A program made the translations under genes and the position numbers. This document shows positions 1-53,444 of a DNA stretch of 53,444 bases, in pieces; position 1 is the first letter of the stretch, and the number at the start of each line of letters is the position of its first letter. The stretch comes from Chloroflexota bacterium. GTDB lineage: Bacteria; Chloroflexota; Anaerolineae; UBA1429. The stretch lies in contig DAIRUQ010000003.1 in NCBI GenBank assembly GCA_036803245.1, positions 1-53,444 of the forward strand. The letters run 5' to 3'. The notes under the pieces are model-generated. The model did no database searches. It was given only the letters and a program-made list of their open reading frames with translations, and was not told where the DNA came from.

Positions 1-515
1 TTATCGGGGCGGTCGTCCACAAAGACCACCTCATCCGCAGCCACGTCGAGCCGCTCCAGCGCGATCTCATAGATGCGGCGATCGGGCTTGGCCACGCCCA
101 CATCTGCCGAGGAGATGATGGTGTGAAAGCGGTCGGCGATGGCATAGCGATCTCGGAGGGCTGTGACCAGCACGTCGGTGGCGTTGGAAAGGATGGCTAC
201 CCGATGACGTTGGCGGACACGATCGACCAGCGCCAGCGTGCGAGGGTCGATCGTCCAACTGTCCCACATGTCTTTCTTGAGGGCGACGACCTGCTGGGGA
301 TCGTGCAGCCCAAGCTCCTCGGCAGCGGCCACCCAATAGTCGTCCTCGCCGATCTCCCCCACCTCGGCCTGGCGCCAGGCCTCGCCGCCATAGAGCCGAG
401 ACGATAGCTCGCCGTGGGCCAGGCCAAGGCGCTGCTCCCAGCTGTGGTAGCGGGACATGTCTGGATTGCCGAGCAGAACACCACCGCAGTCGAAGACAAA
501 GGCTTTGATCGGCAT
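1..515 (-). CDS. HAD-superfamily hydrolase (3' end cut by window edge)
   Basis: Not in the ORF track because it runs off the edge. Reverse-strand translation from the ATG at 513-515 reads MPIKAFVFDCGGVLLGN...VAILSNAT...VGVAKPDRRIYE...VVFVDDRPD. These are HAD motifs I (DxGGVL), II (SN) and III/IV (K...DD). Confidence 0.75.
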   Translation of the reverse strand, partial: MPIKAFVFDCGGVLLGNPDMSRYHSWEQRLGLAHGELSSRLYGGEAWRQAEVGEIGEDDYWVAAAEELGLHDPQQVVALKKDMWDSWTIDPRTLALVDRVRQRHRVAILSNATDVLVTALRDRYAIADRFHTIISSADVGVAKPDRRIYEIALERLDVAADEVVFVDDRPD

Positions 516-724
516 AGCTCTCTCATCAGCGGCCACAAGTGGCCATGGTGCCATAGAAACGACGCCGCAGGACAAGCCCGGGCGCCGCATAGCTGACCTG
601 TTCCGTGGGAGGTGCGCTGACGCCAGCGGGCCCTGAACCATGTAGCGGGCCATTGCCGTCTGCGAACGTTGGCGATTATAGGGGCGGCTAACACGTCTGT
701 CAAAGGGCCTTGGTGGCCTGGCAC

Positions 725-753
725 TTGGCAAGCATCTTACCAGCCACTATAAT
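725..753 (+). promoter_or_regulatory. sigma70-like promoter upstream of greA (TTGGCA-17 nt-TATAAT)
   Basis: TTGGCA at 725-730, 17-nt spacer, TATAAT at 748-753, about 90 nt upstream of the greA ATG. Confidence 0.5.
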
Positions 754-844
754 AGATCGGATATGAGGGCAGATCTGACAGTGGGCGCCTCTGGGCGCTC
801 TTCTTTGTATGTGCGATCGGCACGGATGTGAGGGTATCGGGCAG

Positions 845-1321
845 ATGGAACAAAAGCCAAGCTATATCACCCCGGAGGGGCTGCAGCGCTTGCAGGATGA
901 GCTGCGCAAGCTGCGCCAGGAAAAGCGAGCCGATGTGGCGCAACAACTCCGCGTGGCCATCGAGGCTGGCGACCTAAGCGAGAATGCTGGCTATGAGGAA
1001 GCCAAGCGTGAGCAGGCCTTTGTGGAGGGCCGTATCCTCGAGATCGAGCGGATTCTCGCGAACGCCGAGATCGTCAACGAGGGCGACGGCCGCGGAACGG
1101 CCACGGTTCATGTGGGCTCGCGGGTCACGATCGAGGAGGACGGCTATGAGCCTGAGACCTATCGCATCGTGGGAAGCGCCGAGGCGGCTCCGCTCGACGG
1201 CCTGATCTCGAACGAGTCTCCGGTGGGCCGAGCCCTTCTGGGCAAAGCTATCGGCGACGAGGTCGAGGTCAAGACGCCTGTTGGCGGCTCACGTCATCTG
1301 ACCATTGTCGAGATCGCCTAG
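845..1321 (+). CDS. greA: transcription elongation factor GreA
   Basis: From the internal ATG at 845: MEQKPSYITPEGLQRLQDELRKLRQEKRADVAQQLRVAIEAGDLSENAGYEEAKREQAF... This is the GreA coiled-coil with the DLSEN acidic tip, followed by the C-terminal globular domain. The ORF-track start at 809 looks like an over-extension. Confidence 0.95.
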   Translation: MEQKPSYITPEGLQRLQDELRKLRQEKRADVAQQLRVAIEAGDLSENAGYEEAKREQAFVEGRILEIERILANAEIVNEGDGRGTATVHVGSRVTIEEDGYEPETYRIVGSAEAAPLDGLISNESPVGRALLGKAIGDEVEVKTPVGGSRHLTIVEIA

Positions 1322-1336
1322 GCGGGGGCGCAGAGC

Positions 1337-2806
1337 ATGACCGACCAAGACCATCGTTCGCAAAGGATTGCCAAGATCGAGCAGCTTCGGGAGCAGGGGC
1401 TCGACCCATTCCCGGCGCGTGTCGGCTATACCCATACGGCTGCCGAGGCCGTTGCGGCCTTTGAGAGCGCCGAGGGTGACGACACCATCGAGACGCAGGT
1501 GGTGGGACGTCTAGTCTCCCAGCGCGTGATGGGTCGTTCGTCTTTTGCGCATCTGGCCGATGGCAGCGGCCGGATCCAGATCTATGTGCGGCAGGACGAG
1601 GTGGGCGAAGAGCTGTATGAGCTGTTCCGCCGCACGGTGGATGTGGGCGATTTCCTGCAGGCCAGCGGGCATCTGTTCCGCACGCGTACGGGCGAAGTGT
1701 CGGTGCACGTGACGGCTCTCCAACTGATCGCCAAGGCCATTCGGCCCATGCCCGAAAAGTGGCACGGTCTGCGCGATGTCGAGACTCGCTACCGACAACG
1801 CTACCTGGACCTGATGGCCAACGAAGAAGTGCGCGGCATCTTTGTGGCTCGCAGCCGAATGATCACGGCCATCCGCCGCTTTCTGGACGAGCGCGGCTTT
1901 CTCGAGGTCGAGACGCCTATTCTGCAGCCTATCTATGGTGGGGCTGCGGCGCGTCCTTTTGTCACGCACCACAACGCCCTCGATCAAACGCTGTACCTCC
2001 GTATTGCAGACGAGCTCTATCTCAAGCGGTTGATCGTCGGTGGGCTGGATCGAGTCTACGAGATCGGCCACAACTTTCGAAACGAAGGCATCTCTACCAA
2101 GCACAACCCCGAGTTCACCGCCATCGAGCTCTACCAGGCGTATGCTGACTATCACGACATGATGGACCTGGTGGAGAATCTCTACAGCGAGGTGGCCCGT
2201 GAGGTCGTGGGCCGCACCACGGTGACCTACCAGGGACAAGAGATCGAGCTGGCCCCGCCCTGGCGTCGCGTCACCATGCGGGATGTCATCATGGAAGCGA
2301 CGGGGCTGGATATCGGCGCCCTGTCTACGCTCCAGCCACTGTGGGATGCCGTGCAGGCACGAGGCCTTGAGGTGCCGCCGCAACCCTCCTGGGGCAAGCT
2401 GGTGGACGCGCTCTTTGGCGAGTTTGCCGAGCCCACACTCATCCAGCCCACCTTTGTGATGGACTATCCGCGCGAGATCTCGCCCTTGGCCAAGAACAAG
2501 CCTGGCGATCCCGATTGGGTCGAGCGCTTTGAGTTCTTTATCGCGGGGATGGAATCGGGCAACGCCTTTTCAGAGCTGAACGATCCGCTCGAGCAGCGCG
2601 CGCGCTTTGTCGAGCAGGGTCGCGCCAGCGAGGCGGGTGACGACGAGGCCCATCCCATGGATGAGGACTTTATCACGGCGCTGGAGCACGGGATGCCGCC
2701 CACGGGTGGGCTGGGGTTCGGCATCGATCGGATGGCCATGTTACTGACCGATCAGACCTCGATTCGCGAGGTCATCCTCTTCCCGCAGCTACGCAGCCAA
2801 GAGTAG
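1337..2806 (+). CDS. lysS: lysine--tRNA ligase (class II)
   Basis: 489 aa. Contains an OB-fold anticodon-binding N-domain and class II motifs (GGLDRVYEIGHNFRNEG; PPTGGLGFGIDRMAMLLT). Confidence 0.97.
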   Translation: MTDQDHRSQRIAKIEQLREQGLDPFPARVGYTHTAAEAVAAFESAEGDDTIETQVVGRLVSQRVMGRSSFAHLADGSGRIQIYVRQDEVGEELYELFRRTVDVGDFLQASGHLFRTRTGEVSVHVTALQLIAKAIRPMPEKWHGLRDVETRYRQRYLDLMANEEVRGIFVARSRMITAIRRFLDERGFLEVETPILQPIYGGAAARPFVTHHNALDQTLYLRIADELYLKRLIVGGLDRVYEIGHNFRNEGISTKHNPEFTAIELYQAYADYHDMMDLVENLYSEVAREVVGRTTVTYQGQEIELAPPWRRVTMRDVIMEATGLDIGALSTLQPLWDAVQARGLEVPPQPSWGKLVDALFGEFAEPTLIQPTFVMDYPREISPLAKNKPGDPDWVERFEFFIAGMESGNAFSELNDPLEQRARFVEQGRASEAGDDEAHPMDEDFITALEHGMPPTGGLGFGIDRMAMLLTDQTSIREVILFPQLRSQE

Positions 2807-2809
2807 GTG

Positions 2810-2834
2810 GGCCGCTCTGTTGTCGAGAGCGGCC
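2810..2834. terminator. 9-bp GC hairpin between convergent lysS and the uxaA-like gene (no clear U-tract)
   Basis: GGCCGCTCT-gttgtcg-AGAGCGGCC, read directly. Confidence 0.3.
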
Positions 2835-2945
2835 ACACGCTTCCGAGCGCCGCCTTGGTAATCTCCAGGTATGTGGCATGTGCGCCAGGTTCCGGACGGC
2901 CCTTCGGCAGATCAGATTCTGCAGGAGCGGACCTGCATCGTCTAG

Positions 2946-4112
2946 CTAGTACAGCGGGCCTTTGCGTAGCATCATGAACTCTTGATGCCCCGTGCGCTCA
3001 GCTGCGGTTTCTTGGCCACTGGCTGTGGCCAAGACTAGCTCCCAGATGCGTTCGCCCATCTCTGTCACCGTGGCTTTGCCCTCTACCACCTCGCCGGCGT
3101 TGACGTCCATATCCTCGGACATCCGCGCATAGGTGGCCGGGTTACCGGTCACCTTGAGGACGGGGGCGATGGCGTTGCCCATGGGGTTGCCGCGGCCCGT
3201 GGTGAACACGATCACCTGGCAGCCGGCGGCCGCCAGCCCAGTCACCGACGCCAGATCGTTGCCGGGGGTATCCATGAACGACAACCCTGGCTGGCGCGGA
3301 GGCTGACCGTAGGTGAGGACGTCCACCACCGGTGTGCTGCCGCCCTTGAGCACGTCGCCCAGCGCTTTTTCCTCGACGGTAGTGATGCCGCCGCGGATAT
3401 TACCCGGGCTGGGCTGTTTGCCGGTCATATCCTCGCCGGTGGCCTTGAGCTCGCGCTCGCAGGCCTTGACCACCCGCTCGATCTGCGAGGCGAGGTCTGG
3501 CGTTGCGGCGCGGTCCATCAGGATGTGTTCCGCTCCCAGCAACTCGCTGGTCTCGGGAAGAATGGCGCGGCCGCCCTCGGCCACTAGGAGATCGGCCATG
3601 ACGCCCAGCGAGGGATTGGCCGCCAGCCCCGAAGTCGCGTCGGAGCCGCCGCACTCCAGCCCCACCGTCAAACTGGATGCGGGGCAAGACGTGCGTTGAT
3701 AGTCGGCGACGTTCTCAACGAATCCGCGCACGATCTCTACGCCGCGGTCGATGGTCTTGCGCGTGCCGCCCATCTCCTGGATGACAAGCAGCTCGGTGGG
3801 CGCCCAGCCCTCGGCGATGCGAGCGGAGAGATCGCGGGCGTCAAGGCCCTCGCAGCCCAGGCTAACGACCAGCGACGCGATCACGTTGGGGTGTCTCCCC
3901 ATCTGTGCCAGGAGATGGGTGGCCACGTTGAGGTCGGCGGCGGTCTCGCCGCAGCCGCCGCTATAGTCGACGACGGCGGCGCCAGGCACGGCTGCCGCGA
4001 TCATGCGAGCCACATGCTGTGCGCAGCCGCACGATGGGATCACCGCCACGATATTGCGTACACCAACCGAACCATCGGGACGCAGATAGCCGTCAAAGGT
4101 TGTGTTGCTCAT
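2946..4112 (-). CDS. UxaA-family (altronate/galactarate) dehydratase, large C-terminal-domain subunit
   Basis: 388 aa: DGYLRPDGSVGVRNIVAVIPSCGCAQHVA...GGCGE..., typical of the GD_AH_C domain. 4-nt overlap with the upstream SAF-domain ORF. Confidence 0.85.
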   Translation of the reverse strand: MSNTTFDGYLRPDGSVGVRNIVAVIPSCGCAQHVARMIAAAVPGAAVVDYSGGCGETAADLNVATHLLAQMGRHPNVIASLVVSLGCEGLDARDLSARIAEGWAPTELLVIQEMGGTRKTIDRGVEIVRGFVENVADYQRTSCPASSLTVGLECGGSDATSGLAANPSLGVMADLLVAEGGRAILPETSELLGAEHILMDRAATPDLASQIERVVKACERELKATGEDMTGKQPSPGNIRGGITTVEEKALGDVLKGGSTPVVDVLTYGQPPRQPGLSFMDTPGNDLASVTGLAAAGCQVIVFTTGRGNPMGNAIAPVLKVTGNPATYARMSEDMDVNAGEVVEGKATVTEMGERIWELVLATASGQETAAERTGHQEFMMLRKGPLY

Positions 4113-4390
4113 CGTGAGGCGTCTCCCCGTACGCTAGCCAGATTCTGGGTATGGACGTGTTCTCCCGGCGAGATGTCGGCCACGGCGACGCCGATGGAGG
4201 CGCCGTACTTGATGACGTGCTCTCCGCAGGCGATGGCCCGGATGGCCACCTTGTGGCCAAAGGCGATGGGCTGACGGACGCTGACCTTGGGCAAGAGCCC
4301 ATCAGCGCAGAGCTGTTCACCCTCGGCAAGATCGCGGATCGCGGTGACGACGGAGTCGTCCGGATGCAGGCGGAGCACATTCGGGAGCAT
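4109..4390 (-). CDS. UxaA-family dehydratase small subunit (SAF domain)
   Basis: MLPNVLRLHPDDSVVTAIRDLAEGEQL... from the ATG at 4388-4390, with AAGGAAGGAA upstream. The ORF-track start at 4453 is probably over-extended. Confidence 0.75.
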   Translation of the reverse strand: MLPNVLRLHPDDSVVTAIRDLAEGEQLCADGLLPKVSVRQPIAFGHKVAIRAIACGEHVIKYGASIGVAVADISPGEHVHTQNLASVRGDASR

Positions 4391-4485
4391 GGCCGGTTCC
4401 TTCCTTGAGGTTACGCTGAGGCTAGTTGTACCATGAGCCCACTCGCTGGTCAACGCAGGTTGACGGCCGCTACCAGGGGCCGATT

Positions 4486-4515
4486 TTGACAGGAATGCCT
4501 GGCAAAAGGTACCAT
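4486..4515 (+). promoter_or_regulatory. promoter for rnpB (TTGACA-18 nt-TACCAT)
   Basis: TTGACA at 4486-4491 and TACCAT at 4510-4515. The -10 ends 5 nt before the first P1 nucleotide at 4521. Confidence 0.55.
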
Positions 4516-4520
4516 GCTAT

Positions 4521-4893
4521 GGGAGAGAGGGCCGGGCGATCGCGTGGCGCCATTGGCGCCCCGAGGAAAGTCCGAACTCCATAGAGCACGGCGCTGGGTA
4601 ACGCCCAGGCGGAGCGATCCGGCGGAAAAGTGCAACAGAAAGCAGGTCGCCGGCCAAGCCGGCAAGAGTGAAACGGTGGCGTAAGAGGCCACCAGCGGGC
4701 CAGGTGACTGGCTCGGCTAGGCAAACCCCGCCGGGAGCAAGACCAAGCAAGAGGCCGGTCCCTTCGGGGGCCACGGGCTGCTCGCCTGAGCCTCGGGTAG
4801 GTCGCTGGAGGCGTCGAGCAATCGGCGTCCTAGATAGATGATCGCCGCCCCGGGCTCCGGGGCACAGAATTCGGCTTATAGGCCCTCTCTCCC
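4521..4893 (+). ncRNA. rnpB: RNase P RNA, bacterial type A
   Basis: P1 pairing GGGAGAGAGGGCC (4521-) with GGCCCTCTCTCCC (-4893). Conserved blocks read directly: GAGGAAAGTCCG, GGGTAACGCCCAGG, CAACAGAAAGC, GTGAAACGGTGGCGTAAGAG, GGCAAACCCC, CTAGATAGATGATCGCC, ACAGAATTCGGCTTATA. Confidence 0.92.
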
Positions 4894-4960
4894 TTTTGGG
4901 CGGCTGCCGATGTGAACACTGTGGCGGGTTGGATGCCCTCTGTCTGCCTGCTCCAGAGGT

Positions 4961-4989
4961 TTGACACTCGTTGCCAGCCATGGTACACT
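4961..4989 (+). promoter_or_regulatory. promoter for infC-rpmI-rplT (TTGACA-17 nt-TACACT)
   Basis: TTGACA at 4961-4966, 17-nt spacer, TACACT at 4984-4989. Confidence 0.5.
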
Positions 4990-5067
4990 CTATGTCCGTA
5001 ATCCTTACTCTGCGGGGCGAGGAATGCTGCCTTGCCGGCGCGCCAGGAGAATTGCCGAGGAAGAAAC

Positions 5068-5583
5068 ATCAGTAGCAGAGAACACCGCATCAACAACGAG
5101 ATCCGCGTCCGAGAGGTCCGACTGATCGACGAGACCGGAAAGCAGCTCGGGATCTTTCCAACCCGCGAGGCCTTGCGCATTGCCGAGGAGCGAGGGTACG
5201 ACCTGGTTGAGATGGCCCCCCAGGCCGAACCACCAGTGTGTCGCCTCGCGGACTATGGCAAGTTCATCTACGAGCGGAACAAGCGCCAACGTGAGGCCCG
5301 CAAGGCTCAGAAGCAGGTCGACGTCAAAGAGATTCGCTTCCGGCCCAAGACGGCGGACCACGATCTGAACACCAAGATCAATCAGGCGCGCAAGTTCCTG
5401 AACGAGGGTGCGACGGTGCGGATTCGGGTGCGGTTCCGCGGGCGCGAGATCACCCACAAGGAGATCGCGGTCGAGCAGCTCACCTATGTGGCTCAGCAGC
5501 TACAGGATGTGGCCTCGGTGGACAAGACGCCGGCGATGGAAGGAAGAACGATGCTCATGGTGCTGACACCGGTGAGCAAGTAA
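5068..5583 (+). CDS. infC: translation initiation factor IF-3
   Basis: ...ISSREHRINNEIRVREVRLIDETGKQLGIFPTREALRIAEERGYDLVEMAPQAEPPVCRLADYGKF... The start is uncertain. The ORF track uses TTG at 5032. An in-frame ATC at 5068, preceded by GAGG plus a 7-nt spacer, gives an N-terminus the same length as Bacillus IF-3. Confidence 0.9.
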   Translation: MSSREHRINNEIRVREVRLIDETGKQLGIFPTREALRIAEERGYDLVEMAPQAEPPVCRLADYGKFIYERNKRQREARKAQKQVDVKEIRFRPKTADHDLNTKINQARKFLNEGATVRIRVRFRGREITHKEIAVEQLTYVAQQLQDVASVDKTPAMEGRTMLMVLTPVSK

Positions 5584-5604
5584 TACCAGTATCGGAGGAC
5601 CAGA

Positions 5605-5817
5605 GTGCCCAAGATCAAAACGCACAAGGCCACGGCCAAGCGCTTCAAGGTAACGGGTGGCGGCAAGGTCATGCGCACCAAGGCTGAGAAGCGCCACCTT
5701 CGGCGCAAGCGCTCCAAGCGCTCCTTGCGGGCTTCGTGGCAGATGGAAGAGGTCTCGACGGCTGCCGAGCGGCAGCGCGTTGAGCGTCTGGCGCCCTACC
5801 TGAAAAAGGCCGACTAA
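5605..5817 (+). CDS. rpmI: 50S ribosomal protein L35
   Basis: [32 protein letters not shown]..., GTG start. Confidence 0.95.
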
Positions 5818-5862
5818 CCCTGCCGTTGTTGCTGCAGGGATTCGTAGAGTGAGGGAAGAATA

Positions 5863-6228
5863 GTGACCAGGGTCAAGCGCGGTCCCGTTGCCCGGGCAAG
5901 GCACAAGAAAGTCATCGCCTCTACCAAGGGGCAACGCGGCACCAAGAGCAAGCTCTTTCGCAGGGCGAACGAGGCCCGTCTCAAGTCGCTCAGCTATGCC
6001 ACTCGCGACCGGCGCAACCGCAAGCGCGATATGCGGCGGCTTTGGATCGTGCGCATCAATGCCGGCGCCCGACAGAATGGTATGAGCTATAGCCGGCTTA
6101 TCAATGGGCTCCGGTTGGCTGGCGTCGATGTGAACCGCAAGATGCTGGCGGATATGGCTGTGCGCGATGCCGCCGGCTTTGCCGCCATCGTTGATGTGGC
6201 ACGGCAGGCGCAGGCCCTCGAGGCCTAG
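5863..6228 (+). CDS. rplT: 50S ribosomal protein L20
   Basis: [38 protein letters not shown]..., GTG start. Confidence 0.97.
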
Positions 6229-6236
6229 CTAGTCCC

Positions 6237-7037
6237 GTGGCGCTGCGGGGAGCTATCTCCAGCGCGCAGAATCGCCATATAGCCCAGGCTCGTGCGCTGG
6301 GCCGCAAGCGGGCACGCGATCGCGATCAGCTCTGTCTTGTCGAAGGGGTACGCCTCATCGAAGCAGCGCTAGACGCGGGAGTGGCGCCCGTTTTTGCTTT
6401 TGTGGAAGAGGATTCTGCCACCGACGATCGCCAGCGGGGCCTGGAGCGGCGCTTGCTTGACGGGAATTGGCCCACGTGGTACGTCTCGGCGGAGGCGATG
6501 CAGGCGCTGGCGAATACCCTCACTCCGCAAGGCGTTGCTTGCGTCGTGCCGATCCCCGAGATGCCGCCTACGCTCCCGCCCGACGCCTCCCTGGTCGTCC
6601 TGCTGGATGGCCTGCGCGATCCCGGCAACCTCGGCACCATCATCCGAACCTGCCATGCCTTGGGGGTGGACGCTCTCTTGCTGACCAAGGATTGTGTGGA
6701 CCCCTGGGCGCCCAAGGTGTTGCGCGCTGGTATGGGCGGGCATTTCGGGCTCAGAATCTACGCCGATCGGCTATGGGAAGAGATCCCGGAGCAGAGCGCT
6801 GGACTGCGCAGGGTCGTGGCCGAGGCCGATGCGACGGCACCGGCATGGCGATATGACTGGACGCAGCCCGTGATGCTGGTGGTGGGCGGAGAGGCTCACG
6901 GTGCCAGCGCGCGAGCCGCCCAGTTGGCAGATGATCGCGTGCGGATCCCGATGGTGCCGGGCGCGGAATCGCTCAATGCGGCCATCGCCTGTGGCATGTT
7001 GCTGTATGAGGCGGTCCGGCAGCGAGGCGAGTTCTAG
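6237..7037 (+). CDS. TrmH/SpoU-family RNA 2'-O-methyltransferase
   Basis: SPOUT motifs LLDGLRDPGNLGTIIRTCHALG, LVVGGEAHGAS and IPMVPGAESLNAAIACGMLLYE. Confidence 0.85.
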   Translation: MALRGAISSAQNRHIAQARALGRKRARDRDQLCLVEGVRLIEAALDAGVAPVFAFVEEDSATDDRQRGLERRLLDGNWPTWYVSAEAMQALANTLTPQGVACVVPIPEMPPTLPPDASLVVLLDGLRDPGNLGTIIRTCHALGVDALLLTKDCVDPWAPKVLRAGMGGHFGLRIYADRLWEEIPEQSAGLRRVVAEADATAPAWRYDWTQPVMLVVGGEAHGASARAAQLADDRVRIPMVPGAESLNAAIACGMLLYEAVRQRGEF

Positions 7038-7051
7038 CTCGCAGCGCGGGG

Positions 7052-7525
7052 CTAGATGACCTCTAGCAGAAAGCGCAACGCGGCGCGGGCCGAGCTTTCC
7101 TTGTTGGCGATCCGGTCTCCTGGCCACTGGTACCGCCGCGAGCTCTCGCCCTCTGGGGTGCTGATGGACACAAACACCGTGCCGACCGGTTTTCCCGACA
7201 CGGCGCCCGTCGGTCCGGCAATGCCCGTGATGGCGACTCCGATGTGGGCCCCCAGGAGGTCTCTGACACCCAGCGCCATGGCGCGGGCAACCGGGGCGCT
7301 CACGGCGCCGTGCTCCTCGATGAGGTCCGAGGGCACGCGCAGCAGGCTCTCTTTGATCGCATTGTCGTAAGCGATCACGCCTCCCAGGTACGAGGCCGAG
7401 CTGCCGGGGACGTTGGTGATCCAGTGGCTGAGGAGGCCGCCGGTACAAGACTCGGCGGTCGCCAGCAGGTATCGTCGTTTCTGGAGGCTCCGGCATAGCT
7501 CTGCGGCCAAGCTGCTCTCTATCAC
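7052..7525 (-). CDS. CinA C-terminal-domain protein / nicotinamide-nucleotide amidohydrolase (PncC-like)
   Basis: LLATAESCTGGLLSHWITNVPGSSASYLGGVIAYDNAIKESLL...GIAGP. Confidence 0.9.
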   Translation of the reverse strand: MIESSLAAELCRSLQKRRYLLATAESCTGGLLSHWITNVPGSSASYLGGVIAYDNAIKESLLRVPSDLIEEHGAVSAPVARAMALGVRDLLGAHIGVAITGIAGPTGAVSGKPVGTVFVSISTPEGESSRRYQWPGDRIANKESSARAALRFLLEVI

Positions 7526-7656
7526 ACAGCCCTCCCGTCGGGCGTCATTCTATGGCCGAACGCAGCCTATTCTAGGCCTGACGGGGACGGATGCGCAAAC
7601 GTTTTGGACGCATGCGGGGCCGTGGTAACATACCTCAAGATTCGTGATGGACTGGG

Positions 7657-8661
7657 GTGAACGCTGTGTGGGATGTAGTTGGGCACGAATGGGCGGTGAC
7701 GCTCTTCCAGCGACAGATAGCCGCTGGGGATGTCTCGCACGCCTATCTGCTGTGTGGGCCCGATGGCATCGGCAAGGAGCACATGGCCATCACACTCGCC
7801 GCCGCCCTGGCCTGCACCGGCGAGGAGCCACCCTGCGGGGAATGCTCCAACTGCCGGCGTGTGCGTGCCGACGAGCATCCTGATCTGCGGATCGTGCGAG
7901 GTTCCAATGGGACCATCAGCATCGACGAGGTGCGGGATCTGCGACGCTTTCTGACCCTCTCGCCATACCAGGCGTCGCGACGCATCGCTCTGCTGATCGG
8001 CTTTGACGGGGCCACCACCGAGGCCTCCAATGCCTTGCTCAAGTCGCTAGAAGAGCCGCCGGCCCGCTCGGTGTTGATTCTTACCGCCGAGTCGCTACAG
8101 GCGCTGCTGCCGACGATCCTATCGCGGTGCCAAGTGTTTCGTCTACGACGCCTGCCGCGAGCCGCCATCGAGGAGGCGCTCCGTGCACAGCACCAGCTGC
8201 CCGTCGATCGTGCAGCCACGCTGGCGCGTTTGGCCGACGGCAACCTCGCCTGGGCGGTGTCCGCCAGCCGCGATGAATCGGTGACGCAGCGTCTCGAGCA
8301 GGATGTGTCTCTGGCGATCGATCTGTGCCGGCACGGCCGAGCCTATCGATTGAGCCAGGCGGAGGAGCTCTCCAAGCGCGATGATCTGCCGCAGCTCCTT
8401 GATACCTGGAGCGGGTGGTGGCGCGATGTCTTGCTCATGGCCGCTGGCCAAGGCGAGATGGTCGCGCATCAAGCGCAGCATGAGGCGCTGCAAGGCTTGG
8501 CGTCCGTCTATGGCGTTGGACAAGCCGTCGAGGCGCTCCGAAGCATCGACGACGCGCTGGATCAGATTGAGCATCATGTGAACCCGAGGTTGGCGCTTGA
8601 AACGATGCTATTGCGCTGGCGTCGCCAGCGTCAGAGTACTGTCAAACAGGAAGGATCATAG
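7657..8661 (+). CDS. holB: DNA polymerase III delta' subunit
   Basis: HAYLLCGPDGIGK, zinc module CGECSNCRR, LSRCQVFRL (SRC motif). Followed by a PSP1 gene, as in the Bacillus holB-yaaT arrangement. Confidence 0.88.
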   Translation: MNAVWDVVGHEWAVTLFQRQIAAGDVSHAYLLCGPDGIGKEHMAITLAAALACTGEEPPCGECSNCRRVRADEHPDLRIVRGSNGTISIDEVRDLRRFLTLSPYQASRRIALLIGFDGATTEASNALLKSLEEPPARSVLILTAESLQALLPTILSRCQVFRLRRLPRAAIEEALRAQHQLPVDRAATLARLADGNLAWAVSASRDESVTQRLEQDVSLAIDLCRHGRAYRLSQAEELSKRDDLPQLLDTWSGWWRDVLLMAAGQGEMVAHQAQHEALQGLASVYGVGQAVEALRSIDDALDQIEHHVNPRLALETMLLRWRRQRQSTVKQEGS

Positions 8662-8663
8662 CC

Positions 8664-9773
8664 ATGCCCACCGTCTGTGGTATTCGTTTCCGGGGCGTTG
8701 GCCGCGTGTACTTTTTTGCGCCCAAAGAGGGACTGTCTCTTGAGGAGGAGGACTCGGTCATTGTCGAGACCGCGCGTGGGCTCGAGCTAGGCCGCGTTGT
8801 CTTTGCTAGCCGCGACGTGCCCAAGAGCCAGATCGTGGGTGAACTCAAGCCCGTGCTACGAAAGGCGAACACCGAAGAGCTGCTGGACGCGGTGCGGTTC
8901 GAGCACAAGGAGCAAGCCGCTCTGGAGGCCTGTCGCGAACGAGTTGCCGAGCTCGGGCTGCCGATGAAGATCGTGGACGCCGAATACAGCTACGACGGCA
9001 GCCGCTTGACGTTCTACTTTGCCGCTGAGCAGCGCGTCGACTTTCGCGACCTGGTGCGCGATCTCGCTCGGTCGTTTGGCACGCGCATCGACCTGCGCCA
9101 GATCGGCGTGCGTGATGAGGCCAAGCTGATCGGCGGTATCGGCAAATGTGGCCGGTCACTCTGCTGCGCGACCTGGCTGACGGGGTTCGCCCCGATCTCG
9201 ATCCGCATGGCCAAGAGCCAGAACCTGCCGCTCAGCCCCTCGGAGATCTCGGGTCAGTGCGGGCGGCTCTTGTGCTGCCTCGGTTACGAGGAAGACCTGT
9301 ATCGCGCCGTGAAAAAAGAGTTCCCCAAAGAGGGGCGGACGGTCGAGACCGAGCTGGGGCCCGCCAAGGTGCTGCGGGTGGACGTGCTCTCCGAGCAGGC
9401 GCAGGTGCGCTTTGACGATGGCACGCTCATGAGCCTGACGGCCGCGCAGCTGCGGGGTGAGGAGCCGATTGTGGAGGCCGATCCCGCCAGCCTCGCCGAG
9501 GAGCAGCGCAAGGCGCTCCAATCGGTTCTGGGCGGGCCGCGGCCGGTCGAAACGTCGCCGGTGGCGACCAACGCCAAGCTCCCCTCGCAAGGTTCAGGAG
9601 ATCCTGCCCAAGAGGGTCAGGAGAGCAAGCCCCGTCGCCGCTCGCGACGGCGAAAGCCCCGCTCCGGCCAGGCTCGGGAGAGCGCGCCCGCTGATCAGGA
9701 CGGGGCGGCCTCTAGGCAGCAGCCCGGTCGACGGTCAAAGCGCCGACCCCGTCGCCCACAGAGCGAGTCTTAG
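8664..9773 (+). CDS. PSP1-domain protein (YaaT/RicT-like) with an Arg-rich C-terminal tail
   Basis: PSP1 core with Cys clusters CGRSLCCATWL and GQCGRLLCCLGYEEDLY. The last ~100 aa are low-complexity (KPRRRSRRRKPRSGQ...RRSKRRPRRPQSES). Confidence 0.85.
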   Translation: MPTVCGIRFRGVGRVYFFAPKEGLSLEEEDSVIVETARGLELGRVVFASRDVPKSQIVGELKPVLRKANTEELLDAVRFEHKEQAALEACRERVAELGLPMKIVDAEYSYDGSRLTFYFAAEQRVDFRDLVRDLARSFGTRIDLRQIGVRDEAKLIGGIGKCGRSLCCATWLTGFAPISIRMAKSQNLPLSPSEISGQCGRLLCCLGYEEDLYRAVKKEFPKEGRTVETELGPAKVLRVDVLSEQAQVRFDDGTLMSLTAAQLRGEEPIVEADPASLAEEQRKALQSVLGGPRPVETSPVATNAKLPSQGSGDPAQEGQESKPRRRSRRRKPRSGQARESAPADQDGAASRQQPGRRSKRRPRRPQSES

Positions 9774-9789
9774 CGCGAGGACTGCGTTG

Positions 9790-10635
9790 CTAGCCGGATC
9801 GCTGTCGCTCCGCGGCCAGTTGGCTGAGGGCGGCTTGTAGCTGCGCATGGCAGTGCGGGGGGACCTCGACGTCTCCCAACACGTTTTCGGGAACGACCGT
9901 CGCGCCGTGGAAATCGCTACCGCCGGTGCAGATCAACCCATGCGCTCTGGCCATCGCGACGATGCTGGCCGTTACGTCGGGCGAGTAGCCAGTATAGTAG
10001 GCTTCCAGGCCATCGAGCCCACATTCGACGAGCTCCGGCGTCACAGGCAGATGCTCGGCCGGGTGTGCCAGCACTGTTACGCCCCCAGCGCGGTGGATAG
10101 CTGCGATGGCCTCGCACGGGCCGATCTTTTCGCGAGGTACGTAGGCGGGACGCCCGTTCCCCAGGTAGCGCTCAAAGGCCTCCTGTACGGAACGCACATG
10201 CCCCGCTTCCTGTAGGGCTGCGGCGATGTGAGGACGCCCTACCGTGCCCTCGCCCGCCAGCGCGCGAACCCGATCCCAGCCGATGGGCATGCCGAGACTC
10301 GCAAGCAAGCCGAGCATTCGCTGGGCCCGCTCGACGCGCGAGCCGCGAGAGCGCGCCAAGAGCGCCTCTAGCTCCTGGTCGTCCGACGAGATGCCATATC
10401 CGAGGATGTGCAGCTCGCCCGCAGGATGGTGGGTGCTGATCTCTACGCCAGGGACGAGCGTCAGCCCCTCACGCGCCGCAGCCGCACGGGCGGGGACGAG
10501 ACCATCAGTGGTATCGTGATCGGTAATACCGAGGACGGCGATGCCGCACAAAGCCGCAAGGGCGACCAGCTCCTCGGGCGGTAGGGCGCCGTCCGAAGCG
10601 GTCGTGTGCGTATGCAGATCGATGCCAAGCGTCAT
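9790..10635 (-). CDS. PHP-domain metal-dependent phosphoesterase (TrpH/YciV-like)
   Basis: IDLHTHTTASDGALPPEELV...LGITDHDT...GGSDFHG. Confidence 0.85.
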   Translation of the reverse strand: MTLGIDLHTHTTASDGALPPEELVALAALCGIAVLGITDHDTTDGLVPARAAAAREGLTLVPGVEISTHHPAGELHILGYGISSDDQELEALLARSRGSRVERAQRMLGLLASLGMPIGWDRVRALAGEGTVGRPHIAAALQEAGHVRSVQEAFERYLGNGRPAYVPREKIGPCEAIAAIHRAGGVTVLAHPAEHLPVTPELVECGLDGLEAYYTGYSPDVTASIVAMARAHGLICTGGSDFHGATVVPENVLGDVEVPPHCHAQLQAALSQLAAERQRSG

Positions 10636-10892
10636 CGCGGCTCGATGATTAGCTTGATCGCCGTGCGCTCCTGATCGCCGATGGATACATCGGTGAATGC
10701 CGGGATGCAGATGACGTCGATCCCGTCGAGCGCCAGATAGCCGCGCGCGATGGCAACGGCCTTGGTCGCTTGGTTGACGGCACCCGCTCCGATAGCCTGC
10801 ACCTCAGCGCGGCCCTTTTCTCGGACCACGCCCGCGATAGCCCCCGCTACTGCCGTTGACCTAGAACGTGCGGATACCTTGAGGACTTCCAT
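10632..10892 (-). CDS. spoVS: SpoVS-family protein
   Basis: MEVLKVSARSRSTAVAGAIAGVVREKGRAEVQAIGAGAVNQATKAVAIARGYLALDGIDVICIPAFTDVSIGDQERTAIKLIIEPR. This aligns end to end with Bacillus SpoVS. ATG at 10890-10892 follows AAGGAGAC. 4-nt overlap with the PHP gene start. Confidence 0.9.
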   Translation of the reverse strand: MEVLKVSARSRSTAVAGAIAGVVREKGRAEVQAIGAGAVNQATKAVAIARGYLALDGIDVICIPAFTDVSIGDQERTAIKLIIEPR

Positions 10893-11120
10893 GGGAGGCT
10901 GTCTCCTTTGTGTGCTGCGACGCCAAACCAGCACGAAACGGCTCTGCAGGCTAACGGCTACAGACCGAATGGACATCTCCTAGTCTAGCTACAAGATAAC
11001 CGAAAACCCTAGCATAATCAAGGGTGTCAAGCTATGGCCAAAGTCCTGGACCTTGACGCGGACGGTCTGCGTGGCATAATTGCCGCGGTTTGATCGAATC
11101 CAGAATCAGAGGAGACTGCC

Positions 11121-12404
11121 ATGATGGACCGTGATCTCGCGCGGCGAGCTGCCTGGTGGACACACGACCGGTTCGGGATGTTTATCCACTGGGGTCTCTA
11201 TGCCCTGCCCGCCCGGCACGAATGGGTCAAGAACCGCGAGGAGATACCCGATGAAAAGTATGATGAGTACTTTTCCCGGTTTGACCCCGATCTCTACGAT
11301 CCCGAGGAATGGGCCGAGGCGGCCGCCTATGCCGGCATGCGCTATGTGGTCTTGACCACCAAGCATCACGAAGGCTTTTGCCTGTGGGATTCAGCGCTGA
11401 CCGACTACAAGGTGACCAACACCCCTTGCGGCAAGGACTTGCTGCGCCCCTTTGTGGAGGCGTTTCGCGCCAAGGGCATCAAGATCGGCTTTTACCATTC
11501 GTTGATCGACTGGCACCATCCCGATTTCACCGTCGATCGGGTGCATCCGATGCGCAACAACGAGGCAGCGCGAGCGGCCAACGCGCAAAAGGACATGGGG
11601 CGCTATGCGGCCTATCTACGAGGCCAGGTCCGCGAGCTTCTGACCAACTATGGCCAGATCGACTATCTCTTTTTCGACTTTTCCTACCCGGGCGAGGATG
11701 GCAAGGGCCGCGACGACTGGGAATCGGAAGAGCTGTTGGCGATGGTGCGTGAGCTGCAACCCAATATTCTCGTCAACGACCGTCTGGATCTGATGGACGT
11801 GCCGGGCGGCTTTGACTTTATCACCCCCGAGCAGGTGATGGTACGAAGCCAGCCAGAGATAGACGGCCAGCCGGTGCTGTGGGAGACCTGCCAGACCTTT
11901 TCCGGATCCTGGGGCTACCATCGCGATGAGGACACCTGGAAGAGCGTCAAGCAGTTGCTGGTGCTGCTCATCGATACGGTCAGCAAGAACGGCAACCTAC
12001 TGCTGAATGTCGGGCCGACCTCCAGGGGCGAGTTCGACGATCGAGCGTTGGACTGCCTGGAGGGCATGGGATCGTGGTTGCGCCGGCACGGGCGTGCCAT
12101 CTATGGCTGTGGCGCCGCGCCGGCAGAGTTCGCCGTTCCCCAGGACTGCCGGCTTACCTACAACGCGGAGACCAACCGCCTCTATGTGCATGTGCTGAAT
12201 TGGCCGATTCGCCACCTCCATCTGGACGGTTACGCCGGCCGCGTCTCCTATGCCCAGCTTTTGCACGATGGGTCCGAGGTGTTCTATAGTGCTGCGCCCA
12301 AACGGCTCTCACACTGGGAGGGCGAGAGTGGCAACCTCACCCTAGAGCTGCCTGTCCGTGAGCCCAACATCGAGGTCCCGGTGATCGAGCTCTGGCTCAC
12401 CTAG
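11121..12404 (+). CDS. alpha-L-fucosidase (GH29)
   Basis: DRFGMFIHWGLYALPA...MRYVVLTTKHHEGFCLWDS...LLLNVGP. Confidence 0.9.
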   Translation: MMDRDLARRAAWWTHDRFGMFIHWGLYALPARHEWVKNREEIPDEKYDEYFSRFDPDLYDPEEWAEAAAYAGMRYVVLTTKHHEGFCLWDSALTDYKVTNTPCGKDLLRPFVEAFRAKGIKIGFYHSLIDWHHPDFTVDRVHPMRNNEAARAANAQKDMGRYAAYLRGQVRELLTNYGQIDYLFFDFSYPGEDGKGRDDWESEELLAMVRELQPNILVNDRLDLMDVPGGFDFITPEQVMVRSQPEIDGQPVLWETCQTFSGSWGYHRDEDTWKSVKQLLVLLIDTVSKNGNLLLNVGPTSRGEFDDRALDCLEGMGSWLRRHGRAIYGCGAAPAEFAVPQDCRLTYNAETNRLYVHVLNWPIRHLHLDGYAGRVSYAQLLHDGSEVFYSAAPKRLSHWEGESGNLTLELPVREPNIEVPVIELWLT

Positions 12405-12416
12405 TCCGAGCATTGT

Positions 12417-12445
12417 TTGACGACAACTGCTCTCTTTTCTAGAAT
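12417..12445 (+). promoter_or_regulatory. promoter at the head of the redox/encapsulin block (TTGACG-17 nt-TAGAAT)
   Basis: TTGACG at 12417-12422, 17-nt spacer, TAGAAT at 12440-12445. GGAGGA at 12470-12475 precedes the ATG at 12481. Confidence 0.6.
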
Positions 12446-12462
12446 GATTATGAGATTATCAT
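12444..12462 (+). promoter_or_regulatory. AT-rich imperfect inverted repeat overlapping the -10 box (candidate Fur/PerR-family operator)
   Basis: ATGATTAT-gag-ATTATCAT. The right half, ATTATCA, equals the Bacillus Fur-family 7-1-7 half-site. The spacer here is 3 nt, not 1. It is the most AT-rich patch in an otherwise GC-rich stretch. Confidence 0.35.
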
Positions 12463-12480
12463 CTACTGTGGAGGAAACAG

Positions 12481-12948
12481 ATGCCCGAGAAGACCGTCCT
12501 AGAGAACATCCTGGGTGTGGCGATCCAGCGTGAGGAGGCCGCCGCGGCCCTGTATGCCAGCGCCGCCAAGCAGGTGGAACCCGGCCCCGTGCTCGACCTC
12601 CTGATCGAGCTCAAGCAGCAAGAGATTGGGCACAAGCTTCGCCTGCAGCAACTACTGGACAAGGGCACCTTCCGCCGCATCTCGGCTGTGCAGCGGCGCC
12701 AGGTTGAAGACCTCAAGCTGACCGACTATTTGAAGGAAGAGGCGCTGGACCCCGAGACCGACTTGCAGGGCGTGCTGATTGTGGCCGGCAAGCGCGAAAA
12801 GGCCAGCCACGATCTCTATGCCGGCCTCGCCCAGGTGACCGATGACGCCGAGGTGAACGAGCTGTTCCGCTTTTTGGCCAACGAGGAACTGGGCCACAAG
12901 CATCGGATCGAGACCATGTATGAGGAGCTGTTCCTCCAGGACAACTAG
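12481..12948 (+). CDS. rubrerythrin-like diiron four-helix-bundle protein without a rubredoxin domain ('erythrin')
   Basis: E / ExxH / E / ExxH ligand set: IQREEAAAALY, KQQEIGHKLR, KREKASHDLY, ANEELGHKHR. Confidence 0.8.
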   Translation: MPEKTVLENILGVAIQREEAAAALYASAAKQVEPGPVLDLLIELKQQEIGHKLRLQQLLDKGTFRRISAVQRRQVEDLKLTDYLKEEALDPETDLQGVLIVAGKREKASHDLYAGLAQVTDDAEVNELFRFLANEELGHKHRIETMYEELFLQDN

Positions 12949-12996
12949 GAGGAGCTCTTTCTACGCCAAGCGCACGATGACCGCAAGGAGTATGTA

Positions 12997-13161
12997 ATGG
13001 CCAAGTACGAGTGCCTCGTTTGTGGCTATATCTATGATCCCGCCGAGGGTGATCCCGACGGTGGAGTTGAGCCCGGCACGGCCTTTGAGGACATTCCGGA
13101 GGACTGGGTCTGCCCCGAGTGCGGCGCCGGCAAGGACATGTTTGAGCAGATTGAGGACTAG
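12997..13161 (+). CDS. rubredoxin
   Basis: 54 aa, below the ORF-track cutoff: [54 protein letters not shown]. It has two CxxCG knuckles. AAGGAG lies 6 nt upstream of the ATG. Confidence 0.93.
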
Positions 13162-13184
13162 CTACTAGACACCTGATCCCGCGC

Positions 13185-13217
13185 GGGCCGGTGCATCTGG
13201 CCAGATGTGACCGGCCC
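13185..13217 (+). other. long GC hairpin between rubredoxin and its reductase (no U-tract)
   Basis: GGGCCGGTgCATCTGG/CCAGATGtgACCGGCCC, read directly. It may be an intercistronic stabiliser, processing site or partial terminator. Confidence 0.45.
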
Positions 13218-13277
13218 GTGGCGGAGAGAGAAGCGAACGCGCAGTCGGCTCAATCCGCATAGGCTCCCGGAGGCGGG

Positions 13278-14516
13278 ATGAGGTTCGTCATCGTCGGGAA
13301 TGGAATCGCGGGCGTCACGGTGGCGCGCACGGCATTGCAGGGTGATCAAAATCCTGATATCACCCTGCTTTCGCGCGAGCCCTATGCCTACTATCCCCGG
13401 CCACGTCTCATAGACTTGATTGCCGGAGACGATGACCCCAGCAGTATTCAGCAGTATCCCGATGATTGGTATGCCAAGCACGGGATCCGCCAGGTTCTGG
13501 GGGCTCGCGTCACGCGGTTGGCCCCGGAGGAGCATCGGGTCTACCTGAGCGATGGCAGCACCGAGGCGTATGACGTTCTGGTGTTGGCCACGGGAGCCGC
13601 CTCATGGATGCCACCGGTGCCTGGGATCGACAGCCCCGGCGTCTTTGGCCTTCGCAACATGGCGGACGCGCTGGCTATCCGCCAACGAGCCAAGCAGGTG
13701 CGCAGTGCTGCCATCATCGGCGGCGGGCTCTTGGGGCTCGATCTGTCCGTTGCGCTAAGGGCCCACGGGCTGGATGTATCGGTCATCGAACTGCTTCCGC
13801 GACTCTTGCCCCGCCAGCTCGATGATGCGGGGGCCGAGATTCTCTGCCACGCCATGAGCGAGCGAGGTGTGGGGGTGCTCACGGGGCACCCCTGTTCTCA
13901 CATTCGGGCTGACGGCGATGGGTTGACCATCGCCCTGGAAGATGGCCCTGAGCTGCGCACCGACATGATCGTGGTGGCGGTGGGGGTTCGGCCCGAGGTG
14001 GAGCTGGCGGCGTCGGCGGGGATCGCTTGCGGGCGCGGCGTGCTGGTGGACGACCACTTGGCCACCAGCGCTGCTGATGTCTATGCTGTGGGCGACGTGG
14101 CCGAGTTCGACGGCCGCGTGTGGGGCATCATCCCTGCGGCGGTGGCACAGGCGCGCGTTCTGGGGCGGATTCTCGCTGGCGATACTGGTGCCACCTACAC
14201 GGATATCGTTCCCAGCACCACGCTCAAGGTGACGGGGATCGATTTGGCGTCGCTGGGCGAGGTCAACCCCGCCGACGAAACTGCGTACACGGCGGTGGTC
14301 AACTCCGATGAGCACGCCAACCGCTACTGCAAGTTGGTGTTGAGGCAGGGACATATCGTTGGGGCCATCGTCATGGGTGACCGCGAACGGGTCGGTCCTA
14401 TCAGTCAGTTGATCAACGAGGACGCGGACGTTTCTGGCTATGAGGAGCGCCTCGTAGCCGACGACTTTGATCTGCGAGCTTTTGTTCGAGAGCACGCCAA
14501 GGCCCACGGATCCTAG
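13278..14516 (+). CDS. NAD(P)H-dependent FAD oxidoreductase, rubredoxin-reductase-like
   Basis: Two dinucleotide folds (FVIVGNGIAG; AAIIGGGLLGLD) and a ...YAVGDVAE motif. Sits directly downstream of rubredoxin. Confidence 0.8.
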   Translation: MRFVIVGNGIAGVTVARTALQGDQNPDITLLSREPYAYYPRPRLIDLIAGDDDPSSIQQYPDDWYAKHGIRQVLGARVTRLAPEEHRVYLSDGSTEAYDVLVLATGAASWMPPVPGIDSPGVFGLRNMADALAIRQRAKQVRSAAIIGGGLLGLDLSVALRAHGLDVSVIELLPRLLPRQLDDAGAEILCHAMSERGVGVLTGHPCSHIRADGDGLTIALEDGPELRTDMIVVAVGVRPEVELAASAGIACGRGVLVDDHLATSAADVYAVGDVAEFDGRVWGIIPAAVAQARVLGRILAGDTGATYTDIVPSTTLKVTGIDLASLGEVNPADETAYTAVVNSDEHANRYCKLVLRQGHIVGAIVMGDRERVGPISQLINEDADVSGYEERLVADDFDLRAFVREHAKAHGS

Positions 14517-14558
14517 TGCAGGGCAGCAGGCCAGGTTTCGGGGTGCAAGGAGGGTACG

Positions 14559-15509
14559 ATGAGCGAGACCACCATCGCGTTGCTTCGAGAGGACATGAAG
14601 GGCGAGCATCAGGCGATTATCCAGTATCTGCGACACGCCTATGCCCTGGGGGAGACGCCCGAGGCAGCCGAGATTGAGGGCATCGCCCGCGAGGAGATGC
14701 GTCACTTTCACTGGCTGGCTGACGCCATCGTAGAGCTCGGCGGCGATCCGACAATGGAGCGCCCGCCCGTGGACGAAACCCGCGACGCCCCCTCCGTCCA
14801 GATGCTCAAGGATGTCGACCTGGAGCAACAGGCCATCGATCAATACCGCGATCACATCGAGCGCATCGATGATCCCAAGATTCGGCGGTTGCTGTCGCGC
14901 ATCCTCCATGATGAGCTGGTGCACAAGGGTGAGTTTGCCGAGTTTGCCGAGGCGCTTGAGGAGCAGCTCGCAGCCGAAGAGGGCGAGGGCGAGGCGACCG
15001 ATGCGGCTCCCAGCGCGCGGCTGGCTGAGGTCCTCAACCAAGGGGTGCAGCACGAGTATTCGGTCGTGCTCCAGTATCTCTACCATGCCTTTATGACGCC
15101 CGACAAGGAGCCTGCTGAGGAGATCGAGGATATCGCCATCAACGAGATGCAGCACCTGGGCTGGCTGGCCGAAGAGCTCTTTGAAAAGGGAGCCGACGCC
15201 AAGTTCGAGCATGGCAAGCTGGTACTCACCGATGATATCATCCAGAACCTCAAGGCCGATATCGCCATCGAGCGCGAGGTCACCGAGGACTATTCTGAGC
15301 AGATCCCCGAGTTCACGGAAGAGGATATCGTGGCCTTGGTGGAGCGGATCCGCGACCACGAGATCGATCACACGGCGGTGTTCCAGTACTTGCTGGATGA
15401 GGCCAAGGAACAGGCATCCATCGAGACGGCCGAGCCGCCCAAGGATGCCGATGAGCCCAAGGGACCGCCCAAGCCGCCTTCGGTCGGCAGCCTGGTCAAT
15501 CGCGGGTAG
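14559..15509 (+). CDS. tandem ferritin/bacterioferritin-like diiron protein with a C-terminal encapsulin targeting-peptide-like tail (putative cargo)
   Basis: Two four-helix-bundle halves, each with E/ExxH/E/ExxH. Half 1: GEHQAIIQY, EEMRHFHW, LEQQAIDQY, HDELVHKGE. Half 2: VQHEYSVVLQY, INEMQHLGW, IAIEREVTEDY, RDHEIDHTAV. Then a P/K/E-rich linker (ETAEPPKDADEPKGPPKPP) and the terminal SVGSLVNRG. The stop lies 30 nt before the shell gene. Confidence 0.85.
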   Translation: MSETTIALLREDMKGEHQAIIQYLRHAYALGETPEAAEIEGIAREEMRHFHWLADAIVELGGDPTMERPPVDETRDAPSVQMLKDVDLEQQAIDQYRDHIERIDDPKIRRLLSRILHDELVHKGEFAEFAEALEEQLAAEEGEGEATDAAPSARLAEVLNQGVQHEYSVVLQYLYHAFMTPDKEPAEEIEDIAINEMQHLGWLAEELFEKGADAKFEHGKLVLTDDIIQNLKADIAIEREVTEDYSEQIPEFTEEDIVALVERIRDHEIDHTAVFQYLLDEAKEQASIETAEPPKDADEPKGPPKPPSVGSLVNRG

Positions 15510-15539
15510 TGCATGCCGAGCATTGCAGAGGAGGATACC

Positions 15540-16313
15540 ATGAGCGACTATTTGTTGCGTGACGATGCCCCGATCAGCCCTGAAACCTGGGCCAAGGTCG
15601 ATGACATGGTGGTGACCGTCGCGAAAAAGAACCTTGTAGGCCGCAAGGTGCTCGAGATCGCTGGTCCGTTGGGCTGGGGTGTGGATGTGGCTCCGCGGTT
15701 TGGCTTTGCGGTCGACGATGATGCCTACGTGGCCGACGCGCCCGCCTATATCCAGCTGAAAGAGATCGCGGCAGAGTTCACGCTCAAGGCGCAGCACTTG
15801 GCCATGGCCGAGCAGACGCCCTATGGCCTGGATCTCGGCGCGGTAGCGATGGCTACCGTCAAGGTGGTTGGCGCAGAAGATGATCTCGTGGTGGGAGGCC
15901 TGATCAAGGCGGCCACCAAGAAAGCCGACTTGGGCGACTGGACCGCTATGGGCGGCCCGTTTGCGGCGGTTTCGCGGGGCATTGCTCTGTTGCGCAAGGC
16001 GGGCATCGACGAGCCGTACGCCCTGGTGCTCAGCCCGCTCAAGTACGCCCAGCTGGCCAGCCTCATGCAGCATGGTCGGCGTGAGCTCGCCATGGTCGAG
16101 AGCGTTGCCAAGGGTGGGATTCACCAATACGCGGACATGCCAGACGACCAGGTGCTCCTGATCGGCGCCGCGTCTTGGAATGCCGACATTGTGCTTGGCC
16201 AGGATCTGGTCACGGCCTATCTGGGCAACGAGGGCCTCGATCATCGCTTCCGCGTCTTTGAGACGGTGGCGCTTCGCATCAAGCGCTCCGACTGCGTTTG
16301 CGTGTTAGCGTAG
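15540..16313 (+). CDS. family-1 encapsulin shell protein (HK97 fold, linocin M18-like)
   Basis: MSDYLLRDDAPISPETWAKVDDMV...LVGRKVLEIAGPLGWGV...IDEPYALVLSP...GGIHQYADMPDDQVLLIGAASWNADIVLGQDLVTAYLG...FRVFETVALRI. This is collinear by eye with T. maritima encapsulin. GAGGAGGA precedes the ATG at 15540, and the ORF-track start at 15513 is likely too early. Confidence 0.92.
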   Translation: MSDYLLRDDAPISPETWAKVDDMVVTVAKKNLVGRKVLEIAGPLGWGVDVAPRFGFAVDDDAYVADAPAYIQLKEIAAEFTLKAQHLAMAEQTPYGLDLGAVAMATVKVVGAEDDLVVGGLIKAATKKADLGDWTAMGGPFAAVSRGIALLRKAGIDEPYALVLSPLKYAQLASLMQHGRRELAMVESVAKGGIHQYADMPDDQVLLIGAASWNADIVLGQDLVTAYLGNEGLDHRFRVFETVALRIKRSDCVCVLA

Positions 16314-16359
16314 CGATCCAAAGGTCCACCGAGCTGCCGCGACCATAGGAGGCGTCTCC

Positions 16360-18096
16360 ATGCCTATCAATGACATGACCTTTCGGATCGGCGGCGAAGC
16401 GGGCCAGGGCGTCGAGTCAGGCGCGGCGGGCTTTGCCAAGGCGCTGGCCCGCTCTGGCCTGCACCTCTGCGGCATCCCCGACTATTACTCGCGCATCCGC
16501 GGCGGGCACAACTTTTTCACGATCCGGGTCGGCGAGGAGCCCGTTCCCGCCACGCGTGACCATGTGGATCTCCTCATCGCTTTGACGGCGGAGACGGTGA
16601 CGCGCCACGTGGAGGCGCTTTCTCCAGGCGCGGCCGTTATCATCGATGACCAGCAGCCCCTTGAGGATGCTCTGCTAGAGGGCCGTGACCTGAATCTGGT
16701 GCGGCTTCCTCTGCTCGAGATCGCCAAGGGCGAGGGCAACGAGGTGATGGTCAATACCGCCGCTCTGGCTGCGGCCGCCGCCATCACCGAGCTGCCGCTC
16801 GACGCGGTGATGGACGTTATCGCCGAGAACTTTGCCAAGAAGGGCGACAAAGTCGTCGAGGCCAACCGACGTGTGGCCGAGGCGGCCTTTGACGAGGCTC
16901 TGGCAGCCCTCGAACGCCCCTTCGCGTGGAAGTTGCAGCCGATCGACGCCCCCCAGCGCGTGGTTATCAGCGCCAACCAGGCCTTTGCCATGGGCGCTCT
17001 CGTGGCTGGGTGCCAGTTCGTAGCGGGCTATCCGATGACGCCAGCCACCTCGGTGCTCGAGTACATGGCCACCCACGCCGAAGAGTGGGGCCTGGTCGTC
17101 AAGCATACAGAGAGCGAGATTGCCGCCATCAACATGTGCGTGGGGGCTGCCAATGCGGGCGTCCGCGCCATGGCGCCCACCTCGGGCGGCGGCTTTGACC
17201 TGATGACCGAGGGCCTTAGCTTGGCGGGGATGACCGAAACGCCGTTGGTGATCTACCTGGCGGGGCGACCTGGTCCCGCCACAGGGCTGGCCACGCGCAC
17301 GGCCCAAGCCGATCTGTTCCTGGCGATGCACGCGGGCCACGGCGAGTTTCCGCGCGTGATCCTGGCGCCCCACACGCCCCAGGCCTTTTTCGAGGCCGCG
17401 ATCCGTGCGTTCAACATTGCCGAGCGCTACCAGCTTCAGGTGATCGTGCTTTCGGATCAGTATGCCGCCTCGGGCATCTGGACCGTTGATGCCGACGCGT
17501 TTGACGTGGAGCACGTCCTCGTCGATCGTGGCAAGTGGCTGGCCGCGGAGGATCTGGCGTCGATGGAGTCCTATCAGCGCTATGCGATCACCGAGGATGG
17601 CGTGTCGCCTCGGGCGATTGCAGGGATCGATCCCAAGGCGGTATACCTGACGACGGGCAACGAGCACCGCGAGGATGGACATATCACCGAGGACCCCGCG
17701 ATCACGACCGCGATGACTGGCAAGCGTCTCCGCAAGCTCGAGGCAGCACGCGCCGATATCGGCGGACCGATCTGCTACGGCCCAGAAGATGCAGCCATGA
17801 CCTTTGTCTCGTGGGGGTCGACCTATGGCGCGCTGAGCGAGGCCGTCGATGCGCTGAACCGTGGCGGTGATAGCGCGAACCTGGTCCACCTGGTGGATCT
17901 GGTGCCGCTGCCGTCGGACCTGGTCCGCGAGGCTCTCGCAAGCTCCAAGAAGATCATTGTCGTTGAGGGCAACGCTCAGGGGCAGTTGGCCCAGCACCTA
18001 TGGACAGAGGCGGGCATCCGCGCTGATGAGACTCTGAAAAGGTACGATGGGCGCGGCTTTACGGCCGACTATATCCTAGAGAATATCGGGGGGTAG
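16360..18096 (+). CDS. korA: 2-oxoacid:ferredoxin oxidoreductase, alpha subunit (fused gamma-alpha type)
   Basis: 578 aa: FRIGGEAGQGVESGA... then ...GYPMTPATSVLEYM. 4-nt gap to the beta subunit. Substrate (2-oxoglutarate or pyruvate) is not decidable by eye. Confidence 0.88.
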   Translation: MPINDMTFRIGGEAGQGVESGAAGFAKALARSGLHLCGIPDYYSRIRGGHNFFTIRVGEEPVPATRDHVDLLIALTAETVTRHVEALSPGAAVIIDDQQPLEDALLEGRDLNLVRLPLLEIAKGEGNEVMVNTAALAAAAAITELPLDAVMDVIAENFAKKGDKVVEANRRVAEAAFDEALAALERPFAWKLQPIDAPQRVVISANQAFAMGALVAGCQFVAGYPMTPATSVLEYMATHAEEWGLVVKHTESEIAAINMCVGAANAGVRAMAPTSGGGFDLMTEGLSLAGMTETPLVIYLAGRPGPATGLATRTAQADLFLAMHAGHGEFPRVILAPHTPQAFFEAAIRAFNIAERYQLQVIVLSDQYAASGIWTVDADAFDVEHVLVDRGKWLAAEDLASMESYQRYAITEDGVSPRAIAGIDPKAVYLTTGNEHREDGHITEDPAITTAMTGKRLRKLEAARADIGGPICYGPEDAAMTFVSWGSTYGALSEAVDALNRGGDSANLVHLVDLVPLPSDLVREALASSKKIIVVEGNAQGQLAQHLWTEAGIRADETLKRYDGRGFTADYILENIGG

Positions 18097-18100
18097 CCAT

Positions 18101-18976
18101 ATGGTCAGCGTCAAGGACTTTTCCAATGACATTCGACCGACGTGGTGCCCTGGGTGCGGCGACTATGGCATCTGGAATTCCCTGAAGCGGGCCCTGGTGC
18201 AGGCTGAGCTTACGCCCCAACAGGTGATGCTGGTCAGCGGCATCGGCTGCGGCAGCAAGATCAGCGACTATATGACCATCAATGGGCTGCACACCCTGCA
18301 TGGTCGCGCCTTGGCCGTCGCGACGGGATACAAGCTGGCCAACCACGGCATGAAGGTGATCTGCGTCCACGGCGATGGCGACGGCTATGGCATGGGCGCG
18401 AACCATATGCTCCACGCCGTCCGCCGCAATATCGGCATCGTTGATATGGTGCAGGATAACCATGTGTATGGGCTCACCAAGGGGCAATACAGCCCCACCA
18501 GCCGCGCGGGCTTTCGCACCAAGACCTCGCCGCACGGCCCTCTGGATCGGCCCGTGAATCCGCTGGCGCTGGCGCTATCTCAGGGGGCGACCTTTGTGGC
18601 GCGCGGCTTTGCCCTGGATCTCAAGGGGCTGATCGAGCTGATGGTGATGGCCCTCGATCATCGCGGCTATGCCCTGATCGACATCATGCAGCCCTGTGTG
18701 TCGTTCAACAAGAGCATGGACTATGACTGGTTCTCCGAGCACACGTATCGCGTGGAGGACGAGGGGCACGATCCCAGCGACAGAATGGCGGCCATGGCGC
18801 GGGCGTTCGAGTACCCAGGTGGCGAGCGCATCCCGTTGGGTCTGATCTATCGCACCGAGGAGGTGCCTTCCTACGAAGAGCAGGTTCCTGCTCTGCAAGG
18901 CGGTCCGCTGGCGCAGCAGTCGCTGCGTAGCCGACCCGCGGAGGCATACCGCCAGTTGCTGGACGAGCTCGCCTAG
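18101..18976 (+). CDS. korB: 2-oxoacid:ferredoxin oxidoreductase, beta (TPP-binding) subunit
   Basis: PTWCPGCGDYGI...SGIGC...VHGDGDGYGMGANH. Confidence 0.9.
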   Translation: MVSVKDFSNDIRPTWCPGCGDYGIWNSLKRALVQAELTPQQVMLVSGIGCGSKISDYMTINGLHTLHGRALAVATGYKLANHGMKVICVHGDGDGYGMGANHMLHAVRRNIGIVDMVQDNHVYGLTKGQYSPTSRAGFRTKTSPHGPLDRPVNPLALALSQGATFVARGFALDLKGLIELMVMALDHRGYALIDIMQPCVSFNKSMDYDWFSEHTYRVEDEGHDPSDRMAAMARAFEYPGGERIPLGLIYRTEEVPSYEEQVPALQGGPLAQQSLRSRPAEAYRQLLDELA

Positions 18977-18985
18977 GAGGCCAGC

Positions 18986-19498
18986 ATGCGGGTGACGGTC
19001 TATAGCACGCCGAGCTGTCCCTACTGCCACCAGGTCAAGCAGTACCTGGGGGGGCGTGGCGTGGCTTTCGAGGACCACGACGTGTCTCGTGATCCTTCCG
19101 CCGCGCAGGAAATGCTTCGGATCTCGGGCCAGCGCGGCGTGCCAGTCGTGCAGATCGGCGACCAGGTGGTGGTTGGCTTCGATCGGCCGCGGTTGGACGC
19201 CTTGCTGGACGGCGCTGCTCGAAAGGGCATGGGGGTAGCGGTGGCCGATGCCGCCGATATGGCCGCCCGCGGCGTGACCGACCTGGCCAGCGGCGCCTAT
19301 GTGGGGCGCGTCAGGGCAGATAGCGTGGCCGCGCGGGCTGGCATCGCGGCGGGCGATGTGATCGTATCGCTGGCGGGGGAGCCTGTGCGCTCCGCGGCCA
19401 GCCTGGAGACGTTGGTGGCGCGGGTTCCCGAGGGCCGCGCTGTGTCAGTCGAATACGTCCGCAATGGGCGGCGTTTCAACGTAACATTGGAGCTCTAG
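18986..19498 (+). CDS. glutaredoxin-like (CPYC) domain fused to a PDZ domain
   Basis: N-terminus: VTVYSTPSCPYCHQVKQYL...GVPVVQIGDQVVVGFD (Grx/NrdH fold). C-terminus: GAYVGRVRADSVAARAGIAAGDVIVSLAGEPVRSAASLETLV...VEYVRNGRRFNVTLEL (PDZ). Confidence 0.8.
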   Translation: MRVTVYSTPSCPYCHQVKQYLGGRGVAFEDHDVSRDPSAAQEMLRISGQRGVPVVQIGDQVVVGFDRPRLDALLDGAARKGMGVAVADAADMAARGVTDLASGAYVGRVRADSVAARAGIAAGDVIVSLAGEPVRSAASLETLVARVPEGRAVSVEYVRNGRRFNVTLEL

Positions 19499-19540
19499 CA
19501 GCCATCGCGCGGCGATGGCCCAACGATGGGAGGGACCAGA

Positions 19541-20038
19541 ATGTCGACCAAGGATGCCGCTCTGCAGGCGCTCAGCCAGGCTTTGCGTCTGGAGCAAGAG
19601 GGGCGCGCCTTTTATCTGCAGGCGGCCAAGGACACGGTGGATGAAAAGGGCCAGGCCATGTTCCTCTCGCTGGCCGACGATGAAGCCAAGCATGCTGATA
19701 TGATCCAGCGGCAGTTCCATGCCATTGAAGGCGGCGGCGACTATGTCCTGCTGCCTGATCTACAGGTTGCCGAGATCGACCTGGGGAAAAAGCTGTTCCC
19801 GCCCGACGCCGACGCCATCCGCGGCGCAGCGGATCAGGCCACCAACGAGCTCGAGGTGCTGCACCTGGCGCTCGACAACGAGATCAAGAGCTATGACCTC
19901 TATTGCGAGGCGGCCGATTCCACAGAAGACGATGCGGGGCGTGCCATGTACGCGTGGCTGGCCCAGGCCGAGAGGCAGCACTTTGATCTGCTCATGAGCA
20001 ACTGGGAATCCCTAACCGCCATGGGCGGCTGGGTCTAG
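19541..20038 (+). CDS. rubrerythrin-like diiron protein ('erythrin'), paralog 2
   Basis: LEQEGRAFY, ADDEAKHADM, LDNEIKSYDLY, AQAERQHFDL. GGGAGGGA precedes the ATG at 19541. The ORF-track start is 19526. Confidence 0.75.
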   Translation: MSTKDAALQALSQALRLEQEGRAFYLQAAKDTVDEKGQAMFLSLADDEAKHADMIQRQFHAIEGGGDYVLLPDLQVAEIDLGKKLFPPDADAIRGAADQATNELEVLHLALDNEIKSYDLYCEAADSTEDDAGRAMYAWLAQAERQHFDLLMSNWESLTAMGGWV

Positions 20039-20071
20039 CGATCCGCCAGACGGGTCGGAGAGGAGACATTC

Positions 20072-20599
20072 ATGTCGACAGCCAAGAGCCTCGAGGTCCT
20101 CAAGCGAGGGATGAAGACCGAGCTCTGGGGACAGCGTTTCTACCGCGAGGCCGTCGCTCGCACAGAGTCTGAGGACGGCAAGCGCGTATTCCAGAGCCTG
20201 GTCGACGAAGAGGGCAAGCATCTCGATATTCTTCGAGGGCAGTACGCCAGCCTGTCTGAGCAGGGTGGTTGGGTTTCACCCAGCCATGCGCTAGAGATGG
20301 CCGAGGCGGCCGAATCGACGCACATCTTTCCTGAGGCCGAGGATGTAGAGCAGCTCATCGCCGATGACACCACCGACCTGGGTGCGCTCGAGATGGCCAT
20401 GGAGTTCGAACGACGCGGCTATGAGCAGTACATGGACAATGCTGAGGATGCTGATTCGCCCGAGGCGCAGGATCTGTGGCGCACCCTGGCGGATTGGGAA
20501 GACCAGCACTTTGCCTTCCTGCAAAAGAGTCACGACTTTTTGAGCAGCAACGGGTCTTGGTACTTTGACGAAGAGGAGCTTCCCTTCTTTGAGGGCTGA
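20072..20599 (+). CDS. rubrerythrin-like diiron protein ('erythrin'), paralog 3
   Basis: TELWGQRFY, VDEEGKHLDI, MEFERRGYEQY, ADWEDQHFAF. Confidence 0.75.
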   Translation: MSTAKSLEVLKRGMKTELWGQRFYREAVARTESEDGKRVFQSLVDEEGKHLDILRGQYASLSEQGGWVSPSHALEMAEAAESTHIFPEAEDVEQLIADDTTDLGALEMAMEFERRGYEQYMDNAEDADSPEAQDLWRTLADWEDQHFAFLQKSHDFLSSNGSWYFDEEELPFFEG

Positions 20600-20626
20600 T
20601 AGGCCTCTAGGAATCGACGGCTCGCG

Positions 20627-21337
20627 ATGATCGGGACATTCATCAACGCCGCCGCCGTGCTCGTGGGCGGCGGCCTTGGTACGTGGTTGGGGCAGCGGCT
20701 CCCGCCACGGATCCGCGACACCGTGCAGAACGGCCTGGGCCTGGTGACCATGCTGGCGGGCCTGCAGATGGCCTTGCAGACCGAGAACATCCTCATCACC
20801 ATGGGGAGCCTGCTGGTAGGTGGCATCCTGGGCGAATGGTGGCATCTGGATGAGGGCCTCACCAGGATGGGCGACCGCCTCAAGGCGTTCACGGCCCAAC
20901 GGCTGGGTACGGGCAACCTGGGGCTGTTCACGGAAGGGTTTGTCACCGCGAGCCTGGTGTTCTGCGTGGGGCCGATGACCGTGCTCGGCTCGATTCAGGA
21001 CGGCCTCACGGGCGACTATACCCTGCTGGCGATCAAATCCATGCTGGATGGCTTTGCCGCCCTGGTGTTCTCGTCGTCGATGGGCATTGGCGTGGTGTTC
21101 TCGGTGCTGACGATCCTGCTGTTCCAGGGGGCCATCACGTTGGGGGCTGGCGCGGTCCAGACGATCCTCACCGACGCCATGATCGCCGAGATGACAGCGG
21201 TCGGTGGGGTCATCATTATCGGCATTGCGCTGTTGCTGCTGGACCTCAAGCGGATCCGCATTGCCAGCTTTTTGCCGTCTTTGGCCATCGCTCCTGCTCT
21301 GGTTTGGCTACTGACCGCCTTGGGCGTGGCCTGGTAG
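20627..21337 (+). CDS. DUF554-family integral membrane protein
   Basis: MIGTFINAAAVLVGGGLGTWLG... Polytopic and hydrophobic throughout. Family assignment is from memory of YdfK/YqgA-like N-termini. Confidence 0.75.
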   Translation: MIGTFINAAAVLVGGGLGTWLGQRLPPRIRDTVQNGLGLVTMLAGLQMALQTENILITMGSLLVGGILGEWWHLDEGLTRMGDRLKAFTAQRLGTGNLGLFTEGFVTASLVFCVGPMTVLGSIQDGLTGDYTLLAIKSMLDGFAALVFSSSMGIGVVFSVLTILLFQGAITLGAGAVQTILTDAMIAEMTAVGGVIIIGIALLLLDLKRIRIASFLPSLAIAPALVWLLTALGVAW

Positions 21338-21360
21338 AAGGACAAGCCAAGTGACGGGGA

Positions 21361-21389
21361 GGGGGGTATGGCCAGCGGCCATACCCCCC
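21361..21389. terminator. 13-bp GC hairpin, bidirectional terminator between DUF554 (+) and the AIM24-like gene (-)
   Basis: GGGGGGTATGGCC-agc-GGCCATACCCCCC followed by TTGGCG. Confidence 0.7.
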
Positions 21390-21407
21390 TTGGCGTCAAA
21401 ACGCGCG

Positions 21408-22088
21408 CTAGCCCTTGCTGGGGATATACTTGGAGATCTTTTGGGCCAGATTCGCGATGGGCATGCTCTGGAGCCAGATGTGCCCAGGCCCCTTGAGCGT
21501 GGCCAGAAAGAGCCCCTCGCCCGAAAAGAGGGCGTTGGTGATTCCCTTGACGGTGCTGATGTCATAGTCCACGCTGGGCTCATACAGCGCAATGTGGCCT
21601 GGGTCGACTTGCATGACTTGGCCCGCGGCCAGGTCATAGTCGCGGACGTCTCCCGCGATCTCCAGGAACACGGTGCCTGGCCCGCTGATCTTTTGCAGGA
21701 TAAAGCCTTCACCACCGAACAGGCCCGCGCCCAGCCGCTTGCGAAAGTGCATCTCCACGGAGACGCTCTCTTCAGCCGCCATAAAGGTGTCTTTCTGGCA
21801 GATCAGGCTTTGGCCAGAGCCGAGCTCGAACACCAGGATCCTGCCAGGCGCTTCTGGCGTAAAGGTGACCATGGAAGATCCGCGATTGCAGCGGTACGAC
21901 GTCATGAACAATGATTCGCCCGCCAGTTTACGACCGAGGCCCGCCATGAGGCCTCCGCGTGTGTTGGTGTTCATGGCAACATCGCCCTGCATCCAGGCCA
22001 TCCCACCCGACTCGGTAAAGACCGACTCGCCCGCTTCCAGGTAGATGTCCACCGACGGCAGGACCGATCCGTTGATCTCGTAGCGCAT
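21408..22088 (-). CDS. AIM24/DUF124 (TIGR00266) family protein
   Basis: MRYEINGSVLPSVDIYLEAGESVFTESGGMAWMQGDV... from the ATG at 22086-22088 after GGAGGAGGGAG. The ORF-track start at 22124 is over-extended. Confidence 0.8.
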   Translation of the reverse strand: MRYEINGSVLPSVDIYLEAGESVFTESGGMAWMQGDVAMNTNTRGGLMAGLGRKLAGESLFMTSYRCNRGSSMVTFTPEAPGRILVFELGSGQSLICQKDTFMAAEESVSVEMHFRKRLGAGLFGGEGFILQKISGPGTVFLEIAGDVRDYDLAAGQVMQVDPGHIALYEPSVDYDISTVKGITNALFSGEGLFLATLKGPGHIWLQSMPIANLAQKISKYIPSKG

Positions 22089-22281
22089 GGTACTCCCTCC
22101 TCCGTGCCGTGACCGGCCGCGCACCCGCGACGGGCGGTCTCTTTGATGGAGAGATTATAGGGCAGGCGACGGGCTTCGCAAGTGCCTCGCGCGCTACCCC
22201 CATCCTCTTGGCGCCCCCCGGGAAAATGGACACTGCCGAGCCGTCGGCCTATACTAGTATGAGTGCTTACAAGATCCGAGG

Positions 22282-22824
22282 ATGGATATGGCTGTTCTAG
22301 ATATTGTCACGTCCGAGAATCCAGCTCTCCGAGAAAAGTCCAAGCGAGTGACCAGCTTTGGGTCGGGGTTGGAGAGCCTGGTGACCAGCATGTTCGAGAC
22401 GCTGCACTCTGCCAACGGGCTGGGACTAGCGGCTCCCCAGGTGGGGGTGCAGCAGCGCGTTTTCATCGTCGAGCTTCCCGAGGAGCTGGACGAAGAAGGC
22501 CAAGTGGAGCTTCCGGCCGAGAGCTATGTGCTCGTCAATCCCGAGATCGTCCGACGGCGCGGTGAACAAGAGATGGTCGAGGGATGCTTGTCGGTGCCCG
22601 GCTATCGTGGCATGGTCAAGCGCAACACCTTTGTGGTGATCAAGGGGCAAGACCTGACGGGCCGCAACGTGCGTTACCGCGCCGAGGGGCTCTTGGCTCA
22701 GGCCTTTCAGCACGAGCTGGACCATCTCGATGGAATCCTCTACATCGATCGCGTCGAGAGCGCTGACAAGCTATGGCAGATCCCTGTGGGGATGGAAGAG
22801 ATCGACGATGAGGACGAGGTCTAG
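22282..22824 (+). CDS. def: peptide deformylase
   Basis: GLGLAAPQVG, EGCLSVPG and HELDHLDG motifs. Confidence 0.95.
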   Translation: MDMAVLDIVTSENPALREKSKRVTSFGSGLESLVTSMFETLHSANGLGLAAPQVGVQQRVFIVELPEELDEEGQVELPAESYVLVNPEIVRRRGEQEMVEGCLSVPGYRGMVKRNTFVVIKGQDLTGRNVRYRAEGLLAQAFQHELDHLDGILYIDRVESADKLWQIPVGMEEIDDEDEV

Positions 22825-23585
22825 TCAGCGTCGCCGATGGCTGGCAACGGGTCCTGGCGAGGAGCGCTAGCCAGGTTCAGGTGCTCGAGCAACATGGCGG
22901 CCCGCGGCAAGATCAGGTCTGCCCCCGCCTTTTCCAGTTCGCCCCTCACGCCAAACCCCGAGAGCACAGCGACTGCATAGGCGCCGGCGCGCTTGGCCGC
23001 GCGCACGTCGGCGGTGGTGTCGCCAACCATCGCGCAATCGCTGGGAGATACCCCTAACCGCTTGGCTGCCTTGAGCACTGGCTCGGGGTGTGGCTTCATC
23101 CGGATGACGTCCTGTCGAGTGATCACGATCGGGAACAGCGTCTGCAGTCCAGCCTGGCGCACAAAGGCCTCGGCCTCGGGTCGCGCACGCGTGGTAACGA
23201 CGGCTAACAGGTAGCGTCCTCGTAAAGCCTCCAGCAGCTCGATCGAGCCGGCCACCAGCTCAGACTCGCCCCTGGTGGCCAACCCCTTGGCGGCGCGCAC
23301 CCGGTCTGCCAACCCGAAAAAGCTGCTACCGATTCCCACATGCTCGAGCGCCGACATGACATAGTTGGCCGGTGATTCGATGCCCATCACCAAATGCCGC
23401 GCAAGCGCCTGGGCGTCTACACGCGGGATCAGACGCTCCAGCCAGCGTAGCTTTTGTGCCAGCGTCTCGGCCCAGCGGTTGTCCGTCTCGATGAGCGTGC
23501 CATCGAGGTCGAACAAGATCGCTTTGGGAGCGAGACCGGGCAACGTTGGGTCATGCGTGCCCTGCTGGCTCACTGAGCCTCTCAC
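22821..23585 (-). CDS. HAD-superfamily phosphatase (last gene of the his operon)
   Basis: AILFDLDGTLIETD (motif I), VVTTR, GDTTADVRAAKRAG. Its GTG start abuts the hisE stop with no gap. Confidence 0.85.
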   Translation of the reverse strand: MRGSVSQQGTHDPTLPGLAPKAILFDLDGTLIETDNRWAETLAQKLRWLERLIPRVDAQALARHLVMGIESPANYVMSALEHVGIGSSFFGLADRVRAAKGLATRGESELVAGSIELLEALRGRYLLAVVTTRARPEAEAFVRQAGLQTLFPIVITRQDVIRMKPHPEPVLKAAKRLGVSPSDCAMVGDTTADVRAAKRAGAYAVAVLSGFGVRGELEKAGADLILPRAAMLLEHLNLASAPRQDPLPAIGDAD

Positions 23586-23870
23586 CTAGCCGAACCGCCG
23601 CGCCAACTCGGCCAGCACGTCATCCCATGCGAGCCCCTTGGACGCCAGCATCACCAGTAGATGATAGATCAGGTCCGCCGTCTCGTAGACGAGGCGCTCG
23701 TCGCTCTCGATGGCGCCAGCCACCACCACCTCGGCAGCTTCCTCCCCCACCTTCTTCAGGATCTTTTGCGGGCCGGCCTCGAGCAGCGCGCAGGTATACG
23801 AGCCCTCGCGGGGAGCTTGCTTTCGATTCTCGATCACGCTACACAGTGCGGCGATGACATCTTGGGTCAT
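23586..23870 (-). CDS. hisE: phosphoribosyl-ATP pyrophosphohydrolase
   Basis: [28 protein letters not shown]...[13 protein letters not shown]. Confidence 0.93.
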
Positions 23871-24232
23871 GATCTCTCCTGCGCTCCGCCCAGGCGGCGG
23901 TAGAAACAGCTAACAGCTCCGGTGTGGCAGGCCGGGCCCGCCGGCGATACCAACATCAGCAGCGTATCCGCATCGCAATCGACCAGGATCTCATGGATGC
24001 GTTGGATGTTGCCAGAGGTCGCTCCCTTGTGCCAGAGGCATTGGCGGCTTCGGCTCCAGAACCAGGTCTCGCTGGTCTCCAGGCACCGTTCCAGCGAGAC
24101 GCGGTTTACCCAGGCGACCATCAGCACCTGCCGTGTGTTGGCATCCTGAACCACGGCCGGCAAGAGCCCATCGGCGCTCCATCGCAGGGCTTCGAGGTCG
24201 ACCGAACCCAACGATCCCACGTCTTTGGCCAT
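23867..24232 (-). CDS. hisI: phosphoribosyl-AMP cyclohydrolase
   Basis: [22 protein letters not shown]...[19 protein letters not shown]...DCDADTLL. Confidence 0.93.
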
Positions 24233-24239
24233 GTCGTCC

Positions 24240-24998
24240 TTACGTCCTCACCGGCACGCTGCGCTCAGCCAGGTATTCCTTGACGTCGCTGACACGGTAC
24301 TCTTGGTAGTGAAACAGCGATGCCGCCAGGGCCGCGCTGGCCTGGCCATCGGTTAGCACCTGGTAAAAATGGTCCAGCGCTCCCGCGCCGCCCGAGGCGA
24401 TGACCGGGATGGACACGGCCTCGGCCACTTGGCGAGTCAGCTCGAGGTCATAGCCATCCTTGGTGCCGTCGCGATCCATGCTGGTGAGCAGAATCTCGCC
24501 CGCACCACGGGCCTCGACCTCCTGTGCCCAGGCCACGGCCTCCTTGCCGGTGGGAATCCGTCCGCCGCTGATAAACACCTCAAAGCGTCCGTCGTCACTG
24601 CGCCTGGCGTCGATGGCGACCACGATGCACTGGCTGCCGAAACGCTTGGCGCCCTCGTCGATCAGCTCTGGCGTGCGGATGGCCGCGCTGTTGATAGAGG
24701 TCTTGTCGGCGCCGGCCAGCAGAACGGCGCGCAGGTCATCCACGGTGCGCAACCCACCACCCACCGTAAACGGGATGTTGACGACATCGGCCACGCGCCG
24801 CACCATGTCGGAGACAATGTCGCGGCTCTCGTGTGACGCGGTGATGTCGAGGAACACCAGCTCGTCGGCTCGCTCGTCGGAATAGATCCTGGCCTGTTCC
24901 ACCGGATCGCCGGCGTCGCGCAGGTTCACAAAGTTGATGCCCTTGACGACGCGGCCGTTCATGACGTCCAGGCAGGGAATGATCCGTTTGGCTAGCAT
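24240..24998 (-). CDS. hisF: imidazole glycerol phosphate synthase, cyclase subunit
   Basis: [33 protein letters not shown]... Confidence 0.96.
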
Positions 24999-24999
24999 A

Positions 25000-25746
25000 T
25001 CAACCTCCTCGCTCGATGCGGTTGACCTCGGCCAACGCCTCGGTCAGGGTAAAGCGCTTTTCGTAGAGGGCCATGCCGACGATGATGCCCTCGATGCCGC
25101 TAGACGCTTGCTGGGCCAGCGCGCGAATGTCCTCCAGCGAGCTTACGCCGCCAGACGCGATGACCGCCAGGCCGGATTGCTGGGCCAGGCGACGGGTGGC
25201 TTCTAGATTGGGGCCGGTCAAGGTGCCGTCGCGCTGGATGTCGGTATAGACGATCCGCTCCACGCCGAGCTGGGCCATCTGCTGGGCGAGATCCAGGGCA
25301 AGGACGTCACTGGTCTCTAGCCAGCCGTGGGTGGCCACGCGCCCCTCGCGAGCGTCAATGCCGACGGCAATGCGTGCCGGGCCAAAGCGAGCCAGCGCCT
25401 CCTCCACCACGTCTGGTTGGCGCACGGCGACCGTTCCCAGCACGACGCGCGCCACGCCGGCATCCAGCAGGCGGGCGGCATCATCGACGCTGCGCAAGCC
25501 TCCGCCGAACTGCACCGGCACCCTGACGCGGGCAAGAATGGCCGAGACGGCGGCCATGTTGGCCGCTGCCTGATCGCCCAGAGCCCCGTCCAAATTCACC
25601 AGATGGAGCCATTCGGCGCCTTGCTCCTCCCAGGTTTGGGCCATGGCAGCTGGATCGGCGGCATAGACGCGTTCCTGGCTGGCTTGGCCCTGCACCAGGC
25701 GCACACAGCGCCCGTTACGAAGATCGATGGCCGGATAGACGATCAT
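25000..25746 (-). CDS. hisA: ProFAR isomerase
   Basis: [20 protein letters not shown]... from the ATG at 25744-25746. The ORF-track entry (to 25977) is an over-extension into hisH. ATGA overlap with the hisH stop. Confidence 0.93.
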
Positions 25747-26366
25747 GGAGCCTCCGTGGCGATGCCGGCCATCCGCGCAAAGTTGCGCAGGATCCGTTCG
25801 CCGATGTCCTGGCTCTTTTCGGGATGGAATTGGATGGCCGCGATGTTGCCGCTGACGACGGCTGACACAAAGTCGCGGCCATAGTCGGTGCGCGCGGCAA
25901 TGACGCCGGCATCGGCGGCATCGCAGAAATAAGAGTGCACAAAGTAGGCATAGCTGCCATCGGGTACGTCGTGCCACAGCGGCGTGGACAGCGTCTGACG
26001 GATCTGGTTCCAGCCCATGTGGGGGATAGTCACCCCGGTGTCAAAGCGACGTACACGACCAGGCAGGACGCCGAGCCCGCGGTGCTCTCCCATCTCCTCG
26101 CCCACCTCAAACAGCACCTGCATGCCCACGCAGATTCCCAAGAAGGGCACCCCGTCGCGGAGGGCGGCCACGAGCGGCGCGTCTAGCCTGTGCGCGCGCA
26201 GGTTGGCCATGGCGTCGCCAAAGCTGCCCACGCCGGGCAAAACCAGGGAGCTAGCACGTGCGATCTGGGCCGGATCTGCCGTGACGGTCGCGGGGACGCC
26301 CAGGCGGCGAAACGCCATGGCGACGTTGCGCAGATTGCCCGCACCATAGTCGATGATGGCCAGCAT
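25743..26366 (-). CDS. hisH: imidazole glycerol phosphate synthase, glutaminase subunit
   Basis: MLAIIDYGAGNLRNV...LGICVGMQVLF... from the ATG at 26364-26366. The ORF-track start at 26567 is over-extended into hisB. Confidence 0.93.
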   Translation of the reverse strand: MLAIIDYGAGNLRNVAMAFRRLGVPATVTADPAQIARASSLVLPGVGSFGDAMANLRAHRLDAPLVAALRDGVPFLGICVGMQVLFEVGEEMGEHRGLGVLPGRVRRFDTGVTIPHMGWNQIRQTLSTPLWHDVPDGSYAYFVHSYFCDAADAGVIAARTDYGRDFVSAVVSGNIAAIQFHPEKSQDIGERILRNFARMAGIATEAP

Positions 26367-26367
26367 G

Positions 26368-26961
26368 CTAGAGGGTCCCCTTGGTTGAGGCGACACCGAT
26401 GCGGCGTTCGTCTCGAGCGACAGCCTGGCCCAGCGCCCGCCCCAGCGCCTTGAAGATCGCTTCGATGATGTGATGACTGTTGGCGCCATCGAGCAGGCGG
26501 ACGTGTAGGGTGATGCCGGCATTGTGCGCCAGGGCCCGCAGGAACTCGGGCACCAGCTCGGTGTCAAAGGTGCCTACTTGGGCCGTCGGGATGTCCACGT
26601 GGTATACCAACAAGCCTCTCCCGGACAAGTCTAGGCTCACCAGGGCCAGGGCTTCGTCCATGGGCAAGGTGTGGCTGCCGTACCGGACGATGCCGACCTT
26701 GTCGCCGAGCGCCCGGGCCAGCGCCTGCCCCATGGCGATGCCAACGTCCTCTACCGAGTGGTGGGCGTCAACCTCCAGGTCTCCCTGGCAGGCGATCTCC
26801 AGGTCGATTAGGCTGTGGGCCGCCACATGACTGAGCATGTGGTCGAGAAAGGCGACACCGGTAGCGATCTGCCATCGCCCGCTGCCATCGAGGTCAAGCT
26901 GCACCCGAACACTGGTCTCGCGGGTCTCTCGTTCGACCAGGGCCGATCGTTGCTCCGCCAT
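26368..26961 (-). CDS. hisB: imidazoleglycerol-phosphate dehydratase (monofunctional, no phosphatase domain)
   Basis: 197 aa: RETRETSVRVQLDLDG...HHSVEDVGIAMGQAL...SHHIIEAIFKALGRAL. Confidence 0.95.
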   Translation of the reverse strand: MAEQRSALVERETRETSVRVQLDLDGSGRWQIATGVAFLDHMLSHVAAHSLIDLEIACQGDLEVDAHHSVEDVGIAMGQALARALGDKVGIVRYGSHTLPMDEALALVSLDLSGRGLLVYHVDIPTAQVGTFDTELVPEFLRALAHNAGITLHVRLLDGANSHHIIEAIFKALGRALGQAVARDERRIGVASTKGTL

Positions 26962-26969
26962 GCTGCCTC

Positions 26970-28082
26970 CTAGAGAGACTCAAGGGCCGCCAACACCGCA
27001 TCATTCTGGGCTGGCGTTCCCACGGTGATCCGCACGTGGCCTTGGAGCCGTCCTTCCCCAAAATAGCGCAGCAGAATGCCGTGCGCCTCCATATGCGCTC
27101 GGAACCGATCCGCGTCGACACCCTGCAACCGGCAAAGGTGATAGTTGGCTTGGCTGGGATAGGCGACCAGATGGGCCGAGGCGGCCAGCGCCTTGCCCAT
27201 GCGCTCGCGCTCGGCGACGATGGCCGCCACGCGATCCAGCGCGGTCTGCGCGTTCAGCAGCGTAGCCAACGCTGCCGCCTGGGCGGGGCCGTTCACGTTA
27301 TAGGGCGATTTGAGCTTGAGCAGTAGCTCGGCCAGGCGAGGCGGACAGATGCCATAGCCGATGCGCATGCCCGCCAGCCCGGCCCACTTGCTAAAAGTGC
27401 GGAGTACCACCAGGTTGTCGTGCTGGGCGACTTGAGCGGCGCGCGAAGGCCCGCCAAACTCGACATAAGCCTCATCGAGCACCACCAGCAGGGGCAGCGC
27501 CAGCAGCCGGGCGAGCTGATCGTCGGGCAGGGGGCCGCCGTCGGGGTTGTTGGGTGCGGCCAGGAACAGGATCCGCGGTCTGCCGTCGGCTTCGCATACA
27601 GCGGTGATGGCGTCCACATCCACGCCGAATTCGGCGTTCCGCGGGATCTCGCGCACGGGTATGCCGTCGGTCGCGCCGTAGAAGGTGTACATGCCAAAGG
27701 TGGGGGGGCAGGAGAGGATCTCGCACACGCCCCTTCCTTGGGCATCGGGGCGGATCAGGCGCAGAATGAGCTCGATCAGCTCATCCGACCCGTTCCCGAC
27801 CACGATCTGCGAGCTATCCACGCCGCAGAAATCCCCGAGGCCCTGGCGTAGCCGCCGCGCCAGGGGATCTGGATAGCGGTTCAGATCGTTGTACTGCCTG
27901 ACGGCGTCCTGCGCCGCCGGCGTTGGCCCGTATGGGTTCTCGTTTGCGTCCAGCTTGATGAGGCGATCCGCTGGCATGCGCAGACGCTCAGCAGTGGCCT
28001 CCAGCGGTTCGGGCGCGTATTCCTTGACGGCCCCAAGGCGCTCGTTCACGAGGGACCAGAGGGCGGCGTTCGGTGACTCCAT
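26970..28082 (-). CDS. hisC: histidinol-phosphate aminotransferase
   Basis: From the ATG at 28080-28082 (MESPNAALW...). IKLDANENPYGP and the TFSKWAGLAGMRIGY PLP-lysine motif are present. The ORF-track start at 28232 overlaps hisD and is rejected. Confidence 0.92.
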   Translation of the reverse strand: MESPNAALWSLVNERLGAVKEYAPEPLEATAERLRMPADRLIKLDANENPYGPTPAAQDAVRQYNDLNRYPDPLARRLRQGLGDFCGVDSSQIVVGNGSDELIELILRLIRPDAQGRGVCEILSCPPTFGMYTFYGATDGIPVREIPRNAEFGVDVDAITAVCEADGRPRILFLAAPNNPDGGPLPDDQLARLLALPLLVVLDEAYVEFGGPSRAAQVAQHDNLVVLRTFSKWAGLAGMRIGYGICPPRLAELLLKLKSPYNVNGPAQAAALATLLNAQTALDRVAAIVAERERMGKALAASAHLVAYPSQANYHLCRLQGVDADRFRAHMEAHGILLRYFGEGRLQGHVRITVGTPAQNDAVLAALESL

Positions 28083-28087
28083 GGCTG

Positions 28088-29434
28088 CTATGCTCCCCTC
28101 AGCCGGCGGCGCATGGCGGCGGCATGGGCCGTCAGCCCCTCGGCCTCGGCCACAACCAGCGCTGGTTCCGATAGCACGCGCGCTCGCTCGGCGCTCAGGG
28201 CAAAGACGCTGGTGATCTTGACGAAATCCCACACTTGGAGGGGCGAGCTGAACCGAGCCGTGCGGCCGGTAGGCATCACATGGGTCGGGCCGGCGGCATA
28301 GTCACCCAGCGCCTCGGAGACATGCTCGCCCACAAAGATGCCGCCAGCATGCCGCACCTTGCCCACCCAGCTCCAGGGGTCGCGCATGAGCAAGCAGAGG
28401 TGCTCGGGCGCAAAGAGGTTGGCCAAGTCCATCGCCTCGTCCAGCGAATCGACCAGCGCGATGGCGCCGCGCGTTGCCAACGACTCGGCGGTGATGTCCC
28501 GGCGCGCAAGCTGCTCCTGCTGGGCCGCCAGCTCGGTCTGAACCGCGTCGACCAGTTCGGGGCTGGTGGTGATCAGCATGGCCGTGGCCATGGGGTCATG
28601 CTCAGCCTGGGCCAACATGTCGGCTGCCACCATGCCCGCGTCGGCGCTGTCATCGGCGACCAAGAGCGTCTCTGTGGGGCCTGGGAGCTGGTCGATGCCC
28701 ACCACGCCGTACACCCGCCGCTTGGCCAGCACGACAAAGATATTGCCGGGCCCCAGTATCTTGTCGACGGGGCGGATGGACTCGGTGCCATACGCTAGGG
28801 CGCCCACGGCGATGGCGCCGCCCAGCGGTACGATCTCTGTCACGCCGGCCACGTGGGCGGCGGCCAAGATGGTATCGTTGAGCTGGCCGTCGCGCGGTGG
28901 CGTGGCCACGACGATCTCGTCTACGCCAGCTACCTGAGCGGGGACGGCTGCCATCAGTAACGAAGAGGGATAGGGCGCACGACCATTGGGGGCATAGATG
29001 GCCACTCGCTCCATGGGCCGGACCATTTGCCCTAGCGCGCCGCCATCGTCGTCCCAATCTAGCCATGAGGTAACCGGTTGCTTCTCGTGAAAGGCACGGA
29101 TGCTGTCAGCGCAGCGCTGGAGGGCGTCGCGCAGCGAGGTTGGCGTGCGCTCCCAGGCCTCGGCGATGCGCTCCTGGGGCACCGAGAGGTCAGTCAGCTC
29201 GGCCCCCTCAATCAACGTGGCATAGCGGCGGACGGCATCGTCGCCCTCGGACCGAATGTCCCGCAGGATGCGCTCAACTACCTGGTCGGGTGTGAGCGGC
29301 TCGCCAAATAGCCGCTGGATGCCGGCTTGGAGCCCGGGGGAGGCCTCGTAGGCGTCCAGCGGGGGGCGCGCTTCCAGGAAAGATCGCGTGGCATCGAACC
29401 CTCGTAGCAGGCGAATCGGGTTGGCGTTGCTCAT
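28088..29434 (-). CDS. hisD: histidinol dehydrogenase
   Basis: 448 aa. ...AQAEHDPMA... plus overall collinearity with HisD. Confidence 0.94.
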   Translation of the reverse strand: MSNANPIRLLRGFDATRSFLEARPPLDAYEASPGLQAGIQRLFGEPLTPDQVVERILRDIRSEGDDAVRRYATLIEGAELTDLSVPQERIAEAWERTPTSLRDALQRCADSIRAFHEKQPVTSWLDWDDDGGALGQMVRPMERVAIYAPNGRAPYPSSLLMAAVPAQVAGVDEIVVATPPRDGQLNDTILAAAHVAGVTEIVPLGGAIAVGALAYGTESIRPVDKILGPGNIFVVLAKRRVYGVVGIDQLPGPTETLLVADDSADAGMVAADMLAQAEHDPMATAMLITTSPELVDAVQTELAAQQEQLARRDITAESLATRGAIALVDSLDEAMDLANLFAPEHLCLLMRDPWSWVGKVRHAGGIFVGEHVSEALGDYAAGPTHVMPTGRTARFSSPLQVWDFVKITSVFALSAERARVLSEPALVVAEAEGLTAHAAAMRRRLRGA

Positions 29435-30084
29435 GATCGCGCTCCCTTGGCAGCCACCACGCTGGATAGGTCGCTGATGAGACGCTGGATGGCCGCGAAC
29501 CGCAGCTTGTGGCTGGCGCGGTTCACGATCAGAACCGCCTCCGACCGCATGATGAGATCAAGCTCTACCAGGCCGTTCTCGCGCAGGGTGGTGCCGGTCT
29601 CGACCAGGTCCACCAGCAAGTCAGCTAGCCCCACCACAGGGGCCAGCTCTACCGATCCGCTCATGGGGATGATCTCGGCGGGAATGCCCTGTTTGAGGCA
29701 GTAGGCCTGTGCCAACCGGGGGTACTTGGACGCCACGCGCAGGCCAATGTCCAGCCTTAAGTTCCGGTCGCGAGCCTCGGGCGGGCCCGCCAGCATGAGG
29801 CGGCACTGTCCGAATCCGAGCCGCAAGGGCTCATAAACCTGCCGTCCCGACTCGCGCAGCACGTCCTCGCCGGCCACCCCCACGTCGGCGGCACCATATT
29901 CGACATAGGTGGGCACGTCTGCGGGCTTGGCCAGCACGTACCGCACGGATCCGCTGGCATCGGGAAAGACCAGTTTGCGCCCGTTCAGCGCCTCTGGCGT
30001 CGGCCCCAGGCCGATGGCCTGCAGCAGCTCTAGCGCCGCATCCTGCATTCTTCCTTTGGGCAGGGCGATGGTTAGTGGTTCCAT
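29431..30084 (-). CDS. hisG: ATP phosphoribosyltransferase, short (HisZ-dependent) form
   Basis: 217 aa: LTIALPKGRMQDAALELL... It lacks the C-terminal regulatory domain of long HisG. Confidence 0.92.
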   Translation of the reverse strand: MEPLTIALPKGRMQDAALELLQAIGLGPTPEALNGRKLVFPDASGSVRYVLAKPADVPTYVEYGAADVGVAGEDVLRESGRQVYEPLRLGFGQCRLMLAGPPEARDRNLRLDIGLRVASKYPRLAQAYCLKQGIPAEIIPMSGSVELAPVVGLADLLVDLVETGTTLRENGLVELDLIMRSEAVLIVNRASHKLRFAAIQRLISDLSSVVAAKGARS

Positions 30085-31343
30085 GCGTCTATCTCGCGCT
30101 CCATCTGATCCAAGCTCGCGGATCGGGGTTCGTCTCCCAGCAGCAGACAGGCCTGTTCCGACGCGTCGTCGCTCGGTGAGCAGTAGATGGCTCTCCGGGC
30201 GCCGGTCGCGCGACCGTAAGCCTCCAGGGCGATAGCGTCACGGTCCAGCACATCCACCTGCACCGTCAGACCGGCTTGGCGGGCGTGCTGGGCTAACCGC
30301 ATGCAGCGCGGCGAGCTGGCCGGTCCCAGCAAGAGGTCAACCCCTACCCTGGCCTGGGCCCTGGTCACCAACATGGCGCGCTCGATGCCGATGGCGAATC
30401 CGACGGCGGGCATATCGGCGCCAAAGCTGGCGACTAGCTTGTCATAACGTCCGCCGCCGCATACCGGAAAGCCCAGGCCAGAGGCATACCCATGGAAGGT
30501 GATTCCGGTATAGTAGCCCATGGTGCGGATCTCGCCCAGGTCTAGGATCACGTGCTCGCCCAGGCCGTAGTTGCGCACCTGCTCGTACACTTCTGCCAAC
30601 CGGTCGATGGCTTGGCGAGCGCTGCCGCCCAAAGCCAGGTCGCGGGCGCTGTCAAGCACCTTGGCGCCTCCACACAGTTGCGGGATGGCCTGAATGGCTC
30701 GTGAGACGGCCGGATCCATGCCGATCGCGCGGGTTGTCTCGCGGATGGCTGCATCGCTGCGTTGGTCGATGGCCTGCTCGACGCGGGAGCGGGCGTTCTC
30801 GTCGAGGGCTGTGTCGCTCAGCAGGCCCTGCAGAAAGCCCACATGGCCGAGGTTGATCTGAAAGTCCTCCAGCCCCAGTGCCAACATCGTCTCCACAGCC
30901 AGGCAGACGATCTCGGCGTCGGCGGTGCTGGTGTCGGCGCCCAGAAGCTCTACGCCCGCCTGCGAGAACTCGCGCTGGCGTCCTGCCTGGATCTCTTCGT
31001 GGCGGAACACGTTGCCCACATAGTAGAACCGTAACGGCCTGGGTTGGTCATACAGTTTGGTGGCCGCGATGCGGGCGATCGGAACAGTCATATCGGGTCG
31101 CAGAGCCAGCATCCGACCGGTGCGATCCACAAAGCGGTAGAGCTGCTGCCGTAGTTGCGGGCTGGCCTGCGTGGCGAGGGTGTCGTAGAACTCGAATGTA
31201 GGGGGGATGATCCGCGCATACCCCCACCGCGCAAAGAGCTGCTGGACGCGTTGCTCCAGCATGGTCTTGGCGGCGGCCTGCTCGTAAAAGAGATCCGCCA
31301 CGCCGACGGGCGTTTGGCGTTCGAGAGCGTCAAAAGGATCCAT
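30072..31343 (-). CDS. hisZ: ATP phosphoribosyltransferase regulatory subunit (HisRS paralog)
   Basis: HisRS-like class II core (GYARIIPPTFEFYDTL...RPDMTVPIARI...RFYYVGNVFR). It overlaps hisG by 13 nt and is the first gene of the his operon. Confidence 0.85.
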   Translation of the reverse strand: MDPFDALERQTPVGVADLFYEQAAAKTMLEQRVQQLFARWGYARIIPPTFEFYDTLATQASPQLRQQLYRFVDRTGRMLALRPDMTVPIARIAATKLYDQPRPLRFYYVGNVFRHEEIQAGRQREFSQAGVELLGADTSTADAEIVCLAVETMLALGLEDFQINLGHVGFLQGLLSDTALDENARSRVEQAIDQRSDAAIRETTRAIGMDPAVSRAIQAIPQLCGGAKVLDSARDLALGGSARQAIDRLAEVYEQVRNYGLGEHVILDLGEIRTMGYYTGITFHGYASGLGFPVCGGGRYDKLVASFGADMPAVGFAIGIERAMLVTRAQARVGVDLLLGPASSPRCMRLAQHARQAGLTVQVDVLDRDAIALEAYGRATGARRAIYCSPSDDASEQACLLLGDEPRSASLDQMEREIDAWNH

Positions 31344-31378
31344 TGGGTACCCCGATTCGTGCGCTGAACATCAGATCG

Positions 31379-31414
31379 AAACAAGAGAAAAGGCTAGCTC
31401 GTGTGAACTAGCCT
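31379..31414 (-). terminator. intrinsic terminator (attenuator) in the his leader
   Basis: Minus strand: AGGCTAGTT-cacacg-AGCTAGCCT followed by TTTTCTCTTGTTT. It ends about 35 nt upstream of the hisZ ATG. Confidence 0.65.
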
Positions 31415-31461
31415 CCCGCGGTGAGCCGAACGCGCTGCATCGGTGCAGCACGACGCCTCAC

Positions 31462-31512
31462 CTAACGATGGTGATGATGCTGGCAAAGGTTGGCGAGCGT
31501 CTCGCTTACCAT
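31462..31512 (-). CDS. his operon leader peptide MVSETLANLCQHHHHR
   Basis: 16-codon ORF on the minus strand: ATG GTA AGC GAG ACG CTC GCC AAC CTT TGC CAG CAT CAT CAC CAT CGT TAG. The four consecutive His codons lie at 31468-31479. It sits between a consensus-like promoter and the terminator. Confidence 0.6.
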   Translation of the reverse strand: MVSETLANLCQHHHHR

Positions 31513-31552
31513 AGGGTGCGGTTGACTCCAAGCGTCCTACAAAGCTGGGGCG

Positions 31553-31581
31553 ATGATAACACACGGCCAGGGAGGTGTCAA
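31553..31581 (-). promoter_or_regulatory. his operon promoter (TTGACA-17 nt-TATCAT)
   Basis: Minus strand: TTGACA (31581-31576), 17-nt spacer, TATCAT (31558-31553). Confidence 0.6.
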
Positions 31582-31625
31582 CTCGCGGCCCCGGCGAGAG
31601 GCCGGCCCGGCAGTGGGATCGGGCC

Positions 31626-31654
31626 TTGCACAAAGAGAACGAATGTGCTATTAT
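31626..31654 (+). promoter_or_regulatory. divergent plus-strand promoter (TTGCAC-17 nt-TATTAT)
   Basis: TTGCAC at 31626-31631, 17-nt spacer, TATTAT at 31649-31654. Confidence 0.45.
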
Positions 31655-31691
31655 GAGGGCGAACAAACGTTCGTAGCAGGTGAGGTAGACG

Positions 31692-31853
31692 ATGCACTGG
31701 CTAACTGGAGTGATCGGGTTCGCGGCTGGCTGCGCGGTTACCATGGTGCTGCGCCAGGCCGTCTTGGCGTCGGGTCCCGCTGGGCGGGCGGGCGCCAGTT
31801 CTCCTTGGCGGCGAGGGCGCCGGAGCAACCGCCCTCTTTGGTGGTACGACTAG
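31692..31853 (+). CDS. possible 53-aa small membrane protein (hypothetical)
   Basis: AGGTGAGG plus a 6-nt spacer before the ATG. MHWLTGVIGFAAGCAVTMVLRQAVLASGPAGRAGASSPWRRGRRSNRPLWWYD has one hydrophobic helix and an Arg-rich tail. Below the ORF-track cutoff, no homolog recognised. Confidence 0.25.
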   Translation: MHWLTGVIGFAAGCAVTMVLRQAVLASGPAGRAGASSPWRRGRRSNRPLWWYD

Positions 31854-32230
31854 TCGCGCGCCCCTTGGGCTGCCGGCATGGCCCGGCTGGCGATGATGGC
31901 AACCCCACTATCGAGCAGATCCGCGATGACGACCTGATGCAGGCTCACCGGCGCCTTGAGAACCACTCGCCGCAGGAGATCGGCCGCCGGTAGCAGCAGG
32001 GCCTTGGGCATCGGCTCGGCCGAACGTACGGCGACCAGAGGGCCGACGCCACCGGCCACGCGCACCGTAGTGGCCAGCATGCGACGTGGATCGGTGATCT
32101 CTTCCCGAGCAAAGGCCTCACCGCGGCGGCAGCGGCCGCCCCGCACCTCCACCAGCTCGCCTCCGTCCAGCACGGCCGTCAGGTTGCAGCCGACCGGGCA
32201 GGTGACGCAGATCAGATCGCGCTCTTCCAT
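31850..32230 (-). CDS. DUF1667-domain protein
   Basis: MEERDLICVTCPVGCNLTAVLDGGELVEVRGGRCRRGEAFAREE... Cys-rich N-terminus typical of DUF1667 partners of FAD oxidoreductases. Confidence 0.8.
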   Translation of the reverse strand: MEERDLICVTCPVGCNLTAVLDGGELVEVRGGRCRRGEAFAREEITDPRRMLATTVRVAGGVGPLVAVRSAEPMPKALLLPAADLLRRVVLKAPVSLHQVVIADLLDSGVAIIASRAMPAAQGARD

Positions 32231-32232
32231 GG

Positions 32233-33519
32233 CTATCGTCCTCGCTCGGGGCAGGTCACGTCCACGACCAGGCTGGCCGACGGATCCAGTGTGCGGAGCA
32301 GACTCGCCGGCATCTCGATGTCCAACATCTCGGACGGACGCGCGTAGCGCAGCCGCCGCTGGGCCAGGGTCGCCGTGCCGTTGCGAACGGCGATCAGGGC
32401 CGTCTCCTCAATAGGCTGCTGGACGCGGCAGGCCAGCTTGGCCGGCGTCCCGTCCAAAGGCCGGCTGAGGCGTTGAGGCACCACGTGATGCACGTTGATG
32501 CCGGCCTCGATCGGCACGTGGCTGTCCTCCACCACGGGCAACCGGCCCGCCGCCCATCCGGCAGCAGCCTGGCCCGCTAGCATCGCCACCTCGCTGACGT
32601 CATCGACCAGGTCATACACGTGTACCACGTTTCCCGCGGCGAAAATGCCCGGGACCGACGTCTGATAGTTCTGATCGACCAGAGGTCCACCCGTGCGACG
32701 ATCCAGCGCCACGCCGGCTTGCCGCGAGAGCTCGTTCTCGGGGATCAGCCCCACCGAGAGCAGAAGGGTGTCGCAAGGGATCGTCCACTCGCTACCGTGG
32801 ATTGGCTGCCAAGAGCTATCCACCCGCGCCGCGACGATCTCCTCGACGCGGTCCTTGCCCCGAACCTCTACCACAGTGGTCTGTGTATGCAGCGGAATGC
32901 CATAGTCCTGCACACACTGTACCAGGTTGCGCCGCAGCCCGCTCACATAGGGCTGGATCTCGAGCATCGCGGCCACGCGCGCCCCCTCAAGGGTCATGCG
33001 CCGCGCCATGATCATGCCAATGTCGCCCGAGCCCAGAACGACCACACTTTCGCCAGGCACATAGCCCTCGATGTTCACCAGGCGCTGAGCGGTGCCGGCG
33101 GTATAGACGCCCGCGGGCCGCGCGCCCGGAATAGCCAGGGCCCCTCGTGGACGTTCGCGGCAGCCCATGGCTAGCATAATGGCCTTGGCGCGCACCTCGA
33201 TCAGGCCGCGGGTCGCGCCCGTGGCGCGTACGACCAGATCGCGGCCGATCTCGAGCACCATCGTGCCCGTCATCACCTCTACGTTGGCCTCGGCGGCACG
33301 CTCGACCCAGCGTTGGGCGTACTCGGGTCCGGTGTGGTCGCTGCCGAACACGCGCACACCAAAGCCGCTGTGGATGCACTGCGGGAGGATGCCTCCGAGC
33401 TCTTGGTTTCTCTCTAGCACCAACACGCGCTCGGAGCCGGCATCTCGCGCACTCACGGCCGCGGCCAGGCCTGCCGGCCCGCTGCCGATGATCAGGACGT
33501 CGCAGGCTAGGCTCTTCAT
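32233..33519 (-). CDS. NAD(P)/FAD-dependent pyridine-nucleotide-disulfide-family oxidoreductase
   Basis: From the ATG at 33517-33519: [22 protein letters not shown]... Second fold VVVLGSGDIGM, plus GIFAAGNV. The ORF-track start at 33651 is over-extended. ATGA overlap with the upstream gene. Confidence 0.85.
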   Translation of the reverse strand: MKSLACDVLIIGSGPAGLAAAVSARDAGSERVLVLERNQELGGILPQCIHSGFGVRVFGSDHTGPEYAQRWVERAAEANVEVMTGTMVLEIGRDLVVRATGATRGLIEVRAKAIMLAMGCRERPRGALAIPGARPAGVYTAGTAQRLVNIEGYVPGESVVVLGSGDIGMIMARRMTLEGARVAAMLEIQPYVSGLRRNLVQCVQDYGIPLHTQTTVVEVRGKDRVEEIVAARVDSSWQPIHGSEWTIPCDTLLLSVGLIPENELSRQAGVALDRRTGGPLVDQNYQTSVPGIFAAGNVVHVYDLVDDVSEVAMLAGQAAAGWAAGRLPVVEDSHVPIEAGINVHHVVPQRLSRPLDGTPAKLACRVQQPIEETALIAVRNGTATLAQRRLRYARPSEMLDIEMPASLLRTLDPSASLVVDVTCPERGR

Positions 33520-34970
33520 GCCGGCACGTCCTTTGCTCGGCGGACCACCATCTGTGATCGCCCGCCTCTTTTCGTCAGCTCTGTCGGCGGCAGGCCTAGC
33601 TCGCGCGACATGATCTCGAGAACCAAGGGCGTGTCGAATCCTCCCTGGCACCGCCCGCTGCCGACTCGAGTGCGGCGCTTGAGGGCATCATAGGTGCGCG
33701 CAGGCACTGGCGCATGGCAGGCTGCCACGATCTCGCCCTCGGTGACCATCTCGCACCGACAGACCACATGGCCGTAGCGAGGGTCCTGGGCGATGAGCGC
33801 CAGACGCTCGTCGTCTGACAGCTCGGAAAAACGCGGAATGCCATGGCGCACCGGCTGATAGTCGCGCCGCTCCCGCAACGCCAGCCCCCCCTCTCGCAAG
33901 AGGTCGATGGCGCGCTCGGCGATGGCCGGCGCCGCCGTGAGACCGGGCGATTCGATGCCGCCGAGGGCGACGACGTTCTGCGCCTCCGGCATCCGCTCGA
34001 TGACGAAATCGCCAGTGTTGCCGCTGGCGCGAAGTCCGGCAAAGGTGCGGATCACGTCGCGAGCGTCCAGCGCGGGCACGAGCCCTTGCGCGCCAGCCAT
34101 CACCTCGCACAGGCCCGGTGCCGTCGTCGTCAGATCCTCCTTGTCGGCCACGTGCTCGGCGTTGGGGCCCAGCATGAGATTGCCGTGGATGGTGCGGGTC
34201 ACCACGATCCCCTTGCTGATGGGCGTAGGGCAAGGGAACAAGACGCCCCGAAGCATCTCGCCGGCGCACTTGTCCAACACAAAGTACTGGCCCTTGCGGG
34301 GGCTGATCTGCAGGCTCTCGTGGCCGAGTTGGCGCATTAGGTCGTCGGCCCACAGCCCGGCGGCTATCACCACCCAACGGGCGGCGATGGTACCCCGTGT
34401 TGTGCGGACGCCCCACACCTGCGAATCCCGCCGCTCGAACCCCAACGCCTCGGTGTCCAGCCAGAGGCGGACGCCATTGACGACGGCATTCTCGGCCGCG
34501 GCATAGCAGAGCTGGAACGGGTCGACGATACCCCCGGTGGAGGCGTAGAGAGCCCCAACGCACGCGGGCGTCACCGCTGGCTCGCGACGGCGCATTTCAT
34601 CGCCGTCGATCAGCTCGAGACCTGGCACGCCATTCTGGCGACCGCGCTCGTAGAGCGCATCGAGGGTCTCGATATCGGCAGGCTGGATGCCAACCACGTG
34701 GGTGCCGCAGCGCGACATGTCCACGTCCAGCTCGCTGCAGACCTGGTCGTACATGGCGTTGCCGGCCACGTTAAGGGTGGCCTTGAGGGTGTTGGGAACG
34801 GCATCATAGCCGGCATGCACGATGGCCGTGTTGGCCTTGGTGGTGCCCTCGCCCACATCGGCATGCTTTTCAATCAGCAGCACCCTGAGCTGATAGCGAG
34901 AGAGGGCGCGCGCCACCAAGCATCCTACGACTCCGGCGCCGATCACGACAACGTCATAGGAGGGAATCAT
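33516..34970 (-). CDS. FAD-dependent glycerol-3-phosphate dehydrogenase/oxidase-like oxidoreductase with BFD-like [2Fe-2S] C-terminal region
   Basis: [17 protein letters not shown]...[13 protein letters not shown]... and the C-terminal [18 protein letters not shown]...[10 protein letters not shown]. 4-nt overlap with glpK. Confidence 0.8.
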
Positions 34971-36511
34971 GCGGATGCATCCTCGCGCTCAGCGTCGTCG
35001 GCGTCAACCCAAGCGCGGGATCGCTGTACCGCCTTTTGCCAGAGGCGATAACCCTCGCGGCGGCGCTCGTCTTCCCATTGCGGGGCAAAGGTGGCATCGA
35101 TGCGCCACTGATCGCGTAGCTCGTCCAGCGAGCCCCACACCCCCGACGCCAGGCCGGCGGCATAGGCGGCCCCCAACGAGGTCGTCTCTCGGACCACCGG
35201 GCGCACCACCTCTGCTCCCAGGATATCGGCCTGGAGCTGCATGAGAAAGCTATTGGCGGCCGCGCCGCCATCAACCTTGAGGGTGCGCAGGGCGATGCCG
35301 GCGTCCTCCTGCATGGCATCCACCACCTCGCGTGACTGGTAGCAGATCGCCTCCAAGGTGGCTCGCACCAGATGGGCGCGGGTAGCATAGCGCGTCAGCC
35401 CGGTGATCACCCCACGCGCATACATGTCCCAGTGGGGCGCGAACAGTCCGGAAAAGGCGGGCACAAAGTAGACGCCGCCCGAGTCCTCCACCGAGCGCGC
35501 GATCTCTTCCGTCTCCGCAGCGTCCTTGATCAAGCCCAGGTTGTCGCGCAACCACTGGACGGCAGCGCCGGTGATGGCGATGGAACCTTCCAGCGCATAG
35601 GCCACTCGCTTCGCGCCCAGGTCATAGGCTACTGTCGTGAGCAGCCCCTGATTCGAGTGCACGGCGGTTTCGCCGGTGTTCATCAGCAGAAAAGAGCCGG
35701 TGCCATAGGTGTTCTTGGCCTCACCCTCGACAAAGCAGGTCTGGCCGACCAGGGCGGCCTGCTGGTCGCCCAAGGCGGCGCAGATGGGCACCGCTCGCCC
35801 AAAGGGACCGTCGGCAACGGTGGCGCCATAGCCGCCGGGCACGGCAGAGGGCACGATGGTGGGCAGCATGGCACGCGGAACGCCCATGGCGGCTAACAGG
35901 TCATCGTCCCAATCGCGGGTAGCCAGGTTCATCAACATGGTGCGCGAGGCGTTGGTCACATCGGTGACGTGGGCGCCCCCGGCCGGACCGCCGGTGAGAT
36001 TCCAGATGATCCACGAGTCGATGGTGCCAAACAACGCATCGCCGCACTCGGCGTCGCGCCGCAGAGTGGGCACGTGGTCCAGAAGCCAGCGGATCTTGGG
36101 CCCCGAGAAATAGGTGCCGATTACCAGGCCGGCCCGCTTGCGCACCAAGGGTTCGAGCCCCTGGGTGATGAACTGCTCGCAGAGCCCGCGGGTGCGGGTG
36201 CATTGCCACACGATGGCATGATGGTAGGGTCGTCCGGTCTTGCGATTCCAGACCAGGGTGGTCTCACGCTGGTTGGTGATGCCCAGGGCGCGGATATCGC
36301 GGGCTGGCAACGAGGCACGATAGAGCGCGGCGCCGACGACCTCGTTGGTGTTCTGCAGGATCTCGATCGGATCGTGTTCCACCCAACCGGGCTGCGGCAT
36401 GATTTGCGCGTGCTCACGATAGGCCTGACTGATCACGCTGCCGGCGGGGTCAAAGATGAGGCAGCGTGTGCCGGTGGTACCCTGGTCGATGGCGGCGATG
36501 TAGGTTGCCAT
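34967..36511 (-). CDS. glpK: glycerol kinase
   Basis: [18 protein letters not shown]...[10 protein letters not shown]...[12 protein letters not shown]... Confidence 0.96.
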
Positions 36512-36672
36512 GATTCACCTCGAGCAAAAGGTCTCGCGATCAGCGTGATGGTAGGGCAGAGGGGTCGATGCGTCAAGAGACGCTCAAGCGCTAGAGACGC
36601 CCCGCCAGAACCTGCTGGGCGCAAGCCCAATCCGCTGATGATGCGGTCGGCCTTTGCAGCGGCTTACGGCGG

Positions 36673-36701
36673 TTGACATGGCTGGATGCCAGGCCTATAA
36701 T
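36673..36701 (+). promoter_or_regulatory. perfect-consensus promoter for tRNA-Gly (TTGACA-17 nt-TATAAT)
   Basis: TTGACA at 36673-36678 and TATAAT at 36696-36701, 11 nt before the tRNA 5' end. Confidence 0.7.
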
Positions 36702-36712
36702 GCGAGCACTGT

Positions 36713-36785
36713 GCGGGTGTAGCTCAGTTGGCAGAGCGTCTGCTTCCCAAGCAGAATGTCGTGGGTTCGAATCCCATCACCCGCT
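36713..36785 (+). tRNA. tRNA-Gly (anticodon CCC)
   Basis: Cloverleaf read by hand: acceptor GCGGGTG/CACCCGC, D arm GCTC-AGTTGGCA-GAGC, anticodon arm TCTGC-TTCCCAA-GCAGA, T arm GTGGG-TTCGAAT-CCCAT. No encoded CCA. Confidence 0.9.
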
Positions 36786-36824
36786 CTCGAGCCTGGCAGA
36801 ATGGCCTGGCTCCATATCCAACAC

Positions 36825-37059
36825 GTTGATCAGGACGAGTATCCGTCAGGCTGGCGATAGGGAGTGGAGGGCAGGGACTGGAACCCTCCTCGCAACGCTG
36901 GCGGTGAAAACCACCTGAGAGTGGGCGCCCGAACCGAGTAAGGCGCTCCGGTAGCCCCGTTATCGGCTCTAGAGCGCGGCCTGGGCCCTGGCCTGGCCGC
37001 GGAATATGGGTGGAACCGCGTGAGCGCGCCCTCTCGCCCCATGGTGAGAGGGCGCTTTT
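36825..37059 (+). promoter_or_regulatory. T-box leader (Thr specifier ACC) with terminator, controlling thrS
   Basis: AGTA box (36837-36840). Specifier-loop context GTGAAA-ACC-A (ACC at 36910-36912). T-box sequence AATATGGGTGGAACCGCG (to 37020). Terminator GCGCCCTCTC-gccccatggt-GAGAGGGCGC-TTTT (37026-37059). Confidence 0.85.
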
Positions 37060-37107
37060 GCATGGGGCCCTGACCCATGCGTGTCACCTAGCTCGTTGGA
37101 GGTTTCC

Positions 37108-38862
37108 ATGCCCAAGTATGAACTCGAGACGATGCGCCACTCGGCCTCGCACATCATGGCAGAGGCGGTGATGACCCTGTTCCCCGACGCCAAGCTTGGC
37201 ATCGGGCCAGCCATCGACGAGGGCTTTTACTATGATTTCGACCTGCCGCGCTCACTCACCGAAGAGGACCTGGCCAAGATCCTTGACCTGATGAAGGACA
37301 GCATCAAGGCCAAGGTGGCCTTTGAGCGGGAAGAGGTCAGTCGCGAGGAGGCTGAGAGGTTGTTCGCCGATCAGCCGTACAAGCTCGAACTGCTGCGAGA
37401 CCTGCCAGAGGATGCGCCCATCTCTATCTACCGCCATGGTAGTTTCATGGATCTCTGCCGCGGGCCGCATGTGGAGAACACGGGTGACTTGCGCTGGGAT
37501 AGCATAGCGCTGCAGAGCATCGCTGGCGCCTACTGGCGGGGCGACGAAAAGCGTCCCATGCTGCAGCGCATCTATGGCACCGTTTGGCACAGCAAGCAGG
37601 AGCTGCGCGACTATTTGGCGCGCCTGGAAGAGCTGGCCAAGCGCGATCACCGCTGGCTGGGACGCGATCTCGACCTCTTTTCTCTACATGAGGAGGCGGG
37701 GGCAGGCCTGGTCTACTGGCACCCCAAGGGGGGGCGTGTCCGTACCATCATCGAGGATTACTGGCGCAAGCGCCACATGGAGGGTGGGTACGATATCATC
37801 TACTCGCCCCACATCGGGCGTTCCTGGCTCTGGGAGACCTCTGGCCATCTGGACTTCTACCATGATTCGATGTACGCACCGATGGATATCGACGGGCAGG
37901 ACTATTACCTCAAGCCGATGAACTGCCCGTTCCATATCATGATCTACCGTTCGCGTACGCGGTCCTATCGCGACCTGCCGCTGCGGTGGGCCGAGCTGGG
38001 CACGGTCTACCGCTACGAACGCAGCGGGGTGCTGCACGGCTTGCTGCGGGTGCGCGGCTTTACCCAAGACGATGCCCACATCATCTGCACGCCCGAGCAG
38101 ATCGAGGACGAGATCCTGGGAGTGCTACGTTTCTCCCTGGCCATGTGGCGAGCCATGGGGTTTGCCGATGTGGACGCCTACCTGTCGACGCGTCCCGAAA
38201 AGGCGGTGGGCGAGCCGGCCCGGTGGGATCAGGCGACGCAGTCGCTGCGACGCGCGCTGGAGACCGAATCGCTGGATTACAAGGTGGATGAGGGTGGCGG
38301 GGCCTTCTATGGGCCCAAGATCGACTTGAAGATTCGAGATGCCCTGGGCCGCGAGTGGCAGATGACCACGATCCAGTTCGACTTTAACGAGCCGGAGCGG
38401 TTTGATATGGTCTATGTGGGTGACGATGGCCAGGAGCATCGGCCCTATATGGTCCATCGGGCGCTCTTGGGCTCGATCGAGCGGTTCTTTGGGCTGCTGA
38501 TCGAGCACTATGGGGGGGCATTCCCGGTGTGGATGGCCCCTGTGCAGGCGGTCATCATCCCCATCACCGATCGACATCTGGCCTTTGGCCGCGAGGTGGA
38601 GAGCAAGCTGCGGGCGGCTGGCTTGCGCGCCGAGCTGGATGCCTCGAACGATCGTATGAACGCCAAGATCAGGTCCGCCCAGCTCAACAAGGTGCCTTAT
38701 ATGCTGGTGATCGGCGACCGCGAAGTCGAGGACGGGGCGGTCTCGGTGCGCCTCCGTAGCGGCGAGGATCTTGGCGCCATGCCTGTGGAGGCTTTCCTCA
38801 GCGGCGCCAAGGCAATCGATGATGCGCGCGATAATCAGCGACTGTGGCAGGCGGCTATCTAG
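37108..38862 (+). CDS. thrS: threonine--tRNA ligase (no N-terminal TGS domain)
   Basis: From the ATG at 37108 after GGAGG: MPKYELETMRHSASHIMAEAV...YWRGDEKRPMLQRIYGT... It starts at the editing (N2) domain, followed by the class II core and the anticodon-binding domain. Confidence 0.95.
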   Translation: MPKYELETMRHSASHIMAEAVMTLFPDAKLGIGPAIDEGFYYDFDLPRSLTEEDLAKILDLMKDSIKAKVAFEREEVSREEAERLFADQPYKLELLRDLPEDAPISIYRHGSFMDLCRGPHVENTGDLRWDSIALQSIAGAYWRGDEKRPMLQRIYGTVWHSKQELRDYLARLEELAKRDHRWLGRDLDLFSLHEEAGAGLVYWHPKGGRVRTIIEDYWRKRHMEGGYDIIYSPHIGRSWLWETSGHLDFYHDSMYAPMDIDGQDYYLKPMNCPFHIMIYRSRTRSYRDLPLRWAELGTVYRYERSGVLHGLLRVRGFTQDDAHIICTPEQIEDEILGVLRFSLAMWRAMGFADVDAYLSTRPEKAVGEPARWDQATQSLRRALETESLDYKVDEGGGAFYGPKIDLKIRDALGREWQMTTIQFDFNEPERFDMVYVGDDGQEHRPYMVHRALLGSIERFFGLLIEHYGGAFPVWMAPVQAVIIPITDRHLAFGREVESKLRAAGLRAELDASNDRMNAKIRSAQLNKVPYMLVIGDREVEDGAVSVRLRSGEDLGAMPVEAFLSGAKAIDDARDNQRLWQAAI

Positions 38863-39000
38863 CCTCTCGTCGGCTCGCCACCATGGCCTGTGGTTCCCTG
38901 TAGCACAGTGATGCGCCTCGCCCTTGGCGGGGCGCCCGCCTTCTGCTACAATCGCACACTGTCCCTGCCAGAAGAAAAGCTGGGATGTGGGAGGTTCTGT

Positions 39001-40128
39001 ATGCGACGTTCTCTGGTCACCGCAACGTTGGTGCTCGCGTGCCTGCTAGCTTTGGCTCCGCCGACGTGGGCGGACTGCCCGGGCAACCGGCTGGCGAACC
39101 CCGGCTTTGAAGAGGGCGCCTACAAGACCGAAGGCGTCGGCACGAGCCTCTCCTCGTGGCTGGCCAACGGTTGGTCTCCCTGGTCGATCCTCGGTGACGC
39201 CACCAACAACCGCGAGGTCGAATACAAGCTCCCCGACGCCAGCGCATTGGGCACGAGCTACAACATCCACAGCGGGCGCTATTCCCAGGCCTTTTTCACC
39301 AACTATGGCACTCACACCGGCGGCTTTTACCAGCGGGTGCAGGTGCCGGCCGGCAGTCGGGTCACGTTCTCCATCTGGGTGCAGATCTATACTGGCGAAC
39401 GGGAGCTCATGTCCGATGGGCACCCCTATTCCGACCTAGAGTGGCCGCAGAAAGAAGGCGACAAGCGCGGGCCGGGGAACTATCGCGTGTGGGCCGGTAT
39501 CGATCCTTACGGCGGGGCGCCAGGATTCGGCGCTCCAGCCCCGGATACGATCGTTTGGTCCGAGCCGGTGTTGGACCGCGAGACGCGGGTGATTGGTGCC
39601 AACGGTAGCCAGATCGACGCCTGGGTGCAGCTAACCGTCTCCACTGTCGCTCAGGGCGAATGGGTGACCGTGTTCACCAAGGGGAGCCCCGAGTTTCCCG
39701 TCAAGCATAATAACTCGTTCTGGGACGACGCCTGCCTGGTGGTAGAGTCAGCTCCAACGGCGACGCCGCGGCCGACCGACACGCCCGCACCTACGTCCGT
39801 TCCCACTGCTACGCCTGAGCCGACAGCCACTGAGACCCCAACTGCGGTGCCGCCGACCGTTACGCCCGAGCCGACGGCCACGACCACTGACACGCCGACG
39901 CCCACCCAGATGCCCCCTACCGAGACGCCGGATCCCACGGCCACCCCTACCGCCACGGCCACTGTCGCGGCGCCTACCGCCACGACACAACCTACTTTTT
40001 TGCCTACCGCTGCGCCCACGGCCAGTCCGGCGATCAGCAGTGAGGCGGGTGGGCTGATCGCCTATGGTGTGGCGGCCGTGGCGGCTGTTGGGGTGCTGGT
40101 CTGGCTGCGAGCCAGACAGAGATCCTAG
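39001..40128 (+). CDS. secreted CBM4/9-like protein with a Pro/Thr-rich stalk and C-terminal membrane anchor
   Basis: Signal peptide MRRSLVTATLVLACLLALAPPTWA. NPGFEEG... jelly-roll-like domain. About 95 aa of PT repeats. Terminal GGLIAYGVAAVAAVGVLVWLRARQRS. GGGAGG precedes the ATG at 39001. Confidence 0.7.
   Translation: MRRSLVTATLVLACLLALAPPTWADCPGNRLANPGFEEGAYKTEGVGTSLSSWLANGWSPWSILGDATNNREVEYKLPDASALGTSYNIHSGRYSQAFFTNYGTHTGGFYQRVQVPAGSRVTFSIWVQIYTGERELMSDGHPYSDLEWPQKEGDKRGPGNYRVWAGIDPYGGAPGFGAPAPDTIVWSEPVLDRETRVIGANGSQIDAWVQLTVSTVAQGEWVTVFTKGSPEFPVKHNNSFWDDACLVVESAPTATPRPTDTPAPTSVPTATPEPTATETPTAVPPTVTPEPTATTTDTPTPTQMPPTETPDPTATPTATATVAAPTATTQPTFLPTAAPTASPAISSEAGGLIAYGVAAVAAVGVLVWLRARQRS
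39745..40035 (+). repeat. low-complexity imperfect tandem repeats encoding (P/T/A/E)-rich linker
   Basis: Reiterated ACGCC(N)GAGCCGAC/ACNGCCAC-type units read directly. They lie within the CDS and are not spacer-repeat structured. Confidence 0.7.
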
Positions 40129-40139
40129 CGGATTGCGGC

Positions 40140-40649
40140 CTAGGAGCCCTCAAGGCTGATGCCTTCGAGGGCCAGCAGGCCCCGCTTCATGGCGAGCCCG
40201 CCGCCATAGCCGCCCAGGCTGCCGTCGCTGGCCAGGATGCGGTGGCACGGGATCAGAATGGGCAGGGGGTTCGCGCCCAGCGCCTGCCCTACGGCCCGCG
40301 CGGCTCTGGGTGACCTGACGGCGCGGGCGAGGTCGGCATAGCTGGCCGTGGTCCCGTAAGGAACCCGGGCGCAGGCATCCCATACCAACCTCTGAAATGC
40401 GGTGGACGGGGGGGCGTCCAGCGGCAGATCGAACTGACGTCGGTCGCCCGCCAGATAGGCGCAAAGCTGCTTCTGGGCCTCGGCCAGATGGGCCATTGCC
40501 GCCGGCGGCGCCTGTGCCTCGTCTTCGTCTGGCGGGAGGCCGGCTAGGGCTACCCTGACGATGCCCCGATCCGACGCGACCACGCCCCATGGTCCCCAGG
40601 GCGTCACCACGATGCCCGTCGCCAGGTCTCTTCCTGCTGGTTGGTTCAC
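40140..40649 (-). CDS. ogt: methylated-DNA--protein-cysteine methyltransferase
   Basis: Active site IPCHRILASDGSLGGYGGGLAMKRGLLALEG. GTG start overlaps the upstream stop (GTGA). Confidence 0.92.
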   Translation of the reverse strand: MNQPAGRDLATGIVVTPWGPWGVVASDRGIVRVALAGLPPDEDEAQAPPAAMAHLAEAQKQLCAYLAGDRRQFDLPLDAPPSTAFQRLVWDACARVPYGTTASYADLARAVRSPRAARAVGQALGANPLPILIPCHRILASDGSLGGYGGGLAMKRGLLALEGISLEGS

Positions 40650-41158
40650 CGTTCCCCCTCAACGATTCGCGGAATCATCTGGTAACGGATTCCCAGCCAG
40701 GGAGTCTCTTCCGGCCCATCGGGCGGACTGCCCAACGTTACGCGGGCGTCCCACGTGCGCATCCCGCGAGATATGGTCAGCCTGACCCAAGCGCCGGGGC
40801 TGTGCTCCTGCACGAGATGGGTCAGCGTCCGCTCCTCGGTGAGCGGGACGGTGTTGACGGCGACGATCATGTCGCCGGGGGTGATGCCGGCCTGGTCAGC
40901 GGGTGAGCCGGGCACGACCTCGATCACCAACGCCGCCCACGATTCCAGCTCCTCAGGGAGCAGGCCGCGCGGGGTGCCGCGTTGCCAGGGAGCCGTCTCG
41001 ATGCCCGACCTCGCGGGGGCGGCCGTGGAGCTGCTCAGGGCGACCTTGGCGCCCACATAGCCGCCCAGGCTGCCGCACACCAGTGCTAGCACGCACTCGA
41101 AAAGGACGGCCAGCACCAGGAGTGCTACCAACACGATGCGCTTGGTGTTGTCATCCAT
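40646..41158 (-). CDS. membrane-anchored PDZ-domain protein
   Basis: From the ATG at 41156-41158 after GAGAGGAGG: MDDNTKRIVLVALLVLAVLFECVLALVCG (TM helix), then a PDZ domain (GSPADQAGITPGDMIVAVNTVPL). Confidence 0.75.
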   Translation of the reverse strand: MDDNTKRIVLVALLVLAVLFECVLALVCGSLGGYVGAKVALSSSTAAPARSGIETAPWQRGTPRGLLPEELESWAALVIEVVPGSPADQAGITPGDMIVAVNTVPLTEERTLTHLVQEHSPGAWVRLTISRGMRTWDARVTLGSPPDGPEETPWLGIRYQMIPRIVEGER

Positions 41159-41305
41159 AGCGGACCTCCTCTCTTTCTGGGGCGAGACTGACCGGAGGGG
41201 CCAGCGCTCGCCTTGGCCTTGGACCTGAATAAAGTATAATGCCATTGGCTCAGAGGACGCAATCCGTTAGCCGGGCTCCGGGCCCGCTTTTCTGGAGGAG
41301 GAGCG

Positions 41306-42199
41306 TTGCAACCCAATCCCATATTCCTAAAGATCGGTCCCATCTCTATCTACTGGTACGGCGTCCTGATCGTCACCGGCGCCATGCTTGCGGCCCAGAT
41401 AGCCAGCTTTCTCTCCAGCCGTAACGGTCACGATCCAGAGATCGCCTGGAATATGCTGATCGTGCTGCTCCTGACGGGGATCGTTGGCGCTCGCCTCTAC
41501 CACGTGGCCTCAGCGTGGGACTATTACCGCCACTATCCTGACCGCATCTTTAGCCTGCAGATGAGCGGGTTTGGCATCTTTGGCGGGGTGGCCGGCGGCG
41601 CGCTGGGCCTGTGGGTCTATTGTCGCGCGAAAAAGCTGCGCTTTTTAGAGTGGGCCGATTACATCGCGCCCGGTCTGATCCTGGCACAAGCTATCGGCCG
41701 ACTGGGGAACTTTTTCAACCAAGAGCTCTATGGCTACCCCACCGATCTGCCATGGGGCATCTACATCGCGCCTGAGAATCGCCTAGCCGAGTTCGCCACC
41801 TACGAGTACTTTCACCCGACCTTTTTCTATGAATCGCTGCTCAATCTCATCGGCTTTGCCATCCTGTTCACGTTGGCGCTCAAGTGGCATCGCAAGCGTC
41901 TATATGGCGACTTGTTCTATCTCTACTTTGCCATCTACTCGGTGGTCCGCTTCTTTATCGAGTTCCAGCGCCCTGACGCCTGGATGATGGAGAACTGGAT
42001 GCCGCTCGGTATGCCCATGGCGCAGTGGGTATCGATCTTTGGGTTCATCATGTTCGGCACGCTCTTGCTGGTGCGTCGCAAGCTCAAGCGACCTTCGATG
42101 GTCTATGTGCCGGGGACGCCGTGGGGATCGGGGCCCGAGCCAGAGGAGGGCGATGCGCCTATCGCCCAGGCCGCCCAAGACGATCAACCGCCCGAGTAG
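41306..42199 (+). CDS. lgt: prolipoprotein diacylglyceryl transferase
   Basis: PISIYWYGVLIVTGAML...GARLYHV...GRLGNFFNQELYG. TTG start. Confidence 0.93.
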   Translation: MQPNPIFLKIGPISIYWYGVLIVTGAMLAAQIASFLSSRNGHDPEIAWNMLIVLLLTGIVGARLYHVASAWDYYRHYPDRIFSLQMSGFGIFGGVAGGALGLWVYCRAKKLRFLEWADYIAPGLILAQAIGRLGNFFNQELYGYPTDLPWGIYIAPENRLAEFATYEYFHPTFFYESLLNLIGFAILFTLALKWHRKRLYGDLFYLYFAIYSVVRFFIEFQRPDAWMMENWMPLGMPMAQWVSIFGFIMFGTLLLVRRKLKRPSMVYVPGTPWGSGPEPEEGDAPIAQAAQDDQPPE

Positions 42200-42220
42200 G
42201 GGCAACCGCTAGAATTACAG

Positions 42221-42256
42221 CCGGGGCTACCCATCGGGTAGCCCCGGTTCGCTTTG
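42221..42256. terminator. 12-bp hairpin terminator between convergent lgt and the MFS gene
   Basis: CCGGGGCTACCC-atcg-GGGTAGCCCCGG followed by TTCGCTTTG. Confidence 0.7.
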
Positions 42257-42262
42257 TCGGCA

Positions 42263-43567
42263 TCAGGCGGGATTGGCGAGTCCGGTGGCCTGCTCTGGCT
42301 CGGCGCGGCGGATGGCGAGCACGCACAGGAACGCCAGCGCCATGAACGCCGCCGCAAAGACAAACATTACCCGAATACTGGTGCGGTCCATGAGCCAACC
42401 CACAAACGTGGGCGAAGTGCTAGCTGCGAGCATGGAAAAGAAATAGTAGAGCCCGGTAAAGGCGCCGATTTGGCCTGGCGGTGCTAGGTCGGCCATGATG
42501 GGCAACGAGTTGATGTTGATCAGCGCCCAGGCAATGCCCGATGCGATCAGGGTAAAGGTCACGTACAGGCTGTTTCTCGTGAGCAGAAATCCCGTCCAGA
42601 CGACTACCAGGATGCCCAAGCCGGTGAGGATGGTGGGCTTGCGGCCAAAGCGCGTGGCGATAAACCCCGCCGGCAACGCAAAGACAAGGAACGCTCCCGA
42701 GAGGTAGGTGAGCATGCTTGCGGCGCGAGCGACGGCCTGGTCGGCGGTCAGCGTGCCAGCTGCGATCTGGGGGGCGAACAGCACCTCACGCCCGTACGAC
42801 GTCCAAAAGGTCTCGATGGCGTTGTAACCCATGAACCAGCAAAAGATGGCCAGACAGGTAAAGAGCGCGCTCTTGTCGGGGTTCTTGGCGACCGCCCCTA
42901 CGTTGCGGATGGTATCGCGGAGCGAGGCCAGGGCGCTGGGACGACGTGTCTGCTCCCTCTGGGAGCGGTCAGCAGGGGGCGGCTCTTTCACGCGCAGGAT
43001 TACGATCGCCTCGGCGATGATCAGCAAGACTGCCGCCAGGATAAAGGGATAGCTCTGGCCGACGGCAAAGAGCCTACCCCCGATCAGAAAGGCGATAGTG
43101 GTGCCGATCCCGCCCATCAGGTTGATGATGCCGTTCGCCTTGCTGCGGAGGGCAGGCGGGGTGATGTCGGGCATCAGTGCTACCGTGGGTGTGCGGAAAA
43201 GCGCCATGGCGACATTCATGACGATGATGACGCCCGTCAGCAGCCCCAAGGTGCTCGCGACGTGTACCATGTTCAGGTGAATGGCCGGGATGACCACGAA
43301 CAGCGCCGCGGCGATGGGAGCGCCGATCAGGATAAAGGGCCGCCTGCGCCCCAATCGCGTCCAGGTGTTGTCACTGAGCTGTCCGATATAGGGGAGCAGC
43401 GTGATGCCCAGGATGTTGTCAAAGGTCATCACAAAGCCGACCAACCACCACGGGAGGGCGTATTGCCGGAGGAACACTGGCACAAAGCTGTTATAGACCG
43501 ACCAGATGATCGAGATGCCAAAGAAGCCAAAGCCGAGAATGAGCGTCCTTTTGTAATCGAGTTTCAT
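42263..43567 (-). CDS. MFS transporter (GPH/sugar-cation symporter-like)
   Basis: 434 aa with about 12 hydrophobic segments. ...GQLSDNTWTRLGRRRPFIL... is the loop 2-3 motif. Confidence 0.85.
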   Translation of the reverse strand: MKLDYKRTLILGFGFFGISIIWSVYNSFVPVFLRQYALPWWLVGFVMTFDNILGITLLPYIGQLSDNTWTRLGRRRPFILIGAPIAAALFVVIPAIHLNMVHVASTLGLLTGVIIVMNVAMALFRTPTVALMPDITPPALRSKANGIINLMGGIGTTIAFLIGGRLFAVGQSYPFILAAVLLIIAEAIVILRVKEPPPADRSQREQTRRPSALASLRDTIRNVGAVAKNPDKSALFTCLAIFCWFMGYNAIETFWTSYGREVLFAPQIAAGTLTADQAVARAASMLTYLSGAFLVFALPAGFIATRFGRKPTILTGLGILVVVWTGFLLTRNSLYVTFTLIASGIAWALININSLPIMADLAPPGQIGAFTGLYYFFSMLAASTSPTFVGWLMDRTSIRVMFVFAAAFMALAFLCVLAIRRAEPEQATGLANPA

Positions 43568-43600
43568 CAGGTCCCCTTCCTGTTGGCGAAAGTCGGTGCA

Positions 43601-44182
43601 CTAGTCCGTCACGATGCGGTCCTTGATGTTGGCATAGATGGCATCCCCAATACCCGATACCTGAATGATCTCCTCTGGCGCTGCAAAGGGGCCATGCGTC
43701 TCACGGTGGGCCACGATGCGAGCTGCCAGGGCGGGGCCGATCCCGGGGAGCGTCTCTAGTTCGGCGGTGGTGGCCAGGTTGATGTTGACCATGCCCAGCG
43801 CTCCGGCAAAGCGCGACGCGCCCGACACGGGGGTCGGCTCTGGCGGAGCTGACGTGCCACGGAAGGGGATATAGACACGGGCGCCGTCCTGACACCGGTC
43901 GGCCAGGTTGACGCCATCGGCGTCGGCGTCGGGGTGTAGGCCCCCAGCGGCCTCAATGCCGTCGATGACACGACTATCTCGGGGTAGCTCGTAGACGCCT
44001 GGCTCGAGCACGGCGCCCGCCATATGCACACGCAGCGGTGCGGGGGTCTCGGTGGGCTGGGGCGACGGCAGAGTCAGCTGGATCGGCTCGGGGCCGACGG
44101 CGGCGCAGCCCGACAGCAAGCCCAGGCATACGACGATGATCGTCCAGAGTCGTAACGAACGGAGACGCGCCATCAGGATCAC
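43601..44182 (-). CDS. comEA: ComEA-family DNA-binding protein (probable lipoprotein)
   Basis: Lipobox LLSGC in the signal peptide. SLBB-like middle region. C-terminal tandem HhH (INLATTAELETLPGIGPALAARIV...VSGIGDAIYANI). The start is either GTG at 44182 or ATG at 44173. Confidence 0.88.
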   Translation of the reverse strand: MILMARLRSLRLWTIIVVCLGLLSGCAAVGPEPIQLTLPSPQPTETPAPLRVHMAGAVLEPGVYELPRDSRVIDGIEAAGGLHPDADADGVNLADRCQDGARVYIPFRGTSAPPEPTPVSGASRFAGALGMVNINLATTAELETLPGIGPALAARIVAHRETHGPFAAPEEIIQVSGIGDAIYANIKDRIVTD

Positions 44183-44345
44183 CTTGTTGCTCGATCACAT
44201 GGCGTGGGACGGGTAACGGCGTCTCTGGGCCATGGCCGCGTGGAGACGGCAGCATGGTAGCAGGGAGCCGTGTGGGAGGCAAGGGCTAGCGATGCGCTTG
44301 GGGAACGCAAAGAGGCGACCCGCTGCGCGAGCCGCCTCTCTCTAG

Positions 44346-44428
44346 TGCCCCCGACTGGACTCGAACCAGCACGTCCATACGGACACAGGCCCTCAACCTG
44401 CTGTGTATGCCAATTCCACCACGGGGGC
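44346..44428 (-). tRNA. tRNA-Leu (anticodon GAG), long variable arm
   Basis: Minus strand: GCCCCCG-TG-GTGGAATTGGCATACAC-A-GCAGG-TTGAGGG-CCTGT-GTCCGTATGGACGT-GCTGG-TTCGAGT-CCAGT-CGGGGGC-A. Confidence 0.88.
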
Positions 44429-44525
44429 AGGCGAGGGACATTCTAGCCACAGCACGCGGGTTTGTCAACCTACCCTTGCGTACACTAGAATGGCTCCGTG
44501 GCGTCTAGCGAACAAGGAGGCGGGG

Positions 44526-45527
44526 ATGCGGATCATCGTGGATGCCATGGGCAGCGACAATGCGCCAGCGCCCGACGTGGAGGGCGCGATCCGCGCGGCC
44601 CGTCGCTTTGGCTGCGGGGTGATCCTGGTCGGGCGCGAGGATCCTGTGCGGGCAGAGTTGGCCAAGCATGACGTCGCGGGGCTCTCGGTGGAGTTGGTCC
44701 ACGCCGAAGATGTCGTCGAGATGCACGAGCATCCCGCCCAGGCGGTTCGCCAGAAGGACGATGCGTCGGTGGTCGTGGGCATGCGCCTCTTGCGTGATGG
44801 CGAGGGCGATGCCTTTGTCTCGGCGGGCAACTCGGGCGGGGTGTTAGCCAGCGCGCTGGTCGGAGCGGGGCGGATCGGTCGGATCAAGGGAATTCAGCGG
44901 CCTGCCATCTCGACGGTGTTGCCGCACTTGCACGGGCATTCGTTCATGCTGGATATCGGAGCTAATGCCGATGCCAAACCTGAATGGTTGGTGCAGTTTG
45001 GCATCATGGGCGCGATCTATGCCGAGCGCGTGCTGGGCATAACCAACCCGCGGGTCGGCTTGCTCTCCAACGGCGAGGAGGACACCAAGGGGAACGCCGT
45101 GGTCCAAGAGGCACATGGCCTCTTGCGCGAGACCGATCTGAACTTTTGCGGCAACGTCGAGGGCAAGGACATCACCCAGGGCAAGGCGGACGTAATCGTA
45201 TCCGATGGCTTTGCGGGGAATGTGGCCATCAAGACGGCCGAGGGTACCGCGTCCATGATCCTCACCATTCTCAAGCGTGAGATCAAGGCGCGTCCTCTGG
45301 CCAGCCTAGGGGCGCTCCTAGCCAAGCCCGCCTTCAAGGTCGCCGCCAGCACGCTGGACTATCGCGAGTATGGCGGGGGGCCGCTGCTGGGCGTGGATGG
45401 CGTGGTCATTATCGCCCACGGCCGCTCGGACGCGCTTGCCATGGAGAACGCCGTTCGCGTGGCTGTCGAAGCGGCTGAGCGTGACGTGGTAGCGACGATT
45501 CGCCAATATGTCGGCAGCGACCGCTAG
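44526..45527 (+). CDS. plsX: phosphate acyltransferase PlsX
   Basis: From the ATG at 44526 after AAGGAGG: MRIIVDAMGSDNAPAPDVEGA...SAGNSGG...GFAGNVAIKT. The ORF-track start at 44403 lies inside the tRNA-Leu gene and is rejected. Confidence 0.94.
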   Translation: MRIIVDAMGSDNAPAPDVEGAIRAARRFGCGVILVGREDPVRAELAKHDVAGLSVELVHAEDVVEMHEHPAQAVRQKDDASVVVGMRLLRDGEGDAFVSAGNSGGVLASALVGAGRIGRIKGIQRPAISTVLPHLHGHSFMLDIGANADAKPEWLVQFGIMGAIYAERVLGITNPRVGLLSNGEEDTKGNAVVQEAHGLLRETDLNFCGNVEGKDITQGKADVIVSDGFAGNVAIKTAEGTASMILTILKREIKARPLASLGALLAKPAFKVAASTLDYREYGGGPLLGVDGVVIIAHGRSDALAMENAVRVAVEAAERDVVATIRQYVGSDR

Positions 45528-45550
45528 CGCCGAGCAAGGACGGTAACACT

Positions 45551-46246
45551 ATGGAAGCATTCATCAACGATTCCTTTCTCAAACGACGGCGCAAGCTGGC
45601 CTCCTGGTCGACCTATGTGGCTATCGGTGCGCTGGTCTTGGGCCTGATCATGTCCACGCGGCAGCTAGCCGTCTCCTATGCGTTGCTGCTGGTGGGCATG
45701 CTGGGGGCTACGGTCGGCTCGCAGCTTACCGCCGCCTATGTGCGCGAGCCCCGCGCCGATTCGGTGTTAGCCGAGTCGCTCTCTGGCATGGACAAGCGTT
45801 TCTCGCTCTACTGCTACTATTTGCCCAGCCACCATGTGGTAGCCTCACACCACGGGATGACGGTGCTGATGCCCCGCGCCCAAAAGGGCGAGGTCGCCTA
45901 CGAGAGGGGCAAATGGCGCCACAAGGCGGGTGCGCGCAAACTCATGCAGCTCTTTGGCGAGCCTGCGCTGGGACGCCCCGACCTGGATGCGCAGCAAGAG
46001 GCCAAGTGGGTGGCGGAGTGGGTTCAGAAGGCCCTACCCGAGCTTGAGGTGCCCATCTCGTCGGTGATCGTCTTTACCGATCCCGACGTGACCCTGTTCC
46101 CTGGCGACTCGCCCGTCCCCGCGGTCAAGGTGGCCGATCTCCCCGCGTTCCTGCGTGAGGGGCTAAAGGAGCTGCCCACGCTGCCCACGGCGTCGCAGAA
46201 AGAGCTGCGCCGCACGCTCGAGGCCGTCGTGCAGGCCGATGCCTAA
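45551..46246 (+). CDS. membrane protein, possibly NERD-like (tentative)
   Basis: Two N-terminal TM helices, then ...YYLPSHHVVASHHGMTVLMPRAQKGEV..., which resembles the NERD core (DHxxI..GIFVIE.K). Weak, by eye only. Confidence 0.45.
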   Translation: MEAFINDSFLKRRRKLASWSTYVAIGALVLGLIMSTRQLAVSYALLLVGMLGATVGSQLTAAYVREPRADSVLAESLSGMDKRFSLYCYYLPSHHVVASHHGMTVLMPRAQKGEVAYERGKWRHKAGARKLMQLFGEPALGRPDLDAQQEAKWVAEWVQKALPELEVPISSVIVFTDPDVTLFPGDSPVPAVKVADLPAFLREGLKELPTLPTASQKELRRTLEAVVQADA

Positions 46247-48617
46247 GCAGAGACCCAGCGGCTCTCGTTGGCCAGCGGTGTTGATGGTGCTGGCCTCCGC
46301 GGCCGCCCGCGTGTATCGCCTGGGCGACGCCAACGTCTGGTGGGATGAAGCGCTGGCCATTTGGGCGGTGCGCAAAGGCCTGGCGGGCGCGACTGCCTGG
46401 ACGGCCGCCGACGTACATCCTCCGCTCTACTTTTGGTCGCTATGGGGCTGGGTGCAGCTCTTTGGCGAGAGCGAGCTGGCCTCTCGGCTCCTATCCGTCG
46501 TCTTTGGCGTCCTCACGGTCCTGGTGGTGTATCGCCTAGGTCGGCGGCTGGGTGGGGAACGGCTGGGCCTCTTGGCGGGCTGGTTGACGGGGCTGGCCCG
46601 CTTTCACGTTTGGTGGTCGCAAGAGCTGCGCATGTACGTGCTGGCGGGGCTCTTGGGGATGCTGTCGCTCTACCACTTTCTCGGTTGGCTCCACCGCGAA
46701 GGCGCGGCGCGCGGGTTCGATCGAGCGGGGTGGTGGCATCTGGGCGGCGCCGCCCTGGCCGCACTGGGGGCGCTCTATAGCGTGCTGATCATGGCTGGCA
46801 TGCTGCTCGTGGAGAACCTGGTGGCCGTGGCCTATCTGCTGTGGGGCGGCGTCCGCGCGCGGTGGCGGACACTGGGGCGATGGGCCATCGCGCAGGTCGC
46901 CGTGGGGCTGGGGTTGGGGATCTGGCTTCTCTACAGCTGGGGCGCCATGTCCACTTGGTCGGTGGCCCAGCCCTTTGGCTGGATGCGGGCCGCGCGACTG
47001 TATGCCACGCTGCTCACCACGGGCATCTCGGTGGAGATCGAGCGGTACACTTGGCAGGTCGCGCTGCCGTTGGTGATGCTGGCGGCGGGCGCGTGGGTCG
47101 GATGGCGCCGCTGGCGCGAGCGGGGCCGTCCGCGGGCCGAGGCGTGGGATCTGCTCACGTTGGCTCTGGCGGCCCTCGTGCCGCCGCTGCTGGTGTACCT
47201 GGCCACCCTGCCTCGCGCTATGTTCTACACGCCCATGCTAGAGGCCCGTTACCTGGTCGCCTTTGCGCCAGCTTTTTGGCTGCTTCTGGCGTGGGCGCTG
47301 GATGCGCTGGTGGAGCGCTGGCGCGCCGTGGGCTGGGCCTGCATCGCTGCGGTGGCCGCCGTCTGGCTGATGGTGTTGCCAGGTCACTATACCACGCGCT
47401 TTCTCACCGATGAGCTGCAGTCGATGGTGCGGACCATCGCCAGCCAAACTCAAGACGGCGATCTGGTCCTGCTGAACTCGGGGACTCGCTACCCCATCTG
47501 GAGCTACTACTATGATGGATTGACGTGGCCGAGCCACAAGCCCGAGGTGGTGCTGGTAGGCTCAGACAGCCAAGTTATCACCCAAGAGCGCATGGTCAAC
47601 GAGCTCTCCTGTGCCATCGGCGATGCGGAACGAGTCTGGATGGCAGAGGTGGACATCGGCCTCACAGATCCGGAGCGAGTGGTGGCGACATGGCTCAGTC
47701 AGCACTATGTCCAGGTCCAGGCGCTGGGCTTCGGGCCGAACACCTTACGCCTGTACGATGTCGAAGGAGAACTGCCCAGTCTCGTGGCCGACTATGCGCC
47801 CGAGTACCCTGTGCCGTGCCAAGGGCCGGGCTATGCGCTGCAGGGCGTCGATCTTCCCGTCAGCAAGGTGCTGGCGGGTGAGAGGCTGCACGTGGGGCTG
47901 CTATGGGATCGAGCGCCCGCTGAGGCCCGGCTGCTCTTGCGCCACGCCAGCGGGCAGATCGTGGCGGCGCGCTTGCTCCAGAGCGAAAGAGCACCTCGCG
48001 CCTGGCGACAGCAGATCGAGCTGGCGATCCCGGACGAGACGCCGCAGGAGGCGTATGGCCTACTCCTCGAGCTCCCAGACGGCCAGACCTGCCAACTGCG
48101 CGATGTGGCGGTGGTCGGCGATCGGCAGCTAGGGCTCCTAGCCGAGCCGAGTGACAGGATAGAGGCGTCACTGGGTGACGTAGCGCAGCTACGCGGGGTT
48201 ACGGTGCACCACCCGCAATGGACTCGAGAACCACGGGGCGAGGTAACGGTGAGGGCCGGGGCCACGCTGGTGCTGGACCTGTACTGGGCCGCCGAGGGCC
48301 GGAGCGAGACGGCCTATACCGTGTTCGCGCAGCTTCTGGGAGAGGCCCATAATCCCCGCACCCGAGGGCCCGTGTGGGGCCAGCATGACAGCGGCCCCTC
48401 TGGCTATGCCGCGCCAACCACCGACTGGCGTGCGGGAGACTTTATTCTGGATCGCCACCTGATCGAGGTTGAGGCGGATGCGCCGGAGGGCATCTATCAG
48501 CTCCAGGTGGGGATGTACGATCCGAGCACGGGGGCGCGGCTGTCCGTGACCGATGCTGAGGGCGTGGCGTTGGGGGACCGCGTGCTGCTCCCCGTGACGG
48601 TGCGAGTCAGGCGGTAG
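46239..48617 (+). CDS. GT39/GT83-like (ArnT/PMT-type) membrane glycosyltransferase with a large C-terminal extracytoplasmic domain
   Basis: YRLGDANVWWDEALAIWAV...DVHPPLYFWSLWGW...SRLLSVVFGVLTVLVVYRLGRRL. Many TM segments. 8-nt overlap with the upstream gene. Confidence 0.8.
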   Translation: MPKQRPSGSRWPAVLMVLASAAARVYRLGDANVWWDEALAIWAVRKGLAGATAWTAADVHPPLYFWSLWGWVQLFGESELASRLLSVVFGVLTVLVVYRLGRRLGGERLGLLAGWLTGLARFHVWWSQELRMYVLAGLLGMLSLYHFLGWLHREGAARGFDRAGWWHLGGAALAALGALYSVLIMAGMLLVENLVAVAYLLWGGVRARWRTLGRWAIAQVAVGLGLGIWLLYSWGAMSTWSVAQPFGWMRAARLYATLLTTGISVEIERYTWQVALPLVMLAAGAWVGWRRWRERGRPRAEAWDLLTLALAALVPPLLVYLATLPRAMFYTPMLEARYLVAFAPAFWLLLAWALDALVERWRAVGWACIAAVAAVWLMVLPGHYTTRFLTDELQSMVRTIASQTQDGDLVLLNSGTRYPIWSYYYDGLTWPSHKPEVVLVGSDSQVITQERMVNELSCAIGDAERVWMAEVDIGLTDPERVVATWLSQHYVQVQALGFGPNTLRLYDVEGELPSLVADYAPEYPVPCQGPGYALQGVDLPVSKVLAGERLHVGLLWDRAPAEARLLLRHASGQIVAARLLQSERAPRAWRQQIELAIPDETPQEAYGLLLELPDGQTCQLRDVAVVGDRQLGLLAEPSDRIEASLGDVAQLRGVTVHHPQWTREPRGEVTVRAGATLVLDLYWAAEGRSETAYTVFAQLLGEAHNPRTRGPVWGQHDSGPSGYAAPTTDWRAGDFILDRHLIEVEADAPEGIYQLQVGMYDPSTGARLSVTDAEGVALGDRVLLPVTVRVRR

Positions 48618-49146
48618 AGTGGCCGGCTGCCGAAGGGATGTATGGGCGCCACGCATCGCTTCGGGCTGCCTGATCGAGCATCACCATGGCCAGGTAGCGT
48701 GGCTCTTTGGGCTCGGTTCGCAGTGCCATGCCGGCCTCGCGCGGCGTGCGGGCGCCCTTGGCTTGGTTACAGCGACCGCAAGCGCAGACCAGATTCTCCC
48801 ACGAGCTGCCGCCGCCGCGTACTTTGGGGACTACGTGGTCGATGGTGAGCTGAGACCGTGGTGGGGTGGCGCCACAATACTGGCAGGCAAAGCCGTCTCG
48901 CAGCATGATGGTGTGACGGCTGAGGGGAATCCGCATCGGCCGTGGAATCCTCACATAGTAGACCAGGCGGATGACCGAGGGCGCAGGCAATGACATGCGC
49001 GACGAGCGGATGCGTTGCTCGGTGGCCTCAAGCAGCTCTGCCTTGTCCTTTAGCAGGAGCACGAGCGCGCGACGGACGCTAATCACGTTGAGGGGCTCAT
49101 AGGTGGCGTTCAAAACGAGGACGGATCCCATGCGGTGCTCCACCAT
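48607..49146 (-). CDS. HNH endonuclease-family protein
   Basis: CQYCGA...LTIDHVVPKVRGGGSSWENLVCACGRCNQAKG. The start is ATG at 49146 or 49131. Confidence 0.88.
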   Translation of the reverse strand: MVEHRMGSVLVLNATYEPLNVISVRRALVLLLKDKAELLEATEQRIRSSRMSLPAPSVIRLVYYVRIPRPMRIPLSRHTIMLRDGFACQYCGATPPRSQLTIDHVVPKVRGGGSSWENLVCACGRCNQAKGARTPREAGMALRTEPKEPRYLAMVMLDQAARSDAWRPYIPSAAGHSTA

Positions 49147-49220
49147 GTGCAGGGTTCTGGTTGCCAGAGCACAGACTCTGACACATTATAGAAGCCGTCT
49201 GCCGTGGCGTCAACGCAGTT

Positions 49221-49874
49221 TTGCGGCGCTCATTGGGGTGGATTGTGGACAGCGCTGAGGGTACCAACCTGCGCGAGGCCTTGTGGAGAGAGCGGTTCCA
49301 CGCCGAGCCCACCTGTGTGGATCGCTCGCCCCAAGAGGTGCGCAATCAGATGGAGACGGTGTGGGATCCCGGCCGCCTCTTGCTGGCACAGCTGGCGTCG
49401 CTGCCGCCGGGCTTGATCGCGTTCTGGCTGAGCGTCCCGCGGGGGCACGTGATCTTTACCCACGAACCATCGCGCTATGTGCCGGGCGTGCAGCGGTGGG
49501 GCGTGCGGATGTGGGAGGCGGTCTGCTATCTACGCGTCGCCGATCTGCTGGAGGATGGCCAGGCCGCGTTCCTTGTGCTCGCAGAGTTCTACGACCATCT
49601 GCTCGGAAGTGGCGCTGCGCTCGATGGGGGGCGTTTCTCGGAAGGACACGGGGCGCGGCCTCCTCTGGTCGAGGCGGCCCAACGCTATGTGCGTGCCGAG
49701 GCGTTGGGGTACGGCCACCAGGAGCTGGGGGCCACGTCGCCCGGCGACTACTTCTGCGTGTGCCTGTGGCTCTACCTGCACGACGAGCGCCGGCTCAATG
49801 TGCTCGATCCCCAGACCCATCGGCTGCTTGCCAACACCCTCTTTAGCGCGCGTTTCTGGGCCGAGGTCAACTAG
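49221..49874 (+). CDS. hypothetical protein (no domain recognised)
   Basis: Long ORF, Trp-rich. The start is uncertain: TTG at 49221, or ATG at 49350 preceded by AAGAGGTG. 4-nt convergent overlap with rimO. Confidence 0.5.
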   Translation: MRRSLGWIVDSAEGTNLREALWRERFHAEPTCVDRSPQEVRNQMETVWDPGRLLLAQLASLPPGLIAFWLSVPRGHVIFTHEPSRYVPGVQRWGVRMWEAVCYLRVADLLEDGQAAFLVLAEFYDHLLGSGAALDGGRFSEGHGARPPLVEAAQRYVRAEALGYGHQELGATSPGDYFCVCLWLYLHDERRLNVLDPQTHRLLANTLFSARFWAEVN

Positions 49875-51184
49875 ACCAGACGCCCCACCAGATCATACTC
49901 CTCGGCGCCGATGATCTCGACCTGGTAAAAGCGTCCGACGGTCAGCTCTTCCTCGATGAGCACCAGGCCATCCACCTCGGGCGCGTCTCGGTAAGAGCGC
50001 CCCACAGAGATGCCGTCTCCCACCCCCTCGATCAGCACGGCCATCTGCCAGCCGACCTGCTCCTGGTTGCACGCCAGCGATATCTCTTGCTGGAGCCGCA
50101 TGGCGCGGTCGTACCGCTCCGCGATCACTTCTGGCGGGACCTGATCGGGCAAGGTGGCGGCATAGGTGTCCGGCTCCAGGGAGAACGCGAACACGCCCAC
50201 CTTGTCCAGGGCGATCTCTTCCATGAACGCCAACAGCGCCTCGAACTCGGCCTCCGTCTCGCCCGGATAGCCCACGATAAAGGTGGAACGGAGCGAGATG
50301 TCGGGCATGGCGTCGCGCAGGGAGGCGATGATGTCGCGAACATGGTCCAGGTCATGGGGGCGGCGCATGCGCCGCAGCACGTCTGGATGACCATGCTGCA
50401 GGGGCATGTCCAGATAGTGGCAGACAGGCGTCAATGCTGCCATGGCGCTGACTAGGCGTGGAGTAATATGCTGCGGATAAGCGTACATGATGCGCATCCA
50501 GGGCATGTCCGGCACCGCCTTGGCTACGCGGCGCAAGAGATTGGGCAGCCCGTCGCGCTGGCCTAGATCGCGCCCGTAGGCGGTGGTGTCCTGCGCGATG
50601 AGCACTAGCTCGAGCACGCCCTGCTCATCCAGCTCACGGGCCTCACGAACAATGTCCTGGGGCGTCTTGCTGCGCTGTGGCCCTTTGATCAGCGGGATGG
50701 TGCAATAGCCGCAGGCTGCATCGCACCCATCAGCGATCTTGAGATAGGCGGTGGCGCCCATGGTAGCCTGCCTTGGCAAGGACGTGACAATCCTGCCGGC
50801 CTCCTCCAGGTGAGTGGGACGCTGGCCGGGCTTGGCTCCTTGCTCGAGCTGCCGGAAAAGGTCGACGATCTCGGGCCAGTTCTGGGTGCCGATCAGCGCG
50901 TCAACGCCGGGCACGCTCGTGAGGATCTCGCCGTGGTAGCGTTGGGGCATGCAGCCAGCCGCCACCAGGAGCTGCCCCGCGCCCTTGGTCTGGGCCAGTT
51001 CCTGTAGCACCTGCGTTGACTCGGCCCGGGCCGTCCCGATGAATCCGCAGGTGTTGACGATGACAACATCGGCCTGGTCGGGCTCTTTGGCCTGGCTGTG
51101 CCCCTCGCTCTCCAGGAGCGTGGCCATCATCTCGGAATCCACCTGATTCTTGGGGCAGCCCAGAGTCTCTATGTAGAAACGCAT
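49871..51184 (-). CDS. rimO: radical-SAM methylthiotransferase, RimO-like (ribosomal protein S12)
   Basis: MRFYIETLGCPKNQVDSE..., radical SAM CDAACGYC, C-terminal TRAM domain. Size (437 aa) fits RimO better than MiaB. Confidence 0.85.
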   Translation of the reverse strand: MRFYIETLGCPKNQVDSEMMATLLESEGHSQAKEPDQADVVIVNTCGFIGTARAESTQVLQELAQTKGAGQLLVAAGCMPQRYHGEILTSVPGVDALIGTQNWPEIVDLFRQLEQGAKPGQRPTHLEEAGRIVTSLPRQATMGATAYLKIADGCDAACGYCTIPLIKGPQRSKTPQDIVREARELDEQGVLELVLIAQDTTAYGRDLGQRDGLPNLLRRVAKAVPDMPWMRIMYAYPQHITPRLVSAMAALTPVCHYLDMPLQHGHPDVLRRMRRPHDLDHVRDIIASLRDAMPDISLRSTFIVGYPGETEAEFEALLAFMEEIALDKVGVFAFSLEPDTYAATLPDQVPPEVIAERYDRAMRLQQEISLACNQEQVGWQMAVLIEGVGDGISVGRSYRDAPEVDGLVLIEEELTVGRFYQVEIIGAEEYDLVGRLV

Positions 51185-51243
51185 GGATAGCTCCTCGCAA
51201 AGGCTGGGGGTGGGCAGAGGTTAGTAGGGACAGAGCGAAAGGC

Positions 51244-52149
51244 CTAGGAAGGCTCGGCGGGCCCGTACACGGCGTTCACCACCTCGCCCTCATCGCCGAG
51301 GTAGCCCAGTTCCTCGCCGTTGACGGTCAGGGAGGCGCCTCCGGCGTTGCCGATGATCAGCTCGATCGACTCTTGGCCTGACCAGGCCTGGTCGTCACCG
51401 ACCTCCAGCAGGTCGGCCAGCACGACCTCGCCGTCTACCGTCACCTGGACCCAAGTGCGGGCGTCCACGCGCAGCGCCACCTCCACCGGCTCGCCCTGAG
51501 GGGCGGCGGCAGTGAGCGTGGCGGTGGGCGTTCTGCCGGGCGCCAGGGTGGCCGGAATACGGATGGTGGCCAAAGGTGTTGGCTCTTGGGTGGCCGTGGC
51601 CTCGGGCTCGAGTTCGACGATGGCCGTGGGCGTGTCCGTCGGTTCGATGCGTTCAGGCGCGGGTGTGGACACGGTAGGTGACGCCGTGGGGGTGGGCGTA
51701 TGCGACGCCAAGGCCATGCGAAACGGCGTCAGCGGGTCCATCCGCAGATAGTAGGTGCTCACCAGCCACCACACGAGAGCAGCGATCACCAAGGCCGCCA
51801 CCAGGCCCAACAGCACGCGCACCCAGATGCGGGATTCGGCCAGTGGGTGACGCAGAGGCTCATCGAGGATCTGCTGCGAGCTGATCGGAGGTTCTTGAGG
51901 TTGAGCGGGGAGCAACGCAAGCAGCGGGGCCGCGTCGAGCCCGAGAACTCCTGCGTAGCCGCGGACAAAACCGCGGACATACACGAGCTCTGGAAGCCGC
52001 GCAAAGTCCTCATGCTCGAGGGCGTCCAAGAGGGCAGTACGGATGTGCGTGCGCTTTTCCACATCCGCTAACGAGAGCCCCTGTTCCTCCCGGGCCTGGC
52101 GCAGTCGCTCGCCTAGTTCGCCCAATCCGCATCTCTCCCTAGCAACCAT
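51244..52149 (-). CDS. rodZ: RodZ-like cytoskeleton protein (HTH, TM, PT-rich linker, DUF4115)
   Basis: From the ATG at 52147-52149: ...LGERLRQAREEQGLSLADVEKRTHIRTALLDALEHEDF...VYVRGFVRGYA, one TM helix, a PT-rich spacer, and a C-terminal beta domain. Confidence 0.82.
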   Translation of the reverse strand: MVARERCGLGELGERLRQAREEQGLSLADVEKRTHIRTALLDALEHEDFARLPELVYVRGFVRGYAGVLGLDAAPLLALLPAQPQEPPISSQQILDEPLRHPLAESRIWVRVLLGLVAALVIAALVWWLVSTYYLRMDPLTPFRMALASHTPTPTASPTVSTPAPERIEPTDTPTAIVELEPEATATQEPTPLATIRIPATLAPGRTPTATLTAAAPQGEPVEVALRVDARTWVQVTVDGEVVLADLLEVGDDQAWSGQESIELIIGNAGGASLTVNGEELGYLGDEGEVVNAVYGPAEPS

Positions 52150-52275
52150 GCATGGGCGACTATACAAGGGGGGGTGATGGGTGTCAAAGCGATGGCGTCG
52201 CACGATGTGGTCGTCCTACGCGAGATGGCGGCAACGCGCGTGGGGCGGCCTACCGTCCGAAACGATGCGAGCTGG

Positions 52276-52304
52276 TTTCGCGGCGGCCTGGGGCGTGCTA
52301 TAAT
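52276..52304 (+). promoter_or_regulatory. extended -10 promoter for proB (TGcTATAAT)
   Basis: TATAAT at 52299-52304 preceded by TGC. The -35 (TTTCGC) is weak. Confidence 0.4.
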
Positions 52305-52332
52305 CGCCCCAATCGTCACCGAGGAGTGTGTC

Positions 52333-53444
52333 TTGAAAGAGCAAGCAACCCCCCAGCGTTGGCAGCGCATCGTCGTCAAGGTCGGCACCAGCACCCTGAC
52401 GGCTGGCACGCGGCGGCTCAGCCCGCCTCGGATGGTTAGCTTGGTTCGGCAGCTTGCCCGGCTGCATCTGGCTGGCCACAGCGTCGTGCTGGTTAGCTCA
52501 GGTGCGCAACAGGCCGGCCGCGAGCGGTTGGGTTATCCCGAAGAGAGCAAGAGCATCCCGTTCAAGCAGATGCTGGCGGCGGTGGGCCAGGGACGGCTGA
52601 TGCACCTTTGGGAGCAGTACTTTGACATCTATGATCTCGTGGTGGCCCAGGTGCTGATGACGCGCGAGGATGTAGAGGACCGGCGGCGCTATCTCAACCT
52701 GCGAGACACGTTCGAGAGCCTCTTGCAGCGAGCCATCGTTCCCATCGTCAACGAGAACGACGCGGTGGCCACCGACGAGATCAAGGTGGGCGAGAACGAT
52801 AGCCTGGCCGCCATGGTGGCCAACGCTATCGAGGCTGACTTGCTGATTCTGCTCACCGATCGCGATGGCGTGTATACGGCCGACCCCGATCTCTCGGCCG
52901 AAGCGCGCCTGATCCCGCACGTGGAGAGCATCGATGCCAGCCTGTATGCCATGGCCAAAGGCAGCCATTCGGGGTTGGGCACGGGCGGCATGTATACCAA
53001 GATCCTGGCCGCCGATCTAGCCACGCGATCGGGTACCCATGTGGTGGTGGCCAACGGCAATCGTGAGGACGTGGTGGAGGGGGTGCTGGCGGGGACGGTG
53101 CCATGCACCTGGTTTGGCAGCCAGATCACGCCCGCCGAGGGGCGAAAGCGCTGGCTGCTGGCTCAGACGGCCACCGCCGGCAGCGTGGTGGTGGACGCCG
53201 GCGCCAAGCGCGCCCTGATCCATGACGGTCGCAGCCTGCTGCCGGTCGGCATCGTTCGCTGGGAGGGCGCTTTTCGGCGGGGAGAGGCCATCTCGATTCG
53301 TGATACCTCTGATCACGAGGTCGCTCGGGGGCTGGCTGCCTATGACGCCGACGATCTCGCCAGGATCGCTGGCAAGCAATCCGGCGAGGTCACCGAGATC
53401 CTCGGCTATCACTATGGGAATGCCTTTGTTCACCGCGACAAGCT
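52333..53444 (+). CDS. proB: glutamate 5-kinase (3' end cut by window edge)
   Basis: Not in the ORF track because it runs off the edge. TTG start follows GAGGAG plus a 6-nt spacer. ...WQRIVVKVGTSTLT...VLVSSGA...PIVNENDAV...GENDSLAA..., then a C-terminal PUA domain (GSVVVDAGAKRALIHDGRSLLPVGI). Confidence 0.92.
   Translation, partial: MKEQATPQRWQRIVVKVGTSTLTAGTRRLSPPRMVSLVRQLARLHLAGHSVVLVSSGAQQAGRERLGYPEESKSIPFKQMLAAVGQGRLMHLWEQYFDIYDLVVAQVLMTREDVEDRRRYLNLRDTFESLLQRAIVPIVNENDAVATDEIKVGENDSLAAMVANAIEADLLILLTDRDGVYTADPDLSAEARLIPHVESIDASLYAMAKGSHSGLGTGGMYTKILAADLATRSGTHVVVANGNREDVVEGVLAGTVPCTWFGSQITPAEGRKRWLLAQTATAGSVVVDAGAKRALIHDGRSLLPVGIVRWEGAFRRGEAISIRDTSDHEVARGLAAYDADDLARIAGKQSGEVTEILGYHYGNAFVHRDK

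Follow-up and report, generated by a model that had tools for sequence, protein, structure and literature searches.

A Family 1 encapsulin and its ferritin-like cargo within a conserved Anaerolineae operon of predicted peroxide and oxygen defence

Introduction

What is an encapsulin doing in the middle of a long run of redox genes? The question is raised by a window of 53,444 nucleotides, the whole stretch of DNA analysed here (contig DAIRUQ010000003.1 of a Chloroflexota bacterium, Anaerolineae), in which a shell protein and its cargo are encoded among erythrins, a rubredoxin with a reductase, a 2-oxoacid:acceptor oxidoreductase (OFOR), a glutaredoxin-PDZ fusion (Grx-PDZ) and a DUF554 membrane protein. 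Do these genes form one operon, and is the compartment joined to its neighbours by electrons or by regulation? NAD(P)H:rubredoxin oxidoreductase (NROR), rubredoxin and rubrerythrin make up a peroxidase chain known from Clostridium acetobutylicum and P. furiosus; the chain of C. acetobutylicum is under the control of PerR.

A conserved block of eleven genes

Eleven plus-strand genes run from 12481 to 21337, with a promoter on their 5' side and a 13-bp hairpin on their 3' side (Table 1). An earlier note on this DNA had placed eleven genes between a promoter at 12417-12445 and a hairpin at 21361-21389; its reading frames, positions and gaps were all reproduced, and in domain searches every product matches the label given there. 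Each gene has its own ribosome-binding site, and successive genes are separated by 48, 116, 42, 30, 46, 4, 9, 42, 33 and 27 nt. This list presupposes the encapsulin start at 15540 and the gene 9 start at 19541, both backed by orthologues and ribosome-binding sites (GAGGAGGA at 15529-15536 for the encapsulin).

Table 1 Features of the eleven-gene block and its borders.
Feature	Position	Strand	Description
Sigma-70-like promoter	12417-12445	+	TTGACG 12417-12422, 17-nt spacer, TAGAAT 12440-12445; 10/12 in scan
AT-rich imperfect palindrome ATGATTATGAGATTATCAT	12444-12462		overlaps -10 box; candidate Fur/PerR-type operator
Gene 1, erythrin E1 (155 aa)	12481-12948	+	PF02915, E 3e-10; diiron four-helix-bundle protein
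Gene 2, rubredoxin (54 aa)	12997-13161	+	PF00301, E 1e-25; NCBIfam RubredRD equivalog, 106 bits (cutoff 90)
Internal GC-rich hairpin	13183-13219	+	16-bp stem, one bulge, about -37 kcal/mol; in the 116-nt rubredoxin-reductase gap
Gene 3, NROR-like flavoprotein (412 aa)	13278-14516	+	Pyr_redox_2 E 5e-58; Rubredoxin_C E 2e-19
Gene 4, double ferritin-like protein (DFLP, 316 aa), encapsulin cargo	14559-15509	+	two ferritin-like stretches; targeting peptide PSVGSL at 15477-15494
Gene 5, Family 1 encapsulin shell protein (257 aa)	15540-16313	+	PF04454 (Linocin_M18) E 6e-44; NCBIfam encap_f1, 164 bits (cutoff 100)
Gene 6, OFOR alpha (578 aa, gamma and alpha domains fused)	16360-18096	+	TIGR03710, 623 bits (cutoff 483); POR, POR_N, PFOR_II
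Gene 7, OFOR beta (TPP-binding, 291 aa)	18101-18976	+	TIGR02177, 344 bits (cutoff 262); TPP_enzyme_C, PFO_beta_C
Gene 8, YruB-type glutaredoxin-like domain (CPYC) fused to PDZ (170 aa)	18986-19498	+	Glutaredoxin, PDZ_2; TIGR02196 and NF041212 above cutoff
Gene 9, erythrin E9 (165 aa)	19541-20038	+	PF02915, E 7e-12; ExxH motifs; start supported by orthologues
Gene 10, erythrin E10 (175 aa)	20072-20599	+	PF02915; C-terminal tail G-x-W-Y-F-D-[DE]-x-E-[LF]-P-x-F-[ED]-G
Gene 11, DUF554 integral membrane protein (236 aa)	20627-21337	+	PF04474, E 2e-76
Terminal hairpin GGGGGGTATGGCC-AGC-GGCCATACCCCCC	21361-21389		between convergent DUF554 and AIM24 genes; extendable to 21352-21398
AIM24-family gene, convergent	21408-22124	-	PF01987, E 2e-70; outside the transcription unit

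Is this arrangement kept elsewhere? Related loci were defined by an encapsulin at least 45% identical, which gave 47 Anaerolineae loci, 28 of them fully evaluable for all eleven genes. All records that carry a name are MAGs assigned to Anaerolineae, Anaerolineales or Chloroflexota, and many of them come from anaerobic bioreactors and sediments. The synteny that the earlier note had suggested looking for is there: all eleven genes occur in the same order in 23 of the 28. E1, rubredoxin and DFLP lie 5' of the encapsulin in 38 of 38 loci, Grx-PDZ lies 3' in 33 of 33, and E9 is found in 32 of 33. The DFLP-encapsulin pair stands invariably between reductase and OFOR. Beyond the block, the AIM24-family gene follows in most loci, at 72-92% identity. 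Judged by this synteny, the eleven genes act as a single conserved operon in uncultured Anaerolineae.

The same comparison also takes the block apart. The reductase is present in 33/38 loci, one further locus (L005) holding a decayed remnant; the five reductase-less loci retain OFOR, and the loci that have lost OFOR (L001, L011 and L024) keep the remaining operon, reductase included. We count this pattern in favour of reductase and OFOR being alternative electron inputs. In more distant relatives (35-40% encapsulin identity), DFLP and encapsulin occur as two-gene pairs alone in non-redox contexts. Conversely, OFOR-GrxPDZ-E9-E10-DUF554 clusters exist elsewhere without an encapsulin and without a rubredoxin gene, next to a Prx-Grx fusion, disulfide reductases, a thioredoxin-like protein, a DJ-1-erythrin fusion and a nitroreductase; E10-DUF554 pairs are found without OFOR as well. 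By its gene content, then, the operon is a modular fusion of separable modules.

One promoter and several hairpins

Inside the block, the sole other plus-strand promoter-like match in the scan is a weak one (9/12) at 21191, in agreement with the earlier note, which had seen no second -35/-10 pair there. With six promoter-like matches observed in 12 kb against 2.6 +/- 1.7 expected, one lone match is not significant; its positional conservation across loci is. In 29 of 30 orthologous loci a promoter scoring 10-11/12 lies at most 120 nt 5' of gene 1, a score of 10 being attained by about 1% of shuffled sequences, and upstream of some 280 other genes there are just three weak matches. The larger internal gaps give no promoter signal across loci, their scores being no better than those of shuffled sequence. 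Expression starting from one promoter would best explain these observations.

The palindrome at the -10 box is the single site of its kind in the window. The closest loci, L001 and L010, retain it in part, and outside the closest relatives it is not conserved. Six other loci have a Fur-family gene immediately 5' of gene 1, and none was found in the 53-kb window. The operon promoter is probably under a Fur/PerR-type regulator.

At the other end, the terminal hairpin has a GC-rich 13-bp stem closed by a loop of 3 nt, with an energy of -41 kcal/mol (z = -5.1 relative to shuffled sequences); it is missed by a terminator scan because it lacks a T-tract. In 18 of 22 loci, gene 11 is followed by a hairpin at least as strong as -18 kcal/mol. 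The stem that the earlier note took for the single terminator is thus real, but an equally strong hairpin at 13183-13219 had been overlooked. With no promoter-like signal 3' of it, this internal hairpin is probably a leaky terminator or an RNA-stabilising stem. Most orthologous loci have strong hairpins in the same gap, several with T-rich tails; a position-conserved hairpin also follows the encapsulin gene in most relatives. Since there is more than one such hairpin, transcription is probably attenuated rather than uniform, and the hairpins could grade expression along the operon.

Might they instead be efficient terminators? Genes 3-5 and 6-11 would then be transcribed from non-consensus promoters, and three units would be held together by selection for co-inheritance only. 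The positions and T-rich tails of the hairpins fit such a division, as does their occurrence in the two longest conserved gaps (median 110 nt between genes 2 and 3, 109 nt between genes 5 and 6). However, promoter scores in exactly these gaps are at shuffled level, whereas consensus promoters are clearly used 5' of gene 1; the gap between genes 5 and 6 of the window has just 46 nt and no strong hairpin; and the genes are co-directional, closely spaced and individually equipped with ribosome-binding sites. We regard three separate units as highly improbable.

The compartment and its possible electron partners

The cargo, earlier named "Bfr", matches the T. minervae DFLP structure 9viw over its full length (E 4e-36). 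Its two EEHEEH diiron sites have 11 of 12 ligands invariant in 30/30 sequences; the window also has the twelfth, E166 (the first Glu of the CTD, in QHEYS), its column being left out of the count. The heme-ligating Met47 and Met197 are likewise invariant in 30/30. A C-terminal P-x-[VI]-G-S-L, preceded by a variable linker, is invariant in 32/32. A search of the other operon proteins for a targeting peptide found none, and the rubredoxin has no extension either. The nearest solved structure to the shell protein is M. xanthus EncA (E 1e-34).

The earlier note had proposed that the iron store is genetically, and perhaps functionally, wired to a dedicated low-potential electron supply. In the sharpest form of this idea, the NROR-like reductase, OFOR or both would reduce rubredoxin, which in turn would serve the encapsulated DFLP as its dedicated redox partner. 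Electrons might enter through the DFLP heme, reduce the ferric core and release Fe2+, as with Bfd and bacterioferritin, whose heme is the point of entry for the electrons that release iron (a matter discussed by Anuchina et al.); alternatively, the chain might serve iron oxidation under anaerobic conditions by taking away electrons or peroxide. If true, no encapsulin system before this one would have had an electron-transfer chain of its own. The universal company of E1, rubredoxin and DFLP and the fixed position of the pair are consistent with it, as is the Bfd-like ferredoxin of IMEF encapsulin operons, for which iron release has been proposed. A direct electron link stays a candidate because the heme-ligating Met residues are invariant. 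The claim as first made goes further than what is shown, though: the modules are separable, the targeting peptide is confined to DFLP, the flavin-stacking Trp of the T. maritima shell is replaced by Gln, and a path through the shell is not apparent. DFLP-encapsulin pairs of other lineages function without redox neighbours, the OFOR module occurs without encapsulin or a local rubredoxin gene, and peroxide defence is a simpler, established role for all these genes. On balance, we consider direct wiring unlikely.

The redox modules

All three erythrins carry a Rubrerythrin domain without the rubredoxin domain of true rubrerythrins; their peroxidase role is predicted by analogy. E1 has two ExxH motifs and 2fzf as its best PDB match. 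The reductase matches 3klj and 1xhc best, followed by the rubredoxin reductases 3fg2 and 2v3a, and stays below all NCBIfam equivalog cutoffs.

In the second module, OFOR alpha finds its best PDB matches in the two-subunit S. tokodaii OFOR (5b46) and M. marinus OGOR (6n2n). In ten orthologues the first Cys codon of Grx-PDZ is TGA followed by a SECIS-like hairpin; this Sec/Cys interchange at the first active-site position supports a redox-active glutaredoxin. The diiron ligands of E10 (E17, E47, H50, E113, E143, H146) are invariant, and its tail is kept down to 32% identity, also in loci with just E10 and DUF554. Structure prediction gives E10 as a four-helix bundle and places its tail with low confidence (best fold match 2fzf). 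DUF554 always follows E10 immediately and is 58-64% identical across aligned loci, including those whose E10 shares no more than about 32-39% identity with that of the window.

Two-subunit OFORs of the Sulfolobus/Magnetococcus type, to which the operon enzyme belongs, are found in aerobes and microaerophiles. Could the whole operon serve to keep this 2-oxoacid-oxidising, CoA-dependent enzyme running under oxygen, with erythrins, Grx-PDZ, rubredoxin chain and encapsulin as guardians rather than electron consumers? OFOR-GrxPDZ-E9-E10 is a self-standing conserved block with median gaps of 2 nt (within OFOR, genes 6 and 7) and 17 nt around OFOR, and each T. kodakarensis OFOR co-purifies its own rubrerythrin-related protein, for which the authors propose oxidative protection. 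Yet OFOR is dispensable in three loci, E10-DUF554 pairs do without it, and its retention in reductase-less loci would be left unexplained. Such a purpose for the whole operon is therefore quite improbable in our estimate.

A working model

The reading we prefer, with a probability of roughly 0.55, is a conserved, single-promoter operon of uncultured Anaerolineales for oxygen/peroxide and iron detoxification, in which a known encapsulin-DFLP compartment has come to sit between two redox-defence modules. It draws on gene content, motifs and synteny, with activities assigned by homology. E1, rubredoxin and the NROR-like reductase would form a 'split rubrerythrin' chain that passes electrons from NAD(P)H via FAD and rubredoxin to a diiron site and reduces H2O2, possibly O2, to water. 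DFLP, tethered within the shell by its P-S-V-G-S-L peptide, would oxidise Fe2+ from damaged Fe-S proteins at its diiron sites and deposit it as ferric mineral, and the Fenton catalyst would thus be removed. OFOR, Grx-PDZ (Cys here, Sec in relatives), E9, E10 and DUF554 would be a second, independently occurring module. It may feed 2-oxoacid-derived low-potential electrons into peroxide reduction, with rubredoxin and erythrins as acceptors, or it may keep an oxidant-exposed OFOR working; E10 and DUF554 form a fixed pair possibly involved in metal transport. Compartment and redox chains would be co-regulated parts of one stress response, and the observations can be explained without electrons passing directly from one to the other.

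The arrangement, with the fixed site of the DFLP-encapsulin pair and E1 and rubredoxin in 38/38 loci, is tighter than mere co-regulation needs, which could indicate direct coupling.

Comparison with known systems

The earlier note had held that the combination is not a described encapsulin type. No description of this operon was found in the literature, but a Family 1 shell with 'Bfr'/DFLP cargo has already been reported in Chloroflexi (PMC8346489). What appears to be new is the setting of this known type mid-operon among peroxide/oxygen-defence genes. Ferroxidase activity is known for this type of system (bioRxiv 10.1101/2025.09.13.676036), and for the DFLP family ferroxidase activity, heme binding and encapsulin targeting have been demonstrated (Anuchina et al.).

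Other compartments also keep company with redox proteins. In P. furiosus under oxygen stress, Flp-encapsulin particles are enclosed in rubrerythrin tubules, and archaeal Flp-fusion encapsulins adjoin genes for rubrerythrin, peroxiredoxin, Fur and Dps. The co-purification of T. kodakarensis OFORs with specific rubrerythrin-related proteins is a further precedent for the preferred reading. The T. maritima shell binds flavin through a Trp where the window's has Gln, and the ferredoxin of IMEF operons has a targeting peptide or extension, unlike the rubredoxin here. The Firmicute C. acetigignens has rubredoxin- and rubrerythrin-domain genes flanking its DFLP-encapsulin pair (bioRxiv 10.1101/2025.09.13.676036), a likeness that also speaks for direct wiring; the Anaerolineae operon supplies candidate electron-transfer partners for encapsulated iron.

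Gene content of the operon

The earlier note on this DNA had placed an encapsulin gene within a run of eleven plus-strand genes. An open reading frame listing recovers all eleven (g1–g11, 12481–21337), the domain content of every protein agrees with its proposed label, and the reported gaps (48, 116, 42, 30, 46, 4, 9, 42, 33 and 27 nt) are exact, given starts backed by orthologues and Shine–Dalgarno sequences. Co-directional genes, short gaps and one promoter together describe an operon, as predicted from sequence. The encapsulin is publicly annotated from 15513 (P0001, 266 aa), whereas its orthologues, together with a GAGGAGGA ribosome-binding site (15529–15536), support 15540 as the start (257 aa). 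A convergent AIM24-family gene lies beyond the last gene. It follows the operon in most related loci with 72–92% identity and as a neighbour is far better conserved than the operon's upstream flank.

Features of the window and of related loci (L numbers, from genome and metagenome scans). DFLP, double ferritin-like protein; OFOR, 2-oxoacid:acceptor oxidoreductase; Grx-PDZ, glutaredoxin-like protein with PDZ domain; E1, E9 and E10, erythrins.
Feature	Locus	Position	Strand	Remarks
Predicted promoter	window	12417–12445		TTGACG-17-TAGAAT
AT-rich imperfect palindrome	window	12444–12462		overlaps -10 box
g1, erythrin E1	window	12481–12948	+	155 aa, Rubrerythrin domain, without rubredoxin domain
g2, rubredoxin	window	12997–13161	+	54 aa, exceeds NCBIfam equivalog cutoff
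Internal hairpin	window	13183–13219		in 116-nt gap after rubredoxin gene
g3, flavoprotein	window	13278–14516	+	412 aa, Pyr_redox_2 and Rubredoxin_C
g4, DFLP	window	14559–15509	+	316 aa, two ferritin-like domains
g5, Family 1 encapsulin	window	15540–16313	+	257 aa
g6, two-subunit OFOR	window	16360–18096	+	578 aa
g7, two-subunit OFOR	window	18101–18976	+	291 aa
g8, Grx-PDZ	window	18986–19498	+	170 aa
g9, erythrin E9	window	19541–20038	+	165 aa
g10, erythrin E10	window	20072–20599	+	175 aa
g11, DUF554 membrane protein	window	20627–21337	+	236 aa
Terminal hairpin	window	21361–21389
AIM24-family gene (PF01987)	window	21408–22124	-	convergent
Fur-family gene	L004	769–1221
Fur-family gene	L008	1681–2193
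Fur-family gene	L012	6410–6859
Fur-family gene	L013	6439–6855
Fur-family gene	L020	6398–6853
Fur-family gene	L021	6562–7044
Decayed reductase remnant	L005	8700–8987
UxuA-like gene	L005	14612–15580		also in L006, L007
Xylose-isomerase-like gene	L016	11365–12195		also in L028
Cupin gene	L009	10802–11197
Grx-PDZ with TGA	L002, L003, L005, L006, L007, L009, L014, L017, L024, L030
(Disulfide reductase)-OFOR-GrxPDZ-E9-E10-DUF554	L087, L090, L097, L098			encapsulin-free
GrxPDZ-E10-DUF554	L085, L086			encapsulin-free
E10-DUF554 alone	L088, L089, L099–L101			encapsulin-free
Module neighbours	L098	249–5306		encapsulin-free
Module neighbours	L086	5426–9305		encapsulin-free
Module neighbours	L087	1195–2742		encapsulin-free

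The encapsulin shell and its cargo

In profile searches the shell protein matches PF04454 (E 6e-44, 151 bits, cutoff 24) and the NCBIfam family encap_f1 (NF041155, 164 bits, cutoff 100), and solved structures related to it include EncA and maritimacin. Its gene begins 30 nt after the end of the DFLP gene. Residues 6–268 of the DFLP, which comprise two ferritin stretches, align to PDB 9viw (E 4e-36), the DFLP of Thermocrinis minervae, whose identity is confirmed by P0241; a homologue search seeded with this T. minervae protein returned almost exclusively Aquificae. The features that define DFLPs, EEHEEH diiron ligands and two heme-ligating methionines, were taken from a recent preprint, according to which the methionines are 100% conserved in the family (bioRxiv 10.1101/2025.09.13.676036). 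Here, E16, E46, H49, E89, E119, H122, E196, H199, E238, E268 and H271 are invariant in 30 of 30 orthologues, as are the heme-ligating M47 and M197; the first Glu of the C-terminal domain, E166 (QHEYS), is present in the window's DFLP, its column being left out of this count.

Near the DFLP C-terminus, a variable, acidic and proline-rich linker precedes the targeting peptide P-x-[VI]-G-S-L, which is invariant in all 32 orthologues compared. No such motif was found at the termini of the other operon proteins, and the rubredoxin in particular showed no targeting signal. By shell family and adjacent targeted cargo, g4 and g5 are thus predicted to be a Family 1 (classical) encapsulin system. A shell-bound flavin relay in the manner of T. 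maritima was considered and rejected: in our alignment with the T. maritima shell sequence, the flavin-stacking Trp pairs with Gln.

Erythrins, rubredoxin and reductase

Genes g1, g9 and g10 all match PF02915, with ExxH pairs in E1 and E9 and invariant diiron ligands in E10. None of the three products matches Rubredoxin or RUBY_RBDX or has CxxC pairs; without the rubredoxin-like Fe(Cys)4 domain that is fused in a canonical rubrerythrin, they count as erythrins. A free rubredoxin gene adjoins E1. Both E1 and E10 find their best match in the P. furiosus protein 2fzf. The flavoprotein g3, a candidate rubredoxin reductase, carries Rubredoxin_C (E 2e-19) beside Pyr_redox_2, and among PDB entries 3klj and 1xhc match it best, ahead of the rubredoxin reductases 3fg2 and 2v3a; it falls below all NCBIfam equivalog cutoffs, the best matches there being the NirB N-terminus, PadH and NorW.

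Predicted transcription and its control

How is such a long gene set expressed? The promoter upstream of g1 scores 10/12 in our scan, and 29 of 30 loci have a sigma-70-like promoter of score 10–11/12 no more than 120 nt ahead of g1, that of L011 lying further upstream. The other operon genes, about 280 in total, have three weak promoter matches upstream between them. The terminal hairpin is strong (-41 kcal/mol, z = -5.1) and lacks a T-tract; hairpins follow g11 in 18 of 22 loci. As in the earlier note, no internal promoter appears, here at strict and at relaxed thresholds. The note had missed the internal hairpin after the rubredoxin gene, whose strength is comparable to that of the terminal one.

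This hairpin is part of a wider pattern. The two longest conserved gaps are g2–g3 (median 110 nt) and g5–g6 (median 109 nt), where promoter scores do not rise above those of shuffled sequence. Among loci L001–L033, most carry strong GC-rich hairpins in both gaps, conserved in position and divergent in sequence, several of them with T-rich tails. The window has the g2–g3 hairpin and lacks that of g5–g6, a gap of 46 nt here. The internal hairpins are likely to be leaky terminators or RNA-stabilising stems that grade expression, and in our reading one promoter would serve the operon with graded read-through, from g1–g2 to g3–g5 and then g6–g11. No Rfam family matched within 12000–22300.

A regulator is suggested by the flanks. 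Six loci have a co-directional Fur-family gene (PF01475) immediately upstream; the window has none, and an alpha-L-fucosidase gene stands in its place. The window contains no second copy of the AT-rich palindrome that covers the -10 box. This palindrome was rejected as a conserved Fur/PerR box, being partly conserved in L001 and L010 and not beyond them, and inspection of the six loci with Fur-family genes revealed no shared operator. Fur/PerR-type control is plausible.

Conservation and modularity

The encapsulin homologues belong without exception to Anaerolineae or Chloroflexota MAGs. An encapsulin-seeded genome scan yielded 33 loci and an E10-seeded metagenome scan 80 further ones; when the eleven proteins were compared with them by tblastn, the order g1 to g11 held at encapsulin identities down to 48%. 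Presence was counted in 47 loci with encapsulins at least 45% identical. The co-occurrence that the earlier note proposed to look for is seen in them: E1, rubredoxin and DFLP each lie upstream of the encapsulin in 38 of 38 evaluable loci, the reductase in 33 of 38. Downstream, where counts are biased because the metagenome loci were sampled via E10, OFOR is found in 31 of 33 evaluable loci, Grx-PDZ in all 33, and E9, E10 and DUF554 in 32 each. Both flanks could be evaluated in 28 loci, and 23 of these have the complete set of eleven. All five loci without the reductase keep OFOR, one of them (L005) with a decayed reductase remnant, and L001 and L011, which lack OFOR, keep the reductase.

Some loci hold additional genes: a UxuA-like gene between E9 and E10, a xylose-isomerase-like TIM-barrel gene after DUF554, or a cupin gene that separates encapsulin from OFOR.

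Beyond these close relatives the parts come apart. Encapsulins 35–40% identical to that of the window sit in plain two-gene DFLP–encapsulin pairs amid unrelated genes. Conversely, E10 homologues of 32–40% identity occur in clusters without DFLP or encapsulin, which range from an OFOR-containing set to E10-DUF554 alone. Neighbours of the encapsulin-free clusters include a thioredoxin-like DUF255 protein, Pyr_redox_dim disulfide reductases and a peroxiredoxin–glutaredoxin fusion; a DJ-1/PfpI–erythrin fusion, a LON N-terminal domain protein and a nitroreductase are also seen. None of the encapsulin-free E10 clusters has a rubredoxin gene. The OFOR-GrxPDZ-erythrin-DUF554 clusters without encapsulin sit in a context of oxidative and thiol stress.

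Solitary DFLP–encapsulin pairs on one side and encapsulin-free E10 clusters on the other point to the window's operon as a fusion of three parts. Judged from gene order, E1-rubredoxin-reductase, DFLP-encapsulin and OFOR-GrxPDZ-E9-E10-DUF554 would have been joined within one Anaerolineae clade.

OFOR, Grx-PDZ and the E10-DUF554 pair

The OFOR subunits exceed the cutoffs of TIGR03710 and TIGR02177, corresponding to a fused gamma-alpha and a TPP-binding beta subunit. No 4Fe-4S dicluster domain, and no delta ferredoxin subunit, was found in the operon. The enzyme is of the two-subunit Sulfolobus/Magnetococcus type, with 5b46 and 6n2n as its nearest structures.

The Grx domain of g8 belongs to the YruB family and to the Uxx-star (seleno)protein family. 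Its CPYC motif has TGA in place of the first Cys codon (T-U-P-Y-C) in ten orthologous operons, in which an identical hairpin, GUGAAAGA-GU[AU]-UCUUUCAC, begins 15 nt downstream of this codon, with an 8-bp stem and a G-containing loop. We interpret it as a putative SECIS element. The window and most other loci have Cys instead of TGA and lack the SECIS-like hairpin, so that the window's Grx-PDZ protein and its relatives form a predicted Sec/Cys pair.

About 209 clusters at 50% identity match E10 (E <= 1e-10). Its C-terminal tail, G-x-W-Y-F-D-[DE]-x-E-[LF]-P-x-F-[ED]-G, is kept down to 32% identity and predicted to be non-globular; the E10 model (pLDDT 75) gives weak matches to ferritin-like folds. 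DUF554 always follows E10 and is about 62% identical throughout. Its single-sequence model (pLDDT 47) is unusable, and a literature search on DUF554 yielded nothing informative. E10 and DUF554 are the most persistent gene pair, found also without any other operon gene, and recall erythrin–transporter fusions such as MbfA. We had considered the E9 and E10 tails as ligands of the Grx-PDZ protein. This is not supported, since the E10 tail is kept in loci without Grx-PDZ and in those with E10-DUF554 only, and distant E9 homologues run past the W-V end. That the E10 tail docks to DUF554 is a guess.

A probable detoxification operon with three possible arms

The best-supported reading of these genes is a co-regulated operon for oxygen/peroxide and iron detoxification, in which three arms may act side by side. 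The first would be a split-rubrerythrin NAD(P)H peroxidase chain, and in the second the encapsulated DFLP would sequester Fe2+. In the third, an OFOR-centred module would give 2-oxoacid-derived electrons, or OFOR would itself be the protected enzyme.

The interpretation in the earlier note is supported in part. The note had gone further and proposed a dedicated electron supply wired to the encapsulated iron store. The invariant heme-ligating methionines of the DFLP and the constant company of E1 and rubredoxin with the encapsulin (38/38) speak for it, and the work on T. maritima, whose authors postulate an auxiliary electron-transport protein, leaves the electron-transport partner as a question. 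Against it, the rubredoxin carries no targeting signal, the modules are separable, and the flavin-stacking Trp of T. maritima is missing from the shell. We consider it unlikely that the rubredoxin chain, supplied by the NROR-like reductase (NROR, NAD(P)H:rubredoxin oxidoreductase) and/or OFOR, is the physiological electron-transfer partner of the DFLP and that E10-DUF554 is a metal-moving membrane system. If true, no encapsulin nanocompartment before this one would have had a low-potential redox supply genetically dedicated to loading its iron core or releasing it, and tailed E10 with DUF554 would be a previously unrecognised two-component membrane system, like a split erythrin-transporter.

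Even if co-regulation is all that joins these genes, the operon is the largest conserved accessory gene set that we found reported for a Family 1 system, and shows a two-gene encapsulin cassette recruited into an anaerobe's oxidative-stress operon. It bears on how iron exits from encapsulins and on the electron acceptor or donor used in anaerobes. Rubredoxin, reductase and OFOR share a predicted transcription unit, found in dozens of Anaerolineae genomes, with the shell and with a cargo predicted to bind heme and act as a ferroxidase, which provides a short, testable list of candidates; this new embedding makes the question of the electron partner experimentally approachable. Tail-bearing erythrins, Grx-PDZ (seleno)proteins and DUF554, all uncharacterised families, likewise gain a testable context.

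Comparison with known systems

The encapsulin and its cargo are of a known kind; their conserved embedding in an eleven-gene redox operon is new. The earlier note's suggestion of a novel system type thus holds for the embedding, which is absent from the literature searched (where two papers mention encapsulin together with rubredoxin, and none mentions it with Anaerolineae or with both ferredoxin oxidoreductase and glutaredoxin), but not for the shell and DFLP cargo. Cargos of two four-helix bundles, then named 'Bfr', were described from Firmicutes, Aquificae, Chloroflexi and Cyanobacteria (Andreas & Giessen 2021, PMC8346489), and later work characterised DFLPs as ferroxidases that form dimers, bind heme and are directed into encapsulins (Anuchina et al. 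2025, bioRxiv 10.1101/2025.09.13.676036), where ferroxidase activity, heme binding and the homodimer are demonstrated for TmDFLP and CaDFLP only. As in those systems, the gene of a two-domain ferritin cargo immediately precedes a PF04454 shell gene, the C-terminal peptide reads x-[VI]-G-S-L, and the diiron sites and both heme-ligating methionines are conserved. The targeting motifs differ at their first hydrophobic position, which is Leu or Phe there and Pro or Ile-Pro here. In Caldanaerovirga acetigignens the pair is adjoined by rubredoxin- and rubrerythrin-domain genes (bioRxiv 10.1101/2025.09.13.676036). A conserved single-promoter operon of eleven genes sets the present pair apart from both papers (PMC8346489; bioRxiv 10.1101/2025.09.13.676036), which make no mention of a rubredoxin reductase, a two-subunit OFOR, Grx-PDZ, two further erythrins or DUF554.

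IMEF encapsulins also pair an iron-mineralising shell with a small Fe-S electron carrier (Giessen et al. 2019, PMC6668986), a Bfd-like [2Fe-2S] ferredoxin proposed to mobilise stored iron (PMC6668986; PMC8346489). A targeting motif stands at the N-terminus of that ferredoxin, which is co-purified with the shell, whereas none is present in the rubredoxin here. The cargo families differ as well, IMEF there and DFLP here, and the IMEF operons as described contain no reductase, OFOR or erythrins.

In anaerobes, oxygen and peroxide are detoxified by chains of NROR, rubredoxin and rubrerythrin (and SOR), as in P. furiosus, the PerR regulon of Clostridium acetobutylicum and Desulfovibrio. The operon has in common with them rubredoxin, diiron proteins with a rubrerythrin domain, a flavoprotein that resembles NROR (3klj and 1xhc being its best PDB relatives) and, in six related loci, an adjacent Fur/PerR-family regulator gene. 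Its diiron proteins are, however, erythrins without a fused rubredoxin-like domain, it holds no SOR or flavodiiron protein, and all its parts share one operon with encapsulin and OFOR.

Archaea offer precedents for a co-regulated detoxification operon. The best solved relative of the erythrins, 2fzf (Pfu-1136390-001), and one of the best of the reductase, 1xhc, are both P. furiosus proteins; their genes probably lie no more than a few kb from the Flp-encapsulin genes PF1191/PF1192, and if so, an erythrin and an NROR would stand beside an encapsulin there too. Under oxidative stress, rubrerythrin tubules of P. furiosus enclose Flp-encapsulin particles (bioRxiv 10.1101/2025.03.19.643997). Rubrerythrin-type peroxidases and an iron-mineralising encapsulin cooperate there in an anaerobe's oxygen response, as they may do here. 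The P. furiosus proteins are linked physically rather than by a shared operon, and the shell protein there includes the ferritin-like domain as a fusion; the erythrins here lack the tubule-mediating domain, with no sign of tubule formation. The OFOR-E9-E10 block in turn parallels Thermococcus kodakarensis, where specific OFORs are paired with specific rubrerythrin-related proteins (PMC12016516), by co-purification there and by gene order here; those OFORs have four subunits, and Grx-PDZ, DUF554 and encapsulin are not involved. Archaeal Flp-fusion encapsulins, finally, adjoin rubrerythrin, peroxiredoxin, Fur and Dps genes (PMC8346489). It is on these three precedents, the P. furiosus tubules, the T. 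kodakarensis OFOR partners and the neighbours of the Flp-fusion encapsulins, that our reading of a co-regulated operon draws.

Follow-up and report, generated by a model that had tools for sequence, protein, structure and literature searches.

The locus described here raises the question of whether two adjacent genes on the chromosome of an uncultured Anaerolineae bacterium (Chloroflexota), one for a ferritin-like protein and the other for an encapsulin-like protein, together specify a cargo-loaded nanocompartment, and what such a compartment would do in the cell. The window, i.e., the whole stretch of DNA that was analyzed, comprises 53,444 nt. An earlier note, made by reading the letters, had placed the two ORFs at 14559-15509 and 15540-16313, and both were confirmed at these coordinates, with 30 nt between the cargo stop and the shell start. 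The features of the pair are as follows.

14559..15509, + strand: double ferritin-like protein (DFLP) cargo gene, 316 aa, with AGGAGG ahead of the start
14559..14978, + strand: N-terminal four-helix bundle, residues 1-140, with AF2 helices 2-30, 34-59, 78-102, and 106-140
14979..15014, + strand: interdomain linker, residues 141-152, where pLDDT falls to about 68 and secondary structure is absent
15015..15431, + strand: C-terminal four-helix bundle, residues 153-291, with AF2 helices 153-179, 183-209, 227-251, and 255-291
15432..15473, + strand: Pro/Lys/Glu-rich disordered tether, residues 292-305, pLDDT 51-63
15474..15506, + strand: targeting peptide PPSVGSL (residues 306-312) followed by VNRG, supported by the clade logo and tail-shell co-occurrence
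15540..16313, + strand: family 1 encapsulin shell protein, 257 aa

We analyzed the shell gene by profile search and structure prediction, both proposed in the note. The ORF matched PF04454 (Linocin_M18) at E=5.8e-44 (150.7 bits, cutoff 24.3) and, over its full length, the NCBIfam equivalog model NF041155 encap_f1 at 164.1 bits (cutoff 100), confirming that its product is a family 1 (classical) encapsulin shell. All linocin-type motif blocks that had been picked out by eye were present, namely LLRDDAPISPETWAKVD, GRKVLEIAGPLGW, EPYALVLSP, and GG...LLIG...DIVLGQDLVTAYLG. The solved structures nearest by sequence were M. xanthus EncA entries (E about 1e-34). The AF2 model of the protomer (pLDDT 93) showed the HK97 fold, and its top Foldseek matches were all encapsulins (TM 0.86-0.90), among them EncA T=3/T=1 and other large-shell encapsulins; the model also resembles T=3/T=4 protomers, which is no more than a hint at the T number. 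The start at 15540 was preferred over an in-frame ATG at 15513 because the Shine-Dalgarno sequence GAGGAGG precedes the former, and the homolog N-termini likewise disfavored the latter. An 829-aa antisense ORF (13755-16244) had no Pfam match and was set aside as a high-GC artifact.

The cargo was analyzed in the same manner. It matched Ferritin PF00210 in two stretches, and PF02915 likewise matched it. Its two halves were 31% identical to each other over 134 aa (E=8e-18), showing an internal duplication, and the AF2 model (pLDDT 92) contained eight helices, followed by the disordered linker and tail. Each half carries a complete EEHEEH diiron ligand set, as the note had read from the E/ExxH/E/ExxH pattern: E16, E46/H49, E89, and E119/H122 in the N-terminal bundle, and E166, E196/H199, E238, and E268/H271 in the C-terminal one, where E238 is the corrected position of the third-helix Glu. 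The top PDB match by sequence was 9viw_A, the DFLP of Thermocrinis minervae (TmDFLP), at E=3.7e-36 with residues 6-268 covered, and BLASTP gave 34% identity to TmDFLP (E=6e-40). M47 of the N-terminal and M197 of the C-terminal bundle align with TmDFLP M48 and M198 as putative heme ligands, pointing to a probable inter-domain Met/Met heme site by analogy. The 14 ligand and Met positions (seven per bundle) were invariant among 41 homologs, and the protein has no Cys residues. Fold search against a PDB library that ran to April 2026 gave no matches beyond single-domain Bfr and mini-Bfr; since 9VIW was apparently absent from that library, the DFLP assignment stands on the sequence search. These results support the identification of the 14559-15509 product as a single-chain, duplicated Bfr-like diiron protein, i.e., a DFLP. 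An EncFtn/Flp protomer is a two-helix protein of about 100 aa, and the note's distinction between the present cargo and such half-ferritins was borne out by scores below the cutoffs of NF058679 (EncB_fam; 59.2 bits, cutoff 90) and TIGR04535 (39.2, cutoff 125). Similarly, the cargo fell outside classical Bfr, scoring 36.7 bits against TIGR00754 (cutoff 125.55), with two domains in 316 aa.

The author of the note was aware of no characterized example of this architecture, but the implied novelty did not survive comparison with the literature. In 2021, Andreas & Giessen (Nat Commun, PMC8346489) described putative two-bundle "Bfr" cargos that end in conserved targeting peptides and come from Firmicutes, Aquificae, Chloroflexi, and Cyanobacteria; a review followed in 2024 (PMC11202242). 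This class is the same thing as the DFLP cargo under an earlier name; the 2021 paper assumed 24-mer-like cages, whereas later data indicated dimers. The name DFLP, the TmDFLP crystal structure 9VIW, the dimers, the heme binding, and the ferroxidase activity come from the characterization of TmDFLP and of CaDFLP from Caldanaerovirga acetigignens (Anuchina et al. 2025 preprint, bioRxiv 10.1101/2025.09.13.676036). According to that preprint, both putative heme-site methionines are 100% conserved in the family, the N-terminal domain has EEHEEH in 79.6% of members, and the C-terminal domain is variable, with EEHEEH in 57.3%. It also presents AlphaFold models of targeting peptide and shell for DFLPs, and the support for DFLP encapsulation to date is from modelling and genomics, without co-purification.

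We then considered whether the tail of the present cargo serves to load it into the shell. The Pro/Lys/Glu linker and the terminal SVGSLVNRG noted earlier were both found: the protein ends in ...ETAEPPKDADEPKGPPKPPSVGSLVNRG, with the tail ...PPSVGSLVNRG, and the tether before it differs in length and sequence between homologs. The clade logo of the tail, [I/P/V]-P-[S/T/P]-[V/I]-G-S-L, was present in 119 of 121 sequences. A downstream shell gene lay within 600 nt of 39 of 40 tailed DFLPs, whereas none of the 29 untailed DFLPs had one (Fisher p=1.3e-18, calculated without phylogenetic correction). Tail and shell were thus gained and lost jointly across the compared loci, which is the cleanest genomic evidence so far for the DFLP tail as a shell-loading signal. 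The presence of the xVGSL tail tracks the adjacent shell gene, which supports its role as a putative shell-targeting signal.

In canonical targeting peptides (LTVGSL/FTVGSL), the first hydrophobic anchor is L or F. The present tail has Pro at this position, so the geometry of tail-shell binding may differ. Pro-anchored tails accompanied the short shell clade (about 257 aa) in every pairing. They are not a new variant of the targeting peptide, because the same tails, from Chloroflexota-type sequences, are already included in the targeting-peptide table of the preprint (Fig S6, bioRxiv 10.1101/2025.09.13.676036). A scan of all window ORFs of at least 60 aa for C-termini resembling targeting peptides, made in search of further cargo, qualified only the DFLP. 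Three other regex tail matches occurred in the window, in short ORFs of non-coding look.

Compared with TmDFLP and CaDFLP, the present cargo has in common two Bfr-like bundles per chain, a flexible inter-domain linker (residues 141-152 being the counterpart of the unresolved linker of TmDFLP), the N-terminal EEHEEH site, both Met residues, and a disordered tether ending in x-x-[VI]-G-S-L. With CaDFLP, it also shares the gene order from cargo to shell and nearby rubrerythrin and rubredoxin genes. However, the C-terminal site is ESHEEH in TmDFLP and a complete EEHEEH here, the absence of Cys means that no inter-protomer disulfide can form, and the tail has Pro where those of CaDFLP and TmDFLP have Phe. 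Furthermore, the shell is short (257 aa) and lies in a longer, 11-gene cluster. The M. xanthus EncA system, with its cargos EncB/C/D, provides the nearest solved shell (TM up to 0.89), uses C-terminal xTVGSL-type targeting, and has a role in iron sequestration and oxidative stress to which the present pair may be likened. In contrast, EncB/C/D are EncFtn-type, two-helix half-ferritins forming decamers, and EncA is about 30 residues longer than the present shell. The Bfr proteins of E. coli (Bfr) and P. aeruginosa (BfrB) share the diiron ligand set and the location of the Met-Met heme site, putative here, between two bundles. In both cases, the gene for a small iron-sulfur protein with a redox function lies nearby (Bfd there, rubredoxin here). 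However, the Bfr proteins are single 158-aa bundles that form 24-mer cages and have neither a targeting tail nor a shell partner.

The pair lies within a longer run of genes on the same strand, whose other features are as follows.

12417..12445, + strand: possible cluster promoter TTGACG-17-TAGAAT, 10/12 consensus, just 5' of rbr1; weak evidence only
12481..12948, + strand: rbr1, rubrerythrin-like diiron protein without a rubredoxin domain (PF02915 E=3e-10; syntenic in most close loci)
12997..13161, + strand: rubredoxin, 54 aa (PF00301 E=1.1e-25; NF045768 106 bits, cutoff 90)
13278..14516, + strand: NROR-like FAD/NAD(P)H oxidoreductase with a rubredoxin-reductase C-terminal domain (PF07992 E=4.7e-58; PF18267 E=1.9e-19; syntenic)
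16360..18976, + strand: 2-oxoacid:ferredoxin oxidoreductase (OFOR) of two subunits, alpha 16360-18096 and beta 18101-18976 (syntenic; TIGR03710 622 bits and TIGR02177 344 bits, both above cutoff)
18986..19498, + strand: Grx-PDZ fusion, glutaredoxin-like, YruB-type (PF00462 E=5.8e-20; PF13180 E=2.8e-13; TIGR02196 93.5 bits, cutoff 88.55)
19526..20599, + strand: two more rubrerythrin-like diiron proteins, 19526-20038 and 20072-20599 (PF02915 E=7.3e-12 and 8.7e-11; syntenic)
20627..21337, + strand: DUF554 membrane protein, last gene of the co-linear cluster (PF04474 E=1.6e-76; syntenic)

The order is therefore rubrerythrin-like, rubredoxin, NROR-like, DFLP, encapsulin, OFOR alpha/beta, Grx-PDZ, two rubrerythrin-like, and DUF554. 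Intergenic gaps within the cluster are 4-116 nt and carry Shine-Dalgarno sites (42 nt separate the NROR-like stop from the DFLP start), and terminator-like sites were absent from the gaps between 12481 and 21337; the genes from 12481 to 21337 are probably co-transcribed. The rubrerythrin-like paralogs were considered as additional encapsulin cargo and rejected, given that their EncFtn-like/EncB_fam matches were sub-threshold and they lack targeting tails. DFLP relatives were found in 405 species genomes. The synteny survey covered the best 80 loci, all from Chloroflexota; beyond this phylum, the comparison is with the preprint's description of C. acetigignens. The 11-gene co-linear cluster was complete in 16 of these 80 loci, and about a dozen more matched it up to the contig end, although its proteins are only about 50-60% identical between loci. 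A rubredoxin gene was found upstream of DFLP in most loci.

Based on these observations, a DFLP-loaded family 1 encapsulin nanocompartment, with the mechanism and stress role proposed below, is very likely the best explanation of the locus. The shell protein would self-assemble into an HK97-fold icosahedral shell, and the Pro/Lys/Glu linker would present PPSVGSL to the conserved targeting-peptide groove, tethering the DFLP to the inner shell surface. By analogy with TmDFLP and CaDFLP, the cargo would be a homodimer, not a 24-mer cage, with two complete diiron sites per chain. Fe2+ would enter via the shell pores and be oxidized by DFLP with O2 or H2O2, after which the ferric product would be kept in the shell lumen. 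For the present pair, the analysis shows the gene identities, the predicted folds, the conserved ligand and Met residues, the coupling between tail and shell, and the synteny. That the shell assembles, its T number, a dimeric cargo that binds heme and has ferroxidase activity, the storage of mineral, iron mineralization inside this shell, and the stress role are what we infer. Since the pair is part of a conserved redox cluster, protection of this anaerobe from oxidative stress is its most likely physiological role, through the removal of Fenton-active Fe2+ together with peroxide reduction by rubredoxin and rubrerythrin. The ferroxidase evidence in the family is that for TmDFLP, which is only 34% identical to the present cargo, and Fe2+ oxidation in vitro is common among diiron-carboxylate proteins, whatever their physiological role. 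The synteny with rubredoxin and NROR could reflect shared regulation instead of a shared mechanism. On the other side, the stress-defence neighbors of a non-encapsulated DFLP, listed below, support the stress role.

Three other explanations were weighed against this nanocompartment. The HK97 fold is common to encapsulins and phage capsids and has by itself no discriminating power, so that the shell ORF might be a prophage or degenerate HK97 capsid gene standing next to a ferritin-like gene by chance. This is effectively refuted by the curated family 1 equivalog match above cutoff, by the pair being conserved in dozens of species, where tail and shell are strictly coupled, and by the surroundings: terminase, portal, protease, and other phage genes are absent from the window, and the annotated neighbors of the pair are redox and housekeeping genes. 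A shell within a shell is a more serious proposal, in which 12 DFLP chains (24 ferritin domains) would form a Bfr-like cage inside the encapsulin and iron would be held in this inner cage, not in the encapsulin lumen. It was put forward in the first catalogue of such cargos (PMC8346489) and modelled in the 2024 review (PMC11202242), and it draws on the Bfr-like nature of each domain and on the layout of the two domains, which mimics a Bfr subunit dimer with its Met/Met heme site. However, TmDFLP and CaDFLP purify as dimers or monomers, SAXS gave no hollow spheres, and AlphaFold3 builds cages for true ferritins but not for these two proteins; we consider such an inner cage very improbable here.

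The diiron sites of DFLP are of the E/ExxH type that rubrerythrin has, PF02915 matches DFLP, and a rubredoxin and/or NROR-like gene occurs within 3 kb upstream at 31 of 38 tailed and 17 of 23 untailed loci. Untailed DFLPs reside in classical anaerobic ROS-defence clusters (SOR, flavodiiron protein, rubrerythrin); at one such locus, the neighbors of a non-encapsulated DFLP are a flavodiiron protein, superoxide reductase, rubrerythrins, and NROR. DFLP might accordingly be mainly a rubredoxin-dependent, rubrerythrin-like peroxide/oxygen reductase that receives electrons from the upstream rubredoxin and NROR-like protein, with iron storage secondary or absent. Against this, rubredoxin (roughly 6 kDa) is not expected to pass through encapsulin pores, so that an encapsulated DFLP could not be reduced by it directly. 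Moreover, three rubrerythrin-like proteins that can use rubredoxin are already among the cluster products, TmDFLP consumes Fe2+ and produces Fe3+, and the nearest relatives of DFLP in sequence and fold are bacterioferritins, not rubrerythrins. A primarily reductive function is thus highly unlikely.

Within the preferred reading of a DFLP-loaded nanocompartment, the synteny with rubredoxin and NROR allows a further proposal that we offer tentatively and regard as possible but rather unlikely. The rubredoxin and the NROR-like reductase might be dedicated redox partners of DFLP, acting via the inter-domain heme as Bfd does on Bfr, and the 11-gene cluster might form one iron-and-ROS detoxification module. 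Stored iron could then be reductively mobilized, or the diiron sites could be recycled for peroxide reduction, and OFOR would be the source of low-potential electrons. In print, this linkage has so far appeared only in fragments, i.e., rubredoxin and rubrerythrin near CaDFLP. 

For the stress role in the preferred reading itself, there is a precedent in P. furiosus, where rubrerythrin tubules enclose ferritin-like/encapsulin fusion particles, which store iron, and the two act jointly under O2 stress (bioRxiv 10.1101/2025.03.19.643997). In common with the present locus, an anaerobe there combines rubrerythrin and an iron-oxidizing encapsulin under oxygen stress. However, P. furiosus makes the ferritin-like domain and the shell as one fusion protein, and the rubrerythrin of this archaeon includes a rubredoxin-like domain; for the present locus, tubules are not suggested.

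Taken together, the architecture is already known, and the locus is an ordinary further member of the DFLP-encapsulin family. As a single instance it adds little, given that close Chloroflexota relatives are in the published targeting-peptide table, and the conserved 11-gene co-linear cluster in Anaerolineae is the modest addition of the present analysis. Since both of its diiron sites are complete and it lacks cysteines, this DFLP would be a convenient protein for asking whether the second domain is catalytic. Furthermore, encapsulated and free DFLPs both occur in rubredoxin-centered anaerobic oxidative-stress clusters, which suggests hypotheses on the electron partners and the role of this family.

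The open reading frame (ORF) at 15540-16313 (+) matched the Pfam Linocin_M18 model from end to end (E=5.8e-44), bearing out its reading as a family 1 shell in the earlier note, and scored 164 bits against the NCBIfam family 1 encapsulin shell equivalog (cutoff 100). The closest solved sequences were the M. xanthus EncA entries (E about 1e-34). An AlphaFold2 model of the shell, built with 41 homologs (mean pLDDT 93), had encapsulins exclusively as its best structural matches, with TM scores of 0.86-0.90 against EncA (T=3/T=1) and the shells of D. quercicolus, B. methanolicus, and Q. thermotolerans, and of about 0.80 against T=1 shells such as that of T. maritima. This TM pattern hints at a larger shell. 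Two candidate starts, 15513 and 15540, were considered. Because GAGGAGG lies 7-8 nt ahead of ATG 15540 and the homologs' N-termini start at residues equivalent to MSDYL of the shell, the 257-aa product from 15540 is preferred and the start at 15513 is disfavoured.

The cargo ORF at 14559-15509 (+), with AGGAGG ahead of its start, encodes 316 aa, in which Pfam recognized two Ferritin stretches. Its halves are 31% identical to each other (E=8e-18) with every ligand in register, and 14 key positions were invariant, as listed below.

Invariant cargo positions (alignment of 41 homologs)
N-terminal four-helix bundle (NTD): E16, E46, M47, H49, E89, E119, H122
C-terminal four-helix bundle (CTD): E166, E196, M197, H199, E238, E268, H271

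The AlphaFold2 model of the cargo (pLDDT 92) comprised two four-helix bundles, a low-confidence linker at 141-152, and a tail disordered from about residue 292; taken individually, its domains overlay mini-bacterioferritin and bacterioferritins. Against EncFtn-type models and the bacterioferritin equivalog, the cargo scored well under every cutoff, indicating that it is neither EncFtn nor a classical bacterioferritin (Bfr); the separation from EncFtn made earlier thus stands. The coordinates previously assigned to both ORFs were exact, the 30-nt gap between them holds with the shell start at 15540, and every sequence block cited was found in the ORFs. An 829-aa antisense ORF at 13755-16244 (-), across the reductase, cargo, and shell genes, had no Pfam match and was rejected as a high-GC artefact.

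The top PDB sequence match of the cargo was 9viw_A (residues 6-268, E=3.7e-36, 34% identity), a 306-aa protein labelled 'Bacterioferritin', which derives from a September 2025 preprint on double ferritin-like proteins (DFLPs) (bioRxiv 10.1101/2025.09.13.676036). The class was on record before that preprint and was modelled in a 2024 review (PMC11202242). In the preprint, the proteins of Thermocrinis minervae (TmDFLP) and Caldanaerovirga acetigignens (CaDFLP) were dimers or monomers, with no cages, and contained sub-stoichiometric heme, probably via two universally conserved Met. TmDFLP had ferroxidase activity and a diiron site in its NTD, 56 DFLPs carried C-terminal encapsulin-targeting peptides (TPs), and the CaDFLP gene adjoins a family 1 shell gene (bioRxiv 10.1101/2025.09.13.676036). 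In every sequence-level respect, the window cargo is a DFLP, and only minor points set it apart from TmDFLP: EEHEEH is complete at its CTD site (ESHEEH in TmDFLP), and it lacks cysteine.

The cargo matched 1224 database proteins at E<=1e-10 and 77 clusters at 50% identity (E<=1e-30; 1.84 billion representatives), and a DFLP relative is encoded in 405 GTDB species genomes. The best 80 of these (loci L001-L080) were Chloroflexota MAGs throughout (Anaerolineae, Dehalococcoidia, Caldilineae); anaerobic reactors and sediments were the source of many, and the closest was Anaerolineae bacterium AnMBR.bin280 (DFLP 91%, shell 95% identity). Source annotations call the cargos 'bacterioferritin' or 'ferritin-like domain-containing protein' and the shells 'family 1 encapsulin'.

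A tail motif, [I/P/V]-P-[S/T/P]-[V/I]-G-S-L followed by 1-7 residues, was present in 119 of 121 sequences (the window protein together with its top 120 database homologs), and in this set Pro was invariant where canonical TPs carry L or F. A new TP variant was ruled out, since Pro-anchored tails (RPIPSVGSL, PQPPTVGSL, PAPPSVGSL, PPVPPIGSL) already appear in Fig S6 of the preprint (bioRxiv 10.1101/2025.09.13.676036). In the best 80 of the 405 genomes, 41 complete DFLPs had the tail and an adjacent shell gene, 34 had neither, with the chain ending directly after the last helix, two combined a shell with a variant tail (VGKL, VGNL), and one had a tail without a shell in the locus. The tail, proposed in the earlier note to direct loading, tracked the shell gene: after flank-length filtering, a shell accompanied 39/40 tailed but 0/29 untailed DFLPs (Fisher p=1.3e-18, kinship ignored). 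Comparative support for the predicted tail function is strong. No window ORF besides the DFLP had a TP-like C-terminus. Two shell/tail classes are present among the Chloroflexota loci (L001-L080), by shell length and tail type: short shells (256-265 aa; the clade including the window's shell) always occurred with Pro-anchored tails, xP[STP][VI]GSL, and longer ones (267-292 aa) mostly with [F/L/W]TVGSL tails. In locus L002, the shell query matched at two distinct places, the better at 9358-9903, which may reflect a split or frameshifted shell gene.

Shell, cargo, and tail evidence together supported the interpretation of an encapsulin with a tandem diiron cargo. The novelty implied by the accompanying remark on characterised examples did not hold: such two-bundle cargos were already described and partly characterised, Chloroflexota members included, and the locus is a further member of this described family.

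The pair lies within the following 11-gene cluster.

Genes of the conserved cluster
12481-12948 (+), rubrerythrin-like
12997-13161 (+), rubredoxin, 54 aa (PF00301, E=1.1e-25; NF045768, 106 bits, cutoff 90)
13278-14516 (+), NROR-like FAD reductase
14559-15509 (+), DFLP
15540-16313 (+), encapsulin
16360-18976 (+), 2-oxoacid:ferredoxin oxidoreductase (OFOR) alpha/beta
18986-19498 (+), Grx-PDZ, a YruB-type glutaredoxin-like domain fused to PDZ, 170 aa, kept in the cluster
19526-20599 (+), two rubrerythrin-like genes (19526-20038, 20072-20599)
20627-21337 (+), DUF554

The rubredoxin gene, which ORF lists with a 60-aa minimum skip, is located between the leading rubrerythrin-like gene and the FAD reductase. 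Intergenic gaps in the 12481-21337 array are 4-116 nt; none holds a terminator-like site, and a single promoter-like site lies at 12417-12445. Sixteen of the 80 loci (Anaerolineae, within L001-L031) had the whole co-linear order, and about a dozen more kept it up to the contig end, with protein identities across these clusters of just about 50-60%. Rubredoxin and/or reductase genes lay upstream of 31/38 tailed DFLPs and 17/23 untailed ones. The cluster is probably one oxidative-stress operon. Its three paralogous rubrerythrin-type diiron proteins (12481-12948, 19526-20038, 20072-20599) are without a rubredoxin domain; the latter two gave sub-threshold EncFtn-like and EncB_fam matches and have no targeting tail. 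Directly 3' of DUF554, a 187-aa ORF at 21351-21914 (+) had no Pfam or NCBIfam match.

At another locus (L036, 3600-10800), an untailed, non-encapsulated DFLP has as neighbours a classical anaerobic ROS-defence set (flavodiiron protein, NROR, rubrerythrins, DJ-1/PfpI, the superoxide reductase desulfoferrodoxin, FMN reductase) and a molybdopterin oxidoreductase, and the same OFOR, Grx-PDZ, and rubrerythrin genes follow downstream as in the cluster. Therefore, membership of ROS-defence clusters is common to DFLPs with a shell and those without one. Rubredoxin and rubrerythrin genes also lie near CaDFLP, in a Firmicute (bioRxiv 10.1101/2025.09.13.676036), and in P. furiosus an iron-storing encapsulin acts together with rubrerythrin when O2 stress occurs (bioRxiv 10.1101/2025.03.19.643997).

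Very probably, in identity and general mechanism, this is a family 1 encapsulin whose lumen would be lined by TP-tethered DFLP dimers; these would use O2 or H2O2 to oxidise Fe2+ entering the shell and would deposit the product inside it as ferric mineral, thereby averting Fenton chemistry and protecting the anaerobe. A Bfr-like 12-mer DFLP cage within the shell is improbable, being disfavoured by the published dimer data. We give equally little credence to DFLP as a rubredoxin-driven peroxidase, which could plausibly apply to free DFLPs but fits poorly with encapsulation. That the shell ORF is a phage capsid is scarcely conceivable; the window is chromosomal, of high GC (about 62-68%), encodes tRNA synthetases, the his operon, holB, and RNase P RNA, and has no phage genes in its annotation. 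The RNase P RNA (bacterial class A, 295 bits) lies at 4524-4894 (+), and an ORF called at 4517-4981 (-) is spurious because it overlaps this RNA. ARAGORN placed tRNA-Gly(CCC) at 36713-36786 (+) and tRNA-Leu(GAG) at 44345-44428 (-), of which Rfam at its gathering threshold listed only the Gly gene.

Gene context alone goes beyond the published picture; the conserved 11-gene cluster, like the clean covariation of tail and shell, is a useful but incremental addition. Most economically, the DFLP-encapsulin pair can be read as the part of an oxidative-stress operon that sequesters iron.

Follow-up and report, generated by a model that had tools for sequence, protein, structure and literature searches.

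A conserved His-codon leader ORF, hairpin, and terminator upstream of hisZ in Anaerolineae: a candidate ribosome-mediated attenuator of the histidine operon

Here, we show that the histidine biosynthesis operon of a bacterium belonging to the Anaerolineae (Chloroflexota) is preceded by a leader in which a short open reading frame (ORF) containing consecutive His codons, a hairpin, and an intrinsic terminator follow one another, and that this unit recurs in related loci. On balance, we hold it reasonably probable that this leader senses histidine through the ribosome and attenuates transcription of hisZGDCBHAFIE, with a wiring that is not classical. The analysis started from a 53,444-nt stretch of contig DAIRUQ010000003.1, hereafter referred to as the window, and from a first-pass annotation of its leader made from the letters of the sequence. 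All coordinates refer to the window.

Results

The his operon and its promoter

The first gene of the operon, hisZ (30072 to 31343, minus strand), encodes the 423-amino-acid regulatory subunit of ATP phosphoribosyltransferase and matched TIGR00443 with 353 bits, which is above the cut-off. It is followed by hisG, hisD, hisC, hisB, hisH, hisA, hisF, hisI, and hisE and by a gene for a HAD-family phosphatase, which together span 22821 to 30084 on the minus strand and were assigned with NCBIfam. The operon composition read by the first-pass annotation, hisZGDCBHAFIE, was confirmed in this way, with the terminal phosphatase gene as an addition. This gene (22821 to 23585, minus strand) is located directly after hisE, and its product showed a weak match to TIGR01656. 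Since hisB in the window codes for a dehydratase-only protein of 197 amino acids, the HAD protein may supply the otherwise missing histidinol-phosphate phosphatase. HisZ of the window is long (401 to 432 amino acids in relatives) and aligned to the HisRS model over residues 10 to 386; a larger part of the synthetase fold may be retained in it than in a typical HisZ.

The leader is preceded by a near-consensus promoter on the minus strand, composed of the -35 hexamer TTGACA (31576 to 31581) and the -10 hexamer TATCAT (31553 to 31558), as the first-pass annotation had described it. The two hexamers are separated by a 17-nt spacer and agreed with the consensus at 11/12 positions in the promoter scan. 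TTGACA or TTGACG was found in the same place in 16/17 relatives, and the -10 hexamer carries an upstream TG, forming an extended -10 element that is kept in the relatives as TGnTAnnAT. Transcription of the leader is predicted to start at approximately 31546. Between 30800 and 32300, the scan detected 2 promoter-like sites versus 0.2 expected from shuffled sequences, and none besides the leader promoter was situated between the leader promoter and hisZ. As the leader promoter is the only one found for the operon, his expression requires read-through of the terminator described below, and the attenuated transcript is predicted to be about 159 nt in length. The 208-nt leader folded better than shuffled sequences, with a z-score of -2.7.

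The same promoter scan picked up a divergent promoter, TGCACA-16-TATTAT. Between the divergent promoters, and over TGCACA-16-TATTAT, lies the sequence CGAACGTTTGTTCG (31660 to 31673), a motif that is kept in two of the related leaders (L001 and L003) and that fits GAAC-N4-GTTC, which we take to be the Cheo/LexA box of Gram-positive and green non-sulfur bacteria. A second, half-matching copy of this box is located near 31636 to 31647. The small divergent gene may be SOS-regulated.

Occurrence of the leader among relatives

A HisZ scan covering one genome per species, which assigned the window to uncultured Anaerolineales/Anaerolineae (Chloroflexota), identified a His-run mini-ORF, TAGGTGAG...GCTCACCG, and a terminator upstream of hisZ in 5/5 Anaerolineae loci, and in the same scan this layout was absent from the hisZ loci of Clostridia, Gemmatimonadota, and Myxococcales. 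Metagenomes were searched with the pattern TAGGTGAG..GCTCACCG..CTAGTTC, which does not contain any His codon; all 11 matches had a His run upstream and hisZ downstream. More distant HisZ loci (46 to 55% identity), retrieved by a protein search and exact-protein look-ups, shared the architecture in 8/8 cases. Altogether, the same layout was encountered in every Anaerolineae hisZ locus retrieved. The comparative set used below comprises 17 distinct leaders, i.e., that of the window and 16 others with HisZ proteins 46 to 81% identical, and the His-run ORF is kept in all of them. Conservation of the mini-ORF upstream of hisZ in relatives, which the first-pass annotation had suggested looking for, was therefore borne out.

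For the leader, Rfam gave no match at the gathering threshold when the whole window was searched and none at E <= 10 in 31250 to 31750. Elsewhere in the window, Rfam detected a class A RNase P RNA (4524 to 4894, plus strand, 295 bits) and one tRNA (36713 to 36785, plus strand). The literature searched held no description of such a his leader in Chloroflexota or Anaerolineae. To our knowledge, the Anaerolineae have few cultured members, and we know of essentially no experimental data on gene regulation in this group.

The leader ORF

The leader ORF, MVSETLANLCQHHHHR (31462 to 31512, minus strand), consists of 16 codons and a TAG stop codon, with the ATG at 31512 to 31510 and the TAG at 31464 to 31462. 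It contains four consecutive His codons, CAT CAT CAC CAT (31468 to 31479, minus strand), identified as the control codons by sequence and alignment, and a single codon, CGT, separates the His run from the stop, just as had been noticed in the first pass. In no other mini-ORF of the window does a codon run occur together with a terminator that lies outside coding sequence, and no other codon-run leader was found in these 53 kb. An early reservation about its Shine-Dalgarno (SD) sequence proved justified: the SD-like GGAG (31526 to 31529, minus strand) is weak and lies 13 nt 5' of the leader ATG, and most relatives have stronger SD sequences (GGGAG, GAGG) at 5 to 10 nt from the leader start.

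Our own ORF calls in the 17 leaders showed that the N-terminal part of the leader peptide is free in sequence and length, giving peptides of 16 to 41 residues. In an alignment of 14 sequences, bases 1 and 2 of three aligned His codons do not vary, and base 3 is only C or T. P1, the basal helix of the hairpin described below, starts 15, 16, 17, 18, 19, or 20 nt from the first His codon, so that this spacing occurs in all three phases. The His frame has its own start and stop in every one of the 17 leaders, though it is unphased with the RNA motif. The stop is a UAG or UGA inside UAGGUGAG, a motif providing stops in two frames, or lies further into the hairpin, in either case at or after the P1 start; in L033, L035, and L036, it is situated 13 to 24 nt inside the hairpin. 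The peptide carries 3 to 4 His codons at its end; in L035, just two His codons are adjacent. In L035 and L037, the ATG follows the -10 box by only 8 to 9 nt, and the mRNAs of these two leaders are probably leaderless. The synonymous variation of the His codons, the maintenance of a start and a stop in an unphased frame, and the two leaderless-type ATGs provide comparative evidence that the leader ORF is translated.

In L004, L020, and L032, the last sense codon of the leader ORF is a proline codon (VKP-stop, NP-stop, and SP-stop, respectively), a property that is not family-wide. Proline as the last sense codon before a stop slows peptide release, and in these three leaders it would prolong the residence of the ribosome on P1. 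Two further candidate elements were rejected: a second ORF that would start from the SD-like AGGUGA and read through the terminator was not conserved when inspected by eye, nor was a second in-frame stop at the CUAG of the terminator conserved.

Hairpin A

The stop codon of the leader ORF overlaps a hairpin of 43 nt, hairpin A (31420 to 31462, minus strand; -29 kcal/mol upon folding), with the sequence GGUGAG...GCUGCA-ccga-UGCAGC...CUCACC and the basal helix P1, GGUGAG/CUCACC. The hairpin itself had been recognized in the first pass, which let it start right after the stop codon; its first G is in fact the G of TAG. Across the leaders, hairpin A measures 43 to 69 nt, and its interior diverges fully in sequence, yet it folds in every leader. 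In 14 aligned leaders, P1 is 98.8% paired, and 3 of its pairs are changed on both sides. Over all helices, two-sided changes include GGCGGG/CUCGCC in L032 and GGAUGAAUCGG/CCGGUUCAUCC in L036. In L035 and L037, which form the most distant clade (HisZ of 401 amino acids), hairpin A is 66 to 69 nt long and encloses an inner hairpin and a U-run resembling a terminator.

The alignment shows that the sequence of P1 is kept far beyond what pairing needs. With its 5' strand, P1 can pair with the His codons (UCACC/UCAUC), and local hairpins of -3 to -8 kcal/mol form in 17/17 leaders; L036, with CAU codons exclusively, carries GGAUGA/UCAUCC in place of the usual P1. The sequence conservation of P1 may simply reflect a 5' strand that must match the His codons and a 3' strand that must match the 5' strand.

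Linker, terminator, and spacings

A purine-rich linker, GCGGGA (31414 to 31419, minus strand), connects hairpin A to the terminator core. From the end of P1 to the terminator core, the linker measures 5 to 6 nt in 15/17 leaders and is missing (0 nt) from L035 and L037. The intrinsic terminator comprises the stem-loop GGCUAGUUC, loop ACAC, GAGCUAGCC (31392 to 31413, minus strand), with a core of -13.6 kcal/mol, and the U-rich tail UUUUCUCUUGUUU (31379 to 31391, minus strand), which was found in the sequence and by the terminator scan. When GGGAGG:CCUUUU is counted, as in the terminator scan, the stem has 13 pairs and extends from 31417 to 31388. In the window, the U-tract is broken after 4 U. 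The first-pass annotation had described a 9-bp stem and tail about 35 nt ahead of the hisZ ATG, and the terminator is indeed present, with a gap of 35 nt to the ATG at 31343. An intrinsic terminator in this position, after the leader ORF and ahead of the first structural gene, is a defining property that the leader shares with classical leader-peptide attenuators.

Across the aligned relatives, the terminator is 99.2% paired. Its 5' arm, CUAGUUC, is invariant in 14/17 leaders (CUAGU in L036), and its 3' arm changes; in L035 and L037, the two most distant leaders, the terminator sequence differs. Over the helices, 97% of the alignment cells are paired versus at most 56% with the partners slid, and four pairs are changed on both sides, a covariation support that rests on few independent events. 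Two spacings are held, namely, the 15 to 20 nt between the first His codon and P1 (17/17) and the 5 to 6 nt between hairpin and terminator (15/17). The others drift, from 33 to 105 nt between the leader start and the first His codon and from 9 to 92 nt between the U-run and the hisZ start.

Search for an antiterminator

In classical attenuators, a stalled ribosome favors an antiterminator, which has nucleotides in common with the terminator. Truncated-transcript folding and duplex searches did not reveal such an element in these leaders, in agreement with the earlier caveat that no convincing antiterminator could be made out by eye. In the truncated-transcript test, the RNA was cut just before the terminator 3' arm and folded, and the readout was whether the 5' arm was already paired. 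Escherichia coli hisL (100% identical in E. coli genomes, where it is annotated "His leader region") and trpL were used as positive controls. In hisL, the paired probability of the 5' arm was 0.21 in the free RNA, 0.70 to 0.81 with the ribosome at the control codons, and 0.21 with the ribosome at the stop; the corresponding values were 0.09, 0.44 to 0.81, and 0.09 for trpL and 0.52, 0.69 to 0.75, and 0.52 for the window. The free-energy contribution of the pairing in the free RNA, at the control codons, and at the stop was -0.6, -1.7 to -5.0, and -0.6 kcal/mol, respectively, in hisL, and -3.3, -3.4 to -4.4, and -4.0 kcal/mol in the window. A consistent switch across the 17 leaders was not found in either measure. 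Folding for mutually exclusive structures, as recommended in the first-pass annotation, yielded none that linked the position of the ribosome to the terminator. Equilibrium folding with masked ribosome footprints was discarded as a switch test, since the terminator always formed, likewise in the E. coli hisL and trpL controls.

Duplexes of the 5' untranslated region (UTR) with the terminator 5' arm were no better than those of dinucleotide shuffles (combined p = 0.98), and the comparison of the 5' UTR with the stretch preceding the His codons gave a combined p of 0.74. Several candidate pairings were considered and rejected. Some minimum-energy folds contained a long-range antiterminator, in which the terminator 5' arm was bound by the 5' UTR or the early part of the ORF; it was no better than in shuffles. 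The hairpin A 3' strand, which would pair with the terminator 5' arm in analogy to helix D:E of hisL, has no complementarity to it. A duplex between the 5' strand of hairpin A and the linker plus terminator 5' arm reached -14 to -15 kcal/mol in close relatives of the window only, and its formation needs the 3' strand to be displaced. Hairpin A and the terminator have no nucleotides in common. In L004 and L020, the SD region, GCAGGGAGAAC, forms a helix of 10 to 12 bp with GUUCUCCUGC, which immediately precedes the His run (-21 to -22 kcal/mol, p = 0.03 to 0.05). This helix could limit leader translation to one ribosome in these two leaders; most other leaders are without it.

Discussion

Ribosome-mediated sensing of His-tRNA is very likely the best reading of the leader. 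The translation-coupled attenuation inferred in the first-pass annotation is supported by the unit of His-run ORF, hairpin, and terminator in 17 leaders and by the synonymous variation of the His codons; the antiterminator that would make this attenuation a classical one was not found.

From the spacing of its elements, a plausible course of events can be outlined. A ribosome covers about 12 to 15 nt of mRNA downstream of its A site. Considering this footprint and the distance of 15 to 20 nt between the first His codon and P1, a ribosome stalled at the His codons would leave hairpin A folded. Counted from the P1 start, the stop codons of the 17 leaders fall between -2 and +24, and a stop codon in the A site puts P1 in the mRNA channel, so that a terminating ribosome would have to melt P1. 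As in classical attenuators, the control codons are so placed that stalled and terminating ribosomes free different strands. Because stalling keeps hairpin A folded, the folded hairpin would mark starvation, and for a biosynthetic operon this state is expected to go along with read-through. With no nucleotide common to hairpin A and the terminator, the action of the hairpin on termination would have to take a route other than helix competition.

We propose that, when histidine is scarce, the ribosome would stall and hairpin A would stay folded beside it, 0 to 6 nt from the base of the terminator. There, the folded hairpin could impede full closure of the terminator stem within the RNA exit channel or make the polymerase termination-resistant, either of which would result in read-through. 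With ample histidine, the ribosome would reach the stop and unzip P1, the 3' strand and the linker would become a flexible single strand, and the terminator would fold. The SD-like P1 5' strand, AGGUGA, might prolong the open state. Sequence and comparative evidence underlie the sensing by the ribosome and the state of the hairpin; the step from that state to termination is one that we infer without a precedent having been found: the literature searched held no case of an upstream hairpin inhibiting a terminator or of an attenuator without an antiterminator. By our estimate of the distances involved, hairpin A and the terminator need not clash sterically, and our confidence in the mechanism as a whole is modest. 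That the leader represents a distinct class of attenuators, in which the ribosome sets only whether a stand-alone hairpin, fixed 5 to 6 nt from the terminator, is folded, and the folded hairpin, alone or with the stalled ribosome, blocks termination sterically or via the polymerase, is a possibility that we put forward tentatively and regard as doubtful.

A more conventional explanation would be a classical attenuator with an antiterminator that escaped detection, for instance a helix formed over a long distance between the 5' UTR or early ORF and the terminator 5' arm, or a non-canonical or pseudoknotted one. In the long-range variant, the pairing would be set free to form once a stalled ribosome occupies the nucleotides immediately 5' of the His codons. 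Such an element would be in line with a terminator 5' arm, CUAGUUC, that is invariant in 14/17 leaders while the 3' arm changes, with the pairing of this arm to the 5' UTR in the stalled state only, as seen in the window, L001, L020, and L034, and with the strong GCAGGGAGAAC:GUUCUCCUGC helix in L004 and L020. However, no motif complementary to CUAGUUC is kept anywhere in the leaders, the complementarity of the 5' UTR to the 5' arm does not exceed that of dinucleotide shuffles (p = 0.98), nor does that of the 5' UTR to the pre-His stretch (p = 0.74), and the free-energy contribution of 5'-arm pairing is alike in the stalled and stop states of most leaders. Such a helix would also need to close around the stalled ribosome and hairpin A, and we judge this explanation unlikely.

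The terminator formed in each modelled state, and the interruption of its U-tract after 4 U suggests that it is leaky. Both observations would be accommodated by a constitutive partial terminator, with the His-run ORF and hairpin A acting post-transcriptionally, either through a stalled ribosome that shields the mRNA 5' end from decay or through an influence of hairpin opening and closing on hisZ translation, and the resemblance of the P1 3' strand, GCUCACC, to an anti-SD sequence points in the same direction. This appears decidedly unlikely, given that inspection by eye found no complementarity of the P1 3' strand to the hisZ ribosome-binding region, that the distance between terminator and hisZ is not conserved (9 to 92 nt), and that the tight spacing of 5 to 6 nt between hairpin and terminator argues for joint action of the two. 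Highly improbable, in our view, is a trans-acting factor, either a protein or tRNA-His, that binds P1 or the terminator and sets read-through, with the His codons being secondary. It would explain the unusual conservation of the terminator sequence and of a P1 sequence kept beyond pairing need while the hairpin interior diverges, and the first 4 bp of P1, GGUG/CACC, are the same as the terminal pairs of the acceptor stem in E. coli tRNA-His, G-1:C73 among them. On the other hand, this tRNA-His mimic is not followed by CCA, neither a T-box nor any other Rfam match was obtained, and none of the retrieved loci contains a tRNA-His gene with which covariation could be followed. Moreover, complementarity to the His codons, similar to helix A:B in E. 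coli, is the simpler explanation of P1 conservation, as illustrated by L036, which has CAU codons only and GGAUGA/UCAUCC instead.

The preferred reading, a histidine-sensing attenuator, would add the his operon of Anaerolineae (Chloroflexota) to the operons controlled by amino-acid-sensing leader peptides. For genome annotation, the leader adds a regulatory RNA and a peptide that have so far been left unannotated, with a conserved promoter, upstream ORF, hairpin, and terminator. A ribosome geometry of the trp/his type without an overlapping antiterminator implies either that a second coupling route exists or that folding models miss the switch. If the mechanism is ordinary, the leader would be one more member of a widespread kind.

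The first-pass annotation held that the layout mirrors enterobacterial hisL attenuation, which does not hold in this form: the competing antiterminator is absent, and RF00514, the family of hisL, gave no match at E <= 10. The two leaders are alike in having a short ORF with a His-codon run just 5' of an intrinsic terminator and a his operon, and in His codons that are complementary to the next helix strand, as in helix A:B. They differ in sequence, with no similarity detectable by covariance model either, and in the number of His codons, which is four in the window and seven in hisL. Furthermore, hisL has a chain of alternative helices (B:C, D:E) and switches in the folding test, whereas the Anaerolineae leader does neither, and the operon of the window, in a different phylum (Chloroflexota), starts with hisZ instead of hisG. 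In its geometry, the leader resembles E. coli trpL, in that the next helix strand begins some 17 to 20 nt downstream of the first control codon and has the stop at its edge. In trpL, a stalled ribosome leaves the helix involving region 2 free, and a terminating ribosome masks it. However, the 2:3 helix of trpL shares strand 3 with the 3:4 terminator, whereas hairpin A and the terminator are separate, 5 to 6 nt apart.

A T-box leader (RF00230) had no Rfam match in the region, and the part of the leader that extends from the His run to the terminator has a length of just about 90 nt. Known his regulation relies on attenuators in Proteobacteria and on T-boxes and HisR in Firmicutes and Actinobacteria (PMC9413887), consistent with the remark of the first-pass annotation that T-box or repressor control prevails outside Proteobacteria. 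His-leader attenuators have also been predicted in three lineages of Firmicutes, the Bacillus cereus group, Peptostreptococcaceae, and Erysipelotrichales (PMC9413887). Like the leader described here, these candidates occur outside Proteobacteria, have 3 to 5 consecutive His codons just 5' of hairpins and a terminator, lack a match to RF00514, and were predicted by comparative genomics alone. Compared by description only, they differ in belonging to another phylum and in the alternative antiterminator structures reported for them. Taken together, the Anaerolineae leader appears to work like the hisL and trpL attenuators, very likely so with respect to histidine sensing, but outside RF00514 and without an overlapping antiterminator.
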